DNA of 64,000 nucleotides. It comes from a virus. The position numbers were made by a program, and so were the translations under genes. Shown here in pieces: positions 1 through 64,000 of this stretch. Where the stretch lies: positions 32,001 to 96,000 of IMG/VR virus record IMGVR_UViG_3300037541_000804. One strand, given 5' to 3'. The notes under the pieces are model-generated. The model was not told the DNA's origin. It made no database searches and saw nothing but the letters and a program-made list of their open reading frames with translations. Each line of letters opens with the position of its first letter. Within the stretch, counting starts at the first letter, position 1.

Positions 1-416
1 TCGGATATTCCTATACACATAACTTGCGCCAAGTCTTTAAAGACAATCAAGGATTTACACCAGTCATTGAATTGCTCTCCCTAACAGACAAAGACCGCGT
101 GCGAATTGTTGGCACTGTCGATGATTTCGCCAAGTCTAAGAGTAAAAAGAACGACAAATCATATCTCAGAATTAACTTCTCAGACGAGGGTGGCAAAACA
201 ACTGTCCTATTCTTCGATAAACAAAAGCTCAACAAAGACCAAAAACCCAATAGCGAAGATCACCCCGCGACCATGTTCTTTAAAGCGGCAGACTTAGAGA
301 AGGAAGATATTATTGTTGTTGACGGCCAAAAATCAGGCGATATTGTTTTCGCCAATGAAATTAAAAAAATTGACACCCAAATCTTTAGCAAAGTATCAGA
401 GGCAAAAAATGACTAA
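1..416 (+). CDS. dnaE: DNA polymerase III alpha-like protein, C-terminal OB-fold fragment (5' truncated by window edge)
   Basis: Frame is open from base 3 (GYSYTHNL, resembling the DnaE E..LLGY motif), followed by an OB-fold pattern (VRIVGTV...YLRINFSDEGG...DIIVVDG...VFANEI). Confidence 0.65.
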   Translation, partial: GYSYTHNLRQVFKDNQGFTPVIELLSLTDKDRVRIVGTVDDFAKSKSKKNDKSYLRINFSDEGGKTTVLFFDKQKLNKDQKPNSEDHPATMFFKAADLEKEDIIVVDGQKSGDIVFANEIKKIDTQIFSKVSEAKND

Positions 417-795
417 AAAATTTAGAGTTTGGGACAAAGAGCTAGCTATATTCGCCGAACACGCGGAACTTCGCGATGGGATTCTAGAAGATATTTTGCT
501 TCATCCAAAGGGAGGATTCCTTGCTATTTGGGATAACGGGGCGACTAAAATTCTGAATGAGAATAGGTTTGTGCTTGAGCAATTCACTGGTATCCTTGAT
601 TCAGAAGGTAAAGAAATCTATGAGGGAGACATTATTTCTGGCGAATTTTACGACACGGAATATCATTGTTCAACAACGGTAGTTCATCCAGTCGTATTCA
701 ATAACGGGGCGTTCAATATTTCTTCCAGCTTGTGGTTTAAGCCAACCTTGAAAATTCTTGGAAACATCCGCCAAAATCCCAAACTTCTAGCTTGA
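409..795 (+). CDS. YopX-family phage protein
   Basis: KFRVWDK at the N-terminus, QFTGILDSEGKEIYEGDII, and C-terminal ILGNIRQNPKLL. ATG at 409 overlaps the upstream stop. Confidence 0.85.
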   Translation: MTKKFRVWDKELAIFAEHAELRDGILEDILLHPKGGFLAIWDNGATKILNENRFVLEQFTGILDSEGKEIYEGDIISGEFYDTEYHCSTTVVHPVVFNNGAFNISSSLWFKPTLKILGNIRQNPKLLA

Positions 796-819
796 CTTTT
801 CCCGCCCATTCCGTATATT
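792..819 (+). promoter_or_regulatory. sigma70-like promoter (TTGACT-N16-TATATT), leaderless start at ATG 825
   Basis: Both hexamers are visible and the ATG lies 5 nt after the -10 box. Confidence 0.6.
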
Positions 820-824
820 CCACC

Positions 825-3170
825 ATGCAGTTCGCACCCAACCTCAACCGTTTAATCCTCTTAGCTTCTCAATCTGCAAAAAAGAAAGATCAAAATCCCA
901 ACACGCCCGAACTCTTCATCCAATTAATCAGCGGCGAAAAACACGCACGAATTCTCAGCAAACTTGGATTAAACGGCGAAGCAGTCGCCCAATCTGTTTC
1001 GCAAATCGGTATCGCCTTTCCCACAACCGTAGTTGGTGAGGACGCGAAAAAAGAATACGAAGAGGTAATAGCTTTTGCGGCCCAAATCTCCGAAAAACAC
1101 AATCACCATTTCATCGACAGCGAGCATGTAATGGTTGCGATTTTAGAAGTCGGTAATTCAATTCGCGCATGGATGGCACTTATTGAAGAGCAACAGCAAT
1201 TTCCAACCGCCCGATTTAATCAAGAATGTAACAAGCTACTTGAGTTTGACAAGCCGCCGCAAAACTCTCAATCTAACGAAGATTTTGACGATGACATGCC
1301 ACCAAACATGCAGCGTTTTTTGCACAATATTACCGCAGATATTGCTAATAGTGGCCAATCTGTTTTTGGCCGCGAAAAAGAAATCACAGAGCTATCAAAT
1401 ATTGTTACTCGTCAACGTAAAAACAACGCCTTGTTGATTGGCGATGAGGGAGTTGGCCGCAAAAGTATTTGTCGTGGTTTGGCTGAAAAAATCATGTTTG
1501 GTAATGTTCCAGACCATCTTAAATTTAAAACGGTTTACCAACTTGACTGCCAAAAACTCGTTAGTGGAACAAGCATGTTTGGTGCTATCGAACAAAGAAT
1601 CACTAGCTTGACCGATGAATTGGAAAGCGTGGCTGGAGGAGATTCGATCATCGTTATTCCGTCGCTTCCAACAAGCGTGGGCAAAAATCAAGACACGAGT
1701 TTACTAAACCTTCTAAGCCCTCTTTTTGAGAGCGATAAAATTCCAGTAATTTTAGTTTGCACCCAGCAGGAATACAAGCGCCATGAAAAAGAACTCCTTG
1801 GCTTTGAACAGATTAAAGTGTCCGAACCTTCTAAGGACGAAACGCTAAAGATTGTTCTCGGTAACATTTGGAAAATGCAGGCTCATCATATGGTGTCAAT
1901 GGATTTCGATGCCGTAAACACCGTAATCGACCTGTGCCAAAGATTTTTGCCATATCGTAAATTCCCAGAAAAAGCGCTAGACGTTTTGGATACGATTCTT
2001 GCTGATACAAAGAACAAAGCATATACCCCGCCAGAATCCATCGCCAAAATTGAAAACCAGATTACGAAAATAGCCCTATCTTGCGCTATTCAGGGGAAAT
2101 CAGAACAAGAAGCGCGAAAAAAGGTCGAAAAACTAGAAGACAAATTTCTTGCGGCCAAAGAAAGATGGGAAAGCAAGGTAATGAAAAATCCACCAATTGT
2201 TTCAGTAAAACAGGCAATTTCAGCATTCGCTGAAAAGTATAAACTAACCGAAAATCAAATCTACCAGACGCAAGGGAGTTTATTGTCGGATTTAGCGGAC
2301 GAATTCAAGAAAGAGGTTTTCGGCCAAGAACATGTGATTGATCAAGTAAGCGACGTTCTACTTTGCACAAAAGTAGGCCTACGAGACGTTACAAAACCTA
2401 TTGCAAAATTCATGTTTGCAGGTTCTAGTGGCTGCGGAAAAACGATGCTAGGCAAGAAAATCGCCAAACATTATTTCGGCGATGAAAAAGCCTACATCAA
2501 GGTTGACATGAGCGAATTCCAAGAGCGCGGCACGATTTCTGGCCTTATTGGGACAACGGCAGGATACATTGGCTATGAAAACGGCGGTCGATTGACCGAA
2601 TTCGTTAAGCATAATCCATCTTGTGTTGTGATTTTTGACGAAATCGAAAAAGCGCATCCAGACGTTCATAATCTCTTGCTGCAAATCATGGACGACGGTT
2701 GCTTGACAGACGGCGGCGGGTATAAGGTTGATTTCACTAACACAATTATTATCTTGACAACAAACCAAGGCTCCGCCGATAACAAAAGAAGCATGGGCTT
2801 TTTGAATGACAAAACCGTTCAAGGAAACTACGCCGAAAGCATTAAAAAAGCCTTCAAGCCTGAAATTATTGGCCGAATTGATGAGGTTCTAGTGTTCAAC
2901 GACATTGATGAGAAGACTTCCAAGCTAATCATCTGGGATTCTGTGAACAAAATCATTCTCGCCCTAAAAGACCAAAATATCCTATTGACAGTAGAAGAAC
3001 CCGTGGTAGATTATCTTCACAAAATCGTTAGCGAGAACCAATCTCACGCACGCGCCGTTCAATCGTCGGTGCAGAAAAACTTGACAACTCCAATTTCTAA
3101 ACTTTTAATCAAACAGCGGCCAAAAGCCATCATTGCTTCGATTGAAGGTGGGCTTATTAAGATCAACTAA
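825..3170 (+). CDS. ClpA/ClpC-like AAA+ ATPase (Clp N-domain, degenerate NBD1, intact NBD2)
   Basis: HHFIDSEH N-domain, FGREKEI, RKNNALLIG, LPYRKFPEKALDVLD. NBD2 has Walker A GSSGCGKT, Walker B VVIFDEIEKAH and a GYIGY pore loop. Confidence 0.9.
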   Translation: MQFAPNLNRLILLASQSAKKKDQNPNTPELFIQLISGEKHARILSKLGLNGEAVAQSVSQIGIAFPTTVVGEDAKKEYEEVIAFAAQISEKHNHHFIDSEHVMVAILEVGNSIRAWMALIEEQQQFPTARFNQECNKLLEFDKPPQNSQSNEDFDDDMPPNMQRFLHNITADIANSGQSVFGREKEITELSNIVTRQRKNNALLIGDEGVGRKSICRGLAEKIMFGNVPDHLKFKTVYQLDCQKLVSGTSMFGAIEQRITSLTDELESVAGGDSIIVIPSLPTSVGKNQDTSLLNLLSPLFESDKIPVILVCTQQEYKRHEKELLGFEQIKVSEPSKDETLKIVLGNIWKMQAHHMVSMDFDAVNTVIDLCQRFLPYRKFPEKALDVLDTILADTKNKAYTPPESIAKIENQITKIALSCAIQGKSEQEARKKVEKLEDKFLAAKERWESKVMKNPPIVSVKQAISAFAEKYKLTENQIYQTQGSLLSDLADEFKKEVFGQEHVIDQVSDVLLCTKVGLRDVTKPIAKFMFAGSSGCGKTMLGKKIAKHYFGDEKAYIKVDMSEFQERGTISGLIGTTAGYIGYENGGRLTEFVKHNPSCVVIFDEIEKAHPDVHNLLLQIMDDGCLTDGGGYKVDFTNTIIILTTNQGSADNKRSMGFLNDKTVQGNYAESIKKAFKPEIIGRIDEVLVFNDIDEKTSKLIIWDSVNKIILALKDQNILLTVEEPVVDYLHKIVSENQSHARAVQSSVQKNLTTPISKLLIKQRPKAIIASIEGGLIKIN

Positions 3171-3171
3171 T

Positions 3172-3357
3172 ATGACAAACAAACAATTCTTGCTCTCCAA
3201 AATTGAGGATTTCTTAAATAAAGAAAAAGAAGATGGCCTTCTCGATGAAGATTTCGTCTATGAACAGCTATCTTTAGATATGACTCTTGCAGCAGAGCAC
3301 GTTTATAATGTGTGGCAAAAAACATGTTCGCATACTAGAAACCAATATGGAGATTAA
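3172..3357 (+). CDS. hypothetical protein
   Basis: Tightly packed ORF starting 1 nt after the Clp stop. Confidence 0.55.
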   Translation: MTNKQFLLSKIEDFLNKEKEDGLLDEDFVYEQLSLDMTLAAEHVYNVWQKTCSHTRNQYGD

Positions 3358-3358
3358 C

Positions 3359-3586
3359 ATGTTCGCCAAAATTAAAAAACTCTTTAAAAGCATTGGCAAA
3401 TGCTGCCGCCCAAATTGTCAAAATTCAGCAGCCGTATTTGGCACTTGCGAAGAGTGTATCCATGAAGAATGGACGCAAATGGGAGAGAGGAGAGAAGATG
3501 AAGAATGCCAAAGGCTCATAAAAGCATTTACACGGGCTATTTTAGAGCTAGAACAAGAAAAGCAACAAAAATCTGCAATACCTTAA
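3359..3586 (+). CDS. hypothetical Cys-rich protein
   Basis: Tightly packed ORF with CC-x3-C and CEEC. Confidence 0.55.
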   Translation: MFAKIKKLFKSIGKCCRPNCQNSAAVFGTCEECIHEEWTQMGERREDEECQRLIKAFTRAILELEQEKQQKSAIP

Positions 3587-3624
3587 CCTCCCAAGCGTTA
3601 ATATATTGCCTAACCTATAAACAT

Positions 3625-3822
3625 ATGCGCCCAGACTACCAACAGAGAGTAATTGACGAAAAATCGGAACTAGACGACAAAATCTCGAAACTTGGAGACT
3701 TTATTAGCTCCTCCTCCATCTTTCAAAGCCTTCCAAGCGAAGAAAAAGAACGCCTAGTTCGACAAAAATCTTGCATGGGTGAATACTCCGAAATTCTCGG
3801 AGAACGCATCTCTGCATTTTAA
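3625..3822 (+). CDS. crAss001_48-like small helical protein
   Basis: DYQQRVIDEKSELDDKISKL...L..Q...M..YS.IL.ERI pattern. Confidence 0.7.
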   Translation: MRPDYQQRVIDEKSELDDKISKLGDFISSSSIFQSLPSEEKERLVRQKSCMGEYSEILGERISAF

Positions 3823-3839
3823 ACAAAAAAAACACACAC

Positions 3840-4028
3840 ATGAACAACACAGAAACCCAAATCCGCAATACTAAAGGTCGTTTTTTCGGCGTAACCCTCA
3901 AGTCTGGAGAAACTTTCAACGCGCAACTTCGCGGCGAAACCCCCAAGACCTTCAAGCTTTTTGATCGCAACGACTATCGCCCGCGCAACGTGCTTAAGCG
4001 TTTGATCGTTGGTGTAAATTGTCGCTAA
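3840..4028 (+). CDS. hypothetical protein
   Basis: 62-aa ORF with an A/C-rich leader, followed by a terminator. Confidence 0.6.
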   Translation: MNNTETQIRNTKGRFFGVTLKSGETFNAQLRGETPKTFKLFDRNDYRPRNVLKRLIVGVNCR

Positions 4029-4045
4029 CTTCGTCCGACCAAGAC

Positions 4046-4080
4046 AACCCGCCGATGAGGAAACTCTCGGCGGGTTTTTT
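4046..4080 (+). terminator. intrinsic terminator
   Basis: AACCCGCCGA...TCGGCGGGTT stem followed by a T-run. Confidence 0.8.
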
Positions 4081-4093
4081 GTTATTATAGGGT

Positions 4094-5107
4094 ATGGCCG
4101 ACCTTCTCCAAAATAAAGTCTTTGTTTTCGCGCAAAATCCGACACCCTCAGAGTCGGAAATCTATTTTTTGGACATTGTGGCCGAAAACGCCAGTCTCGG
4201 GAGAATTTGCGGACATGAAATCGTCTCCTACAGCGATAACTATGACGTTTACAAGATTCAAAGTACTCTCGGCCCAAAGATCGTCAAACTATCGCTAGAC
4301 CCCGAATTCAATTTTGAGAACGATGCACAACCATTAAACGGGCCGAAAACATTCTCTATTGTCAAAGCAGACATTGGCGTTCAAGTCGTGGCCAAAATTG
4401 AAGATTTTATCGCTGCCCCAAGTTTGGCAGAAATCGGCGAATCAAACATCAACTCAGCATGGCCATTAGTTGTTAAGGCTATAATTAATAATTCCAAAGA
4501 GACTCACAGTAGAAGTCTAAAAGACCACCTAAAAGCCCTGTTCAAGCAAACATCCTTGGACGAAAACAAAAACCTAGACGTTTTAGTAAAAACCAATAGC
4601 TCCAACTACCAGCTAATCAAAAAAGGCGCAGAAGAGCTTAAAAAAGAAGTCGAACAACTTTATAAGACATGGCATTCCGTCGATACTCTCATTAACGGCA
4701 ATATCTCATCTGACAATTTGTTTCTAGACAGAAACAATGCTTACATTTCGTCGTGGGGCAAATCGTATTCGGCCCATGTTTTTCTTGAACTTGCGGCCCT
4801 AAAAATGAACATCGACATGCCGCAGTCAACAGAATACGACATGTTTAACGAGCTAAAAAGACAATCATCTAGCGAGAATACATGGGAAGACTATATCCAG
4901 TGTAAAACTTTTGTGGCTTCTTATAAGTTTTTGGAATGCGTCTTTTCTTTCATCAAAGAGACTTTTCTTTTTGAAGGCAAGAGGAGAGATGAGTTGCTAA
5001 AATTGTCGTCTTATTTTTGCCGAAATTTGGGTCTTTTCAACAATTTGGCGGGCTTTAGAAAAAACCAAGAAGAGCTTTTGAAGCTTTTTAGCTCACCAGT
5101 CGTTTAA
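4094..5107 (+). CDS. APH/choline-kinase-fold protein, apparently catalytically degenerate
   Basis: YDVYKI...IVKLS N-lobe. LINGNISSDNLF and YISSWG occupy the positions of the HGD-x4-N and IDW motifs. Confidence 0.5.
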   Translation: MADLLQNKVFVFAQNPTPSESEIYFLDIVAENASLGRICGHEIVSYSDNYDVYKIQSTLGPKIVKLSLDPEFNFENDAQPLNGPKTFSIVKADIGVQVVAKIEDFIAAPSLAEIGESNINSAWPLVVKAIINNSKETHSRSLKDHLKALFKQTSLDENKNLDVLVKTNSSNYQLIKKGAEELKKEVEQLYKTWHSVDTLINGNISSDNLFLDRNNAYISSWGKSYSAHVFLELAALKMNIDMPQSTEYDMFNELKRQSSSENTWEDYIQCKTFVASYKFLECVFSFIKETFLFEGKRRDELLKLSSYFCRNLGLFNNLAGFRKNQEELLKLFSSPVV

Positions 5108-5901
5108 GTCCAGCCAGTTAAGTGCGTGCGGCCCCAAGCATTGGTTCCAGTGCAAATGTAAAGATGGCCACTTCCAACGGCAAATTGACCCCTAGTGCCA
5201 ATTGCGCCAGTTCCAGTTGGAATTCCAGTGCCAGAAATAAACAATCGGCCAATTGTAGAATCTCCAATAACGCTAGAGTTGCCAGATACGGTCAAATTAG
5301 ATGCTACGGAAGCGCTTTGGTCAACAATTAAATCATCCGTTTGAACAAATCCGCCGAAATAAGCATTCTTAAATTGGCTAGACAAAGAGCCAAGATCATA
5401 AAGATTGTTGGTTTTCGGCAAAAAGTGCGTGGCAATGTTTTTCGGCAAAAAGTCTCCAGTTACCGTAAAGTTGCCAGTTACGTTCAAGTTCCCCGTAATG
5501 GTTGAGTTAGACCCAACAGAAAGACTTCCGCCGATTGTAGTTGAACCACTAACAGACAAGCCAGTTGCAACGGTTAAGTTTTCGTCAACAATTAGCGTAT
5601 CAAACCAGCCTGTTCCGTCGCAATAAACATTTCGCCATTCTTTCGAGGTTGATCCAAGATTATAGAGGTTGTCAGTTTTTGGCTCTAGCGTTCCAACAAC
5701 GTCTCCTGTAATCGCAAAATCCCCACCAACATTTACATTATTTAGGAAAAACGCCGAGTCATAAAACGTCTTAACGCCCGAAATCGGCTGTTCGCCAGTG
5801 TTACGCACAAGGCCAGTGCCCCAAACAATTAAAGCATAATAAGCGCCCGAAGTCGCTTGATCCAATTGTAAACCAGAAAGATGAAAAACACGAGAAGCCA
5901 T
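5104..5901 (-). CDS. tail fibre-type protein
   Basis: GEQPISGVKTF, G/N/V/T-rich beta repeats, two P.TdNlYdLGS....W/F.N.Y units, and a C-terminal G.LY.CTG.N.WGR motif. Confidence 0.7.
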   Translation of the reverse strand: MASRVFHLSGLQLDQATSGAYYALIVWGTGLVRNTGEQPISGVKTFYDSAFFLNNVNVGGDFAITGDVVGTLEPKTDNLYNLGSTSKEWRNVYCDGTGWFDTLIVDENLTVATGLSVSGSTTIGGSLSVGSNSTITGNLNVTGNFTVTGDFLPKNIATHFLPKTNNLYDLGSLSSQFKNAYFGGFVQTDDLIVDQSASVASNLTVSGNSSVIGDSTIGRLFISGTGIPTGTGAIGTRGQFAVGSGHLYICTGTNAWGRTHLTGWT

Positions 5902-5902
5902 A

Positions 5903-6124
5903 CTACCAAGAGGAGAGAAGAATTCGGCCCCATTGATTGGTGCCAGTTGGGGTTAAAAAGTAAGCGCCACTAACGGAGGCTGTTCCAACAGCGCCGAAAG
6001 CTGCTTGGCTAGTTGGTGGAGCGACATATCGAAAAAGACCTGTCCCAGCTACAACCAAAGCCTCATACGCGCCAGAGATGGCTCTGTCAGCTTGTTCAGC
6101 GGTGTTGTAGAGAGTGTAATCCAT
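5903..6124 (-). CDS. small virion protein, paralogue of 5104-5901 and 6756-7058
   Basis: Shares GAY.AL.V.GTGL.R and TGTNQWGR motifs with its neighbours. Confidence 0.6.
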   Translation of the reverse strand: MDYTLYNTAEQADRAISGAYEALVVAGTGLFRYVAPPTSQAAFGAVGTASVSGAYFLTPTGTNQWGRILLSSW

Positions 6125-6753
6125 TAAAGTTTAATTATTTTATTGCAGACAATAGAAGGTTGAATATTATTATGGGCCGTATCGCTACCAAACCCGCCGC
6201 CCAATTGAGTCGTCGAAGGAAAGCCAACGACTGTGGAAAATACGTTATAGTCTCCGCCAGTAGCCACTGATACGTTGTCTCCAACATCATGAGAGTGAGC
6301 GGCAACAGATGGAAGTTCTGCCTCTGTTAAAACATGTGTTTCTTCACCAATTTGATCGCCAAGAGTTGCAAAAGTTGAAGCGTCTTTACCGACAGATACT
6401 CGGCCATTTAAATTAGGCAAGGTGATGGTTTTATGTGCGGCAAAATCACTCGCTGCTGAACCGCCCCTTCCGCTAGAAACTGGAGCTTGCGCATTTGCTA
6501 GACTATTCCAGAGAAGCGTAAATAACTGCTCCGTATCAGCATTAGCTCTACCTGTCGCTCCAGAACTAGCGTTACCGATAGTTTGGCCGTTGGCTAAAAC
6601 CCATCCGTTTGGCGCAGAAGAACCCCAATAGTCGATCATCATACCCGTACTCACAAGAGAGGCGTAAAGTTCTGCGAAATTTGCATTAACCTTCTCAAAC
6701 CCCTGATAAAGAAGGTCTGTTTGGGTGGATGTGTCAATAGTTTGTTGAGCCAT
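6124..6753 (-). CDS. phage tail-collar domain protein
   Basis: G.MIDYWGSSAPNGWVLANG...LPNLNGRVSVG...GEETHVLT.AELP...HNNIQPSIVCNKIIK. Confidence 0.85.
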   Translation of the reverse strand: MAQQTIDTSTQTDLLYQGFEKVNANFAELYASLVSTGMMIDYWGSSAPNGWVLANGQTIGNASSGATGRANADTEQLFTLLWNSLANAQAPVSSGRGGSAASDFAAHKTITLPNLNGRVSVGKDASTFATLGDQIGEETHVLTEAELPSVAAHSHDVGDNVSVATGGDYNVFSTVVGFPSTTQLGGGFGSDTAHNNIQPSIVCNKIIKL

Positions 6754-6755
6754 AT

Positions 6756-7058
6756 TTAAGACGCCGAAGCGTTACAGTAGATTGCATTATTATTGCAATA
6801 ATATTCCGAGTTATTGCAGTATATAGGTTGAGAAAACTTGGAGATTTGAGTTCTTCCCCACTGATTATTTCCAGTGCATGCATAAAAATAATCGCCACTA
6901 AAAGCAACATTATAGCCAGAAATTCCAGCAGAAGTTGATGAAACTGGGGGATTGACGACTCGGATGAGTCCAGTTCCCTCAAGAATTAGGGAATTATACG
7001 CGGTGAAAATGGCTAGTTGAGCCAGTCCCATTGATTGTGTGAGCGCGTAGTAATCCAT
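6756..7058 (-). CDS. small virion protein with C-terminal YCN repeats
   Basis: Paralogous motifs (GTGLIR, CTGNNQWGR) and an upstream GTGTAAT at 7073-7079. Confidence 0.6.
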   Translation of the reverse strand: MDYYALTQSMGLAQLAIFTAYNSLILEGTGLIRVVNPPVSSTSAGISGYNVAFSGDYFYACTGNNQWGRTQISKFSQPIYCNNSEYYCNNNAIYCNASAS

Positions 7059-7080
7059 AGTCCTTTATTTTAATTACACC

Positions 7081-8979
7081 TTAGCCGTTAATTAAAACCC
7101 CTACACCAGTAGAATATTCTCCATAGTAATCTGGAGAAGCTTTGAAAGCTCTTAACGTATATTGGTAATAATTACCTCCATCAAGAGGAGTGTCAACATA
7201 TGAATTTGTGAATGAAGCGCCAGCATAAATATCGTCCCTATAAATTTGTATAAAATCATGGCTAGTCTCATCAATCGTCCAGCTTATATTTGCGGCATGT
7301 CCAACGTCATTAGCTATTAAATTATAAGGAACTCCAAGAGGCTCAACGTATGTTGCATAAATCACTTCTGAATTTTCAGAAACCGCTTGGCCATTATTCG
7401 CAACAACATAATAATAATGTACGGCATCTTCCTGCGGAATTGACGCATTGTAAAACAAATTAGAAGTATTTGAAACATTCACCCACGGGCCTCCATCTCC
7501 ACCTATACAGCGATATACAGAAAAGCTCGTATATGGACCGTCTTGAAGCCAGTTCAAGACGGCGTTTCCACCTATAGCAGCTTCTCCGTCTGTAAAATAC
7601 AATCCATAAGGAGCGCTTATAGGAAGAGAACATGTCTGATTAGCTCCCTGTCTCACAAAATTATCCACAGTACACATAATATACCCATCAGCAGAAAGCA
7701 TTGTCTGAACCTCACAACCATCAGTGTAAGCGCGGCAAAATGGGTCTGTGATCAAATGATAGCCATCCGACGAAACTAACCTCTTCAAATCGCTTGACCT
7801 CAACAAAAAATCATCAAAAGAAGTAGTTTCGCCCTGCTTATAGGAAAACCCTTTGTTTTCAGAAGCGGCGAAATCAAATTGGGCGCTAAATTCATACAGC
7901 CCGTTAACAGAAAGTGAATCTCTTTTTTCGCGCAAAACGCAATCGTCAAATTTCAACCAACGGTTTTTAACAATGTGGCCCGTCTCATTTAATGCGGCGA
8001 AACTGTCGGAAGATAATCCAGACAAATACTCATCTTGAGGATCGCGGTGGTAAATTTCAATTGTTTGTTTTGATTCATTTCTCATCAAAGCGTCAAACGA
8101 ACCCGTCGAATAGTCCGAAACAAGCCCATTAATAGAAATAGACCCCTGAACGGGTAATTTAACATCTCTCCCATAAACATGATCGCTGCCGAACCCATAA
8201 GAGTTTTCCCTATCTATAGATAAGGATATTTCCATATTTTGAATATGTGCGTCATTCCAAGAATCTAGCCTCTGGTTTGGAATTTGAAGATTGTCAAAAG
8301 ACGGCCTGAATCTGGCGCTCCAAATATTGGGAACTACTCCAGTTAAATTGCCAGTTGGCAGCCTATGAACTTGCAATGGATTCAAGAATATAGTCGCCGC
8401 ATCTCCAGTCGTTCCACTTTCAAGGTTGATCGCTGGAATTTGCATATAATTGCCAGCCAAAGTTTCCGAGGTGATATTCGATGCCACAATTTGGCAGGTT
8501 GTTTTCGCCAATTGGCCGACATTATAGCTTTGAGAAGCGTTTGTCAGGTAACAGTTACCCAAAGAAACAACATTCACTCCGCTAAAGGAATTTGCGTCCT
8601 TGATTTGTTTAATCAGATCGTAACCCTGCAAATCGGAGAAGAAAAGATAACCATTGAAGGAAAAATCATTAACGCCCGTAAAAACTTGCTGATAATTGCC
8701 AGACGGACGATAAATCATTCCAATTAAAGAATCAGAATCAAAATCCTGTCGCGAAAGATAGCTCAAATTAGCAATAATATCGGGCGAAAAGTTGACCTCA
8801 TCAACGCCGTAATTTTGGGAGCCAATTTGCCTAGACTGAGTTCTCGCTGGCGACGTGGAAAAATCCACATTCTCCATAAGGCTCAAGAAATACAGCCCAA
8901 GACGCTCCCCCGTAACAAACGCTGGAGAGGAATCGACTGCAAATAGGCAGGAGTTGCTTTTTATAAAGTTGGGCATCAC
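7081..8979 (-). CDS. tail-tube-fold baseplate/tail protein with C-terminal FN3-like domains
   Basis: N-terminal part aligns by eye with the tail tube protein (SLGNCYLTN vs ALGNCFLSN). C-terminus has FN3-like LNW...YR...YYYVVA and ISW...YQYTLRA. Confidence 0.6.
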   Translation of the reverse strand: MMPNFIKSNSCLFAVDSSPAFVTGERLGLYFLSLMENVDFSTSPARTQSRQIGSQNYGVDEVNFSPDIIANLSYLSRQDFDSDSLIGMIYRPSGNYQQVFTGVNDFSFNGYLFFSDLQGYDLIKQIKDANSFSGVNVVSLGNCYLTNASQSYNVGQLAKTTCQIVASNITSETLAGNYMQIPAINLESGTTGDAATIFLNPLQVHRLPTGNLTGVVPNIWSARFRPSFDNLQIPNQRLDSWNDAHIQNMEISLSIDRENSYGFGSDHVYGRDVKLPVQGSISINGLVSDYSTGSFDALMRNESKQTIEIYHRDPQDEYLSGLSSDSFAALNETGHIVKNRWLKFDDCVLREKRDSLSVNGLYEFSAQFDFAASENKGFSYKQGETTSFDDFLLRSSDLKRLVSSDGYHLITDPFCRAYTDGCEVQTMLSADGYIMCTVDNFVRQGANQTCSLPISAPYGLYFTDGEAAIGGNAVLNWLQDGPYTSFSVYRCIGGDGGPWVNVSNTSNLFYNASIPQEDAVHYYYVVANNGQAVSENSEVIYATYVEPLGVPYNLIANDVGHAANISWTIDETSHDFIQIYRDDIYAGASFTNSYVDTPLDGGNYYQYTLRAFKASPDYYGEYSTGVGVLING

Positions 8980-8985
8980 TAATAG

Positions 8986-9828
8986 TTACATTTTTTCCAA
9001 GATAACCTCAGAAAGCCACTTGTTTAAATCGGACTGTTTCTCTCCAATAGTCCTATAGTGTTCTAAAGCTTCAAAAATAGGCATATCTGTTTCCAGCATG
9101 GCTCTAATATGGTTTTTAAATTTATTTTCGCGAGTTGGCCGATAAGGAGCACCATTAGGGCGTCTGAACCTATGCAACCAAGAAAATTTACTCAAACACA
9201 TTGTTTTCCTGCCTGCCTGCCTGAATTTTTCATGGACAAAAAATTCCTCACCCCCAAAACCCTTACATTTACTAGGAAACCCCACCCAAGCATTCTTCTT
9301 GCATGCGAAAACACCCATTCCTTGGGCGGGAATCTCAAAAGACTTTTCACTCTTAACTCTTTCATCATACGCCCATTGGCCAAACATCCCGCTTCCCCAT
9401 GTTGGTTTTAAATGGGTAGCAATCACTTTCATATCATCAGATAAGAGCGGCCCTTGTATCAAGTTGCCACCATCTTCGCCGCTTTCAAAAAAAGAAATTA
9501 AAGATTGAATAGCGTTGGGCGCGAACAAAACATGACAGTCGCAAACTAATACATTATCCGATTTTGCGTGAAAAAACACGTCTTCTTTAGCAAAAGCCCC
9601 GCGAGAGTTGTCTAATTTTATATATTTGATGTTTTTATCGGTCGCACAGAAAGCCGCCGTTTCCTTTCCCTCCTTAGATTCTGGATTGTTGTCTATAACA
9701 ATAATCTCGCAATTTGCCAGCGCTTCCGCGTGATACATTTTCAATGACTGAATGGTAAAATAAACACCATTAAAGTCGTCAAAAGTGACCATTCCGATAG
9801 ACAGACTAGGGGTAGATGCAGGAGCCAT
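8986..9828 (-). CDS. GT-A fold glycosyltransferase (GT2-like)
   Basis: LSIGMVTF, EIIVIDNN, VLVCDCH (DxD-like site), GFGGEE and WLHRF. Confidence 0.85.
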   Translation of the reverse strand: MAPASTPSLSIGMVTFDDFNGVYFTIQSLKMYHAEALANCEIIVIDNNPESKEGKETAAFCATDKNIKYIKLDNSRGAFAKEDVFFHAKSDNVLVCDCHVLFAPNAIQSLISFFESGEDGGNLIQGPLLSDDMKVIATHLKPTWGSGMFGQWAYDERVKSEKSFEIPAQGMGVFACKKNAWVGFPSKCKGFGGEEFFVHEKFRQAGRKTMCLSKFSWLHRFRRPNGAPYRPTRENKFKNHIRAMLETDMPIFEALEHYRTIGEKQSDLNKWLSEVILEKM

Positions 9829-11821
9829 CGTCACATGTTGCTAGAGGATCATGATTTAAGGCGTTAGAGTCCATGCATCCATATATGCAAGGGTCGGATG
9901 TTGTTGTGCTAGTTGTAGTAGTAGTGCTAGTGCTAGTTGTAGTAGTAGTAGTGGTAGTCGGAGGTTCCGTAGTCTCCTGGGGACATTCTCCCGTTCCTCC
10001 AAACGATCCTTTGCCGCAACAAGTTCTATTAAATATATAGTAAGTAGTTCCATCAGCAACATAGACTATAGAATTGCCAGAAACAGATGTGTTGGAGTAA
10101 TTAATCTTAGTTATCAAATCCAACGACTCTGCATCCGACAAAACATCTTCTATTGAAGGGGCGTTACATGCGTCATGAGCGGTAGAGCCTAGTCCCATAG
10201 TGACAAAATAACCTGTTGGGTTAATTATTGGAGCTAAGGTCGTTGTGGCTTCAATATATGGATCGTAATTGTAGGTTGCGCTCCACGCCCTTCCAGTCAG
10301 TCCCGTTACAAAAGAATAGGCAGAATTAGAAATTTCGCCATTTCCTTGCATGTCAGCAATGCCACTAAATAATCCGCCACTATATAAAACCCCAAAAGTT
10401 TCGTTAATATAAGACCCACTAATAAAATTACCCGTGGCATACAAACCAGTAATTTGCGGGGAGTTGGCAATGTTTAAATATGTTGCGCTGTTGTTTTGTA
10501 TTTGAATCTTTCTCAAATTAGGTTTTTCACGCAAATCAAACCCACCTACATTATTGTTATTGTAATTGAAATCAACCAAACTAGGCGCGTAATACAAATT
10601 CGCCACGCCAATAGAGTTGTCGCTCATGTTTAAATGAGTCAAATTTTTGGCAATATCGTATCTTGATTTGATGATAGATTGGCCCGTGCCCGTTAATCCA
10701 ACAATTGGCCCAAAAAGCTTTAGCGTGTTAGCGTGCCCAGTATTGCCCCACGGAATGTTCAAATTTGGGAAAGAAATTAACTGTTTTAAATCGCCCGTCT
10801 GATAGAAACAATATCCTGAACCAGTCACCGAAAGATTTAGCTGAGACTGCCCACTCTGTTGCGTGATAGAAATTGACGGGGAACCTTTTTCTTCAACACC
10901 AAGAGGGTCTTCCATCAAAGACAAGGTTAAGTTATTGCTTTCTTTAGCGTTCCATTGGTGGCCCCAGCTTGCACAAGTAAACAATTTCGGGCGATTGTAG
11001 ATTTCGGGGAATTGATGTTTGAATCTTTTGTAACCTAATTTTGATTCGGCGAAATGGAGAAGAGATTTTGTTTTCTTGTCGGAAATATTTTTGTAAGAAA
11101 TGTCGATGGACTCAAAAGAGTGGATGTTCTTTTGGTCATTGATTCTTTGGGCGAAAGAAGCTTTGAACTCCGACTTTTTCACCATCGGAGCTTGGTTGAC
11201 AGAAAAGCCTTCGTTCGAGTCTTCGAACAAATTGGTTGTCCAGTTTTGGCCCGTCGATAAAGGATTATTGGACAAGCTTGACGTGTGATCTTCGAGAGAG
11301 TAGAACCAATTGTTTGTAGGCTCTTCCACATCATGTTCGAACCATACAATGTCGTATTTGTTGTAGGATTGGTTTGGTTGCCATGCTCTAAACTCATGTG
11401 AGACAAAACTTTGGCCGCTCCAGTTTAAACACGGAGCATTTCTCTCCACATGAAAATCTAAAGCAAGGCCATATTTACCATTGCTAGCAGAGTCCAGCCC
11501 CCCAAGAGAATCAATTGTCCCGCTAAGGGTTTTGTAAATATTGGAAGAATCGCTAAACGTAAAAATACCCGTTCCACTTTGGCTTTCATAAAAGTTAATT
11601 AGTTTTTGTGCATCGTTCTCCCGTAAAGAAAACTTTAAGGCGAACTTTCCAACAATACTATTTAATCCAAGAGGCGCGATAGACTGGATTCTATCGGAGG
11701 ACAAGACGTAATTGTTTCTTGCCTCGAATTGAACCGACGATCCGTATTCGGGCGAATATGTCAATCCCGTTAGTAATTCAATACCCGAAATATTTCTGTC
11801 TCTATCGTAAAAAAGGCTCAT
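9806..11821 (-). CDS. minor tail protein with LRR-like segment, Thr-rich tract and Cys-rich C-terminal motif
   Basis: Lies downstream of the tape measure and distal tail genes. Two minor-tail-like units, LxxLxxxxN repeats, a poly-T/S tract and GCMDSNALNHDPLATCDDGSC. Confidence 0.65.
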   Translation of the reverse strand: MSLFYDRDRNISGIELLTGLTYSPEYGSSVQFEARNNYVLSSDRIQSIAPLGLNSIVGKFALKFSLRENDAQKLINFYESQSGTGIFTFSDSSNIYKTLSGTIDSLGGLDSASNGKYGLALDFHVERNAPCLNWSGQSFVSHEFRAWQPNQSYNKYDIVWFEHDVEEPTNNWFYSLEDHTSSLSNNPLSTGQNWTTNLFEDSNEGFSVNQAPMVKKSEFKASFAQRINDQKNIHSFESIDISYKNISDKKTKSLLHFAESKLGYKRFKHQFPEIYNRPKLFTCASWGHQWNAKESNNLTLSLMEDPLGVEEKGSPSISITQQSGQSQLNLSVTGSGYCFYQTGDLKQLISFPNLNIPWGNTGHANTLKLFGPIVGLTGTGQSIIKSRYDIAKNLTHLNMSDNSIGVANLYYAPSLVDFNYNNNNVGGFDLREKPNLRKIQIQNNSATYLNIANSPQITGLYATGNFISGSYINETFGVLYSGGLFSGIADMQGNGEISNSAYSFVTGLTGRAWSATYNYDPYIEATTTLAPIINPTGYFVTMGLGSTAHDACNAPSIEDVLSDAESLDLITKINYSNTSVSGNSIVYVADGTTYYIFNRTCCGKGSFGGTGECPQETTEPPTTTTTTTTSTSTTTTTSTTTSDPCIYGCMDSNALNHDPLATCDDGSCIYP

Positions 11822-12618
11822 TCTAAGTATCCTTGATATTGAAGAGTTACAGACAACGGCGCGTCAACCGTTCCTTCAATTTGTTGATTATAGATTTGAG
11901 CATTGGAAACGGGCAGGGTCATTATTGTTTGCGACAAATCTCTGTTCTTTATATTAATAGTAAAATTTGGCGCGGAAACATATCTGACAAAATTATTTAA
12001 ATCCAAAGCCGAAAACCCGCCAACATCAAAGGTGGCGGAAGCGGTTATATTTATAGCTCCGTTTTGTTCTACAATATCTGGGAAAAGATTCGGCCCAACT
12101 GAATATCTCGCCCTTCTAGGGACTTCAAGAGAGTAGTCAAAGCTTTTGATACGGTTAGAATTGCCATAATCGTTGGATATTTCCATGCTTCTCGGCGACG
12201 GCACAAAAATATCAGGATGCGTCACTCCAGTATGAGTTGCCGCGCCGCTTTTCATTTCGCCGTAAACAGAAAACCCACAAGAAACACTTGGCACTTGCCC
12301 AACAGAGCACGATACAGAATAGTTATTTAAATATCCCGACTCGAACCCATATTGACTCTGGCCATAGGAAAAAACGCCCGAAAAACAAGATTCCCCTGTA
12401 AAAGAGACTACTGGATCAGCATAGATTAACGATCTGGTTAAACTCACGCGCCCAACAGACGGCGAAACTTTTGCGTGTCCAAAATTTTTGCGCCCAAGAG
12501 TTTGAAAGCTGCCAACGCCAAAATCCGTTTCAAAATTAACGCTAGAAACGCCCGACAAATCATAACCATTGAATCGAAATGATTGCCCGTAGTTGAGGAT
12601 TGAAGTGGTTTTGGACAT
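11818..12618 (-). CDS. distal tail / tube-fold protein
   Basis: Immediately follows the tape measure gene. GYLNNYSVSCSVGQVPSVS resembles the tail tube. Confidence 0.6.
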   Translation of the reverse strand: MSKTTSILNYGQSFRFNGYDLSGVSSVNFETDFGVGSFQTLGRKNFGHAKVSPSVGRVSLTRSLIYADPVVSFTGESCFSGVFSYGQSQYGFESGYLNNYSVSCSVGQVPSVSCGFSVYGEMKSGAATHTGVTHPDIFVPSPRSMEISNDYGNSNRIKSFDYSLEVPRRARYSVGPNLFPDIVEQNGAINITASATFDVGGFSALDLNNFVRYVSAPNFTINIKNRDLSQTIMTLPVSNAQIYNQQIEGTVDAPLSVTLQYQGYLE

Positions 12619-15600
12619 TATCTTTTGCTAAGAACGCCTCCAGGTCTTTGTTCCAATTGAATAACTTGCACAACTGCGCTGCGAAGTTTTTCGGCTAGCA
12701 TTTTGTTGTTTTGGTCGCCGCCGCCTTCTTCGGAAGACTTTTCGCCGTCTTTGGAAACGGTTACGTTGACGGTGACATTACTTGCGCCGATGGTTTTTTC
12801 AATGAGTTCGTCAAGTTTTGCGGCAATCATTGAATCGTCGCCCTCGGAAGAAGGAACGCCGCCGTTATTCATTGAATAAAGGTTGGAATAACCAATTTTC
12901 TTGGCAGCAGAGGAGTTGATCATAAACTCTCCCTTGCTGGCCATGATAGGAACAGTGTCGCCCGAACCAGAGATTGCGCCGCCAGAATTTCTTCCGTAAG
13001 GGGTATAGCTAGCTGACGGGAAAAGTGGATTTTCATAGTCTCCAAATCCTCTGCGGGGAGGCTGTGTAGAGCGATTGATTAGAGAACCAAAATTCCTACC
13101 AGAATAAATTCCCAAAATATCACTTCCAAAATTTAAATAATCAAACGAACTCGGCCTATAGGAATTAGTAACACCGCCAGAATAAGACGGCGCACTTCTA
13201 AATGGAATGCCGAAATTCGAAGATGAGTTAAAATAATTAGATGAAGAACCCCTGTATGACGAAGAACCAGCGCTAACACCAGAAATATTTGGCCTTTCCG
13301 AGACGCCTCTAATTGATCCGCCGCTATATTGAGTATTGCCAAGACTATTTGCGTTTTTACCAGCCGAATTGGCTTTATATCCAGAAGTAGCACCACCAAC
13401 TGCTGCGACGGCGAGGGAAATCCAGAATTGTCTTCTTTCTTCTTTTTTAGCCTTCTCCTTGGCGGCGCGAGCTTCTTCAAGTTGACGGTAATATTCCGCC
13501 AACTCTTCTTGGTATTGTTTCTCTTGGCCGAGTTGATCAACGTATAGGCCGAAAGCTTGGTCTTTAGCGTCTTGAGTAGCTTGAACAATAGGGGAGTCGC
13601 CGAAACGATTAAAGCTAGATAGTCTAAGGCTTTCTGGCTCAAGAGAAACCATTCCAGCGCCACCCATTAGTGAACGGCGAACATCTTGACCGCCAGAAGT
13701 GGCCGTTTGTGTGGCGAAATCTAGTAGGTTTTCTTTGCCAGTGATGTTTCCTTGACCGCGAACCCCAGGCGCGAAATAGCCACCTTGAGCCATTTGACCT
13801 ACGGAACCGCTGTTTAGTGCTTCGAAGAATTGCGAGCCGTATTTTTGGACGCTCTTTTTATTGACAACATATTCGCCACCCATAAGAAGAGTTGGCACGT
13901 CATCTTTAGTGCCAGAACCACCTGTCACTTGACCGCCAGAAGCTCTTTTTGTAAATGCGCCTAAAACACTAGAAATAACACCGCCACCCGAACCGCCCTG
14001 TCCGAAAAGAGCGTTGGTTGCAATTTTCGCCAAATTATCAAGCGCTGCATCGCGCAATTTATTCGCAAAAGCAAGAGCTACGTCCAAAAGGGATTCTTTT
14101 AAGCTACCAGTTCTAGAAACCGCTGCTTGCATTGCCCCAACAAGACCGTCTTTAAATCCTTCCGTAGCCGTTTTGCCGAAAGTGCTGCCAAAGTTATTAA
14201 CTTCATCTTGCATCCCGCTAAGAGACTCGCGAACGCCGAATCCGAACGAGCGGCGTTTTTCGAGGTTTGCATTAATAGCATTTTCTATAGCCAACTGTTT
14301 TTCGGCGGCAGACAAATCGCTGTTTCGAATAGCAAAAATTTGCTGATTCAATTCAAGCTCTGTCTCAAGATTTAAGCGTTCGACTTTACTCGCGGCTGTG
14401 GCAATGTCAAACTGTTGCTGACGAATAGCGTTTTGTTCCGATAAAGAGGACACTAAATCAGAACCAGACTTTCCTTGAACAGCGTCAAAAGATTGTTCGC
14501 CGATTAAGCCGCTGACAATAGAGGATTTGTCGGTAGCTTGGAGAAGATTAAATTGGTTTTGAGCGCGACTTTGACCCAATCCTCTAGAAAATTCCAATAG
14601 AGAATCTTGAAATTCTTGACGGGCATCCTTTGTTAATCCAATCTGAGACGTTTCGATATTCAAAGCGTCAATATTTGCATTAATAGCCTCAAGCTCTATA
14701 TCTCTTGAATTATTAAGGTCTTCAATGGCGCGTCTTTTGGTTCTTTCGTCTTGAATTGTAGAGTCTATTTCGAGCCTCTGGGCTTCTGTCGATTTTAGAA
14801 GTTCATCTCTTGATTTGTTAAGCTCTTGAACTTGAAGTCCAGCCAAATCTCTTTGAGACTGCTCTCTTTGGAGTGTCCCTAGTTGAGGATTGTTGGATTG
14901 AGCTTGTAAACGAGTGATGTTTCCTTGGATTTTGGCCCTGTCTAGGGCTATGGTATTCAAGGAAGATTTGGCAGCTTCAATTGCTGGCACAAGTTTTTGA
15001 ATAGCGTTAAATTCCTGTTGGCGGATTCTCGTGTTATCCGTTATAGACTTGATGTTAGCCTTGATTTCTGTTTCTTGGACGCCAAATTGCTCGATAACTT
15101 TAGTTATGCGGGCGTTACCTTCTAGGGTTGAAAATTCTTTGCCTTCTCCAGAGTTTTTCTTGATTTTTTCAATTTCATTCTTGGATTCGACTTCTGCTTT
15201 TTTCAGAGCCGCTTCGTAAATACTTTTTTGAATATTGGAGATTTGATTTTCAATATCATTTTTCGCAACACTAGACAAGGACGAACTCGTTGATAAAGAT
15301 TCAAGACCTTTAATTTTAGCCTCAAGAGACGCCGTGGATGAATCGAAAGCTAGAAGTTCAATTTCTCTTTGGACATCGAGAAATTTATCAATAGATTCTT
15401 GCGAGAATTTTTCAGAGCGGAAATTCCCTAATTGTCCAGCTTTGGCCGTCTTTTTTTCTGAAATATTAAAGAATCTTTGTCCAAATGTAGCCGTAAGCTC
15501 GCCCGCACGACCCGATTCAGCGGCGCGTTTAATTGGTTCGATATTTTTGGCAATGTTTTCAAGAAACAACTTATAAACTTCGTCTTGGAGCTTGTCTAAA

Positions 15601-18600
15601 CCAGAGGATTTTATGTCTTCGGCTCCAATTTTGGAAACGCCCTTTGAAGCGAGAAATTCTCGCAAGCCTTCTTCTGTTTGATTTGATAAGAGTTGCAGGT
15701 TTTCTTTGATAACCGTAGTTATCGAGGAATTTATATTACCAAGAGTTTCTTCAACTTCCACGACTCCGCCAGCTCCTTGCCCGCCAAATCCTATTTTGTT
15801 AACGGTGCCAGTTTTTGTGGCAGATATAAGATTATCTAATCTTTTTCCCAAAAGTTCATTGGAGATTTGAGATTGGTCTTTGCCTTCGGTATTAATGCCA
15901 GCAGCTTTTGCTTCGCGCTCTTTTCTAGCGTCCGAGAGTTTGGATTGGAAGCTGCCTTGAATTTCTTTTGGGGTGCGAAGAATAGCTTTGCCAGATGCAT
16001 CAAATAAAGATTCTGCATTATCTTTAAACGCTTGTGCTGATTTTTCAGCTTCAACGGTCAATCCGCCGAACGCCTCCTTAAGTCTTTGAAATCCGCTTTT
16101 ACCCGTCACAACTTGAACTGCTTCGTTTAAAACCGTAAGGGCGAGTGCTCCTTGGCCAATAACTGGTAGAAACTTAAGTAATCCGCCGCCGAAGGCCAGA
16201 AGACTGCCTGTTGCTTTTTTAAGCGCTCCGCCAGCGCCTCCACTAGCACCACCTAAAAGACTCCCAAGTTTTTCCGCTAATTTTCCCCCGCCAAGATTAG
16301 ACGCATTTACCCCGCCAAGTTGATTTAGCCCTTGAAATGCAAAAGCTGATATAGCGATTTTGGAAATTAAATCGGCATATTTTTCCGTTTCTTTTGAGCC
16401 TCGCAAAAAGGATGCCGATAAACCGTCAAGTACGCTTGTGGCAATTACCGCTTTGATGGCTAGCTTTTGAAGAGCTTCTGGGTCAACTGTTTTGCTAGCT
16501 ACGGCTAGTGAAGATTGGGGGATTCTTGAATCTACGCCAGCAATGCCAGATTTGAATCCGCCACCACTCTTGACGCCAAGAGATTCTCTTCTTGCGGCTA
16601 AAGATTCTCCATATAAAGCTTGAAGCTTTGCTTTTCTTTCTTGTTCTTGTAGGGATTTTTTTTCATTTTCTCTACGATATTTTTGAGCAGAGCCTTCAAC
16701 GCCAAATGAATTTGATGGGGAGCTAAGGTTCCCGCCATCAAAAAACGTATTGGCCGAACCTACGTTACCATAAATAGAATTAGAAGACACTCTTTGTCTT
16801 TGAGCAGCTCCTACCCCGAAAACGTCAGCAGTGCTATTTAAATTACCACCATTAAAGGAAGTATTGGCCGACCCAATATTGCCATAAATATTAGACGAAG
16901 GATTTGCTCTGCGTCTAGCTTCTGCTTCACCAGCGGCCACATCAAACCCATTAGAGCTTGCCTCCGCCAAGAGTTTAACTCTTTCAGAAGCTACTTTTAA
17001 TGAATTTGCATATTTTTCAGTTGAAGAAACAACAAGCTGTATGGACTTTTCATTTAAGTCAAAAGACCGAATAACAACCGTAGCAGCATCTACGATTTGT
17101 TCAATTGTTTGGCCTAAGTCAACAAGGAGTTGAACTTGATTTTCTAACCCCACCTCAAGGTTATCCGCCGTTGTGAATTTTCCAGAAGAATTCTTGAGTC
17201 TTTGGCCCTTCAAGAATCCGCTAGCGGCTCTTTGACCCATCATGTCTTGATTTAAAACACCGAACTTGCCGCCGCCAAGATTAACAACACTTTCAGAAGA
17301 ATTAGCTACCATTAAACCCTTATTTCCCCCACCAAGAGGAAAATTGGGCATAACTACAACCTTAGAATTGGAGCTTGCGCCACCAATTCCTTTCTTAATA
17401 TCATTCATTTCACCAGAAACGAGGTCTGGCAAATAACCTTCGGCGCTTCTTAAACCTTTCTTGGAGAGTGTTGGGCCAGCTTCACCAACTCTGAGTCCAG
17501 AATTATAAACCGAACCAGAAACAATTTGAGAAACGGCGCTAACTTGTTTGGCGTAAACAGCCTGTTTGGCCCATTCAGCGGAAATTTGTTTAGCGAGATT
17601 TAATCGGGCCGATTCGCTGGTTAAAAGTGTACTTAAATTTGCGCCAGATTGTTGAATGTAAGCGGCGATACTTTTTTGAATGGCCGCTTGCTCCTGACCC
17701 GCCGCGTTTAAGCCCAAAAACGTCTTGCCAGCGTTAATCGCGAAAGTCGCAAAGTTTACGCCGATTTTGCCAATTGCAATAGCAATCGCTCCGAAAACCG
17801 CTGGCGAAAATAAGCTACCGCCAAGGAAGCTACCTATTTTCTGAATACTTTGGCTGAAAAGGTCTGTCCCCTCAAGAATACTTTGAAGAAAGTCGCCCGT
17901 GTCAATAAGTGAATCTAAAAGACTAGAAAGAGGATTTTTTACGCCGATTTTCCCAGCCGAATTTAAAATTTCTTCTAATTGAACGCCCAGGGTATTAAAT
18001 TTAGCAGACAAGATTTCGGCCAAAGTTGCATTAGCGGCCAAAGCGTTATCTTTCGCGCCCTCAGATGTTCCGAGAATTTTATCATAAATAGACCTTTGCT
18101 TATTCAATTCCTGTAAACCTTGTCCAGCTAATGCGGCGGCAGCATTGACTTGATAAAGGCCAGAAATATCTTTGAAGATGTTAATCTGTTGATCTTTCGG
18201 CAAATCCTTGATAGCGTTGCCGAGATTACGCATGATTTCAATCGCGGGAATAAGATTTCCAACTTCATCACGCACCTTAATTACGCCGCCTTGAAAAGTT
18301 TCCAAAAACTTGATAGAATCTTCATCATATAAGCGCGTAAAGATAGACTTGAGTGAGTTACCAATTTGAGAACCACCACGCGCCGTAATTTCTTGAAGAG
18401 TTGCAATCGAAGCAATAGTTTGGTCAATATTTTGGCCAGTCAACTGTGCAACGGAAGCTGAACGCTGCAAACCTTCAATTAAATCAACAAGAGAAACAGC
18501 AGCAGCATTATCAACAGCTACGAGTTTGTTAATTACTGTCGTTGAGTCAATGCCTGACTGCTTGAAAGCGTTAAGAGTTGAAGTCAAACCATCAACGGCA

Positions 18601-19142
18601 GTTTTATATTCGACACCAGAAATTCTCGAAAGGATTAACGCATCGCGAGTTCTCTTTAGCGTTTCTTGAACACCAAGACCTTGACGGGAAAATTCTAGCG
18701 CCGCTTTTGAAGTGATTTCAAAGCTTTGGCCAGTGAGTTTGGCCGTTTGGAAAATCTGCTTGCCGAACTGTTCAATGCTAATTCCAGCCTTCGAGAAGTT
18801 ATCGCCAGCGACAACAGCAATTTGTGTCATGGCTTTTTCTACATCAGCGGTAGTTTTGACAAGCGCTAAAAATGAGCGCCGCATACCTTCGATAACACCA
18901 ACGGCAGTTCCGAACGCCAATACGCGAGCATTGGCCGCTTCCATCGACTTTGTAAACTGATCTGCATCATGACGAATTCGGCCAAGAGCCGCGCTGCCAG
19001 CTTTTAATCCAGACGAATCAAAGCCGCCAATCTTAATTTTTTGAAACGAAGAACTAATCTTGTCAACCAAGACCTTAGCTTTCGCCTCTGCTTGGCGAAT
19101 TTCAAGATCAACGCTTGCTGGTATTTTAAGATTTTCGGCCAT
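12618..19142 (-). CDS. tail tape measure protein (2174 aa)
   Basis: Long Ala/Gly/Ser-rich helical protein with a TP901-like TMP core (EFSRQGL...ALIL...INKLVAVD), repeated RASGG...DDVP...GEYVV motifs and C-terminal EQRPGGVL. Confidence 0.92.
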   Translation of the reverse strand: MAENLKIPASVDLEIRQAEAKAKVLVDKISSSFQKIKIGGFDSSGLKAGSAALGRIRHDADQFTKSMEAANARVLAFGTAVGVIEGMRRSFLALVKTTADVEKAMTQIAVVAGDNFSKAGISIEQFGKQIFQTAKLTGQSFEITSKAALEFSRQGLGVQETLKRTRDALILSRISGVEYKTAVDGLTSTLNAFKQSGIDSTTVINKLVAVDNAAAVSLVDLIEGLQRSASVAQLTGQNIDQTIASIATLQEITARGGSQIGNSLKSIFTRLYDEDSIKFLETFQGGVIKVRDEVGNLIPAIEIMRNLGNAIKDLPKDQQINIFKDISGLYQVNAAAALAGQGLQELNKQRSIYDKILGTSEGAKDNALAANATLAEILSAKFNTLGVQLEEILNSAGKIGVKNPLSSLLDSLIDTGDFLQSILEGTDLFSQSIQKIGSFLGGSLFSPAVFGAIAIAIGKIGVNFATFAINAGKTFLGLNAAGQEQAAIQKSIAAYIQQSGANLSTLLTSESARLNLAKQISAEWAKQAVYAKQVSAVSQIVSGSVYNSGLRVGEAGPTLSKKGLRSAEGYLPDLVSGEMNDIKKGIGGASSNSKVVVMPNFPLGGGNKGLMVANSSESVVNLGGGKFGVLNQDMMGQRAASGFLKGQRLKNSSGKFTTADNLEVGLENQVQLLVDLGQTIEQIVDAATVVIRSFDLNEKSIQLVVSSTEKYANSLKVASERVKLLAEASSNGFDVAAGEAEARRRANPSSNIYGNIGSANTSFNGGNLNSTADVFGVGAAQRQRVSSNSIYGNVGSANTFFDGGNLSSPSNSFGVEGSAQKYRRENEKKSLQEQERKAKLQALYGESLAARRESLGVKSGGGFKSGIAGVDSRIPQSSLAVASKTVDPEALQKLAIKAVIATSVLDGLSASFLRGSKETEKYADLISKIAISAFAFQGLNQLGGVNASNLGGGKLAEKLGSLLGGASGGAGGALKKATGSLLAFGGGLLKFLPVIGQGALALTVLNEAVQVVTGKSGFQRLKEAFGGLTVEAEKSAQAFKDNAESLFDASGKAILRTPKEIQGSFQSKLSDARKEREAKAAGINTEGKDQSQISNELLGKRLDNLISATKTGTVNKIGFGGQGAGGVVEVEETLGNINSSITTVIKENLQLLSNQTEEGLREFLASKGVSKIGAEDIKSSGLDKLQDEVYKLFLENIAKNIEPIKRAAESGRAGELTATFGQRFFNISEKKTAKAGQLGNFRSEKFSQESIDKFLDVQREIELLAFDSSTASLEAKIKGLESLSTSSSLSSVAKNDIENQISNIQKSIYEAALKKAEVESKNEIEKIKKNSGEGKEFSTLEGNARITKVIEQFGVQETEIKANIKSITDNTRIRQQEFNAIQKLVPAIEAAKSSLNTIALDRAKIQGNITRLQAQSNNPQLGTLQREQSQRDLAGLQVQELNKSRDELLKSTEAQRLEIDSTIQDERTKRRAIEDLNNSRDIELEAINANIDALNIETSQIGLTKDARQEFQDSLLEFSRGLGQSRAQNQFNLLQATDKSSIVSGLIGEQSFDAVQGKSGSDLVSSLSEQNAIRQQQFDIATAASKVERLNLETELELNQQIFAIRNSDLSAAEKQLAIENAINANLEKRRSFGFGVRESLSGMQDEVNNFGSTFGKTATEGFKDGLVGAMQAAVSRTGSLKESLLDVALAFANKLRDAALDNLAKIATNALFGQGGSGGGVISSVLGAFTKRASGGQVTGGSGTKDDVPTLLMGGEYVVNKKSVQKYGSQFFEALNSGSVGQMAQGGYFAPGVRGQGNITGKENLLDFATQTATSGGQDVRRSLMGGAGMVSLEPESLRLSSFNRFGDSPIVQATQDAKDQAFGLYVDQLGQEKQYQEELAEYYRQLEEARAAKEKAKKEERRQFWISLAVAAVGGATSGYKANSAGKNANSLGNTQYSGGSIRGVSERPNISGVSAGSSSYRGSSSNYFNSSSNFGIPFRSAPSYSGGVTNSYRPSSFDYLNFGSDILGIYSGRNFGSLINRSTQPPRRGFGDYENPLFPSASYTPYGRNSGGAISGSGDTVPIMASKGEFMINSSAAKKIGYSNLYSMNNGGVPSSEGDDSMIAAKLDELIEKTIGASNVTVNVTVSKDGEKSSEEGGGDQNNKMLAEKLRSAVVQVIQLEQRPGGVLSKR

Positions 19143-19168
19143 ATTCCTCTATCAAGAGGATTACACGC

Positions 19169-20140
19169 TTACTTGGACAATAAATTAGCCATTTGCGTGG
19201 AGTCCATTTTGCCGCCGTTTTTCTTCAATTCTTCGGCCAAATCTATCTTTTTAGCTGTAGGATCGTAGTATTCCAAGTCTTCTTTTGTCGCGCCGACAAC
19301 ACCAACAGTTGAGTGTTTGCTTCCTTTTGTTGGGTTTTTGTCTCTTTTCTTTTGAGTTTCAACAAAATCGAGTAGTTCTTTTGGCGATTTTCTTATGGAG
19401 TCGGGAATGTTTTCGACATTTTGCAAGATATTTAGGAACATTCTGCCGTAAGCTAGCATCTTTAGTTGATAAATACTCAAAGAAACAACCGAACGGCCAA
19501 AAAAGTCAAACGGTTTCTCTACTTGCGACAAATATAGGGAAAAAGCATCGCTTAACACTGCCTCTTGGATTTTCTCGTCCGTCATTCTGTCCGTCAAGCC
19601 GTAGTATTCTTTCATAAACGGCGAAAGGTCGTCAATTTGATTAAAATCTTCCTGCGAGTATTTCAATTCCCGACATTCCCTATCGGAATACAGGATATTA
19701 CGAATAAACTCTTCATTGGAGAACGAAACAGCATAATCTTCCGCCGTTTTTCCAAAGGGCGCGATGGTGCAAATCAATTCGCGCCGCTTGTTCAAAATTA
19801 CGTTTAGCTCTTTAGCTTGGGCGTCGATTGTTTTTTGAGTTGAGTCTTTTTGGCTTTTTAGTTCTAAGGCTTTTTTAGTATTAGAAAGAGTTTCGATGTA
19901 GCTTTTCTTTTCCTCAATATCAAGTTCGTCCTTGTCCGTCCAGAGGTTGCTCTTTTTTAGCCGCTCAAGGCATTCTTTCTCTGTCGGGACGGATTTTAAG
20001 GCTATCTTTTTTTGCTTTTCGAAAGCATCCGCCAAAACCTTTTGATCACGCAAATTGATATGGCGCAAGTAAACGGCCCCATCCAAAATAGGAGTGAGGC
20101 CGTCAAATATTTCGCAAATTAATGGCGAAAAATCACTCAT
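19169..20140 (-). CDS. probable tail assembly chaperone
   Basis: Charged helical protein directly upstream of the TMP, with its ATG overlapping the 3' end of the previous gene. Confidence 0.5.
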   Translation of the reverse strand: MSDFSPLICEIFDGLTPILDGAVYLRHINLRDQKVLADAFEKQKKIALKSVPTEKECLERLKKSNLWTDKDELDIEEKKSYIETLSNTKKALELKSQKDSTQKTIDAQAKELNVILNKRRELICTIAPFGKTAEDYAVSFSNEEFIRNILYSDRECRELKYSQEDFNQIDDLSPFMKEYYGLTDRMTDEKIQEAVLSDAFSLYLSQVEKPFDFFGRSVVSLSIYQLKMLAYGRMFLNILQNVENIPDSIRKSPKELLDFVETQKKRDKNPTKGSKHSTVGVVGATKEDLEYYDPTAKKIDLAEELKKNGGKMDSTQMANLLSK

Positions 20141-20903
20141 CAGACTTCTCTTCAACCTTTTCGTCCACCTTCTCGATGCTTGTCATACGAGAGGCGAATT
20201 CTTCGGCGGTAATACCCATATTGTAGGCATAAAGGGCGCTGGTTAGGGCGATTTTTTCTTTTGCGGCGGAATAAACAGGTGTTGGGGCTTCCTCTAGTTC
20301 AAAGTAGAACTTTTCCTGATCTTCAAAGTTTGCACCTTCGAACATTTTTTGCGGCTCATCATTTTCGCGTTGGAAGTAGATGAAATTGACGGCAAACCAA
20401 GTGGTAAGATCGGTTTCAGCTTTAGATTCGGCGGTCAAAGCAAAGAGAGATGTTTTGTACTGGTGGAGTTCAATGATCTGATTCTGCAAGAGGGAGAATT
20501 CGTCCTTTAGTTTTTTGATCTTTTGCTTGACGGCTTTCTTGGGTTGAGTGCCAGCGACAATCAGTTCTTCTTGGACTTCGTAGAGGCGGGTCTGGACTTT
20601 GGCCAATTCTTTAGAGCTAGAATCGGAGATGAGTCCGCCGTTGTCAGAATACTTGTTCAAAAGCATGGCCCGCGTCATGAGTTTCTTCTCTTGAATGTAA
20701 TAGTTTACGCGCATAGCGTAAAACAGTTCGGCCTCGCGGGTGTCAATTCGAGATGGTTTCTTGAATAGGAACTTTACAGGAGATTCGACCGTTTCGGTTG
20801 TTTCGACAATAGCTTCCTTGCCGTCAACGGTTTGGGGCTTTTTGACCTGCTTTTCGGTCTTTTCGGTGACGGTGAATTCGTATAGGGGAGTGATTTTGGC
20901 CAT
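20133..20903 (-). CDS. probable tail assembly chaperone
   Basis: Position upstream of the TMP, coiled-coil content, and a CGTTAAT late-motif variant upstream. Confidence 0.5.
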   Translation of the reverse strand: MAKITPLYEFTVTEKTEKQVKKPQTVDGKEAIVETTETVESPVKFLFKKPSRIDTREAELFYAMRVNYYIQEKKLMTRAMLLNKYSDNGGLISDSSSKELAKVQTRLYEVQEELIVAGTQPKKAVKQKIKKLKDEFSLLQNQIIELHQYKTSLFALTAESKAETDLTTWFAVNFIYFQRENDEPQKMFEGANFEDQEKFYFELEEAPTPVYSAAKEKIALTSALYAYNMGITAEEFASRMTSIEKVDEKVEEKSDE

Positions 20904-20922
20904 GGTTTATTAATATTAACGT

Positions 20923-21207
20923 TTAAAGACAGAAAGACACTTCATAATTATCTATTTCTAAATCAGACTCACGAATAACATCGTTGCCCGAATCTAGGAT
21001 TTTCTTACGAAGGCGTTGGTATTTCTCTTTTGAGAATGGATTTCCTACGACGAGAATAGGTATATATTCTTTTGGTAACTTATCGAGAAGATTTCCATAA
21101 AACTCATCATGCGAAGCCTTGACTTCTCCTAGAATTTCTAAGTATTCTTTGAATAACGCGGTAATAAAACGACGCTGCCTTTTTTGAAGAGAGTCCTTTG
21201 CTTGCAT
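20923..21207 (-). CDS. hypothetical late protein
   Basis: ATG at 21207 with GTGTAAC at 21233-21239. Confidence 0.55.
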   Translation of the reverse strand: MQAKDSLQKRQRRFITALFKEYLEILGEVKASHDEFYGNLLDKLPKEYIPILVVGNPFSKEKYQRLRKKILDSGNDVIRESDLEIDNYEVSFCL

Positions 21208-21262
21208 GTGGAAATCCTTAATCCTGAAAAGCGTTACACGCAAAAGGGGTGTAATTCCTTAT

Positions 21263-22572
21263 ATGGCACGCAAAGAAAACATCCTCCTTTAGGTGAAGGA
21301 TGAATTTCCGCTAAATATTTAACAATTATCGAAGATTTTGATAAATCCAGTGTAATATATGATGAGTGACGCATTGTGCTTACAAATTCCGCATCTATCC
21401 AACGCCAGAACAGGAAACTGTTTTGCGGCAGACAATCGGCTGCTGCCGATTTGTCTATAACTGGGCGCTGGCTCAGCGGCGCGAGGCGTGGGTAACAAGC
21501 AAGAAAAGCGTTTCTTACAATGCAACGTCTAAAGGTTTGACGGAATTGAAGGAATCGCCCGAGAAAGCGTGGCTCAACAGCGTCTCAAGCGTTTGCTTGC
21601 AACAAAGTTTGCGCAATCTTGATTCGGCGTTTGTAAACTTCTTTAAGAAACGAGCTTGCTATCCAGTTTTTAAAACACGAAAGAATGGTGGAAACGCACG
21701 TTTTCTAGACAACGCCTTCCGAATTGACGGAAACAATCTTTTTCTTGCTAAAATTAAAACGCCTCTCAAAGTTATTTGGTCGCGCAAACTCTCTGGAGAG
21801 CCAAGTCAGTGTGTTGTTTCGCAAAACGCCAGCGGTCAATGGTTTGCCAGCCTTCTATGTGAAGAGGAAATCTCTAAGCTCCCGCACTCCGACAAAAGGA
21901 TCGGTATCGACTTGGGAATCGAAACATTCGCGTCAACGAGTGACGGGCAGAAGTTTGGACAACCAAAGCGTATTCGTCGCTTGCGCCAAAAATTGGTTCG
22001 CTTACAACGATTGCATTCTCGCAAGCAGAAGGGTTCTAAGAACCGCGAAAAGGCTAGGCTTAAAGTTGCCCGCCTTCATCAGCATATCGCCGACACGCGA
22101 AACGATTTTCTCCACAAACTATCCACCAAGCTCATTCGTGAAAACCAAACGATTGCGCTAGAGGATTTGGCCGTTAAAAACATGGTTAAGAACCGCAAAC
22201 TTTCTCGACGTATAAGCGAGCAAGGCTGGCGGAGTTTCCGAACTATGCTTGAATATAAGGCTGAGTGGTATGGGAGAGAACTACTCATCGTAGATCGCTG
22301 GTTCCCAAGTAGCAAGACTTGTTCTTGTTGCGGGAGAAAAGCCGATCTTTCTTTGAAAGATCGCAAATGGACATGCGAATGTGGGGCCACGCATGACCGA
22401 GACATTAACGCCGCCAAGAATATCCTCGCCGCTGGACAAGCGGTGCCATTTGCCTGTGGAGCAGACGCAAGACCATCGAAGGACTACGTTCTTCGGGGCA
22501 GTCCGCAACGAAGCAGGAAACCCAAGGCGTGAGCCAAGGAATTCACGCCGTTCACGGCGGGGAGTATGTCAA
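21263..22572 (+). mobile_element. non-autonomous IS200/IS605-family (IS1341-like) element carrying tnpB only
   Basis: Left-end hairpin CATCCTCCTTTAGGTGAAGGATG (21280-21302) downstream of TTAT (21259-21262). Right end is GAAT, hairpin CGCCGTTCACGGCG, then TCAA ending at 22572. No tnpA. Confidence 0.85.
21366..22532 (+). CDS. tnpB: TnpB RNA-guided endonuclease
   Basis: AYKFRIYPT...GCCRFVYN. RuvC residues intact (IGIDLG, IALEDL, HDRDINAA), plus a zinc finger (CSCCG...CECG). Confidence 0.95.
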   Translation: MTHCAYKFRIYPTPEQETVLRQTIGCCRFVYNWALAQRREAWVTSKKSVSYNATSKGLTELKESPEKAWLNSVSSVCLQQSLRNLDSAFVNFFKKRACYPVFKTRKNGGNARFLDNAFRIDGNNLFLAKIKTPLKVIWSRKLSGEPSQCVVSQNASGQWFASLLCEEEISKLPHSDKRIGIDLGIETFASTSDGQKFGQPKRIRRLRQKLVRLQRLHSRKQKGSKNREKARLKVARLHQHIADTRNDFLHKLSTKLIRENQTIALEDLAVKNMVKNRKLSRRISEQGWRSFRTMLEYKAEWYGRELLIVDRWFPSSKTCSCCGRKADLSLKDRKWTCECGATHDRDINAAKNILAAGQAVPFACGADARPSKDYVLRGSPQRSRKPKA

Positions 22573-22590
22573 TTAACACAGGCTCAAAAG
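22400..22590 (+). ncRNA. TnpB omega/reRNA; predicted guide TTAACACAGGCTCAAAAG from 22573
   Basis: Established TnpB architecture: the scaffold overlaps the 3' end of tnpB and the right end, and the guide is the flank after TCAA. The 5' boundary is approximate. Confidence 0.7.
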
Positions 22591-22612
22591 GGATGCGATT
22601 AGTAGTCTTGTG
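22573..22612 (+). pseudogene. relic 5' end of another allele of the 22711-23172 gene
   Basis: Reads LTQAQK(+1 nt)DAISSLV, versus LTQAQKNTISGLI in the intact gene. Confidence 0.75.
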
Positions 22613-22710
22613 AAGAAGAAGAGTAATTTGTAATCATTTCGGCTATTTCTAGCTTTAGATAAGGGTCGGTATTGGGGAGGCGCAACTTTACTTAAAGTGT
22701 AATAAATAAC

Positions 22711-23172
22711 ATGGCTATTAGCTACCTGACACAAGCTCAAAAAAACACAATCAGCGGCCTCATAGACTCGATCCATTTAACGTTTGCAGTTGATGTTACC
22801 GCTTTTCAAATAAGTAAGAAAGCCGCTTTAACCGCCGACCCAAGTTTCAACTCAATTTACCGCCAAAACTCAGCGCAAGTTTCTTCCACGGAGCGTTCTT
22901 TAACGTTCAAAGCTCGTATTCGCTACTTAAAAATGGGAGAGGAGCTAATGACAGAATCAGACGGCTCAAATGCTACGAGCATTCAAGGGAGAGTTATTTT
23001 GCCCGTTGGCAGCGTGAAAATGAAAGTGGATAACACTGCTCACGAATTCTTAGAAACGGCCAAACGTGTGGAGATTAGCGGCAAAAGATTCATTGTTAAT
23101 GGCCATGCTCGGGCTATCGGGATGTTCGACAAGTCCCAATACTGGGAATACTTTTTAACGCCAACAGATTAA
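22711..23172 (+). CDS. probable head-closure/stopper (neck) protein
   Basis: First gene of the neck/tail-tube block, beta-rich 153 aa, with GTGTAAT 7 nt upstream of the ATG. Confidence 0.5.
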   Translation: MAISYLTQAQKNTISGLIDSIHLTFAVDVTAFQISKKAALTADPSFNSIYRQNSAQVSSTERSLTFKARIRYLKMGEELMTESDGSNATSIQGRVILPVGSVKMKVDNTAHEFLETAKRVEISGKRFIVNGHARAIGMFDKSQYWEYFLTPTD

Positions 23173-23813
23173 TGGCTCGAAAGTTATCCATCAAACGAAT
23201 CAGTGACTTTATCCGCCGCAAAGTAACGGAAAGCAAAATCGTTCAATTTGCCCTACGAAAAACTATAGAAGCTCGAATCCGTCCTCTTTTCAACCAAATT
23301 CGCCAAGAGATGCTAGAAGAATTTGATAACCACCCAATTACAGAAGAAATCGACATGGGGCCAAAATTCGGCTACGAGTCAAGGTTTTTGGGCGGGTATG
23401 GAGACTTGTTTTCTTTCATAGGTTTTGAGAGAGATGATAATCCAACGAAACCAATTCGAGAGATATTTCGCGGTCTAAGACTGTATTCTGTAACCTCAAA
23501 AGGTCTTGATCACGTTTATGAAGTAAGAAACTATCCTACCGCACAAGATATTTTCCGTATTACACCAATGCCGTGGAAAAAGGGCGCATCTTGGGCCGAA
23601 GGTATTGAAAAAGGCATCTCTGGCTTGGGAAGATACTTAAATATTGAATATCAACAAGGCCGCTCTCAGGCTGGTATCCAAGTAAAAACCAAGAAAAACT
23701 TTCGCCCCGCCTTCCAAACAGCTCCTTATATCACTGAAATAATAAAAAAATATCGCGCCAGATTCTTGGAAATTTCCAATCTAAAATTGCTCGGCATCCC
23801 TAAAACTCCATGA
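23172..23813 (+). CDS. probable neck / tail-completion protein
   Basis: Basic protein lying between the putative stopper and tail terminator. Confidence 0.45.
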   Translation: MARKLSIKRISDFIRRKVTESKIVQFALRKTIEARIRPLFNQIRQEMLEEFDNHPITEEIDMGPKFGYESRFLGGYGDLFSFIGFERDDNPTKPIREIFRGLRLYSVTSKGLDHVYEVRNYPTAQDIFRITPMPWKKGASWAEGIEKGISGLGRYLNIEYQQGRSQAGIQVKTKKNFRPAFQTAPYITEIIKKYRARFLEISNLKLLGIPKTP

Positions 23814-24670
23814 TTCTTCCTCAATTTATTCACAAAGTTACCTCGTCTTTTTATCTTTGGGCGGATCATATTCTCTTGGATAGAGGCCAAGCTTACACAA
23901 ATACAACTGGCGCTTTTACCAATTATACGGACGAAAGACTACCAGATGCGTTTGAAGCGTTTGGTTGCCCACATAAAGAGTGGGTTGCGGATTCTTCTGT
24001 GTCTGGCGCGGTTGTGCCGTCTGGGTTTTATGTCGGCGGGTCTTTTCGAGCTAGGGCCGATTCGTTCAACCTTGATTTTATTAATGGGCGCGTAATTACA
24101 AGCGGGATTAGCACGTCTCAGTCAATTACTGGTTCGTATTCCGTAAAGGACTTCAACATCTATGCCACAAATCAGGACGAGGAAAGTTTAATTGTTGAAA
24201 TGTGCGAAAATTATTCAGCGCAATACAATTCTATTGGCACGGACATTTCCACGCCGTATCTTGCGCCGTATTCCCAAAAAGTTCCCGCGATTTTCATCAA
24301 TACACAAACACAAGAAAACGTTCCTTTTGCTTTGGGCGGAACAGACAATTCTCAAGTTCGCGTCAACATGACGATTTTTTCTAAAACACCCTATGAACTA
24401 GATGGCGTATTAGGACTTTTCGCAGACACAAGTGACGAAGTTTTCAAAGAGTTGCCCCTAGAATCGGCCCCTATGACCGAATGGGGAGAGATTAAAAACG
24501 GCAATTATAATTACAATAATTTGGTAGCCGCAAGCGGAATCTCCAACATATCTATTGATTCCGTCAAAACAAGCAAAGTTTCCGACTCTCTAAAGAGAAG
24601 CTTGAAGACTGAACTGTATATTGGTTTCGCCGATTTTGAACTTTCCCAACCAAGAAACCCTAGAGTTTAA
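23810..24670 (+). CDS. probable tail terminator protein
   Basis: Directly upstream of the tube gene, with a terminator-like VPAIFI...FALGG pattern. Confidence 0.5.
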   Translation: MILPQFIHKVTSSFYLWADHILLDRGQAYTNTTGAFTNYTDERLPDAFEAFGCPHKEWVADSSVSGAVVPSGFYVGGSFRARADSFNLDFINGRVITSGISTSQSITGSYSVKDFNIYATNQDEESLIVEMCENYSAQYNSIGTDISTPYLAPYSQKVPAIFINTQTQENVPFALGGTDNSQVRVNMTIFSKTPYELDGVLGLFADTSDEVFKELPLESAPMTEWGEIKNGNYNYNNLVAASGISNISIDSVKTSKVSDSLKRSLKTELYIGFADFELSQPRNPRV

Positions 24671-24720
24671 AGTTTTCAGTAAATTTTGGTGTAACAACTA
24701 ATAACTCTTTCTAAAACTAT

Positions 24721-25845
24721 ATGGCAAAAAATCGTTCCCTCTATAATGCTCTTGGCGTCTATGCCTCCCAATTCGTCACTAGTACTGGTAGCGGCCAGCA
24801 TGTTCAACTAAAGCGCGTTCAAAGCGTTGGTCACTCGTCTGAAATTAATCGTACAGACGTTCTACAACTTGGAGATTTAGCCAGAATTGGAGCTATTGTA
24901 ACCTCTCCTCCTACTGTTTCTGCTGATTTGACCTATCTTCTTTCTGACGGGGCTGTAGAAAAAGCCCTTGGCTTCTACGTTCAAAATCCAAGCTCTCTTG
25001 GCGAAGCAAACTTTGCATCTGGTCAGATGGTTTCTTCTAGCGGCCTCAATTTGTTCGTTGTAGAAGGATCAGAAGGTTTCGATTTGAATCGTGAAACATC
25101 TCTCTCTGGGAAAGCAATCGTAGCTCTTGGAAACTGTTTCCTTTCAAATTACTCCGTAGAAGCTGCTGTCGGCGGATTCCCAACGGTGTCCGTTTCCTTT
25201 GATGCATCCAACAAACTTGCCGATTCATACTACCACTTGGGAGCAATCACTGGAACTCAAAACCCAGCCGTAGATATTGTTAATGGTCAACCAATTTCCT
25301 CCGCTACTGGCGTTCGCCTACCAATCCCGACTACTGGAGATGGCGCTATTGCACTTCGCCCAGGAGACGTGACGATTTCCTTTGGCACTCTTACTGGAAC
25401 TTCTGCGACTAAAGCCTCTGCTTTCAGCGCATTAGAAGGTGCGGATGGTCTTCGCGTTCAAAGCGTTTCTCTTTCTCTCCCTCTGTCTAGAACCCCAATC
25501 GAACAACTTGGTTCTCGCTTCCCATTTGCGCGTCCTGTTGATTTCCCAATCACAGCATCCCTCTCTGTATCCGCTCTAGCCAATGAGCAAGTTAAACGTA
25601 ATCTCGCTTCAATGCTTGATGACGTTTCCACTAGCGATATTACCATTGTAATTAACCAACCAGATGGTTCTGGAGGCGTTCGTTACGTTCTAAAAGGCGC
25701 TCAATTTGACAGCGAAAGTTCTTCTATTGATATTGGTTCGAATCGCACCGTTGATCTTAGCTTCTCCGCTCAAGTTGGTGGCCCAAATACCACTAATGTT
25801 GGCGTGTTTATGAGTGGGAGTCACAATGGAGCAGTATTCGCCTAA
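24721..25845 (+). CDS. major tail tube protein
   Basis: Ser/Gly/Val-rich duplicated tube fold (RVQSV occurs twice), own late promoter (24689-24695) and a strong downstream terminator. Confidence 0.75.
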   Translation: MAKNRSLYNALGVYASQFVTSTGSGQHVQLKRVQSVGHSSEINRTDVLQLGDLARIGAIVTSPPTVSADLTYLLSDGAVEKALGFYVQNPSSLGEANFASGQMVSSSGLNLFVVEGSEGFDLNRETSLSGKAIVALGNCFLSNYSVEAAVGGFPTVSVSFDASNKLADSYYHLGAITGTQNPAVDIVNGQPISSATGVRLPIPTTGDGAIALRPGDVTISFGTLTGTSATKASAFSALEGADGLRVQSVSLSLPLSRTPIEQLGSRFPFARPVDFPITASLSVSALANEQVKRNLASMLDDVSTSDITIVINQPDGSGGVRYVLKGAQFDSESSSIDIGSNRTVDLSFSAQVGGPNTTNVGVFMSGSHNGAVFA

Positions 25846-25897
25846 TTAACCTTTAAAGGCCGCATTAGCCTAAAAACTAGCGGCTAAACTCCTTAAC

Positions 25898-25930
25898 AAA
25901 AAAGCCCGCCGATTTGGCGGGCTTTTTCTT
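25898..25930. terminator. bidirectional intrinsic terminator
   Basis: AAAAAAGCCCGCC-gattt-GGCGGGCTTTTT between convergent genes. Confidence 0.85.
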
Positions 25931-25938
25931 TGGCCGAA

Positions 25939-26391
25939 TTAGCTAGACAATTGGTCCCAAAGGCTTTTGTAATACATCCCATACCCCAGCATAATTTGCC
26001 GAAACCGTAGGGTTGTTATGGAATGTTTCGCGCCAGACTTGTCGGCAATAACTTGGCTTGTGTCATTGCTAATCAAACCTAGAGACAATGCTTCTTGCAC
26101 CAGGGTTAACATTTGAGTGAATGCGTTTCTGTCAGATTCAGCCAAACCAAGAACAAAGCCTTCTGGCTCAACTTGATAACCCTTGGACACTAATGGATTT
26201 GAATGGATGTTTCCATTTTCGACAAACATTTGAATAGCATCATCTAAAGAGTCTGCCCAAATCCAACCATCCACTGGATACTCATATGAATCTTTATCAG
26301 CCACTACCAGCATGTAGCCAGGGCCATCCACTATATTTGGGGCAAATAAAATTTGCGTTTCGTCTTTTTTGTAAAATCCTGCGTTGTTCAT
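25939..26391 (-). CDS. probable fibre-associated/chaperone protein
   Basis: Follows the receptor-binding gene; YEYPVDGWIW motif. Confidence 0.45.
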   Translation of the reverse strand: MNNAGFYKKDETQILFAPNIVDGPGYMLVVADKDSYEYPVDGWIWADSLDDAIQMFVENGNIHSNPLVSKGYQVEPEGFVLGLAESDRNAFTQMLTLVQEALSLGLISNDTSQVIADKSGAKHSITTLRFRQIMLGYGMYYKSLWDQLSS

Positions 26392-26395
26392 AAAA

Positions 26396-28750
26396 TTAAC
26401 CTGTTACTGCGAACCCTTTGAGAATAGCTTTGTATGTGCCTAGCAAGCGAAACGCTAGTGTCTGTGCTGAACCACCAGCCATGGGTCTTGACATGGTGAC
26501 GCTTGTATTAGGCACAATGCTAACAATGGTTGAATTGTATTTCGCTGTTCCAGAGCCATTGGTTGTTAATGGTAATGCTGCTCCACCCAATGTGCTAGCT
26601 ACTTGAAAATTATCAGCAGCAGCATTAACCACAAAATAAATTGTATTAATTACAATGCCCGTTGTTGTGGTGATGACTGAGAAAGCAACTTCATTTCCAT
26701 CGCTCAATCCATGTGCTGTAAGATTTACTAAATCACCAGCATCAGTAAATGTTACTGCTCGTCCTGTTGTGAGACTAGTATTGGTTCCAGTGACTTGCAT
26801 ACCAGCAGATAATCCAGTGGTGCTAGCCATTGTGATGGTTGTAGAACCAGCAGCAGGTGTTCCAGTTAATGAGACTGGTGTTGGAGCACCCCAGGTATTT
26901 GATATAGTTAAGGTTCTTGTTGCTCCTACGAGTGCTGTTCCTAAATTTGTAAAGATTGTTTCAAGCGCATCTTTTGCAAGTTTGCATTGGCTAAAAGATG
27001 CAGTAACTCTTAAATTAGTAGCATTAAAAGTAGCCAAGCTAAAGCAGTTAGTGAGTGTTAAACCACCAACTAAATTCAAATTCATGGCAGGAATTTCAGT
27101 TAAGCTATAACAGTAATAAAACGCGTTTGTCATATCAGTTGCAGCAACTGTATTAAACGCAGGAATAGTCATTAAACTGACACAGCTATTAAATGCAGAA
27201 CTAAATGAAGTCACTTTAATGGTATTAAATAATGGTATCACTTTTAAAGCATAACAGCTAAGAAACATACTGTCAAAAGTAGTAACATTTGCTGTATTAA
27301 ACAAAGGTACAGATGATAAGCTATAACAGTTGCGGAACATGCCACCCGTGCTTGTAACTGCACTGGTATTAAATAATGGAACTGTTACTAAACTATGGCA
27401 ATTTAGGAACATGCTACTCATGTTTGTGACTGCTACAGTATTAAATAAAGGAACTGTTTTCAAACTAATACAGGATGAAAACATAGTGCTCATGTTTGTT
27501 ACTTTAACAGTATTCATTAATCCAACATTAATTAATGAATAACAGCCACTAAACATGCTATCCATGCTTAATACATTAGCCGCATTAAATGCTGGAACAT
27601 TTTGCAGTGCATAGCAATTTGTGAACATGGATGCCATAGTGGTAGCAGTGATAGTATTAAACAACGGTACAGTTTCTAAAACATAACAATTTGTAAACAT
27701 ATTGCCCATCTGCGTCACCGCTACAGTATTGAATAATGGTACTGACACTAGGCTATGGCAGTTTATAAACATGCTACTCACATCTGTTACCCTAACTGTA
27801 TTAAATAAAGGAACTGTTTTAAGGGAGTAACAAACCTGAAACATTTGACTCATAATAGTACAGCTACGAGTATCATATAGCGGTACACTCACCAATGAAT
27901 AACATTGGTAAAACATAGTTCTCATAGTTGTCACTGCTGCTGTATTAAATAGTGGAGCTACTGATAAACTACGACAATCATAAAACATTGATTCAGTAGT
28001 AAGCAAACCTGATAAATTTGCATTAGAACTGAATCTAACATCTAATAAACACCAACAGAAAGCAAACATACCTGATGTGGTTGTTACTGCTGCTGTTACA
28101 CCAACATCAACAAGCAACAAACTATACATGCTGTATAGTAAATTTGCAAAACTGGTTAATGTGCCTGTATTGATAAAATTAATGTATCTGCAACGTCTGG
28201 GATATATAGTAGATGAACCGTTTATTGTCCCAATTGTTAATGATGTTAGATTTGGAGCAGAAAGATATATTTCGTGTATGGGTTGACTATAATAGTTAAC
28301 CGACAACATGGAAGAGTGGCTGGTCTGAAGATTTACAGATGTTATATTTGCTCCTCCTTGTGGTGTTATAATCACCCATGCTTGCTTAAACCCATCAGAT
28401 GTTAAAGTGGAATTGGTTGGATCAAATGTTGCAAAATCATAGGAGTATTGTGCTGCTGTACCAGATGAGACGTTTTGTGGTGCTGTTCCATCTCCCCAAT
28501 CAACTGTATAGTTGCCTGCAATGGTAAAAGCTAGATAATTAGATGAATCATTTGATATAAAAACCAACAACGCAATCTTCTGTTCTGCGCTAGAGATAAC
28601 AGGAGGTGTAAGCAAATCGGTGGGACGATCTGTGCTAGTTGAAGCCGCAATGGGTTTTTTTAGATTATTAAATCTATTATACCCCATGAAAGAGGATGAG
28701 ATGATTTTATCCGCAGACGTTGCTGCTTTCTGGCCGTATCTGATGCTCAT
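26396..28750 (-). CDS. BspA/DUF285-type leucine-rich-repeat protein, probable receptor-binding protein
   Basis: About 14 tandem ~23-aa repeats (VPLFNTxxVTxMxxMFxxCxSL) and a PKD-like YTVDWGDG. Confidence 0.8.
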   Translation of the reverse strand: MSIRYGQKAATSADKIISSSFMGYNRFNNLKKPIAASTSTDRPTDLLTPPVISSAEQKIALLVFISNDSSNYLAFTIAGNYTVDWGDGTAPQNVSSGTAAQYSYDFATFDPTNSTLTSDGFKQAWVIITPQGGANITSVNLQTSHSSMLSVNYYSQPIHEIYLSAPNLTSLTIGTINGSSTIYPRRCRYINFINTGTLTSFANLLYSMYSLLLVDVGVTAAVTTTSGMFAFCWCLLDVRFSSNANLSGLLTTESMFYDCRSLSVAPLFNTAAVTTMRTMFYQCYSLVSVPLYDTRSCTIMSQMFQVCYSLKTVPLFNTVRVTDVSSMFINCHSLVSVPLFNTVAVTQMGNMFTNCYVLETVPLFNTITATTMASMFTNCYALQNVPAFNAANVLSMDSMFSGCYSLINVGLMNTVKVTNMSTMFSSCISLKTVPLFNTVAVTNMSSMFLNCHSLVTVPLFNTSAVTSTGGMFRNCYSLSSVPLFNTANVTTFDSMFLSCYALKVIPLFNTIKVTSFSSAFNSCVSLMTIPAFNTVAATDMTNAFYYCYSLTEIPAMNLNLVGGLTLTNCFSLATFNATNLRVTASFSQCKLAKDALETIFTNLGTALVGATRTLTISNTWGAPTPVSLTGTPAAGSTTITMASTTGLSAGMQVTGTNTSLTTGRAVTFTDAGDLVNLTAHGLSDGNEVAFSVITTTTGIVINTIYFVVNAAADNFQVASTLGGAALPLTTNGSGTAKYNSTIVSIVPNTSVTMSRPMAGGSAQTLAFRLLGTYKAILKGFAVTG

Positions 28751-28752
28751 AA

Positions 28753-29118
28753 TTATGCAGTGATTCTGTTGACGTAACCATAAACATTGATTCCGCTCGC
28801 TACTGAACTCAAACCATAAACAACGCTAGCAGTTGATCCGCTTCCCTCTAAAACAAAACCAGGAGATACTAATATCGGACCAGCGTAAGCTTGAACATTA
28901 ATTGGACCAAGAATATTTGTCGCGCCAGTCAAACCCCAATAGACAGTCAAAAGAGCATCTGAGGCTCCAGTGTTATTGGCGTATAGCCAAATTTCATCAA
29001 GGTCAGTAGCGTTGTTTTGAGTGGCATGTACTTGAACGCCTGGAACTCCAGTGGAGGTCAATAAAATACCAGCGCCAATTGCTGTTTGAGATAGTGGGAT
29101 TTTTGAATAAGAAGGCAT
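28753..29118 (-). CDS. small virion (fibre-associated) protein
   Basis: DEIWLYANN...YGYVNRIT, located between two fibre genes. Confidence 0.55.
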   Translation of the reverse strand: MPSYSKIPLSQTAIGAGILLTSTGVPGVQVHATQNNATDLDEIWLYANNTGASDALLTVYWGLTGATNILGPINVQAYAGPILVSPGFVLEGSGSTASVVYGLSSVASGINVYGYVNRITA

Positions 29119-29119
29119 A

Positions 29120-32100
29120 TTATGCGAACATTGAAATTGAAATAACTAAATTGGAATCATTAACATTAATGCTTCCGCCACCGCCACCGCCACCAGTTCC
29201 AGCATTATCCGCAAAAGAACCAGTGACAGTTGAGCCATCTCTTTGAAAAAGAGTAATAAACTTAGTGGTGTCGCCAGTGATAGTCATGCCAGTGATGGCA
29301 TCATTAAAACCAGTAATAGCATAACCACTGATTGATTGGCCGTTGCTCAAACCGTAATAGCGGCCATCTGCCGCGCCCGTGGTCAGGAACGCGCCCGTGA
29401 GCGCGGAAGCGGCAAACGCTCCAGTTTGTGAGGATGTAATAAACGAACCAGTATTTGAGGCCAAAGCATAAGCTGAAATTCCTGATACATCTCCAGTATT
29501 AATTTGACGAGCAAACCAAGAGCCGCTGCTCGAATTATACATCAGCGTATCATTAGAACTTGCATTCTTGGCATAAACCCGATGCAGTTCTTCAATTTCG
29601 AAACCATTTTGAGGTTTAACATAAACTTTACCGTTGTTTGATTGAGAACGTAAAACAACGCCCAAATAAACAAGATGATTGTTGCCATAAGGTTTGTTGC
29701 CAGTGCCAAAAATAATATCTCCAGTTGTGCCAAGCCACATTGGATCGCCAGCCGTAGCAGCGCTCGTATTAAATCCCTCTAAGATTCCTTCTGATACAAT
29801 ATAGCCAAAGTCATTAGAGTTTAGGTTTTGAGCTAAAAGGCCAATGGTTCTCGAAGAGGTTCGTTCTCCAGTATTTGACGCTCTTTTAATTAATGGGTTT
29901 TCTCCATTGGCTCCGCCAATATAGACTGGTTGACCCTTATACAAGGCAAAGGATTCATCGTTTTTACCATATAATTGTATACCTTCAAGAAGGGTCCCAC
30001 TGGTTAAAAAACTCCCCGTCTGTTCTGTTGTAACGAAAGTTCCCGTCGCAGATTGTAGATTAGCAATTAATCCGCTATGATAGCCGCTTATTCCTGTAGC
30101 AAAGGTAATAGTGGCATACGAGGATAGATCAACCCCAGTAATAAACCCAGAAGGATTATTAATCGGATAAAATTGCCCAGTTTGAGAGGAAGTTATAAAA
30201 ACACCCGTTGTAGAGTTGATACCGTTAATCTGCCCCTGCAAATGGCCGCTAACGCCAGTAACGTATCCAGTTGACGCTAAATTTGAAACATCTGCCGCGA
30301 CAAGATAAGACGAGGGATTACTTGATAATGGATAATACCTAGCATCTCCCGCTCCCGTGGTTAAAAACCCACCAGTTTGAGAAGCGGTAACGTAACTTCC
30401 AATTGGTTGATAACCAGTCAAAAATCCAGTCGATCCAGACACGGTAATTGTAGAACCAGCGACAGTGACGGAGTTGTTTCCCGCTCCAGCCACGGTAATG
30501 GTTCCCGAAAGACCATTAAGGGTTCCAACGCCAGCGCTACTGGCTGAAATCAATGACGCAAGATAACCGCTGACACCAGTGACGTAGCCCGTAGTTGCAT
30601 AACTAGAAAGATCAACGCCAGTGATGTAATTCGCTGGGTTAGAAGCTGCATAAAATTGGCCCGTTTGACCAGTCGTAACGAAGTTTCCAGTTTGAGAATT
30701 TATTGCAGATACTTGCGTTTGTAAATGCCCAGAAACTCCTGTTACATAAGGAACTGTTGCATAATTAGACAGGTTTACTCCAGTAATGTATCCACTAGGA
30801 TTAGAATTGAGTGGGTAAAAAAGATTAGAATACGAGCCAGTATTAGATTGAAGCGCGTATCGAACATCTCCCGCTCCCGTAGTTAGAAATGATCCCGTAT
30901 TGGCCGAAAGAGAAAACTGTCCAGTAACAGATTCGATAGCCGAAATTTGAATGTCCAAATAACCACTTATTCCAGTAACGAATGGTATCGTCGCATAGTT
31001 AGATAAATCAACACCCGTGATGAAGCCTCCAGTGCCATTTTGTATTGAAGTAATTTGTCCCTGGAGATGCCCGCTTACGCCAGTGACGTACGATTGAGTT
31101 GCGTACGTTGATAAATCGGCGGAAACCAAAAACCCGCTAGGGTTTCCCGTCAATGGATAAAACGCTCCAGTATATGCCCCAGTGGCAGATTGTAGAGTGT
31201 ATCTGTTGTCGCCCGCACCAGTTGTTAAGAACGCGCCAGTATTAGACGCCAAGGCAAACAATCCTGTGACACCCTCAACACTAGACAGGCGAGTGTTTAA
31301 GATGCCCGTCGCGGATTGTAGGTTAGAAATTAACCCACTGTGATAGCCGCTAACTCCTGTAACAAAAGCTATTGTGGCGTACTGAGATAGATCAACACCA
31401 GTAATATATCCAGAGGGATTATTGATTGGATAAAACTGACCAGTCTGAGAAGATGTTATAAAAACACCCGTCGCGGAATTAATATTATTGATCTGACCCT
31501 GTAAATATCCGCTAACGCCAGTGACATATCCTGTTGACGCTAGGCTTGAAATGTCCGCTGCAACAAGATAAGATAGTGGGTTGCTTGATAGCGGGTAATA
31601 CCTTGAATCGCCCGCTCCTGTGGTTAAAAATCCACCAGTTTGCGAAGTGGTGACATAATTACCAACTGGTTGATAACCTGTCAAAAATCCAGTCGCTCCA
31701 GACACCGTGATGGTAGAGCCAGCGACAGAGACGGTATTGTTGCCCGCTCCTGCGAGGGTTAATGATCCAGATAATCCATTAAGAGTTCTAACACCCGCGC
31801 TACTAGCCGAAATCAACGACGCAAGATAGCCGCTAACGCCAGTCACATAGCCAGTAGTTGCGTAATTAGAAAGATCAACTCCAGTAATGTAATTCGCTGG
31901 ATTAGACGCCGCATAAAACTGACCCGTCTGGCCAGTTGTAATGAAATTACCGCTTTGGGAGTTTATTGCGGAAATTTGCGCTTGCAAATAACCAGAAACT
32001 CCTGTCACATACCCAGTGGAAGCTAAACTCACTATATCGGCAGCAACAAGGTAGCTTGACGGGTTTGAAGACAGGGGATAATATCTTGAATCCGCCGCGC

Positions 32101-32719
32101 CAGTAATTAAAAACGAGCCAGTTTCGGATGGTCGAACAACCTGCCCCGTCACATATCTGCCGTCAATTGAGAAAATTACTGAACCGCCATCTCCAGTTCT
32201 GAAAAGCGTAACTTCGCCATTGTTTTCATTAAAATCCCCCGAAACAACATAATAATTGTTATCTACAATCTGGTTCTGCAAGTATCCAGACAAGCCCGTG
32301 ACATAGGGAATCGTCGCGTAATCGGAGAGATTTACGCCAGTAATATATCCGCTAGGATTGGTTCTCGGGTAAAAATCTAAGGAGTAAACGCCCGTTTCTG
32401 TTTTTGCGACATATCCAGTAAGATAACCTGTTTCAGCGGCTCCACCTTCTCCGCTGATTAAAACAGGGACTCCATTAACTGTCGGACGGGAAATAAAATT
32501 CTTTACGCCCGAAATGTTTTGATCACTAGTCAAATCAACAGCATTACCCGCTGTGGTGATTAACCCGCTTACGTCAATCAATTGTTGGTAAGTCGCAAAC
32601 CCTGTAATTGGATCGCTCCCATTAGGTAGATGAGTATTGGCATGAGGATATAATGCTCCACCGATTGTTACGCTCGTACTATTCGGCGGATTAATGGTTA
32701 CAGAAATATCCGTGGGCAT
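29120..32719 (-). CDS. long tail fibre protein, Thr/Gly/Ser-rich and repetitive
   Basis: DQNISGVKNF, many YVTGVSGYLQ and NPSGYITGVDLS repeats, and a late motif at 32728-32734. Confidence 0.8.
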   Translation of the reverse strand: MPTDISVTINPPNSTSVTIGGALYPHANTHLPNGSDPITGFATYQQLIDVSGLITTAGNAVDLTSDQNISGVKNFISRPTVNGVPVLISGEGGAAETGYLTGYVAKTETGVYSLDFYPRTNPSGYITGVNLSDYATIPYVTGLSGYLQNQIVDNNYYVVSGDFNENNGEVTLFRTGDGGSVIFSIDGRYVTGQVVRPSETGSFLITGAADSRYYPLSSNPSSYLVAADIVSLASTGYVTGVSGYLQAQISAINSQSGNFITTGQTGQFYAASNPANYITGVDLSNYATTGYVTGVSGYLASLISASSAGVRTLNGLSGSLTLAGAGNNTVSVAGSTITVSGATGFLTGYQPVGNYVTTSQTGGFLTTGAGDSRYYPLSSNPLSYLVAADISSLASTGYVTGVSGYLQGQINNINSATGVFITSSQTGQFYPINNPSGYITGVDLSQYATIAFVTGVSGYHSGLISNLQSATGILNTRLSSVEGVTGLFALASNTGAFLTTGAGDNRYTLQSATGAYTGAFYPLTGNPSGFLVSADLSTYATQSYVTGVSGHLQGQITSIQNGTGGFITGVDLSNYATIPFVTGISGYLDIQISAIESVTGQFSLSANTGSFLTTGAGDVRYALQSNTGSYSNLFYPLNSNPSGYITGVNLSNYATVPYVTGVSGHLQTQVSAINSQTGNFVTTGQTGQFYAASNPANYITGVDLSSYATTGYVTGVSGYLASLISASSAGVGTLNGLSGTITVAGAGNNSVTVAGSTITVSGSTGFLTGYQPIGSYVTASQTGGFLTTGAGDARYYPLSSNPSSYLVAADVSNLASTGYVTGVSGHLQGQINGINSTTGVFITSSQTGQFYPINNPSGFITGVDLSSYATITFATGISGYHSGLIANLQSATGTFVTTEQTGSFLTSGTLLEGIQLYGKNDESFALYKGQPVYIGGANGENPLIKRASNTGERTSSRTIGLLAQNLNSNDFGYIVSEGILEGFNTSAATAGDPMWLGTTGDIIFGTGNKPYGNNHLVYLGVVLRSQSNNGKVYVKPQNGFEIEELHRVYAKNASSNDTLMYNSSSGSWFARQINTGDVSGISAYALASNTGSFITSSQTGAFAASALTGAFLTTGAADGRYYGLSNGQSISGYAITGFNDAITGMTITGDTTKFITLFQRDGSTVTGSFADNAGTGGGGGGGSINVNDSNLVISISMFA
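30040..32010 (-). repeat. internal duplication of ~700 bp (about 30040-30750 and 31300-32010, offset 1263 bp)
   Basis: Near-identical protein blocks (SAINSQ.GNF.TTGQTGQFYAASNPANY...SGLI.NLQSATG) with many silent DNA differences. Confidence 0.85.
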
Positions 32720-32747
32720 ATCTAGTAATTACACCCAAAGAGGCTAA

Positions 32748-33092
32748 TCACTCGAAAGAACCGCCCAACACTTCAACAGAACCCTCTAGTATTCTAAGAG
32801 AGAGTCCAGAAAGTGGATAACCGTAAACTTCATGACTATAACTGTCTTTTGTCAAGGAGAGCGTTTGACTGGCTGATAAACTCATGTTGACAATACCAGA
32901 AGTGGCCGAAAGTATTTCTGGCGTAAAACTTGGCCCAAGTTCGCCGTCCCAACCTCGGCGCAAAACTCCAGAAAAAGAGTAACCAGAGATTGGATATTCT
33001 CCCGAAGATGTTGCAAGGTCAAAAGTGTATGAATAGGAAGCTCCACGCTCAATAGCGTATGCTCCAGTGAGATTGTATGTTGCAGCGGCCAT
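32748..33092 (-). CDS. BppU-like / fibre adaptor protein
   Basis: IERGASYSYTFDL...ISGYSFSG...G.V..SLS..QT..L...ILEG.V.V pattern. Confidence 0.55.
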   Translation of the reverse strand: MAAATYNLTGAYAIERGASYSYTFDLATSSGEYPISGYSFSGVLRRGWDGELGPSFTPEILSATSGIVNMSLSASQTLSLTKDSYSHEVYGYPLSGLSLRILEGSVEVLGGSFE

Positions 33093-33583
33093 TAGTCGAA
33101 ACGAGAGTATGTGAAGTATGGATAAGTGCCGCTTTCGAAATTATTCCATCCACCGACCTGAGATGGCGTTGCGGCGTAAAGTTGATAACTATACACCATA
33201 GTGTCAATCTCGGATTTTAAATCCTTAGCTATATCATTAAACTCGCGTGCTACTTCTTTTTTATTCACGAAAGAAATCCTATTATCTCCATCGCTAACAG
33301 AAAGGATGTTATCGCCATTTGAGGACGAGTTTAAAACCCCGCGTAAGGCATTCCTTGAAGAACGTTGGTAATAATTAACCATGTATTGGCGAGCTAAAAT
33401 GTTCGCCGCAGCATTATCAATCGAGGGGTCTTCTCCCGAAAAGTTTGTGTGGATGAGCGTGTTTAATCCGCCGACATTAGCCGACAACCATCCAGAAATT
33501 TGCGAGTGAGTAGTCGCTTCTGTATCAGAGGCGAATTCCGTCGAAAAGATTTGAGAAGCAATCGTGGAATAGATGTTTGGCAT
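33092..33583 (-). CDS. probable head-tail adaptor
   Basis: Downstream of the capsid genes, SVSDGDNRISF motif, GTGTAAT 7 nt upstream of the ATG. Confidence 0.5.
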   Translation of the reverse strand: MPNIYSTIASQIFSTEFASDTEATTHSQISGWLSANVGGLNTLIHTNFSGEDPSIDNAAANILARQYMVNYYQRSSRNALRGVLNSSSNGDNILSVSDGDNRISFVNKKEVAREFNDIAKDLKSEIDTMVYSYQLYAATPSQVGGWNNFESGTYPYFTYSRFD

Positions 33584-33591
33584 CTATTGGA

Positions 33592-33837
33592 TTACACGGT
33601 TACGCGATAAAATGAAAAAGGCTTTTTGTCAGATAGGCTGCCTACCTTAAACTCGACTGGAGTTTGAGTTCCGTCTTTCTCAAATTTATAATGAGTATGG
33701 ATTGTTTGGCCGCAAAGAGACGTGAACGATGAGCCTCCAATTTGAATAGATGGCTTTTCGAGTTTAGAAGGATCAAATTTCTTAAACTTTCGCCGCTCCT
33801 GCCAATTGGCAAATAATTCTTTAATTTTTGCAAACAT
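33592..33837 (-). CDS. hypothetical protein
   Basis: 81-aa ORF collinear with the head genes. Confidence 0.5.
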   Translation of the reverse strand: MFAKIKELFANWQERRKFKKFDPSKLEKPSIQIGGSSFTSLCGQTIHTHYKFEKDGTQTPVEFKVGSLSDKKPFSFYRVTV

Positions 33838-33848
33838 ACTTTTGGCCG

Positions 33849-34397
33849 TTAAAATTTCATACCCAATGCTTCCATAGCCTTACGCTCTTCTGGATTACTT
33901 GGATTAAGAGGGCGACGGACAAATGGTTTGGGCATTTTATTCATGGCCCCAGCAGCAGCATTGCGCGAAAAGAACGACTCTTCTAGGTGTTTTTTGAGAA
34001 TCGGCGGACTCTCGAACTTGTTTAGCTGTAGTTTTTCGGCCAAAGCTTGCATGCTTGGGTAGGTCATATCGTTGAGCTTGGCTTTAAACGTGTCGAAATC
34101 GGTTGTGCCGAAGACGTTTGTTTGGTTGATGTTTAAGACTCGCTCAAGTTCTTCGCGGCTCACTTCGTCACTAGCAACAGCCACTTCTTGTTCGGGCGGA
34201 AGTTGGCCAGTAGTGATTTCTAGCAATTCTAGAGGGGTAGAAACCTTTTCTGCATTGTCGGCTGGAGGAAGAGATTCATAGCGACCATTCGCCACTTCTA
34301 GAGAAGGCGGGTTAAGTTTCGCAACAGCCTTGGCTAATTCGCCGATAGCTTTAGTTTGTTTTTCAAGTGCGGTGAGGATTGGGTCTTTCTTGGGCAT
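33849..34397 (-). CDS. hypothetical late protein
   Basis: Follows the major capsid terminator; TGTTAAT variant motif upstream. Confidence 0.6.
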   Translation of the reverse strand: MPKKDPILTALEKQTKAIGELAKAVAKLNPPSLEVANGRYESLPPADNAEKVSTPLELLEITTGQLPPEQEVAVASDEVSREELERVLNINQTNVFGTTDFDTFKAKLNDMTYPSMQALAEKLQLNKFESPPILKKHLEESFFSRNAAAGAMNKMPKPFVRRPLNPSNPEERKAMEALGMKF

Positions 34398-34414
34398 ATA
34401 AAGATATTAACAGC

Positions 34415-34456
34415 CAAAAACAAGAAACCCCACCCTTTTTCAAGAGCGGGGTTTCC
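34415..34456 (-). terminator. terminator after major capsid gene
   Basis: GAAACCCC...GGGGTTTC stem with a T-run on the - strand. Confidence 0.7.
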
Positions 34457-34477
34457 ACACAACACACACCAAACAAC

Positions 34478-35614
34478 TTAGAGGATCAAGCCAACCAAGC
34501 CACGAACGTCGAGAACGAGACGACCTTCTTCCATACCGCCGTAGTAGCCAATCTTATCTTGGGCGCGATTAAGAACGCCGAATTGGTTGTCGGCTTGAAG
34601 ATCAAGCGTAGAGCCAGTTTCGGAATCTGTCGCGATTAGGCGAAGCAGACACTCTTTAGAACGGTCGATGCCGATCATAATCTGGTCAGATGCGTCGGTA
34701 AACGCCGCACCTTGGCCAGCCGCGAGGTCGGTGTAGGAGGTGGAGCCAGCAGCCGCTTTAAACACGGTATTGAAGCGGCGGGATTCGCCGAATTCGTTAT
34801 ACTCATGAAACGTAATTCCGAGAAACTCGCTCATACCAGCGGACTCAAAGAGTTTTTCACGAATGCTTTCAGGAGCAGCAACGCTGTCAAGAATAGCGGA
34901 AGTGATAGGAGCGGCCTTGGTGTTAATGGCGTTGTAAGCCATGCCACGGAGTTCTTCAAGAGCTTCGGGAGAAGCAAGCATATCGGTGATACGTCCTTGG
35001 GCACCAACGGGAGTACCTTTGATCCAAGAAGTATTGATACGCTTCATGCGAAGGCGAATACCAGACAAATCTTGAGGAAGGAAACGACCTGCGACACCTA
35101 CGCGGAAGACGTGGCTAAGGCCATTAGTGTTGGCATTAGCAAGAGCATTCATTAGAGGGCCAGCGGCAAAGTTATCCTGGAGATACAGGATTTCTTGGCC
35201 GAGACGGCTCATAGCTTTTGCCACAACACCAAGACGGCTTTGGGCCGCATGTTTACGAAGGAAGCTAACGGCTGTTTCCAGCTTATAGGTGTCCACAAAC
35301 ATTTCCTGAGAAGGTGGCTTAACTTCATTCGAGCCAAGACCGCCATCAGCATGCTGGCTCCAAACGGAGAAGTAACCAACGTCGTTCACGTCGCTGAATA
35401 GGTCGAGCGGAATGGTAGGATTAGTGTCCTTCTGATACGTCATAGCCGTATAGAAGTTGCCAATCGTAGGAGCATTCATGATCGCTTCGGCGAGGGGTTT
35501 TCCCATGTATTCGGCAAAGCTAGTTTGCGCCTGCATACGAACAAGCGGATCGCGGGAAGCCATCGCTTGAATAAGCTGGATTTGTTCGGGAGTTTCTTTT
35601 AGAGTAATTTTCAT
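34478..35614 (-). CDS. major capsid protein
   Basis: 378 aa, in the order portal-protease/scaffold-decoration-MCP, followed by a terminator. Confidence 0.8.
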   Translation of the reverse strand: MKITLKETPEQIQLIQAMASRDPLVRMQAQTSFAEYMGKPLAEAIMNAPTIGNFYTAMTYQKDTNPTIPLDLFSDVNDVGYFSVWSQHADGGLGSNEVKPPSQEMFVDTYKLETAVSFLRKHAAQSRLGVVAKAMSRLGQEILYLQDNFAAGPLMNALANANTNGLSHVFRVGVAGRFLPQDLSGIRLRMKRINTSWIKGTPVGAQGRITDMLASPEALEELRGMAYNAINTKAAPITSAILDSVAAPESIREKLFESAGMSEFLGITFHEYNEFGESRRFNTVFKAAAGSTSYTDLAAGQGAAFTDASDQIMIGIDRSKECLLRLIATDSETGSTLDLQADNQFGVLNRAQDKIGYYGGMEEGRLVLDVRGLVGLIL

Positions 35615-35643
35615 TGTAAAAAGGTTTTTCTAGGGTTTAGAAA

Positions 35644-36264
35644 TTATTTGCAGTCAAATTTGACCTGAGCGTATTGGCCGCTCCAACCATCTGCGTAGGT
35701 TCCAAGGCTGTTATCGCGGGAGCCAGTGCCAATTACGACGCCAAAGCGTTGAGAATCGGAGGCTGTGCAACCAGTAACCTTGCCAGAAACAGTGGAAGGC
35801 TTGATGCCATTACCAACAGTAAGGGTTCCGTCGATAGCGGAAACGCTAAGGGTAAGGATGCCCTTGGTGAGAACAGGAACATCTTGGCCTTTGACCGCCA
35901 CATTACATTCGAGAGCTTTCTGAGGATAGCGGCTAATGTATTCGCCGTTTTCATCATAAAGAGCGGTTTCCTTGAGAATGAAGCCAAGAGGAATATCGCC
36001 AGAAACGGCGGGCTTAATCTTGCGAGTTACAGATGGGCGCTGATTCCAGCCGACACCATTGTAATTGGTTTTGCCAAGATAGCTATCGCTGGAGAAGCTG
36101 ACAGGATCAAGGTCTAGATTTGCGGACGCGATGGTTGCAAGAACGCCTTCGTCGCCGAAGCCAGCGCCAGAAGTGCTTGTGTTAACATATGCATCTTCGA
36201 GAGCGAAGCCAACGACAATATCGTAGGGATTTTCTTGTTTGAATGGTAGGAGGCGTTTGGCCAT
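35644..36264 (-). CDS. capsid decoration/cement protein
   Basis: 206-aa Gly/Ser/Val-rich beta protein between scaffold and MCP. Confidence 0.6.
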   Translation of the reverse strand: MAKRLLPFKQENPYDIVVGFALEDAYVNTSTSGAGFGDEGVLATIASANLDLDPVSFSSDSYLGKTNYNGVGWNQRPSVTRKIKPAVSGDIPLGFILKETALYDENGEYISRYPQKALECNVAVKGQDVPVLTKGILTLSVSAIDGTLTVGNGIKPSTVSGKVTGCTASDSQRFGVVIGTGSRDNSLGTYADGWSGQYAQVKFDCK

Positions 36265-36281
36265 ATAGTTTTAGGGGTAGA

Positions 36282-36968
36282 TTAGTTAAAGGAAATTTTA
36301 ATATTGTCAGCGGAGAATGCTTTTGCCCAAGCTTCTTTGAGGTCTTCGGGGTTTTGGCCACCGTTGTTGTTTGGGATTTGTTTTTCGGAAGCTTTGGCTT
36401 CTTCTAGGGCTTTTTCGGCCAATTCTTTGTCGGAGAGCTTCTTGGTAGAGGCTTTGGAGATTTCAGTGAGTTTTTCAGCAACAAGTTTGTCAATTGAGGC
36501 TTTGGCTTCTTTTTCCTTGGCCTCTTTGCCTTTCTTGTTTTTGTCTTTCATCAGTTTGGCCATCTTATCTTTGTAGGAAGTGAAAGCAGCTTCGGACGAA
36601 TCGAGAGTTTTGAGGTCGCTCGCAAGGATTTGCTTGTCGTCAGCGTCAAGATCGAATTCTTCATCAAATTCAGCCATGCGAGCGCTGAAAAGGTCAGCAG
36701 CAGATTTGGCGGAAGCTTCGGCTTCAATTTTGGCGAGCTTGTCTTTTGTTTCGGCCAAATCTTTAACCAGAGCTTCTTGGGAAGCTTTAAATTCGGCGGA
36801 TTCTTTTTCGGCCTTTTCTTGCGAAGCCTTAGCCTCGTTGACTTTTGCCACATAACTTTCGGACGCTTCACGAATTTTGTCAGCCATAGCAGCTTCAAAA
36901 CCTTTCGTGGTGTTGTCTTTAATCATGTGGGCCTTGATTTCTTCGAGGATTTGTTCAAATTTTTCCAT
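36282..36968 (-). CDS. nested in-frame scaffolding protein (MEKFEQILEE...)
   Basis: Internal ATG at 36968 with the late motif GTGTAAC at 36991-36997. Confidence 0.6.
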   Translation of the reverse strand: MEKFEQILEEIKAHMIKDNTTKGFEAAMADKIREASESYVAKVNEAKASQEKAEKESAEFKASQEALVKDLAETKDKLAKIEAEASAKSAADLFSARMAEFDEEFDLDADDKQILASDLKTLDSSEAAFTSYKDKMAKLMKDKNKKGKEAKEKEAKASIDKLVAEKLTEISKASTKKLSDKELAEKALEEAKASEKQIPNNNGGQNPEDLKEAWAKAFSADNIKISFN

Positions 36969-37811
36969 ATTTTGCGGATGCTTGTTAGGTGTTACACTTG
37001 GTTTTTGGGATTTATCAAAATTATTTTCGGAAGATAAAGAAATTGTTGTTTTTTTCTCGGGTTCGCGGTTTGAATTGTGGGTTATAGCGCCGAGCGGCAT
37101 AATACCTGCTGGTTTTTTGGTCAACGCCACAGCCAGAGGAAGATGTTCTTTGCCGATTAAGCGGTAAATCTTTTCGCCATTATTGGTTTTGCCTTCGCCG
37201 CCGTATGCGGATAGGTATTTCTTTAATTCGCCAACGTATTTTTCGTCTCGAATGATTTCTGCCTCGTAGAAGTTTTTGCTACCAATAGCTAGGCCGAAAA
37301 CTGGAAATCCAATCTCTAGGCTTAGGCTGATACTCTTATATAGGGGGCTGTCTGGATTGGCAGAACTTTCTAGGGACGAAGCTAGTTCACTATCGGCGAT
37401 TTTATAGACTACGCCGCCAACACTGATATTGAACGGCTCTTTTGAAGCCAGCGCATCTTCCGCCGAAATAAGAACATTATCGTTATATGAGCTAAAACTA
37501 GAGGTAACTAAATGCCCAACAACTTTATCACGATTATGATTAGCGTTAACCATTTTGTTCCGCCAAAGCTGAACCGTGCCAATTGCGGCTTCTGGTTCAA
37601 GCATGTCCTCGTTTTTATTGGCGTAACCAGCGGCGCAGGCATTTGCGGCGAAAGCAAGAAGGTCGATGTTCCGATCTAGGTCGATTTCGTAAGAGGGAAT
37701 TAGCGGTCGAAGACCTTCGAGTGAGGCTTTTGAGTAAAACGGGCATTCAAAAAATGACCCGCCGTAAGAAACATTCGACTCAAAAATAGACGTATGGGCA
37801 AAATTCTCCAT
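36282..37811 (-). CDS. prohead protease-scaffold fusion
   Basis: N-terminal protease-like region (ANKNEDM, NANHNRDKVVGH, SLSLEI) and a C-terminal Ala/Glu/Lys coiled coil. Confidence 0.75.
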   Translation of the reverse strand: MENFAHTSIFESNVSYGGSFFECPFYSKASLEGLRPLIPSYEIDLDRNIDLLAFAANACAAGYANKNEDMLEPEAAIGTVQLWRNKMVNANHNRDKVVGHLVTSSFSSYNDNVLISAEDALASKEPFNISVGGVVYKIADSELASSLESSANPDSPLYKSISLSLEIGFPVFGLAIGSKNFYEAEIIRDEKYVGELKKYLSAYGGEGKTNNGEKIYRLIGKEHLPLAVALTKKPAGIMPLGAITHNSNREPEKKTTISLSSENNFDKSQKPSVTPNKHPQNMEKFEQILEEIKAHMIKDNTTKGFEAAMADKIREASESYVAKVNEAKASQEKAEKESAEFKASQEALVKDLAETKDKLAKIEAEASAKSAADLFSARMAEFDEEFDLDADDKQILASDLKTLDSSEAAFTSYKDKMAKLMKDKNKKGKEAKEKEAKASIDKLVAEKLTEISKASTKKLSDKELAEKALEEAKASEKQIPNNNGGQNPEDLKEAWAKAFSADNIKISFN

Positions 37812-37871
37812 GCTGTATGGAAATTATTACACGCAAAGTTTTAGAAATAAGAAATATTCTGGTGTAATACT

Positions 37872-37970
37872 CGTTAGATAGTTGTCCTGTGAGAGGGGGA
37901 GCAATCTTCCTCTCGTTCAACTGGCGAAGGCTACCGTAACCCCTCTCACACGGTAGCCTTTTGCTTTTTC
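37872..37970 (+). ncRNA. putative late small RNA with alternative/pseudoknot pairing
   Basis: GTGTAAT at 37862-37868, a GCAA-tetraloop hairpin at 37891-37914, and a terminator-like hairpin at 37924-37964 followed by Ts. Confidence 0.6.
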
Positions 37971-38207
37971 TAATCGTTTAGTTTAGCCTCAAACACGATT
38001 TTAGCGGTTATGGCAGGAAGTGAGAATCCTAGCTCCGCCGCTTTACAAAACGGAAGACTCGTTGGAGGCGCAAGTTTGATTACGAGGATAAACAAATTTC
38101 AAAGGTCGCCCTTTCTAAATCCCCATTTCTGCATGGGGAGAGGAGGGGTCTTGGCCGAGACTCTGTAGTTTTGTTTGTTGTTTTCTTTTTGCGCGGCGAA
38201 TTGCTCC

Positions 38208-38236
38208 TTGACAGGTCTGATTTATGGTTGTAGATT
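38208..38236 (+). promoter_or_regulatory. sigma70-like promoter (TTGACA-N17-TAGATT), leaderless start
   Basis: ATG lies 6 nt after the -10 box. Confidence 0.7.
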
Positions 38237-38242
38237 AACAAC

Positions 38243-38944
38243 ATGACCCGCGATTGCTACCAAATCATCACAGACGAATCAGCCCTCAAGAATTTTATTG
38301 GGTGGTTGCCCGAACTTGGCCCGAATGAGAAATTTTATTTGGCACTTTTCGCTAGAAAAAAATATAATAACACTGTTCCGTGGATTAAAACAGATAAGGC
38401 TCAATTAAAAAGATTTCTGAGCGACAAACCTAGAATGCTCGATAAAATTAAGCAACTGGAAGTCCCTTTCGGCGCGTATAATTTTGACGGAAATCCAGCG
38501 CCACAAGATTCTCTGGCACTTTACATTACGCCGAATCCTCGCGATATGTGGAAGGCTGTCCCTCGCAGCATCAAGGTATTAGCCACAGTAATTGAATGCT
38601 CTGGCAAAAATTCTAACCCGCATCAGGAAGTAATGTCAGAAATCCACCGAACTTGCGGCCAAAAGGTGTTTATCGACTTTGACGTTGACTCCAAGGACTG
38701 CGAAATCGTTAAACAGGCCGTAAATCTTGTTGATGGCAAGTGCGAATTACTAGAAACTCGCGGCGGATACCATCTTTTGGTTCGCACGAAAGATGCAAAG
38801 GCGGGATTCTCTGAAAAGTTCTGGTATAAAAAACTAGTGGCTTTGGCAGATGTAAGCGCTGATCCAAATAGCGTAATCCCCGTAGTTGGATGCACGCAAG
38901 GAATGTTCACTCCAAAATTTGTTGATCCAAAAGATTTTTCTTGA
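38243..38944 (+). CDS. archaeo-eukaryotic primase (AEP)-superfamily-like protein
   Basis: FIDFDVD (DxD) and ETRGGYHLLV (motif II-like), plus a downstream acidic residue. Confidence 0.5.
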   Translation: MTRDCYQIITDESALKNFIGWLPELGPNEKFYLALFARKKYNNTVPWIKTDKAQLKRFLSDKPRMLDKIKQLEVPFGAYNFDGNPAPQDSLALYITPNPRDMWKAVPRSIKVLATVIECSGKNSNPHQEVMSEIHRTCGQKVFIDFDVDSKDCEIVKQAVNLVDGKCELLETRGGYHLLVRTKDAKAGFSEKFWYKKLVALADVSADPNSVIPVVGCTQGMFTPKFVDPKDFS

Positions 38945-38968
38945 CAGCGGCCCAATCTCCCTTATATT
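38941..38968 (+). promoter_or_regulatory. sigma70-like promoter (TTGACA-N16-TATATT)
   Basis: Both hexamers are visible upstream of 38988. Confidence 0.7.
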
Positions 38969-38987
38969 CCCACTACCCTAAAACACC

Positions 38988-39440
38988 ATGAACATCAGCA
39001 AAGCCCTAAAAGTAAAAAACCGCCTAATCGGCGAAGTCAACCGTCTCCAAGAACTCGTTAAGCGCGAAAACTCACGCCGAAACGACAACACTTCGACAGT
39101 TGATGTGGCAGAAACCGTTTCTCTTCTGGAAACTGCCCGCGAAAAACTCGTTTCTCTAAAGGGAGCGGTCAATGAAGCTTCCGCGCCAATTTCTAAAAAG
39201 TTGGCAGATTTGGCCGAAACAAAATCCCAAATCAACTTCTACAATTCCATCCCTTCAAGGGAGGGTGAAGAGCTTACCCTCATTGGCTCCAACCGAGAAA
39301 AGCTTTCCTATATGTGGACAGCCCATCTTAATCGGGAGAAGCTGGACGCAAAAGTGGTTGAGCTACAAGAGAAAACAAACGCCCTTCAAGACGAAATCGA
39401 CACCTTCAACGCTCAAACGCAGGTAAATTTCGCCGAATAA
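38988..39440 (+). CDS. DIP1984-like coiled-coil protein
   Basis: M.I.KAL..K..L...V..L...V..EN, then LK.A...A, and C-terminal LQDEID.FN.QT.V pattern in 150 aa. Confidence 0.55.
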   Translation: MNISKALKVKNRLIGEVNRLQELVKRENSRRNDNTSTVDVAETVSLLETAREKLVSLKGAVNEASAPISKKLADLAETKSQINFYNSIPSREGEELTLIGSNREKLSYMWTAHLNREKLDAKVVELQEKTNALQDEIDTFNAQTQVNFAE

Positions 39441-39448
39441 TTTGGCTA

Positions 39449-39660
39449 TAGGAGGGAGAAAGGCCGATATACTTCACTATCGCCTTCGATAAAGCGTGAA
39501 AGTCTTCGGCGATTTGTAAAGACTGACACGGCAAAATTGAAAAGCGTGGTTTGTAAGGTTTAAGACTAAACCCTTAAAAATAAAAACGTGGCTTCGGCAG
39601 AATCACCCCTCTAAATAACCCGCTCGCCTGTTGGAGAAATCCGCAGGCGGGCGCTCCTTT
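39449..39660 (+). ncRNA. structured RNA downstream of the DIP1984-like gene
   Basis: Consecutive hairpins, three AAA(G/A)CGTG copies, a C(UUCG)G loop and a terminal GC-rich hairpin. No ORF. Confidence 0.6.
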
Positions 39661-39668
39661 TCAAAAAT

Positions 39669-39836
39669 ATGAAAAAATACACCCTAACCCATAACCGCCA
39701 AACTTCAACCGTTCATGCGAACAGCGCCCTAGAAGCGTTAATTGATTATTCTCTGTTCCTAAAAAAGAACGGCCAAAACAAATTCCAATTAGAAGTAACA
39801 AAAGACGGCCAAAAGTTGGGCATTTGGGTTCGGTAG
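39669..39836 (+). CDS. small hypothetical protein (55 aa, below ORF-track cutoff)
   Basis: MKKYTLTHNRQ...GIWVR, translated by hand. Confidence 0.5.
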   Translation: MKKYTLTHNRQTSTVHANSALEALIDYSLFLKKNGQNKFQLEVTKDGQKLGIWVR

Positions 39837-39877
39837 CTATGAAATACCACCACATTAAATCCTTAGCAAGGAAACCT

Positions 39878-41905
39878 TCAAACCAACAGGGCGGCCTCGT
39901 AAGCGCTGATTTGGTGCTCTACAGAAGCCTCCAAAATCTCGGGCCTAACACTTAGTCCGCCGATTTTATTAGGGTCTTTCACACATTCAGCGGCCAAATT
40001 CTCCCAATCAGCTTGTTCAGTAGCGCAAACCACAGACTGCATTAAGCGTTCTGCCATCTGGCTTTGGAACTCGTTAAGCGATTCAACTTTATGTTTTTCT
40101 TTTATTTTGGCCGAAATAAAGGACAAGAGATTTTCCGTGGCATAGACGGTTGTTTTAATATCTTCGACGCTGGCGACAGCAGTTTTCGCTCCATTTGGTC
40201 TGCCAGACGGTTTCATGTTTTTCTTGCTGGTAGCCTTGGGTGGCGCTGTTTCCGCCGATTTTTGGTTGTCGATAGAGTATTTCGTATTGGTATCCAGCGG
40301 TGGAGAAACAACAGGCACGGGACTCAACGGCAACCAATGGCCCTTGCGTCGTTCCTTAACATACTCTTCTTGACGAGTCATGAAATCTTCGCCCTCTGGG
40401 TCTGGGAATTGGCCCGTGCGGATAGTTTCCAAGCCAGTCTTAACGTCTAGCAATCCTAGTTCCATCATACGAGTCACCACACGCCACATTTGAGTTGGGT
40501 CTTTGGCATCTGTAACCTTAAACGTCACCTTGGGCGGCGATTGCATGCCTAGATTTTTGGCAATACGATTAATCTCGGGCTGGAGGAAATCGTTTAGGAA
40601 AGTGTTTCGTGCCTCGCGCAATTTCTCAAGAAATACTTGGACTTTTGTTTGCGTGTTGCCATACTTTTCTTCACCAATAATAACGTTTTGTAAACCCTCG
40701 GCAATATCACGATTCAGAGTCTCGTATTTGGCTGGCCCAAGAACTTTTTGCAAGTCAGGGATAATAAATTCAGCTTTTGTGGTCCAATCGCTAACCAACG
40801 TGCGGCCAACGCTCTCGTTTTTAAACAAATTTTGCATCGCCGTTAAATTGGCAGGGTTAATCCCGCCGTCTTCTGGTTTTGCGCCCATTGTAATTAGGAG
40901 AATCATATTTTCCGCCGTTCGGAGAACTGCTTGGTCCATTTTTTTCATCTCTAGTTTGGCGTTAATATCGTCTAGGACACGATAGCCGAATGGAATGGCA
41001 AACGGTTCGTAAGACTGGCGCTTATAAAAGCTAGAAACTAGGCAAGTTGGGTCTAGTTTAATGCGAATGCCGTTACTTTGCCAAGTTTTCTTAGCGAGAG
41101 CATCTTTTGCTTCTTTTGGCAGGCTTTCAGCGATTTTTTTGTCGTCTTCGTTTTGGGGATTCGCTAGTCGCAGAAGGTCATACTTGGAAAGGATAAGCTC
41201 GTATTGGTCATTGCCGAATGTGGTTGAGGCTTTAGCTACAATATTGAATGGATTAAGAAAGATATACTTAAGCGGCACAACATTTTTGCCGCCTAAAGAA
41301 TCTTCGGCCCCATAGACTTGGATTAGCTTGCGATAATCACTTTCATCAAAGGTTCCGTCCACGCGATAAATGAAAACATTACCCGAACGATAATATTCGC
41401 GGAAATATTCGTCGCAAACTTTCCAGATTTTGATTTTTTTCAGCCAAGCGTCGAAGAATTTTTTAGCTTTTTTAGTTCCAGCCTCAAAATAGAGTTCCGT
41501 ATTGGCAAACTCGCTCATTAGGTCAATAGCGTTAGCAAAAACAGCCACATTAGCGTATGCTTTTTGGCAGAGTTCAATAGCGTCACGAACGTCAACACAA
41601 TCGCTTGTGGGTGAATAGGCGTATGGGAGCATTCCCGCCCGAATAGCGGCGAATCTATCGGGAACGCCTACTAAAGCGGCGGAATTAATTCGGCGACCTG
41701 TGCTTGCGCCAGAATCGGGCGAGCTTCGGCCCGCAATAGCAGCTTTGGCCACATTGGTTAGAAGCGTGGAAGACGAAGTGTAGAATGGATCGCCAGCGGT
41801 TTGGGGTTCCCAAGAGGCGACGGCTAAGTTTTGAATTGGGGCGGGTTCTGGTTGGGAGAGTTGGTTCCAGTAGTCGGCTTTGTGCTTGGTGTATTTTCGC
41901 GGCAT
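39878..41905 (-). CDS. portal protein
   Basis: AIDLMSEF, EYYRSGNVFIY, YEPFAIP; lies between terminase and protease; late motif at 41914-41920. Confidence 0.85.
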   Translation of the reverse strand: MPRKYTKHKADYWNQLSQPEPAPIQNLAVASWEPQTAGDPFYTSSSTLLTNVAKAAIAGRSSPDSGASTGRRINSAALVGVPDRFAAIRAGMLPYAYSPTSDCVDVRDAIELCQKAYANVAVFANAIDLMSEFANTELYFEAGTKKAKKFFDAWLKKIKIWKVCDEYFREYYRSGNVFIYRVDGTFDESDYRKLIQVYGAEDSLGGKNVVPLKYIFLNPFNIVAKASTTFGNDQYELILSKYDLLRLANPQNEDDKKIAESLPKEAKDALAKKTWQSNGIRIKLDPTCLVSSFYKRQSYEPFAIPFGYRVLDDINAKLEMKKMDQAVLRTAENMILLITMGAKPEDGGINPANLTAMQNLFKNESVGRTLVSDWTTKAEFIIPDLQKVLGPAKYETLNRDIAEGLQNVIIGEEKYGNTQTKVQVFLEKLREARNTFLNDFLQPEINRIAKNLGMQSPPKVTFKVTDAKDPTQMWRVVTRMMELGLLDVKTGLETIRTGQFPDPEGEDFMTRQEEYVKERRKGHWLPLSPVPVVSPPLDTNTKYSIDNQKSAETAPPKATSKKNMKPSGRPNGAKTAVASVEDIKTTVYATENLLSFISAKIKEKHKVESLNEFQSQMAERLMQSVVCATEQADWENLAAECVKDPNKIGGLSVRPEILEASVEHQISAYEAALLV

Positions 41906-41962
41906 ATAAAAAGATTACACGCGGGCGCGGAAAGTTGGGAAAGTAACTTTGAAAGTCACAAT

Positions 41963-42712
41963 TTAACTATCGGAATTACATTTTGATGGTTCGACATATT
42001 CCCATTTAAAGCCATTTGAAGATTTTCTTTTCCCAGTTAACGCTCTAGATATGTGTTTCGCTGGAACATTCAAAAATTTAGCGGCCTCGAAAACAGAATT
42101 CCACTCATTAATAATCTCGTTTGTTATTTTATCTAACTGTCTTATTTTTTTTCTCTTAGATAGCATTGTTTTCCCCATATTTCCCAAAGATATATTTCGC
42201 CGATGTTCCTCTTTAAATTTTTTGCCGAAAAACCAATGTTTTGAGCCAGAACGTCCATCGCTTAACTTTTGTTTGGTTTCTTGACTTAAATGCTTGCCAA
42301 ATGTGTGTGACTTTTCTCCTAAATGAGCGATTCTTTGTTTTTCTTTAGTTTCCGCGCTTGCCTTACACCCCGTCCTATCAATTCCATATTCACATATATT
42401 GTATCCATATTTTGGGGTAGTTGCTTGGTAAAACTTAATCCAAAAAGATTCTCGATTAAGCAGGTATTTATTAAAACTTCTATCTTTTGTGGGGTATAGC
42501 TCCATTATTTCGCATTTGAAATTTTCAAAGCCATGTTTTATCATAGCTCTAATGAGGAATCTTTTTTTCACGGAAGATAATTCCCATTTATACAAGGGAA
42601 GCCTCTTTGATAAATTCAATGATTTGCCAATATAAATTTTTCCATTAATTAAATTGGTTATCCTATAAATTCCAGCCAAAGCTGGAATTGGGTTATTGTC
42701 ATTAATTACCAT
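41963..42712 (-). CDS. free-standing GIY-YIG homing endonuclease with NUMOD3/NUMOD1 domains
   Basis: GIYRITNLINGKIYIGKS, RESFWI, GYN, SxETKxK repeats and a C-terminal S..EAAKFL...GFKW. Confidence 0.9.
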   Translation of the reverse strand: MVINDNNPIPALAGIYRITNLINGKIYIGKSLNLSKRLPLYKWELSSVKKRFLIRAMIKHGFENFKCEIMELYPTKDRSFNKYLLNRESFWIKFYQATTPKYGYNICEYGIDRTGCKASAETKEKQRIAHLGEKSHTFGKHLSQETKQKLSDGRSGSKHWFFGKKFKEEHRRNISLGNMGKTMLSKRKKIRQLDKITNEIINEWNSVFEAAKFLNVPAKHISRALTGKRKSSNGFKWEYVEPSKCNSDS

Positions 42713-44565
42713 TATACAAAAAATGGAGTAAAAGTTTTTTGAACCTCTTCAACGGGTAGATTCCCCATGTCCCTGAATATCGAAACTCCCCAATTCCCCA
42801 ACATTAGGGCTGTAAAACTGTCTCGGCGAGCTTTATTTGGCCCACGCTGCCGTTTTAAATTCGGCGGAAGATCAAAAGACTGTGTTCCTTGCGCTGTAGA
42901 AGTCACTTCAATAAGAGCACACTGGGTTTTGGTCATTTCAATATTATCTTTCAGGTTTTCCACAAAATCTACAACATTTGGTTTTGTCGTAGCATTATCC
43001 CTAAGAAATTTTAGAGAATCAACTGGCACGGGCAGCTTAATTTGCCGCTCGAATTCCTCATCTGTCGCCGAGCTAGCGAACCAGATTTTTTTGTGGTCAA
43101 TTGCAGACTGTAGTAATTCATTGCCTTGACGAATAAAGTTACTGGACGGTTTTCTCTGTATGCAAATGCGACCTTCGCTAGCGTTATAAAGGTTACGGAT
43201 ATTTTGAATATCTTCGTGGTATTTAGTGGCATCTTCCACGTCAACGTCGATTGTTTTAATTTCCAGCTTGTCAGATTTAAAGATTTCGCTCTCATTTGCG
43301 GCGCTTAAAAACTGAACCCCACCAGCAAAGTCGAAAACAATAAACTTAATATTAAAATTCTTGAGCAAGAAATGGAAGTATTTGATATGATCCTTCATTG
43401 CTGTTCCTGGAAGGGCGTAAGAATGGACAAGGACACCAATACCAGTCTCCTTAAAGTATTTAATTACCTGAAACACAAAGTCATCAGACCCTTCTGATTC
43501 AGACCATGAAATATCGCCACTTAGAATATACTCCGCGTCTTTTTCGCCAATAGCCTCTACGCATTGACCTTCGCCATCCGCATAAGTACATTCCTTCATT
43601 TTGGACATTTTAAAGAATCCAGAGCTATCGTCCGTGAACCGCGATAAAAATTCTCTTCCAAATTGGGCTTCGCTCATTTGTGCCTTAGCGCTTGCGATCA
43701 ACGATTGGTCATAAAGCTCTTCTGGTAAACACTCATATGAGATGTGGAATACTCCGTATTTAGCATTATCTTTTCTCTTATCGTCAAAGATGGCTTTGTC
43801 ATACTCGTCATACATTGTTTTCAGATACTCAAAAGAGTAAGATGCAGAAGATAGCCCAATCATCTTATTACTTCCCCATTGGTAACGGTCTTCTTCCGTC
43901 ATCTTACCTTGAGAAATCAACTCTGTTTCGGCCTCTCTTACCTTTTTTCTATCTGTGACATCAGTGTTTGTGGATAGGAACGGGCGAATAACTTCATTGA
44001 TCAAACGAGGCGAAAGAAGCAAAAGCTCATCAATAACCATCACTTTGAAACGATAACCACGAAGCTTTCCGCCGTCGCCCGTAGGAAGGCACACCAACTG
44101 ACTGCGACCAATTCTGATAACCCATTCGTCATTCTTTAGGGAAATATCTTTATCACCAATGATTTGCTTTAGAAACTTTGCCTTTGGATCAAGTCTTAAA
44201 TCCAAGATTTTCTGCATCAATAGTCGAGCCTGACGGAAAGAGTTAGCGATGATTCCAATTTTAATTCCCTGATTTAATGACGCATAAAGAATAAGAAAAA
44301 TAGCGCAAATAAAGGACTTTCCCGACCCGCGACTACATATAGCGAGAAAGTAATCAACGTTGAACATCGCTTTTACCATCATGCTTTGGAACTCAAGAAG
44401 TTCTACTCCAGTAAGTATCTTAGACAGGAAAGTGAGATTCTCTCGAAAGAACTTTTCAAGCCATAGTTTCGCGTCCTTCTCCTCTAAAAACCCCTCCACT
44501 TTAGCAAGGTCTTCGTTAGTGTACTCTTTCTTCTTAATCGGCTGAACGCCAGCTTGCCATGCCAT
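42712..44565 (-). CDS. terL: terminase large subunit
   Basis: Walker A SRGSGKS, LRGYRFKVMVIDE Walker B, SSA motif III, and RNase H-like acidic residues. Confidence 0.92.
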   Translation of the reverse strand: MAWQAGVQPIKKKEYTNEDLAKVEGFLEEKDAKLWLEKFFRENLTFLSKILTGVELLEFQSMMVKAMFNVDYFLAICSRGSGKSFICAIFLILYASLNQGIKIGIIANSFRQARLLMQKILDLRLDPKAKFLKQIIGDKDISLKNDEWVIRIGRSQLVCLPTGDGGKLRGYRFKVMVIDELLLLSPRLINEVIRPFLSTNTDVTDRKKVREAETELISQGKMTEEDRYQWGSNKMIGLSSASYSFEYLKTMYDEYDKAIFDDKRKDNAKYGVFHISYECLPEELYDQSLIASAKAQMSEAQFGREFLSRFTDDSSGFFKMSKMKECTYADGEGQCVEAIGEKDAEYILSGDISWSESEGSDDFVFQVIKYFKETGIGVLVHSYALPGTAMKDHIKYFHFLLKNFNIKFIVFDFAGGVQFLSAANESEIFKSDKLEIKTIDVDVEDATKYHEDIQNIRNLYNASEGRICIQRKPSSNFIRQGNELLQSAIDHKKIWFASSATDEEFERQIKLPVPVDSLKFLRDNATTKPNVVDFVENLKDNIEMTKTQCALIEVTSTAQGTQSFDLPPNLKRQRGPNKARRDSFTALMLGNWGVSIFRDMGNLPVEEVQKTFTPFFV

Positions 44566-45476
44566 TAGCTTTGTCCTCCTAAAAAGTATTGCATATCGAC
44601 TCCATAAAGTTTATTTCCCAAACATAGTAGCTTAGGAATGATTAGTTGACTATTCTCTCTACTGCCAGAAAACACGAATTGTAAATGGCCGCGAAATTCT
44701 TCGACCAAAGTTCGCATATTGTGGCCAATAAAAGATAGGTTGAATTTGTGATGAGAGGTTCGCTTGAGGTCAAAAACCTTGCCCATTGGGCATTCTATAA
44801 CTACCCATAGGTAACAATCTTGGGTTTTCGCCCGATTAATTTCGCGCCGAAATCTTTCTAAGTTGTCGCCAACTAAGGTTTGACACCAATCCTCAAATGA
44901 TTTACGATCAACAGCGGTATTTGTGTAATCCGCCCCAATAGTAGAGTAATCTCCTACGTCAAGTTTATGGCATTCGCTATTCGCGAATTGCAATTTTTTT
45001 TGCTCTCGCGAATCAATCAGAATCTTCCTCTTGGAAAAGTCGTTAGACCATTCGGTGGGGAGTTTATCTTTGAACGGAGGAATTAAATTGGCCAATTCGC
45101 AGGCTTTTGAGTATGATCCAAACAATCGCTTGTATTCTTTGATCGGCGGAAGGTCGGCGAAAAATAGCTCAACCTCTGACGGCGCGAATGTGAGTTTTTT
45201 ATCTTCGGCCCTCTTCTTTAACATGTCTAAAGCTAAATCCTTAGCTTCGTTTTCTGGAGACACGTTCAGCCATTCCATCATATTCTCGCGCTGGGAGAAG
45301 TGTGTGGAAAAGTATTCATCCTTTTGTTTAAACTGAATAGCCTGCCGCGTCAACAGGTCTTTTCTCGGGAAAAATTCGCAATAATAATCGGCCACGGTCA
45401 TCCCATGCGCTTTAAAGTGCGCGTGAAGGCTTCTTTCGCTTGGAAACGTAGTCCCACATTTTTTACACGGAAACAT
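44565..45476 (-). CDS. C2H2 zinc finger fused to ERCC4/XPF-type nuclease
   Basis: CKKC-x12-H-x3-H, plus IDSREQ, LDVGDY and DRKSFED. Confidence 0.75.
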   Translation of the reverse strand: MFPCKKCGTTFPSERSLHAHFKAHGMTVADYYCEFFPRKDLLTRQAIQFKQKDEYFSTHFSQRENMMEWLNVSPENEAKDLALDMLKKRAEDKKLTFAPSEVELFFADLPPIKEYKRLFGSYSKACELANLIPPFKDKLPTEWSNDFSKRKILIDSREQKKLQFANSECHKLDVGDYSTIGADYTNTAVDRKSFEDWCQTLVGDNLERFRREINRAKTQDCYLWVVIECPMGKVFDLKRTSHHKFNLSFIGHNMRTLVEEFRGHLQFVFSGSRENSQLIIPKLLCLGNKLYGVDMQYFLGGQS

Positions 45477-46555
45477 TAGAGAACCTCCTCTTTAGCTACC
45501 CCGAAGATTCGGCAAACAAAGTCATCCATGTTTTCCAGCCTGTTAGCTTCCTCAGAAATCGCCGCTCTTTGAAGTTCGGCCAACCTAAGCATATTTTTTC
45601 GTTCCTGCTCTTCTTGGGCAAGTTGAACTATGCTCACAAAACTCGTTTCATCTTTGGCCAAATTCTTCAATCTATCAGACCTGTCACCTTGCAATTTCTT
45701 AATCGTATCCGACACGCGCTTTTGGTTTTGCTGGTACTCCGAGGTTTTAGCTCCGAGCATTTCAGAAAACTTGACGGAAAACTCCGTAGGATCGTCCCCC
45801 ATTTGAGAAAACATTTCATTGAGCGTACTTATGTGGCTCGTCAAAACTTCCCCGTTCACAATATCCTTGCAAACGTTCATATAAAGATTCAACTCGTCCG
45901 CAGTCAAATCAGGCTTGTCCCACGTCAAACGCACAAACTCTTCCACAAACAAGTCTCTATCCTTATGATTTAAATACGAATCACAAATACGAATAAACCT
46001 CATCGACCCCATGTTGCACTTCAACTTTTCAACATAAGCCTTGTACTTGCCCGAAATCTTTTCAGGGTCAAGGTTTACACCAACAGAAGAGTTAATGTAA
46101 TTAACCACACGACTCAATTCTTTCGGCGCATAATATTTTGTGGCTGTAGGAGTTGATTGATCGGGCCGATAATCTGGATTAATCTCTTGCACACAAGCAT
46201 AAACCGCCCGCCATTCACGGCTCAACTTCTTTATTTCGGCCCCAAAAATCTCTTGGGCCATCTGGATAGTCGTCTTATCTTCGGCCATCCATAATTCAAT
46301 CTGGCGCTTGTTTTCGTCTGTGAGCGTAATAACATCCTCGCGCACGGGATTATGCTTTGTCTTGTAACGGAAACCTTTCTCAGCCATAAACTTTCGCACA
46401 GCAATACCTTCAATATCGCGGCCATCTTTTTTGTCGTTGCCAGTGACGAGTTTAGTCAAAAGATTAACATCAGTTACCCCTTTGCCAAAGTTGTCAGTGA
46501 TTAGCTGCTTTTGGTTATCATCTAAGGGGTATTCTTTTTTCTTGGGGGTTGCCAT
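45476..46555 (-). CDS. helical protein of the packaging operon (terminase small subunit candidate)
   Basis: Upstream of terL with a coiled-coil C-terminus. Function inferred from position only. Confidence 0.4.
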   Translation of the reverse strand: MATPKKKEYPLDDNQKQLITDNFGKGVTDVNLLTKLVTGNDKKDGRDIEGIAVRKFMAEKGFRYKTKHNPVREDVITLTDENKRQIELWMAEDKTTIQMAQEIFGAEIKKLSREWRAVYACVQEINPDYRPDQSTPTATKYYAPKELSRVVNYINSSVGVNLDPEKISGKYKAYVEKLKCNMGSMRFIRICDSYLNHKDRDLFVEEFVRLTWDKPDLTADELNLYMNVCKDIVNGEVLTSHISTLNEMFSQMGDDPTEFSVKFSEMLGAKTSEYQQNQKRVSDTIKKLQGDRSDRLKNLAKDETSFVSIVQLAQEEQERKNMLRLAELQRAAISEEANRLENMDDFVCRIFGVAKEEVL

Positions 46556-46556
46556 G

Positions 46557-46703
46557 TTATTTTTCAATCCATAAGAGAATTGGCTCTTTAGTATTAGGGC
46601 AAATTGCCCAATGTGTATATTTGGGAGGCGGCGTTTTAAATTCTAAAAATTCTACCGTATGATCCAACTGACACCTAGCGCAGCACTTAATTGTAATATT
46701 CAT
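46557..46703 (-). CDS. small Cys/His protein (48 aa)
   Basis: MNITIKCCARCQLDH...HWAICP, with an ATGA overlap with the sigma stop. Confidence 0.5.
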   Translation of the reverse strand: MNITIKCCARCQLDHTVEFLEFKTPPPKYTHWAICPNTKEPILLWIEK

Positions 46704-47377
46704 GGCCAATACTCGGCTATATCACTTTCCGCGATGATTCGTTTCGCTTCTTTGGACAAACTATCCCTATGAGCGGCCAAAATCTTCTTTTGCCCGCCCT
46801 TGTTTCTGCCGCGAAGTCTCAAAACCAGAGCGGCCTCGTCTTCTGGAATGTTGCCGATAAATAAAATCTTAAACGCCTCAAACCGCTTAGGCATCATGTG
46901 TTTTTCCAACTCAACCAAGACGCGGCGCATTGTTTCCTCGAAATTAATTGAGTCGTCTATTTTATTGTTCACCTCTTGTGAATGATGTTCTAGCTCAAGA
47001 GGCATTTTAGCATGGTAGCCATACTTCTTTGTCTTGCTCCACTTTTCGTAGAGGGGGCATTCCTCGCATTGGAGATTGCTAGGAGTTTCGGCGCAACCCT
47101 CTTCTCCAACTGCTGACTTACATTGCACGCATGGGCGAGCGTGACTCGTGTAAAGGTTGCGGAATTGGTTGTAAATCTGATTGCTGGCAATGCGTTGAAC
47201 CCATGGAGCTAGTTTGCGCGTTTGATCCCAGAGATGCCACTTTTTAGCAATGTGGGCGCGAATAATTTGGGCTATATCCTCCCAATCAATCCAACGAAGA
47301 ATACCCAGAGTCCACTTTCGGCGGCGCTTGTTTAGTTCTTTTTCAATCTGATCTGAGCAATCTTCGTAGGTTAGCAT
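46700..47377 (-). CDS. phage sigma70/ECF-like sigma factor with Cys-rich insertion
   Basis: Region-2-like DWEDIAQ...WVQRIASNQIYNQFR, an inserted CxxC...C...CxxC, and a region-4-like C-terminus. Confidence 0.7.
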   Translation of the reverse strand: MLTYEDCSDQIEKELNKRRRKWTLGILRWIDWEDIAQIIRAHIAKKWHLWDQTRKLAPWVQRIASNQIYNQFRNLYTSHARPCVQCKSAVGEEGCAETPSNLQCEECPLYEKWSKTKKYGYHAKMPLELEHHSQEVNNKIDDSINFEETMRRVLVELEKHMMPKRFEAFKILFIGNIPEDEAALVLRLRGRNKGGQKKILAAHRDSLSKEAKRIIAESDIAEYWP

Positions 47378-47682
47378 TATAGTTTGCGGGGTTTGAATCT
47401 TTTGGCGACTGTCCCGCCGTTTTCAGAGAAAGAGAACGAGTTGAGTGTTTGAACGTATTTTTCGTCGTCGTCGGCTCCAGAAATACTAACTTGAAGACCG
47501 TCTAGTTCTGGAACGACAAATACATTGGAGCCATCTTCACTGTCGTCATCAAGTTGATGAGCAACCTTTGAGGCTTTGGTGGTTGTGGTTAGCGTGTTTA
47601 ACGATTGGCCGCAACTTGTGCAAAAGTTAGAAGTTGCAGTGGGAGCTTTCGTCCCACAGGAAGGGCAGTATTTTGGCGTCAT
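47377..47682 (-). CDS. zinc-ribbon protein
   Basis: YCPSCG...FCTSCG; late motif at 47701-47707. Confidence 0.7.
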   Translation of the reverse strand: MTPKYCPSCGTKAPTATSNFCTSCGQSLNTLTTTTKASKVAHQLDDDSEDGSNVFVVPELDGLQVSISGADDDEKYVQTLNSFSFSENGGTVAKRFKPRKL

Positions 47683-47723
47683 GTTTAATATTAACGGCCA
47701 ATTACACTAATTAGTGGTAATTA

Positions 47724-48413
47724 TTAGAGCGCCGTGACTTGGCCGATATAGCTGGTAGTCTCGCCCTTTTCATTCTGAACAATCGACACGCTAATATGCA
47801 AGCCAATCTTTTCACCATGAGCGTTGGTGAAATTAACGGTATCTTCGAATTCACAACCGTCATTAAATGCGCTAGACCATACTTTGGTATATCTAGCCAA
47901 TTCGTCAGTCTTGATAAAGCGCTTCCACGAAAATCCTAATAATTCATTGGCCCCACAATCTAAGAATCGGGCGTAGGTTCTGTTGACCCAAGTGTTTTTG
48001 CCATGAGAATCGCAAAAGAAGTAGCCGCTTTTTGAATCATTAAGTAAGGCTGATTGGCGACTATCGCTAGCCATTTGGCGCTCTTCAATGCGTTTGATAG
48101 CGTCAAAAATAGAAGACCCGCCGTTTTTGGTAAGCTTGTCTCTGACAAAATTGGTTAAGTCCATGACAGACTTCTTTACGTCGTCTATTTCCTTTCGGCC
48201 CAAATCTATTCCAGCTTTGTTTTCGGCCATTTCAAGTTCTAGCTTTCGCGCTAATTTAATCCAGCGCCAGAAACACGCGAAAGGCTTGGCTAAGACGGTT
48301 AAACATTGCCAAACAAAACCAACCAACTCCCTATATTTAAGAGCGAGCATGAAAATCGCCGTGCCAGAAGCGATTACTTGGGCAATGTGGGAGATTAGTT
48401 CCTGTTGATCCAT
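47724..48413 (-). CDS. membrane-anchored PAS-domain protein
   Basis: Hydrophobic N-terminus, coiled coil, NGGSS motif, then PAS-like D..G....VN...A..L......LLG..W...I. Confidence 0.7.
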   Translation of the reverse strand: MDQQELISHIAQVIASGTAIFMLALKYRELVGFVWQCLTVLAKPFACFWRWIKLARKLELEMAENKAGIDLGRKEIDDVKKSVMDLTNFVRDKLTKNGGSSIFDAIKRIEERQMASDSRQSALLNDSKSGYFFCDSHGKNTWVNRTYARFLDCGANELLGFSWKRFIKTDELARYTKVWSSAFNDGCEFEDTVNFTNAHGEKIGLHISVSIVQNEKGETTSYIGQVTAL

Positions 48414-48468
48414 GCAAAAGGATTACAGGCAAATAGGGAAAAATTCTAGACGATTATGGAAATTATAA

Positions 48469-49707
48469 CTATTTTCGCGGAATGGATTCGATCTTGTCTG
48501 CGAAATGTTTTTTATATTGATCTTCTTGGAATTTGATGTAGGCTTTATTGGCTCCAGCCCCTTTTTCTCTATTTAAGTTAAATTGCTCCATGTCCTCATT
48601 GGAACCAAACTTTTTGATCTGAAATTTGACATTTCCTTTAGTCATATCTATTAATTTATATCTAACAATCGCTGCTGGCAAAAATCCAAGATAAATAAGA
48701 GGTTTGATTTTTTGATCATAAAATTCTTGCGGCGACATTCCATATTTTTGATATGCAGTACTACTTGTTAGAGATATTCTTTTTCTTCTTTCCCCACAAC
48801 CATCAGAAAGCCATGATTGCGTACTTGCCACACGACCCCTTTCCGAAAGTTCCGCCCTCTTTGTTGGATCATTTTTGATAAGCTCCGCTCTCGCTCGGGC
48901 CTTTTCTCTGATTTTTTGCTTAGTCTCTTCGGTTTGAATTTTTCCAAACATTCCATTGTTTTCTCCCGACATATTTAACTCTCCGCTTTCATACTTCGCC
49001 TTCATTTTCAACGCTCTAATCTCAACAGCTTTTTGATACTTTTCTGGGTTTTCAATTCTATTTCTTTTGGCCGTGTCTTTCTGTTTTTGAATCCTTTCCA
49101 ATGAACGACTTCTTCCCCGCAAAGATAACTTTGGAATTCCCTTTTGAGACGCGCTCATTTTAGCTTTCGTTTCGTCGGAGTGCTTTTCCCCCTTCATACA
49201 TTTCATTGACGAATCTTTATATTCTTGAGTCATGATCCTAGACCAGCCAAGACTTTCAAATTCGGCAATTTCATCGACCTTGCTTTCGTGCAACATTACC
49301 CTTTTCTCCTTACTGTATAGCCTCACATAGGTTTTAAAATTTGGCTTTATCAAGGAATAAAGTCTCGCGTTCATATAACGACCTTCTTGGTGTGGGTTTT
49401 TCGCCCTAAGCTGTCTGAAAGCAAATATCATTTTCTGCTTTAAAAGAGAATCAAACATTTTTGTCGCACAAAGATGGACGATAAAATGTTCTTTGGCCGT
49501 TAAAAATACCAAGTTTTCCTTATCTTTTTCGCCTCCCAAGCCAAAGCTTTCTGGGAGAATATGATGAGATTCAACATACCCGAAAATCTCCTTTAAAACC
49601 TTTCGATCTTGTGGCCGTTTCAAGGCGTTCTCAATTATGCGAGAATAGTACTTTGTGTACTTGTTTTGGTTAGCTATAGAGATTACTTTTTCTAGATATA
49701 TATTCAT
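48469..49707 (-). CDS. HNH homing endonuclease with NUMOD3-type repeats
   Basis: ESHHILP...NLVFLTAKEHFIVH, HSDETKAKMS, and GENNGMFGK. Confidence 0.85.
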   Translation of the reverse strand: MNIYLEKVISIANQNKYTKYYSRIIENALKRPQDRKVLKEIFGYVESHHILPESFGLGGEKDKENLVFLTAKEHFIVHLCATKMFDSLLKQKMIFAFRQLRAKNPHQEGRYMNARLYSLIKPNFKTYVRLYSKEKRVMLHESKVDEIAEFESLGWSRIMTQEYKDSSMKCMKGEKHSDETKAKMSASQKGIPKLSLRGRSRSLERIQKQKDTAKRNRIENPEKYQKAVEIRALKMKAKYESGELNMSGENNGMFGKIQTEETKQKIREKARARAELIKNDPTKRAELSERGRVASTQSWLSDGCGERRKRISLTSSTAYQKYGMSPQEFYDQKIKPLIYLGFLPAAIVRYKLIDMTKGNVKFQIKKFGSNEDMEQFNLNREKGAGANKAYIKFQEDQYKKHFADKIESIPRK

Positions 49708-49767
49708 GGCAATATATATTAACCCCGAATACTACGTTAATAGATATTACTACAGATATAACCAGAA

Positions 49768-50511
49768 TTATTCAATCATTTTCAGCTTCTCTAGGATAAA
49801 GCGAACAAATCCAGACCTAAGAATGTCCTCTTTTCGCCTCAACTCAAAGCAGTGAATACCATTATCTCTAGACTCTTGATCATTAAATTCTTCGAAAATT
49901 TCCCTAAATCCAGACTCTCCTTTTGGCAAGTAGTTTTGATGTTTGCTGTCTCCAATAAAGAAAATCCTTGTAAATTCGGCGCATCTTGTCAAGAGCATTA
50001 AAAAATCTGTGCGGGAAATGTTTGCACTCTCATCAACGATGATAGCTTTGCACGCCCAATTTTTGCCTTGGACAAATCCTACGCTCGTAGAGTCAATTCT
50101 ATTTTCTGCCTTAAGCAATTCAATTTCAGATGGCGGCAAAAGCTCTTCTAGCTTATCATAGACTAGGCAAGTGTAGGGACTAAGTTTTTCTGCCAATTCG
50201 CCTTTCAAAAATCCGACTTTGCCAGATTTCGAGCTTTCTACGGGGTTTCTGACGTAGATAATTTGGTCAATTTTCTTCTGATTAAGAAGCTTTAGCGCAG
50301 CCAAAACACAGGTATAAGTCTTAGCCGTTCCGTATAGTCCGTCAATAAACACGCATCTCGTATCCTTGTCCATGGCGGTTTTCAGAATATCAACCTGCCT
50401 TTCCGTCATATCATCCCTTTCCCTAATATGAAGCTCTTGAGAGAGTTTTTCGCGTTGAAATACCTTCGGGGATTTATCTATGCCTTTTTTAACAGCGAGT
50501 TTTTTGCTCAT
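49768..50511 (-). CDS. phoH: PhoH-like ATPase
   Basis: GLYGTAKT, GFLKG...EKL.PY, IIVDESAN, LTR and IGD..Q. Confidence 0.9.
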   Translation of the reverse strand: MSKKLAVKKGIDKSPKVFQREKLSQELHIRERDDMTERQVDILKTAMDKDTRCVFIDGLYGTAKTYTCVLAALKLLNQKKIDQIIYVRNPVESSKSGKVGFLKGELAEKLSPYTCLVYDKLEELLPPSEIELLKAENRIDSTSVGFVQGKNWACKAIIVDESANISRTDFLMLLTRCAEFTRIFFIGDSKHQNYLPKGESGFREIFEEFNDQESRDNGIHCFELRRKEDILRSGFVRFILEKLKMIE

Positions 50512-50551
50512 GTTGGATATGTATTATATTACAGCCGCAAACCCAAAACCA

Positions 50552-51424
50552 CTAGAAAACATTTTCCACCAAATTGATTTGGCCGACTATTCCATCTGGC
50601 GAAACATCTAAATTCTGCGAAACAACTCTGCCCGTTGTGCAAATATTAAACAAACCATTATTCGATACCGTTCCCGTAACAAAAGTCGAAAAAGGATGAA
50701 ACGCTAAATTCAAAATTGCATTTCCACCACTAAAGTTAATAAATTCAGAAACATTTTCGCCGTTAATAGAAACCTGTTTCTCCACGCTCTCCAGAATAAC
50801 GGTTGATGGGTAAATGTCGCCTAGATTATAAATGGGCGAATGTCGAATGTTGTAAGAAATACTAATCCTCTCTTTTGAATCGGGCAAATTAACTCCAGAC
50901 CCAGAAACTCCCATTGCCAGCGCATGAATGCTTTCTAAATAAGCGCCCGAACCATTGTTTGTTAGGACATGCGAAATACTTTGGCCCGTAAAAGATTGGC
51001 CTGTTATTTCGGACAAATCGTAAACGTCAAAATCAGCAGACACTTTGACTGGCGATTGTGGAGAAATATCCAAGCCCAAATTCGACAAATAGCACTTCCG
51101 CAAGTTAAGATTTCCAAACTTTATCCTGTGTCCAAACTCAAAATCAGAGAGTAGGCCAGTAATTAGAGCCATTTGATTGTTCGTCTCGGCGGAGGAATTT
51201 GAGCCAATCAGCGGCAAAAACGTGGCCGAAAACTTCCCAACCTGAAATCCAGCCACATTATAATCGTCAAAAATTCTAGACTCACCAAAAACTTTGTTCG
51301 CTTCAAGGCTAGAATCGACGGAAAAGCTCGCATCTGTGGCCAAAAAGAACTGTCCAGTCGTCGGCGCAGTATTTTGCTCCAAAAAATTGGCAAAAATTGC
51401 AGAATTCTTATAAGAAACGAACAT
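50552..51424 (-). CDS. tail-tube-fold virion protein located away from the tail module
   Basis: KCYLSNLGLDISPQSPVKVSADF resembles the tube paralogues; late motif at 51456-51462. Confidence 0.5.
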   Translation of the reverse strand: MFVSYKNSAIFANFLEQNTAPTTGQFFLATDASFSVDSSLEANKVFGESRIFDDYNVAGFQVGKFSATFLPLIGSNSSAETNNQMALITGLLSDFEFGHRIKFGNLNLRKCYLSNLGLDISPQSPVKVSADFDVYDLSEITGQSFTGQSISHVLTNNGSGAYLESIHALAMGVSGSGVNLPDSKERISISYNIRHSPIYNLGDIYPSTVILESVEKQVSINGENVSEFINFSGGNAILNLAFHPFSTFVTGTVSNNGLFNICTTGRVVSQNLDVSPDGIVGQINLVENVF

Positions 51425-51429
51425 TTTTA

Positions 51430-51462
51430 TTGACAGGAACCTTAATCCTCACTATATTACAC
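51430..51462. promoter_or_regulatory. overlapping divergent promoters: + sigma70 (TTGACA-N17-TATATT) and - late GTGTAAT
   Basis: The -10 box at 51453-51458 overlaps ATTACAC at 51456-51462. Confidence 0.65.
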
Positions 51463-51465
51463 TCC

Positions 51466-52065
51466 ATGAGAGAAAACCTACGCCCATACACCAATCAATT
51501 ATCCAACCCAGCTTTATACGCGGCTTGCTTAAAATTAGACGATTACCCCAACTTTTGGACACATCCAGGTTCCGTTTTTTCCCACCATGGATATGTTGGC
51601 GGGTTGTGGATTCACACAAAAGAAGTTGTCGATTTTGCCCTACACCAAGCACAACAGTTTCCCGCCGTTAACAAAGACGTTTTGATTGCCGCCGCACTTT
51701 GGCATGACTTGGCGAAAGTTTGGGATTATAAACTCGCCCTATATTACGCCCATCAATACAATGAACTTCCAAAACACTACGTTTTAAAGGAAGAAAGCTT
51801 CCAAACTTGGAAAAAGGTTTACATCGCCGACTCCGATTACAAAAATCAAATCCACCACATCACAGGCTCAACCGCTGAATTCACCCATCACGCACTAAAT
51901 TGTGGAGTTGATAGAAAAATTATTAACCAAATAACCCACTGCATAATTTCGCACCATGGAAGGAAAGATTGGGGCAGCATCAAAGAGCCACAAACTTTAG
52001 AATCTTTGATTCTTCATCATGCCGACAATTTGAGCGCAAAATTCGGCCCGCGAAAGGATAAATAA
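51466..52065 (+). CDS. HD-domain hydrolase (YhaM-like)
   Basis: HHGYVGGLWIHT, LWHDLAK, HCIISHHG and HHADNLSA. Confidence 0.85.
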   Translation: MRENLRPYTNQLSNPALYAACLKLDDYPNFWTHPGSVFSHHGYVGGLWIHTKEVVDFALHQAQQFPAVNKDVLIAAALWHDLAKVWDYKLALYYAHQYNELPKHYVLKEESFQTWKKVYIADSDYKNQIHHITGSTAEFTHHALNCGVDRKIINQITHCIISHHGRKDWGSIKEPQTLESLILHHADNLSAKFGPRKDK

Positions 52066-52066
52066 T

Positions 52067-52720
52067 ATGTCAAAGAAAAGCAATTTAAAATACTCAATCA
52101 AAGAATTACAAAAGGCGCTATCCATTTTTGGAGACTCATATAAAACGGAGGTAGAATTCTTTCTGGAGTTTCTGGAGACAAATCCTTTGAAGAAGCGGTC
52201 TTTGATCCCAAGCGGCGGGAACGACTGTATTATGACGCCGCCAGAATTGGCAGAACAAATTGTCGGTCATTTTTCCAGGCTTGTTAACGAAACTCATTTG
52301 AATTTTCTTGAGCCATGTCGCGGAGAAGGGGCGTTTTATAATGCGATGCTAAGAGTAGTTTCGAGCAAAGCCCATAAAGATGCCGAATTTGATTGGTGTG
52401 AGCTATCAGAAGGTAAAGATTTTCTTGATCTTAAATTTAATCTATTTAAATACGATTTTATTTTTACAAATCCGCCATTCTCTAAGCTTCGCGCTTTCTT
52501 AAAAAAGAGTATGGAATTGGCCGACAATATTGTTTTTCTTTGCCCCGTAAATCACATTCTGGGGTTAAAGGCTCGTAAAAGAGATGTAAAAGAAGCTGGA
52601 TTTTTTGTTAGAGAAGTCTGTAGAGTCGAAAAACCCATTGAATGGCCAAGTTCTGGATTTGAGTATGCGGCAATTTATTTATCAAGACAGGCGGGCGATT
52701 GTAAATTCTCCGAACTTTGA
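52067..52720 (+). CDS. amino (N6A/N4C) DNA methyltransferase
   Basis: TPPELA, LEPCRGEGAF and TNPPFS. Confidence 0.85.
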   Translation: MSKKSNLKYSIKELQKALSIFGDSYKTEVEFFLEFLETNPLKKRSLIPSGGNDCIMTPPELAEQIVGHFSRLVNETHLNFLEPCRGEGAFYNAMLRVVSSKAHKDAEFDWCELSEGKDFLDLKFNLFKYDFIFTNPPFSKLRAFLKKSMELADNIVFLCPVNHILGLKARKRDVKEAGFFVREVCRVEKPIEWPSSGFEYAAIYLSRQAGDCKFSEL

Positions 52721-52853
52721 ACCCTCACCCCTCCGCCGCTTTGAAAATTCCTAAATCTTGGAAACTCGCCAGAAAATACCTCAAACAGTTCGGCCTCACA
52801 AGGGGCGAACAGAATCTACTTTTGGCCGTGCTGAAAATCAAAGATCAAATTAA

Positions 52854-53255
52854 GTGAACAAGAAGTTGTCTCGCGCTATTGAAATAGCCAAATGTTTAAA
52901 GCCATTTAAGCAGAACGGACAGCAGTTTCACGTTTCAATCGCTTACGCCAAGAATAAGATTGTGTCTATTGGCTATAATTCCTACACCCACGAGAATCTA
53001 GATCACCGTTTCGGCAAATACAAACCCACAAGAGCGGGTTCTAATTATCGCGCCTGTAGGCATTCGGAAACAGAAATGCTCCGACGCTTGAAAGGATCAA
53101 CAAAAGATTTGACAATCTGCAATGTTCGGATTGATAATAATGGCGAACCAGCAATAGCCAGCCCATGCAGAAATTGTCTCAAAATTCTTGACTCTTTAGG
53201 CTATCGGCGTATATTGTTCTCCATAGACAGCTATTCATACGGAACAATAGAATGA
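52854..53255 (+). CDS. CMP/dCMP deaminase-fold protein
   Basis: SIGYN, HSE and SPCRNC zinc motifs. Confidence 0.8.
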   Translation: MNKKLSRAIEIAKCLKPFKQNGQQFHVSIAYAKNKIVSIGYNSYTHENLDHRFGKYKPTRAGSNYRACRHSETEMLRRLKGSTKDLTICNVRIDNNGEPAIASPCRNCLKILDSLGYRRILFSIDSYSYGTIE

Positions 53256-53536
53256 ACCGCCCAATCAAAGACCTAATCCAAACCCGCCAAAAACTCCTCC
53301 CCGAATGGTCGGCGGAAACAATTAGTTTTGTGGACGAACTCTACTCCCGCCTAGAATGGGCCGAAACAGAAGTTGAAGTGTTCAACCTGCGCCTAAAAGG
53401 AGAATGGACGGCTGGCTCGAAACTCTATACTAAAAAAGAACTTGACAACGAGACAACGAAGGCTTACAATCGGGGATACAAAGATGGAGAAGAAAACTTC
53501 TACGGCGAAAACCGTGACGGCCATTTTATACGATGA
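53252..53536 (+). CDS. hypothetical protein
   Basis: ATGA-overlapping ORF. Confidence 0.55.
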   Translation: MNRPIKDLIQTRQKLLPEWSAETISFVDELYSRLEWAETEVEVFNLRLKGEWTAGSKLYTKKELDNETTKAYNRGYKDGEENFYGENRDGHFIR

Positions 53537-53709
53537 CTAAAAATGCAAACACATCAAAAGCCACTTTATGGGACGAAGACGATACCTGTCCTCAATGTGG
53601 GGATTGTATTGGGCCTATATGGTGGCTGGAATGCTGTGGTTTAGTAATGTGTGACGATTGCAGGGATAAGCATGATGTAAAATATCATTTCAATTTAACC
53701 CAAGAATGA
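53533..53709 (+). CDS. small zinc-finger protein (58 aa)
   Basis: CPQC...CC...CDDC...H, with ATGA overlaps on both sides. Confidence 0.55.
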   Translation: MTKNANTSKATLWDEDDTCPQCGDCIGPIWWLECCGLVMCDDCRDKHDVKYHFNLTQE

Positions 53710-53915
53710 AAGACTCTGACTTAATTATTAACTTTTACCCTCCGCGAAATAAAGGTGGCCAATATGTAGGAATTTCCTACGGCATCCAAGTTATTCACAA
53801 TCCCACAGGCTTGCAGGCAATTGTTAACACCGAACGCTCCCAACCCAAGAATAGAAACGTCGCCAAATCCATGATCGAGTGGGGATTAAACGAAATAGGA
53901 TGGAAAGATGACTAA
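53706..53915 (+). CDS. minimal peptide-chain release factor (GGQ) domain protein
   Basis: GGQYVG...IHNPTGLQA....ERSQPKNR..A matches the RF domain 3 signature. Confidence 0.8.
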   Translation: MKDSDLIINFYPPRNKGGQYVGISYGIQVIHNPTGLQAIVNTERSQPKNRNVAKSMIEWGLNEIGWKDD

Positions 53916-54381
53916 AACATATAACCAATTCAAAACCCTTGGCCATCTCGTTAAAAAGGGCGAAAAAAGCATTGGCAAAAACGAAAACGGCCAATCTGTG
54001 TTTCGACTCGACCAAACTCTTCCTATTTGTGAACCAGAAGAATTGGCCGATATTAAAGTTAAGATGGCCCAATACGCTACCCACGCAGTTTTCGATAGCG
54101 CAATCAGAAACGAAGCATATGTAATTTGCTGCGAAAACCAAGAATAATTTATGACCCAAGAACAACTAATCACCAATCAACAACTAAAAATCCACCAACT
54201 TGAGGCCGATAATAAAGACCTAATTAATTGTATCCAACGACTTCGCTCGGATATGATTTGTATCGGCGGGCCGCTAAATGATAACGTTCTAGAATATTCC
54301 CCCAAGCAATTGATGGTCTTTCAAAGGATGGATCGCCACATCGAAGAAGTAAGAGATTTCCTATATAAAGAACAAGAATAA
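53908..54381 (+). CDS. two small hypothetical proteins (53908-54147, 54151-54381)
   Basis: Tightly packed co-directional ORFs. Confidence 0.5.
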
Positions 54382-54415
54382 TTTAACCAAAAAAAAAACC
54401 AAACCACAAAACACC

Positions 54416-54913
54416 ATGCCTAATTTTGACATTACCCCGAACACTATTGCCGAAACAATCACCAAATTGATTACCTCCAATCACCCCGAACTCGTAGAAG
54501 CAAACGCTACTGTTGACACGATTTTCGCCTTTGACAACAACGGCGGATTCCCCGTGAAAACAAACGGCTACCCTTCTTCGGCCAACATTAAAATCAGCAA
54601 TCTAAAAAGTCGCGTAAAAGGCGCGGCGGATGCTGAAATCTGTATTGATCGTGAGGCATTTAACGCTATGAGCACTCCACAACAGGAAGCGTTGTTGGAT
54701 CGAGAGCTTCACAAACTGGTTGCAAAGCGAGACAAAGAAGGGGCCATTAAAACCGACGATGCCGAACGGCCAATTCTCAAGCTAAAGAAGTTCGACTATA
54801 TGCTTGGCTGGTTTAAGGAAATTGCAGTCCGACATGGCAGCGACTCTCCAGAAGTCTATCAGGCGAGTATTTTGTGGCAAAAAGATGGGCGGACTTTCTT
54901 TCCCAAAATCTAA
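54416..54913 (+). CDS. phage putative-metallopeptidase-like protein lacking HExxH
   Basis: D..I.ID...F..M...QQEALLDRELHK...F.EI..RHG pattern. Confidence 0.55.
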   Translation: MPNFDITPNTIAETITKLITSNHPELVEANATVDTIFAFDNNGGFPVKTNGYPSSANIKISNLKSRVKGAADAEICIDREAFNAMSTPQQEALLDRELHKLVAKRDKEGAIKTDDAERPILKLKKFDYMLGWFKEIAVRHGSDSPEVYQASILWQKDGRTFFPKI

Positions 54914-55418
54914 TGTCTAACGGAGAACTCCAAGAAAAGGTTGACCTGTTAGAAGACGTTTTCCGCCGAATTGCCTTGAGCTTAGGAGTCGGCGGATACA
55001 ATTCTACAACCGTTGATCCAATCTCATTCTACGACAAAATCAGTTGGGGCATTGACGAGTTTGCCAAAAGTTACCACCAACTGCAAGTCGATTTGGCCGA
55101 GAAAAAGTTCAAAGAACAATGCGCCGCAATAACAGCTAACGCCCTAGAGGATTAATTATGATCGGCTCATACGCACAACTCAACACCAACGTTTGGCCGT
55201 TCTTGGCTGGAACCCAATTCAAGATCGAAAGCGAAGATGATGGCATGTATTCACTCTGCGATTTCTTTCGCGGCCCAACAAGTGACGGACAAATCGTGAC
55301 TTGCGAATGGAAAGAATGCAATTACATTGACAAGAAAGACTACAAAGGCATAACCAAGAACGACACATTGGAACCCTATTACGAAGAAAAACCAGACTGG
55401 GAGCGCGACCATCCATAA
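54913..55418 (+). CDS. two small hypothetical proteins (54913-55155, 55158-55418)
   Basis: Tightly packed co-directional ORFs. Confidence 0.5.
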
Positions 55419-55653
55419 TATGAAAGTCCCAACTCACGAATTCTGGATTTCTTCGTCCTCATCTACTGGAAGGGGCAAATTCAAAAAATTTGTCCTGCTT
55501 GAAGATTACAATAAATTGCTAAAACAACGCGCCCAAAACAAAGAATGCTCGCCAATTAGATTGTTGGTGCCTCTGGAGTTCCGATAATGTTTAACTATTT
55601 TAAAAAACGCGCCCAAAAGAAAAGACAAAAACTCGGCGGAAGATGGGAAAACA

Positions 55654-56442
55654 TTAAATATCTATTCCATAGCCGAATACATCCCTACCATCCTTTGGGC
55701 GCTCAAGATTGTCCTTTTCCCACAAGGGTCTTAAATTAGTATAATGAAAGCATCTCTTTTGATCGTCCTCCCTAGTTAGGTCAAAAGTGTTGCATGGACG
55801 GATATGATCAATATGCCATTTATCAATGCCTTTCCCTCTATTTTCCCAACTCATCCCATCCACAAATTGATCTTCTAAATATTTTATTAAAAACTCAATT
55901 GAACACCCAACAAGCTCCATAGATTTTTTCATTTTTTGAGATTTTGCCAACCTTATTACATTGGCTATTCTACACGCTAGAATAGCACGAATCTTTCCCT
56001 GTTCTTTGTTTCTTTTTTGACGAGCGCTAATCTCTTCTGAGAACAAGTGGGAAGATTTGCTTCTATAAAAGTGTTCCATTTTTACAGAGCTTTCTCTGCC
56101 TTTTAAGCAAAATGGCCTACCAGCAATAGTCGCAATTATTTGCCGCCTCGCTTTTAGTCTATAAACCAATCTTGCCTCTTCATTGTCATAAGGTTTTCCA
56201 AGATAAATAAAAATTGTTAAATTGTTAAGACAATCAAATTCCTCCTTAGATTTCAAATCAACCAAAGTGAAAATAAGAGCGTCCTTATTTTTTGTTAAAC
56301 AAAATCTATTACCCACAACTTTCTGATTCCCAATTTTCAAATGTCCAAAATTTGAATGATCACCACCAAACTTCCTCGCTAATTCTCTAATTGATTCTGT
56401 GGTGGGTCTTTTAGTTATTACGTCGTAGATTTCTTCGTTCAT
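55654..56442 (-). CDS. HNH-type homing endonuclease (C-terminal nuclease)
   Basis: LVGCS...L...F.DGMSWEN.G..WHIDHIRPC..FDL...CFHYTNLRPLW..NL; opposite strand to neighbours; own late motif at 56454-56460. Confidence 0.85.
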   Translation of the reverse strand: MNEEIYDVITKRPTTESIRELARKFGGDHSNFGHLKIGNQKVVGNRFCLTKNKDALIFTLVDLKSKEEFDCLNNLTIFIYLGKPYDNEEARLVYRLKARRQIIATIAGRPFCLKGRESSVKMEHFYRSKSSHLFSEEISARQKRNKEQGKIRAILACRIANVIRLAKSQKMKKSMELVGCSIEFLIKYLEDQFVDGMSWENRGKGIDKWHIDHIRPCNTFDLTREDDQKRCFHYTNLRPLWEKDNLERPKDGRDVFGYGIDI

Positions 56443-56702
56443 GTATATACCATATTACACATTTCAATGGAATAGCGAAACCAGAGGCCGACCCTGTATT
56501 CTATGCAGAGGAACACCAGTTGTTGAAATTTATAATCCAAAGCTATGACTAACCCGCTAAAACCATCAAATATAAAGTGCGACTGCGGCGAACTCCCCAA
56601 AGACCATTTCCAAGGAGTCGGCCAATGTCTAAAAAACGGTTGCACATGGTATCATCCTAATGTAAAGTATATCAGCAGAAAGAAAAACGGCCCGAAATAA
56701 TT

Positions 56703-56948
56703 ATGACTTTCTCCTATTTAACAGCACTTATACTGTTCACTACATATGTAGTGATTGATATGCTCTACGCTTACTATGTGGTTTGCGTTACCAAAAAACT
56801 TGCATGTCGGGCGGCTTGTTGCTCGATGGTGATTTATTCGTTGTTGGCGTATGGAGTGGTTAGTTATTCACAAAATATTTGGTATCTTATTCCTCTCGCC
56901 AGCGGGGCGTGGTTGGGAACATTTCTAACTGTAAAATTTGTAAAATAA
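56703..56948 (+). CDS. small multi-pass membrane protein
   Basis: Three hydrophobic segments and GAWLGTFL. Confidence 0.65.
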   Translation: MTFSYLTALILFTTYVVIDMLYAYYVVCVTKKLACRAACCSMVIYSLLAYGVVSYSQNIWYLIPLASGAWLGTFLTVKFVK

Positions 56949-56949
56949 A

Positions 56950-57387
56950 GTGCCAACCTGCCAAAACATTAACCGCTATCGCGCCGAAGTTTGGCACGAA
57001 AACCTTTCGCCCGAAAATAATGCTTGGATTTCTATCGGCGAACCAGAAATCCCCGATTCCATTATCTGTAACAGGATTTTGGACAATTTGCCGTATTTGA
57101 AATTGTGGTTTTGGGACGTAACAGAAACCGTTCAAGATGAGTTCGGCGATTCTTACTTTCCGCCGAATGAAAAAGACGCGGTTCAAATCGTTCGCTTTAT
57201 TCTCCAGAATCGCGGCAAAAACTTTATCGTCAATTGCAAAGCTGGAATTTCCAGAAGCGGCGCAATCTGCAAGTTTTTAGAAGAAACCCTTGACTACGAC
57301 TGGATTAGTGGTAAAGATAGGGCGCGGCCCAACTCTTTGTTGCTAGAACTTCTAAAACAGGAGTTTGTTTGCTTTTCGGGCCAATAG
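56950..57387 (+). CDS. protein-tyrosine/dual-specificity phosphatase-like protein
   Basis: CX5R P-loop VNCKAGISRSGA, WISI, F.D and PN. Confidence 0.85.
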   Translation: MPTCQNINRYRAEVWHENLSPENNAWISIGEPEIPDSIICNRILDNLPYLKLWFWDVTETVQDEFGDSYFPPNEKDAVQIVRFILQNRGKNFIVNCKAGISRSGAICKFLEETLDYDWISGKDRARPNSLLLELLKQEFVCFSGQ

Positions 57388-57426
57388 TTCAAGCAATCTT
57401 TGATTTACGCCGCCAAAACCAAACAT

Positions 57427-59086
57427 ATGACCAAACACCTAATTCCCTCCATCCAGAAATCTTTGGGGCCAATTTTTGAATACTTTTTGGCCGAATTAGA
57501 AAAACAAGACGGCAAAAGGTTGGATATACGGTTGACTGTTAAAGAAAATGATGTTAAACTAGAGTATGGAGTATCGCCTGTAGATCATGACTAACAACCC
57601 AACATACATTTCTGGCCAACAGGCGTGGGATAAGCTTATTTCGCTCGACTATACAGGAGAAAACTCGTATCACAATTTTTTTCGTGATTGGGATATTTTT
57701 TATCGTCCACATTGGGCGTCTCTTGGAGATGGCAAAGGCAAAACCAAGGAGGAGCCTATTCAAGTCTCATTTAACTGGATAATCCATAGGCAATACAACG
57801 CTCACGGTTATCAAGCGGTAGAAAATCCGCCGTATTATGAACTGTGTGTAAGTATGCCCCCAGATTCGAGAAATAAGCATTTTCCAACGTATCGCGCTCC
57901 ACGATTTTTTTGGAATAACAAAAGAGGCTTAAGTGAGATTTTTCTAGCGCCAAAAATTGATTTTCAAATCTAATTTCTTATCAGAATGACCAAAGACCAA
58001 CTAAACTTCCGCCGCACGATTCTGGCCCATCAAGCCATTATTGATGCGTCCAGATACGCTATTGACGAGGTGGCGATGGCTGTTATTGATGATTTTCACT
58101 TTTTGGATTACAAGGTATCAACCTTCTGGACTTGCGAAGATTCGCCGATTGGAGTTTGCGTATGGGTTTTAAACCAAGGAATTTTTGATATAAATTGTCG
58201 GTGTAGGTATTGCGGCAATCCCGTGGAGAGAAAATGATTATGACCAACCTAATCAAACGCTCCCTAACGACAGCCCTTAAACTCCCTTTCTCTATCGCGT
58301 GGGACTGCGTTAGTCTTGGTAATATGGGTGAGGGCAGTTCCACGTCTAAGGTTTTAGCCGAACACAAGAGAGAAAAGCAAGTGGACGAGATTCTAGAACT
58401 TTTAAAGAGAATTGGCGATTCTCAAATTTGAGAATACTTTTGGCCGTATGAAAGGCTCTTATGAATTTATTTCCGCCGATTGTTGGCGGCATATTCAAGA
58501 ATGCGTTGATTCTGATTGCGAATGGTGCGAATGGTTGGTAGAAAACGGGTTTACAACATCTTGTGAGGCTTGTGGCCACGTTGGAGATAATGAATCAGAT
58601 GGTTGGGATTCTATTATAGATGAGAATGGTGGGGTGACAGTTTTATGCCCCGAATGTAAAGAAAAGATTTTGGCCGATTGTTCTTGACTCTTTTATTTCC
58701 CTGTCTTAATATACCACATGTTCACAGACGACTTTATCCACGGCGAATGTAATGGCCGCAATATGTATGATTATGATTACGAAGAGGATGAATATGGTTT
58801 TGGCCCGCCTCCGAAGGTTAATCTTATCGGCAAAATTAAAGCCAAAACAGCTAAAGCAGCGCTCTTTGAATTGGCCGCTGTTGACCCATATACAGAATAT
58901 CCAGAAGATTTTGAAATCGGTGGGGAACAGTGGTTGCCGTTATCACAAATCGAAACGTCATCATTGCAGTCACCATACAATTTAGAGTCTGTCCCAGAAG
59001 AGCTAAAAGATTTCGTAAAAATCATTGCCCCGCTTTGGCTTGCGAATAAGTTTAAGAGTCGTTTTAAGGGAAAGATTGTTTTTTAA
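57427..59086 (+). CDS. cluster of six small hypothetical ORFs (57427-57594, 57587-57973, 57986-58237, 58234-58431, 58412-58687, 58718-59086)
   Basis: Packed or overlapping co-directional ORFs. The last has a sigma70-like promoter at 58684-58712. Confidence 0.5.
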
Positions 59087-59880
59087 TTTCGGCCCGCCTT
59101 GTAGAAAAGCTCCCAGAAAATTAGTCGTCCGACATTTTTTGCGAATTTATTAGGAGGAGATAAAAAGAGCGGCCCAAAGTTTTAGACAATGGGTGGCGGG
59201 TATGGGGGGGGGAGGCTATAGAGATGTGCTTATTATATGGGGAAGAGATGAAGATTTATATAGAGGAGTAGAGACTATACTGTAGATGCAAAGACGCTAA
59301 AGATTGGAGAATGGTTTGGTTTTTAAAATGTCAGATATAAATGGCCACTACCCCCCCAGGCGTTCTCCCTAAGAAAGCCCCCTAAAAGTTTGGCTTAATG
59401 GGTATCCCTACCCACCCCTAGGTCACTTGCCTAGTCCATCCTCCTACTCCATTCACCTAAGCACACCCTGTCGCGATCAGGGTCAAGCCTAGTCATTATC
59501 CTTACACCGTTTCATCGTTTTGTATAGGGTTAACGTTCAAGGTGCCAAATCTCCTCCCTAGGTAACACACCTACGCCTTGCTATCGGCATAGTGTGTGGC
59601 ACCTACTAAAGAGACTAAGCGCACCATAGGGAGGGTATCTATCCCTCATAGGTGCGTTGCCTAGTAGTAAGGGGCGCTGATGTCAGGCCCATCGTCTTCC
59701 TTCTCATGCTTTTCCCTAAGGTAAGCAAGCCATTTCTCTAGTGTTTCTTCTTCATCTTCCATAGTGATAACCCCTAGGTGATTAAACCCCTTGCGCCTAG
59801 GGGAGCGGCGCAAGGGGGCGGTGGCGCTTACTTGCTGGCAGTGACAGCACCAAGAATTAAACCAATTAGAATCAAGATGA
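59087..59880. other. long non-coding region at the convergence of transcription; possible genome end or packaging region
   Basis: G-runs followed by C-runs, many CCTAG/CCTAGG copies, and no long ORF. Confidence 0.4.
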
Positions 59881-59902
59881 TGATTTCCATGGGTTAATGC
59901 GT

Positions 59903-60265
59903 TTACTCGTCAGCGTATCCGCATGCATATGCCTCGCCGTATGCCTTACGAATGCCTCGCTGACTAGGCATCAAAAGCGAGTGCTCGCGCATAGAATCCA
60001 TACGCTTAGAACGTGCGAATTCGCACAAGTCGATTTCTTCGTCCGCGCCTTCTTCGTCCTCATCATACGCCACGTTGTACGGGGCGCCATAGAGCGACAG
60101 CCTAGCATCATGCTCGCGAACCTTACTCATGCAGGGCATTGGAAAGCGAGGGCGCGAGACTGGCGTACCGAGTGATTCGGGCGCGAGGATAACAGGTGAG
60201 AAACGACCCGAGCAAAGGTCAAGGCGTTCAGCTTGCGATAAGTTACTGGCTAATGAGTTAATCAT
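59903..60265 (-). CDS. hypothetical early protein
   Basis: ATG after an AC-rich leader, downstream of a sigma70-like promoter at about 60451-60478. Confidence 0.5.
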   Translation of the reverse strand: MINSLASNLSQAERLDLCSGRFSPVILAPESLGTPVSRPRFPMPCMSKVREHDARLSLYGAPYNVAYDEDEEGADEEIDLCEFARSKRMDSMREHSLLMPSQRGIRKAYGEAYACGYADE

Positions 60266-60637
60266 ATGTTTTGTTTGTTTAGTGTTTAATGTCTGCGCAC
60301 TAGCTTAGGTGCAATGCGCAGACTAGAACACTAGCTCTAGTCACCTATCCAAGGGCGGGGCCGTCGCGAGTCATTCGGCCTTTACGCTAGCAGGGGCCGC
60401 TTATGCTGGCGTGGCGCTCTATGCGCTCCGCGCTCCCTACTGACACGCCTATAATATAGGTAAATAATCCCTTGTCAACTCCCGAACAGGAAAAGAATAA
60501 AAAAAACAATTGTAAAAAGATTGTAAGGAAATTGTAAGACTCAAAAGATGCAATCTTGGCATGCTTTGTGAAGCAAAGTAACCCTTGTACCTGGTACGCA
60601 AAAAGGGCGCGGATTGCTCCGCGCCCCTCGTTAGCTG

Positions 60638-61711
60638 CTAGGCTCTAGCCAGCAAAGGCAAAACCTTGCTTTGCATGCTGGCTCCCATCTTGCGCCAGCT
60701 TTCCCGCGTACCTTCGTCAAGCAAGCCAGACACAAAACGCGTTTTGTGCTCCGCCGCTCCTGCAAACTCCGCTTTGTACATGCGTTCGGCGGAATCGCTC
60801 TTTTTGCCCGTGCCCTCGCCGCTTGTCCAATATTCCGTTGCGCCGTTTGCCAGATCATAGAGCGAGCGGCCAGAATTGCCCCGCCCGCGATAAGCTAAGC
60901 GCGTGATTTCTTCCGCCGCATTTTGCGAGCGCGTAGCAAGCTCGTCCGTCTTATCCTGCATGCTGGCAAAATAGCCAAGGGGGATTTGCTTCATGGCTTG
61001 CGTGTCGGAATCAATCCTCGCCAGCTCTTCCATGCAACGCACAAATTCGCCACGTCCTGCCATGATGGCTTGAACCATTTCCGCCACATGGGCAATTTTC
61101 AGACTGGCGTTTTGCGTATGATAAACGGAAAAACCAACTTCACCTTGCGCCTCCAATGACCAACGCAACGTATTCATGCAGACAATCCGAATCATCGAAT
61201 CGTAACAGCGCAAGCCAAGCGTGCCATCGTGCGAAGTAACAAAATTCAAAGACGTTTTAATTGTCTCGTCATTAAAACGAGTTTTTACGCGCAAATCTTC
61301 CCCGATTGACACGCTAGCGAAACACTTTTTCCCGCCCTCAAGCGTTCCTGCGCATGTGACCGTTGCGCCGTTGTCTAAAACATCCGCCAGCGAATCGCGA
61401 AGCAAGGCAAACAATTCGGCGTTTTCGATGGGCCGATAACTGTTTTTTGGAATGTGAAGCGGCACAATCTCGTTGGCGGTGCCGACAAGATCAGGACGGC
61501 AGGCGCGATAATCAGCGGCCAAAACCTTATGATTCGGCATAACGTACGTTTTCTCGTCAACGGTGAAGCTGGCATTTCCTTCAATGATTCGAGGGGATAA
61601 ATAAATAAATTCGTTTTCCCCGATTGAAGGAACAACGGTGGCGAGTTTATGCCATTCGCTCCCTTGGGTGGAAAAGATGGCGTCGATAGGCTTGATGATT
61701 CCGTGTGACAT
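60638..61711 (-). CDS. DUF932/DUF945-family phage protein
   Basis: WHKL, Y.PIEN, AGTLEGGK, TSHDGT, RIVCMNTL, HT, and LYDLANGATEY. Confidence 0.85.
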   Translation of the reverse strand: MSHGIIKPIDAIFSTQGSEWHKLATVVPSIGENEFIYLSPRIIEGNASFTVDEKTYVMPNHKVLAADYRACRPDLVGTANEIVPLHIPKNSYRPIENAELFALLRDSLADVLDNGATVTCAGTLEGGKKCFASVSIGEDLRVKTRFNDETIKTSLNFVTSHDGTLGLRCYDSMIRIVCMNTLRWSLEAQGEVGFSVYHTQNASLKIAHVAEMVQAIMAGRGEFVRCMEELARIDSDTQAMKQIPLGYFASMQDKTDELATRSQNAAEEITRLAYRGRGNSGRSLYDLANGATEYWTSGEGTGKKSDSAERMYKAEFAGAAEHKTRFVSGLLDEGTRESWRKMGASMQSKVLPLLARA

Positions 61712-62010
61712 ATAGTTAGAGCGTTAGAGTTTGGATTATCTGCGAGGAGAAATTGTCTCCCGTCACTCTTAATATGGAATAGATTTTTCCACCGTGCAAC
61801 AACCAATTCATCTTTTTCGGCGTTATAATTTCCAGAACGGGCCATTCTAGCTTTTATAAGCGGCAGGATCATAATCTGATTCAATTTTTCGCCCCTAATA
61901 CTGTTCAACCGAACATCATCATTCAACCTAGGTTGCGTCCCTAGTCTCTATAGGTGAACGGCGTAAAACGCTCTCGTAGGAAATTCTCCCTCGTTATCTC
62001 CCGTAGGGAG

Positions 62011-63551
62011 ATGCCCTACGGCGAGTATATTTGCAGGCTGTACTATTTGACCGAAAACAAAAACAATTTTCTCAAAAATGAGAATCCGCGCTAAAAAATC
62101 GAATCGTTTAAATTTGTTCTGAGCGTCAGGATAGCGGCCTCAAAATCGGGCGCTTTAAAACGAAAGGAAACAGCCCTATCGGCTTATTTGCCAACTTAGG
62201 CAAATATCTTATTTGACCGTTAGGGCTTTCTCAACTCATGCCAGCGGCCTCATCAAATCTTCCAATGGGTTAAATCGGGCGGGATTTGCATAGCAGCCAG
62301 TGTTTTGCTCAACGGGCTTATTTGCGGCAATCCACTTTTCAAAGGTGGTTGTTGAGTGTCCTTTAGCGACACTCTCGCCAAACTCGCGCATGATTTTATT
62401 TCTAGCGTCTAACTCATTTTCAGCCAAAACAGCGATTGAACAGCCATATTCATTATTATAGAATTTATAACCGTCCATCCAACGGGTGAGGGAAACATCT
62501 GGAATTGTTTTTTCCGTGACGAATTGACTCAAGCGAGAATCATATTCCACTCGCTCGATTCTCAATTCTGAGAATTTGGCGAGAATGTTTTCTGGCGACT
62601 CTTCAAACATGTTATCTGGAATGATTTTTTTCAGCAGTTTCAAAGCATTTGAAACATGATCCACGCAATTTCCACGCGCTTCAATTGTGGTACGCATGCC
62701 GTACCAGCCCTTATTAGTGTGGTCGGACTGGAAACGCATAACAATCAATTCATCCATGGAGGTTGAATTGAATTCGCCACGCTTCAAAATTTGAAGATTG
62801 AGATGCTTAAAACCATTTGAGGTTTCGCTTGAGACTCTGAAACCGAACTTTGGGCAGGTGATTTTGTTCATGCTTTTAATATGCCACGTTGGAAACTATA
62901 TGCAAGTTAATTCTGCTCTTTTTCTTTGCGCCAAAATATAAAGAAATAAACCTTGCTCCGACTCCTTTTCTCGATTATCTTAAAACACGGGAGCGTGAAG
63001 GGAGCGCCAGTCCGACAAGTCTAAGGGAACGCGCCCAAAAATAATTATAAAAACCATAATCCCTTAAAATTTTACCCTTGCGAGAATTTCCTAAGATATT
63101 CGCGGCCCCTTATGTTTCGGGCGTCTTAGGGATTGTCGGTGGTTTGTTTTGTAAGATAGCGCGGGACTTCCGCGTTGTCAAACTTTTATTTAGGACTTTT
63201 CATCCAAGTGCTCCCATTTTCATGCAGGGTATATCCTAGATTAATCATAAAGTCGGCGAATTGTTTTTCATTCATGGGTTTATTTTACCACAGGGAAAGA
63301 AGGGAATCAAGTATTATTTGTTATTTCGGCCAAAATTAAAAAGCATTTTGTTTTCTCACTTTTGAGAATGCAGTAAAAACGGGGTCTTAGGGTGTTTTCC
63401 GATAGGATAACCCCTAACAAAAAGGCCCGCCCTCCTTTTGAGAGAGCGAGCTAAAACTTTTCACCCTTATTTGATGCCGAAGGGTTTCTAGGGAGAGGTA
63501 GAAGATGCACCTAGAGGTTTTCTGGTTATGGAAATACTCGCCGTAGGGCAT
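62011..63551. repeat. 18-bp perfect inverted repeat (62011-62028 / 63534-63551)
   Basis: ATGCCCTACGGCGAGTAT versus ATACTCGCCGTAGGGCAT. Confidence 0.85.
62236..62871 (-). CDS. hypothetical early protein (leaderless)
   Basis: TTGCAT-N16-CATATT lies 6 nt upstream of the ATG. Confidence 0.7.
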   Translation of the reverse strand: MNKITCPKFGFRVSSETSNGFKHLNLQILKRGEFNSTSMDELIVMRFQSDHTNKGWYGMRTTIEARGNCVDHVSNALKLLKKIIPDNMFEESPENILAKFSELRIERVEYDSRLSQFVTEKTIPDVSLTRWMDGYKFYNNEYGCSIAVLAENELDARNKIMREFGESVAKGHSTTTFEKWIAANKPVEQNTGCYANPARFNPLEDLMRPLA

Positions 63552-63581
63552 AGGGGAAACCCCTATAACCCCTAGGCATTA

Positions 63582-63782
63582 TCAATCTTTGCTTTCTTCG
63601 TCCTCATCTTCTTCTTCTTCTTCAAGCCATCCGATACGTTGCGCCATATCGGCCACATCGCTTTCGCTCATGTATGCAAGGCACTCGCGCACGATTGCGG
63701 CGGGATCAAGAACGCCTTCGTCCATCATTTCGAGGACTTTGCAGGTTGCTTGGCGAACGTTTGGGTGAGTTGAGAATCTCAT
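63582..63782 (-). CDS. small protein with acidic tail
   Basis: T.KVLEMMDEGVLD......CL.YMSE.DV.DM pattern; TTGCGC-N16-TACACT promoter upstream. Confidence 0.65.
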   Translation of the reverse strand: MRFSTHPNVRQATCKVLEMMDEGVLDPAAIVRECLAYMSESDVADMAQRIGWLEEEEEDEDEESKD

Positions 63783-64000
63783 AGTAAGGGAAGTGTAAGG
63801 GTTATTTGAGCGGGCGCAAGTTAATTTTTGCAGTTTTCTTCATGAATTCGCCGTCCTTCTGAAACGATAGTCATGGCGGCGGAAAAGGAGATTTCTTTAC
63901 GCTCGGCGAATTTTTCGACTGTCAAATAATCATTGACGTATTCGAGGTAGAGGTCAGAGAGAATGGAGCGGAGTGATTTGTTTTGCATGAGAGTAATATG

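Follow-up and report, generated by a model that had tools for sequence, protein, structure and literature searches.

What is an intact TnpB nuclease gene doing at the start of a phage gene, just upstream of a second, complete version of that gene? The question is raised by a window of 64,000 nt (the whole stretch of viral DNA analysed), in which remains of the interrupted gene flank the tnpB element and an intact counterpart, here called gene X, lies downstream. The features of the locus, in window coordinates, are as follows.

20923..21208, minus strand: 94-aa divergent gene, from the ORF list.
21249..21268, plus strand: original GTGTAAT (21249-21255), a 7-nt spacer and the original X start ATG GCA (21263-21268).
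21269..21349, plus strand: left-end remnant, with a conserved block, an AAAA foot (21276-21279), an imperfect hairpin (21280-21302) and a spacer.
21350..21356, plus strand: phage gene-start motif GTGTAAT, 9 nt upstream of tnpB.
21366..22532, plus strand: tnpB, 388 aa, GTG start, with an intact RuvC triad and zinc finger.
22420..22572, plus strand: omega-RNA scaffold and right end, overlapping the tnpB 3′ end, from the consensus fold.
22573..22590, plus strand: predicted guide, equal to codons 6-11 of the interrupted X allele, from the TTAT and 17-nt match in relatives L114 and L116.
22573..22662, plus strand: relic, the decayed 5′ portion of X, from local alignments to 10 orthologues.
22697..22703, plus strand: second GTGTAAT promoter motif, 7 nt 5′ of the resident X.
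22711..23172, plus strand: resident intact gene X, 153 aa, from the ORF list and orthologue comparison.

The nuclease gene itself is well preserved. The ORF at 21366-22532 matched OrfB_IS605, Cas12f1-like TNB and HTH_OrfB_IS605 (Pfam PF12323, PF01385 and PF07282, all above the cut-offs), and the ISDra2 TnpB chains 8EXA and 8H1J matched it over residues 4-355 (E = 4.6e-75). Alignment to a TnpB-type nuclease in the PDB placed the catalytic RuvC D-E-D at D182, E266 and D346 in conserved motifs, and the zinc-finger cysteines were present. Compared with its relatives, tnpB had dN/dS values of 0.08-0.14, with dS saturated; the TnpB clade is under purifying selection (dN/dS ~0.1). The Y1 transposase TnpA was not found in the complete 165-kb genome; a search with PF01797 was negative for G000 and G001 (both rated complete) and four fragments, with control genomes positive. 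An earlier sequence-only reading of this DNA had described an intact TnpB without tnpA between IS200/IS605 ends. The domains, the triad, the left hairpin, the TCAA end and the lack of a Y1 transposase bear this description out.

The two ends of the element have fared differently. The right end is intact, with a GAAT foot at 22539-22542, a terminal hairpin and an invariant ATGTCAA ending at 22572, the final TCAA occupying 22569-22572. Metagenome contigs of other copies part from the window exactly after 22572. The consensus fold of the omega-RNA over 11 relatives, including copies without a left end, contained 40 pairs, of which 13 had compensatory changes; an Rfam scan of 20500-23500 matched no family. 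The left-end remnant was defined by an alignment of three copies, the flanks in relatives and the empty sites. Set against its relatives, the element lacks the outermost 5-10 nt of its left end, and X codons 3-5, which include the TTAT TAM, are gone as well. It appears that the original TAM and the left-end tip were deleted here. Several copies without any left end keep an intact tnpB.

A TTAT-like TAM had been proposed, and the copies agree with it. TTAT or TTAC stands at all seven left-end-bearing copies and at the canonical insertion in L012, and it recurs at homologous positions in L011, L013 and an HNH-like ORF of G001. Judging from the comparison with relatives, the TTAT still present at 21259-21262 was probably not the TAM used. 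It had been read as part of a coding junction, IPY-LTQ. The letters were read correctly, and it is the coding reading alone that is refuted, since GTGTAAT-N7-ATGGC starts X in 11 TnpB-free relatives. The segment 21249-21268 is collinear with this arrangement at the orthologous loci and represents the promoter and ATG GCA. Today the ATG at 21263 opens a 9-codon ORF that extends into the element.

Related phages revealed the state before insertion. The site at X is empty in 11 lineages of related TnpB-free phages, and these place the insertion, which had been assigned to the 5′ end of X, at codon 5/6. The same 94/95-aa gene adjoins X in 11 lineages and abuts it directly in all TnpB-free relatives. 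The prediction that TnpB-free genomes carry TTAT followed by the guide sequence was borne out in several of the 11 empty-site lineages, where the match reached 17/18 and began exactly at codon 6 of X. In L114 and L116, TTAT is followed by the first 17 nt of the guide without a mismatch (17/18), and L127 also has TTAT and 17/18; weaker matches follow TTAT in L109 (15/18) and L004 (14/18). L114 and L116, whose alleles match best, are only distantly related (X 61% identical). In the phages nearest to this one, the allele has a seed mismatch or lacks the TAM, and therefore no efficient homing partner is seen among the sampled relatives. Excess divergence of the 18-nt target among close relatives was not clearly present. 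The 22 exact 18-nt guide matches in IMG/VR were rejected as chance, because all of them fell within four sequence contexts that were unrelated and had no TAM.

The sequence that follows the right end is a decayed piece of X. One extra nt has been inserted behind codon 11, and the piece contains a stop; its homology to X is clear over ~38 nt and probable over ~90 nt with indels. Local alignments to 10 orthologues gave z values of 2.4-7.7, every alignment starting at nt 16 of X. The sequence-only reading had reached the guide by comparing it with the resident X. The 4/18 mismatches, all synonymous, were as it stated. The similarity between relic and resident copy was at chance level (z 1.1) when the 60-nt right flank was aligned locally, without bias, against 1.4 kb downstream. 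The identity of the relic is thus given by the orthologues that align to it (z up to 7.7) and not by the resident copy.

The downstream X is intact and has its own GTGTAAT promoter motif, as had been claimed. The sequence 5′ of this second motif resembles no relative. We considered the second promoter region (22670-22710) as a duplicate of the first and rejected it, as only ~6/18 positions agree outside the motif. In the resident X, CTAC replaces TTAT and mismatches fall at guide positions 1, 3, 9 and 18. The allele therefore lacks the TAM and is mismatched, as the earlier reading held, and by sequence only the carrier's own X is predicted not to be a target. A further claim, that the resident copy was specifically recoded, found no support: the TnpB-free L107 bears a nearly identical CTAC-type allele. 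Recombinational capture of an already divergent allele appears as likely a source of the resident X 5′ end. As for its function, X probably encodes a neck or head-to-tail connector virion protein. The matches of the structure search were weak (best E 3.5e-3), and the top 23 were all phage neck/connector chains. Pfam and PHROGs gave no match for X or its neighbours, and a profile search of metagenome contigs with the X alignment found no relative.

The motif GTGTAAT occurs 30 times in the genome (expected, 13.6 ± 3.2). Half of these (15/30) lie 7-29 nt 5′ of an ATG that opens an ORF of 60 aa or more, compared with 7% of random positions. The copy at 21350-21356, 9 nt 5′ of tnpB, had been noticed in the sequence-only reading and is indeed a motif enriched genome-wide at gene starts. 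Upstream of tnpB, it was found in 11/12 close viral, 0/68 distant viral and 2/76 bacterial cases. The promoter motif is specific to the TnpB clade.

The clade comprises proteins with 72-88% identity among 12 viral contigs, and across 185,579 species genomes (bacterial representatives) identity nowhere exceeded 55%; judging from these identities, it is confined to one phage group. Two complete genomes have three copies each, at non-orthologous sites and with no tnpA. When the locus was compared by blastn with 50,697 phage records, the hits were to tnpB fragments only. The arrangement at X has a counterpart in L011, where TTAT precedes the 3′ end of the resident gene and divergence is greatest at guide positions 9-20. 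After that gene end come a cassette without a left end and then a 90-nt relic, whose first 18 nt equal the G000 allele at 16/18. In its sequence, L011 clearly repeats the layout of a diverged resident gene end with a relic as the guide. The same layout in L009 and L013 is suggestive. The right flank of L010 had no match to G000. Elsewhere in G000, a 360-aa ORF between dnaB and dnaG was considered as a LAGLIDADG gene, and Pfam gave no confirmation.

From this anatomy we infer expression, cleavage and an outcome in homing or exclusion, as follows. An IS200/IS605-type TnpB/omega-RNA element would have inserted at TTAT between codons 5 and 6 of X, a gene conserved among these phages. A complete X with a divergent 5′ end and its own GTGTAAT, ~140 bp downstream, would keep the gene function, and that copy was most likely captured by recombination from an L107-like allele. 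The interrupted 5′ fragment lies directly after the right end, so it would template the omega-RNA guide. Because there is no tnpA, and the TAM and left-end tip appear deleted, the element would no longer be movable by TnpA. With tnpB transcribed from the phage promoter motif, the guide-loaded TnpB might cut the X of co-infecting relatives that carry TTAT and the matching 16-17 nt, the carrier genome being spared by CTAC and 3-4 mismatches. The break could then be repaired from the TnpB-bearing genome, which would copy the cassette and the resistant 5′ end (homing with rescue), or divergent competitors could simply be destroyed (exclusion). We lean, by a little, towards this account as a whole, that of a phage-specific TnpB element in X with a relic-templated guide and a rescue copy, acting in homing with rescue or in exclusion.

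It is also possible, and we would give it a considerable though clearly smaller share of belief, that the insertion was selfish in the ordinary way and plays no part in competition between phages. The element would have been moved into an essential gene by a host TnpA in trans, survival would have been limited to genomes in which duplication or recombination had restored an intact X, and TnpB would be kept for transposon retention or be drifting to loss. TnpB cuts the vacated site and thereby retains the transposon there. In any IS200/IS605 insertion, the guide automatically matches the uninterrupted allele, and so the match in relatives does not by itself demonstrate a phage-level function. 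Several relatives behave as this explanation expects. L012 is a plain canonical insertion without rescue, and L005 and L008, which are 99% identical, occupy different sites and have an intact left end, resemble a normal case of recent transposition. The copies in G003 and G004 have stops and represent decaying members of the clade, and the immune-type allele of L107 exists without TnpB. However, homing for retention requires excision by TnpA, and both complete genomes are without tnpA. The copies that lack a left end and keep tnpB intact, the dN/dS of ~0.1 with a conserved omega-RNA structure, and a clade that has a phage-type promoter and no close bacterial source also argue against an ordinary insertion.

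Co-option of TnpB for another purpose, such as RNA-guided repression or the cutting of host or other-element DNA, would make the likeness of the guide to X incidental, and we regard this as improbable. It has a precedent in TldR, nuclease-dead TnpB relatives that act as repressors in temperate phages, and the guide of copy 2 falls in an HNH-like fragment, which implies targets besides virion genes. Here, however, the RuvC triad is intact, the guide continues the interrupted gene by position and matches the orthologues beside a TAM, and the carrier's own genome has no further TAM-flanked match or near-match to it. A chimera, in which assembly joined a TnpB element to a phage contig, is conceivable for a metagenome-derived record with three related repeats and is very improbable indeed, given that contigs with zero differences from three lake-water studies cross the junction on the left (20700-22303) and that on the right (22005-23281 and 22382-23400), and that a wastewater strain with roughly one difference per ten letters shares these junctions. 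No RNA run was listed among the sequencing runs that contain the sequence; the wastewater runs labelled 'RNA-Seq' are probably DNA. In four sequencing runs, no contig bridged 21263-22572 as the empty-site form would.

Returning to homing with rescue or exclusion, we tentatively extend it beyond this locus, with somewhat less confidence than an even chance would warrant: lytic lake phages may host natural RNA-guided home-and-rescue drives, in the form of transposase-independent TnpB/omega-RNA cassettes with phage promoters. Such cassettes would sit in conserved, partly essential phage genes beside a cleavage-resistant replacement of the interrupted gene end. The interrupted fragment would be the guide template, and the cassette would spread, or exclude, by cutting the unprotected allele in co-infecting phages. 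The case documents steps in TnpB domestication, namely left-end loss and capture of a host-virus promoter. If the proposal is true, RNA-guided nucleases fill the phage niche of free-standing homing endonucleases, and evolution reached the design of synthetic cleave-and-rescue. These drives unite in one locus an RNA-guided nuclease, a guide directed at an essential gene and a version of that gene that resists cleavage. The phage locus similarly links nuclease, guide and a presumably resistant gene copy; unlike those drives, it is natural, viral and seemingly put together out of a transposon and a gene end acquired by recombination.

Among known systems, the closest in parts are the IS200/IS605 elements with TnpB and omega-RNA of the ISDra2/IS608 type (Karvelis 2021; Meers 2023, bioRxiv 10.1101/2023.03.14.532601). 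The protein architecture, the RuvC triad and an omega-RNA overlapping the tnpB 3′ end and the right end are shared, as are a guide taken from the flank after the TCAA end and a 4-nt TAM that is also the transposon target site. The IS608 pairing rule is followed, with AAAG and TTAC in copy 3 and AAAA with TTAT elsewhere. Unlike ISDra2/IS608, the element resides in a phage without TnpA, its left-end tip and TAM appear deleted, and the left end is wholly lost in several relatives. It also has a phage promoter motif inside it and belongs to a clade in one phage group, and a duplicated divergent gene end would keep the target gene functional. TldR resemble it as TnpB relatives kept by phages without a transposase and with a guide set by adjacent DNA; they differ in that the RuvC residues are intact here and the predicted target is a phage gene allele, not a host promoter.

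TnpB drives TnpA-independent spread of IS605 in plasmid populations (PMC11870625), and a review terms such a process 'transposon non-restorative homing', with phages listed as a theoretical case only (PMC13565253, Table 1). There, as proposed here, the orthologous site without an insertion is cut by TnpB on a replicon sharing the same cell, and the element is copied in during repair (PMC11870625; PMC13565253). In contrast to the plasmid case, our element lies inside an essential-looking gene with what appears to be its own rescue copy. The locus and its relatives provide a natural system in which the idea of TnpB spread between phages, so far theory only (PMC13565253), could be examined, with defined guides, a defined TAM, presumably sensitive as well as resistant alleles occurring in nature, and a rescue copy already in place. 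The free-standing homing endonucleases SegF, SegG and MobE of T-even phages act by intronless homing or localized marker exclusion, as the review relates it (Belle 2002, via PMC13565253). In that outline, they too are nucleases beside a conserved gene, with their target in the allele of nuclease-free relatives and their own allele protected by differences, and it is likewise expected that flanking markers are co-converted or competitors excluded. The difference is that here a guide RNA from the relic of the target gene would do the recognising, in place of a protein, and self would be told from non-self by a TAM and 16-18 nt.

The source record is 165,329 bp long and rated complete, and the window spans its bases 32001-96000. 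Two further TnpB copies were found in this genome (G000), both outside the window and with protein identities of 74-77%, and the limits of the element were set by aligning the three copies.

Features of the locus
21280-21302, plus strand: hairpin of the conserved left block (three-copy alignment)
9 nt upstream of the tnpB start codon, plus strand: GTGTAAT motif (three-copy alignment)
21366-22532, plus strand: tnpB, a full-length TnpB ORF
22572, plus strand: right boundary, the end of ATGTCAA, directly after which conservation among the three copies ceases
22711-23172, plus strand: gene X, with homologues in 12 protein clusters

The ORF contains the three Pfam domains of the TnpB family, ISDra2 TnpB structures align to it (E about 5e-75), and the RuvC residues D182, E266 and D346 are retained together with the zinc-finger cysteines. 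A Y1 transposase was encoded neither in G000 and the second complete relative, G001, nor in four fragments. The sequence-only reading had described an intact TnpB without tnpA between element ends, with GTGTAAT lying inside the element, and both statements were borne out. Metagenome contigs from other copies match as far as 22572 and diverge beyond it, which confirms the right boundary. Contigs without a single difference, from lake-water runs of three studies, span both junctions, and a wastewater strain with about one difference per ten letters has the same junctions.

We compared empty-site DNA from 11 lineages. In all of them X adjoins a divergent 94/95-aa gene with no tnpB in between, and the alignment runs in the order GTGTAAT, 7 nt, ATG GC., three further codons and then sequence homologous to the guide. 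Because GTGTAAT-N7-ATGGCA at 21249-21268 is collinear with these sites, this stretch appears to be the former promoter and start codon of X. The earlier translation of 21251-21262 as codons V-I-P-Y was therefore very probably wrong, and the left junction proposed with it would need a left end whose first bases happened to be ATGGCA, placed at precisely the promoter spacing. Codons 3-5 of X (nine bases, ending in TTAT in most relatives) are absent at the window junction, as are the first 5-10 nt that separate TTAT from the conserved left block in other copies. A small deletion, which would have taken out the TAM and the cleavage site, explains this most simply. A 9-codon ORF (ATG GCA ... TAG, 21263-21292) now lies behind the old promoter and reads into the left end. 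The old promoter may add transcription through tnpB.

Seven copies retain a left end, and in each of them TTAT (TTAC in copy 3 of G000) lies 5-10 nt upstream of the conserved block. The contig L012 has a clean canonical insertion, in which TTAT, the element and a flank collinear with the empty G000 site follow each other with no bases gained or lost. At TTAT sites the left hairpin has an AAAA foot, and at the TTAC site an AAAG foot, in line with the IS608 pairing rule; AAGA with TTAT in L134 is a less simple fit. The TCAA at the right terminus shows no variation. Copies with a left end retain the right-end GAAT foot, which is degraded in four of the five copies without a left end (L011 retains it).

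The 18 nt past the right end (22573-22590) correspond exactly in position to codons 6-11 of X. TnpB-free relatives carrying TTAT plus the guide, as had been predicted, were found.

Alleles of X at the guide-homologous site (locus; TAM position; guide match)
L114, L116; TTAT; first 17 nt exact
L120; CTAT; the same 17 nt
L127; TTAT; 17/18, mismatch at position 6
L121, G001; TTTT; 17/18
L109; TTAT; 15/18
L004; TTAT; 14/18
L107 (TnpB-free); CTAC; mismatches at 1, 9, 18
Window resident X; CTAC; mismatches at 1, 3, 9, 18

No further TAM-flanked near-match to the guide was present in the G000 genome. Distant relatives hold the best-matching targets, and with them exclusion would be a likelier outcome than homing. 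Among the closest relatives sampled, the site has a seed mismatch or lacks a TAM; this could represent escape or plain drift, the sample being small.

The relic past the right end aligned significantly with X orthologues (z up to 7.7; 0/300 shuffles for seven orthologues), always beginning at nt 16 of X. It has a 1-nt insertion after codon 11 and a stop soon after, and weaker similarity with indels continues over about 90 nt. Of the likeness to resident X described earlier, the guide letters and the 1-nt insertion were as stated, but the alignment to resident X alone was not significant. Resident X had also been taken for a rebuilt, recoded copy. Because no relative has a sequence resembling the stretch from the relic to the second promoter, the 5′ end of resident X looks more like an already divergent allele captured by illegitimate recombination than one recoded in place.

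X had no match to a protein family. Its AlphaFold model (12 homologues, pLDDT 71) matched known structures only weakly; each of the 23 best matches was a neck, stopper, terminator or connector chain from a tailed phage. On one side of X is the tape-measure operon, and on the other are more conserved genes, likely structural. Its assignment as a virion gene is thus plausible from these matches and its location, but falls short of proof.

GTGTAAT occurs 30 times in the genome (expected 13.6 +/- 3.2). In half of these cases the ATG of an ORF of at least 60 aa follows 7-29 nt downstream, most often 7-8 nt, compared with 7% of random positions. Given this enrichment and placement, we consider it a gene-start signal of the phage, probably a promoter element producing very short leaders. 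A divergent promoter pair is present at 21230-21262 and at orthologous loci: the 94-aa gene, which has a Shine-Dalgarno-like AAGGAT, is preceded at about 25 nt by a minus-strand GTGTAAC, and a plus-strand GTGTAAT lies only 7 nt upstream of the X start. This spacing suggests near-leaderless mRNAs for many genes.

TnpB at 72-88% identity was found on twelve IMG/VR contigs. Most of their flanks match other regions of the G000 genome, which is empty at such sites; these contigs therefore come from relatives in which the element occupies other sites. G001 likewise carries three copies. The region upstream of the guide has a conserved fold with 13 compensatory pairs. In the family survey, stop codons lay within two TnpB copies, and some members of the clade appear to be decaying; internal stops were seen in L133 and L135 (genome G003) and L129 (genome G004). 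The TnpB genes of L005 and L008 are 99% identical (dS 0.055), with intact left ends and TTAT but different sites, flanks and guides, which points to recent transposition and to some members being still mobile. TnpA is encoded by none of the phages compared and would presumably be supplied in trans.

The main rival explanation is that these are ordinary insertions, which survived since the gene was repaired, and that TnpB serves the transposon only. However, copies without TnpA and without a left end (L009, L010, L011, L013, L016) persist under purifying selection (pairwise dN/dS 0.08-0.14, dS near or above 1). The clade also has its own promoter motif: among 12 close viral relatives, 11 have GTGTAAT ahead of tnpB, compared with 0 of 68 distant viral TnpB loci and 2 of 76 loci in bacteria. 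The search for a close bacterial source was negative: across 185,579 species genomes of bacteria and archaea, the best identity was only 55%. These three observations argue against ordinary insertion as the whole story, although cleavage is still only predicted.

The layout recurs. In L011 a 384-aa gene reaches its stop codon directly before the cassette, and the last 90 nt of this gene occur twice, as the resident copy upstream and as a relic past the right end. The resident copy is preceded by TTAT and matches guide positions 1-8 but only 4 among positions 9-20; the first 18 nt of the relic match the G000 allele at 16/18. The window and L011 clearly show a phage gene that is interrupted close to one of its ends and whose function is restored next to the cassette. 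L009 and L013 are suggestive as further cases. In L009 a small zinc-ribbon ORF some 55 nt downstream begins with a repeat of the guide (17/20, not significant alone). In L013 (1300-2830) a gene is split by the element after its third codon (GTG AGT TAC; TAM TTAC). The right end of the element, non-consensus there, provides an ATG in frame, which could allow translation of the downstream gene with a new 5-residue N-terminus.

Other insertion sites were also observed. The guide of copy 2 (genome 111273-112430) is the middle of an HNH-like ORF lacking its 5′ half (compare L137), and in the G001 homologue TTAC directly precedes the homologous 15 nt (11/15 identical); it seems that one selfish nuclease landed in another. 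L009 (780-2900) has a TnpB cassette and a YopX gene between dnaB and dnaG, where G000 (genome 19500-24500) has a different 360-aa ORF, whose assignment to LAGLIDADG was unconfirmed by Pfam. Mobile nuclease genes may have a hot spot at this site. A QueC (7-cyano-7-deazaguanine synthase) gene adjoins a TnpB site (L012, 2775-3437, and G000 at genome position about 25.6 kb). The phage DNA may thus have 7-deazaguanine modifications, which, if present, would bear on the ability of TnpB to cut it.

TnpB homing after excision and TnpA-independent spread of TnpB in plasmids (PMC11870625) have been described, whereas a review (PMC13565253) gives phage-to-phage homing only as a theoretical case. In the literature examined we found no report of rescue duplications. 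The anatomy of the locus fits an RNA-guided counterpart of intronless homing: the nuclease would be expressed under a phage promoter, its guide would be fixed by the relic of the neighboring gene, and sensitive alleles would occur in nuclease-free relatives and a resistant one in its own genome. The likeness to intronless homing lies in the nuclease, the sensitive alleles of nuclease-free relatives and the resistant home allele; the difference is that here the nuclease would be RNA-guided, as predicted from sequence.
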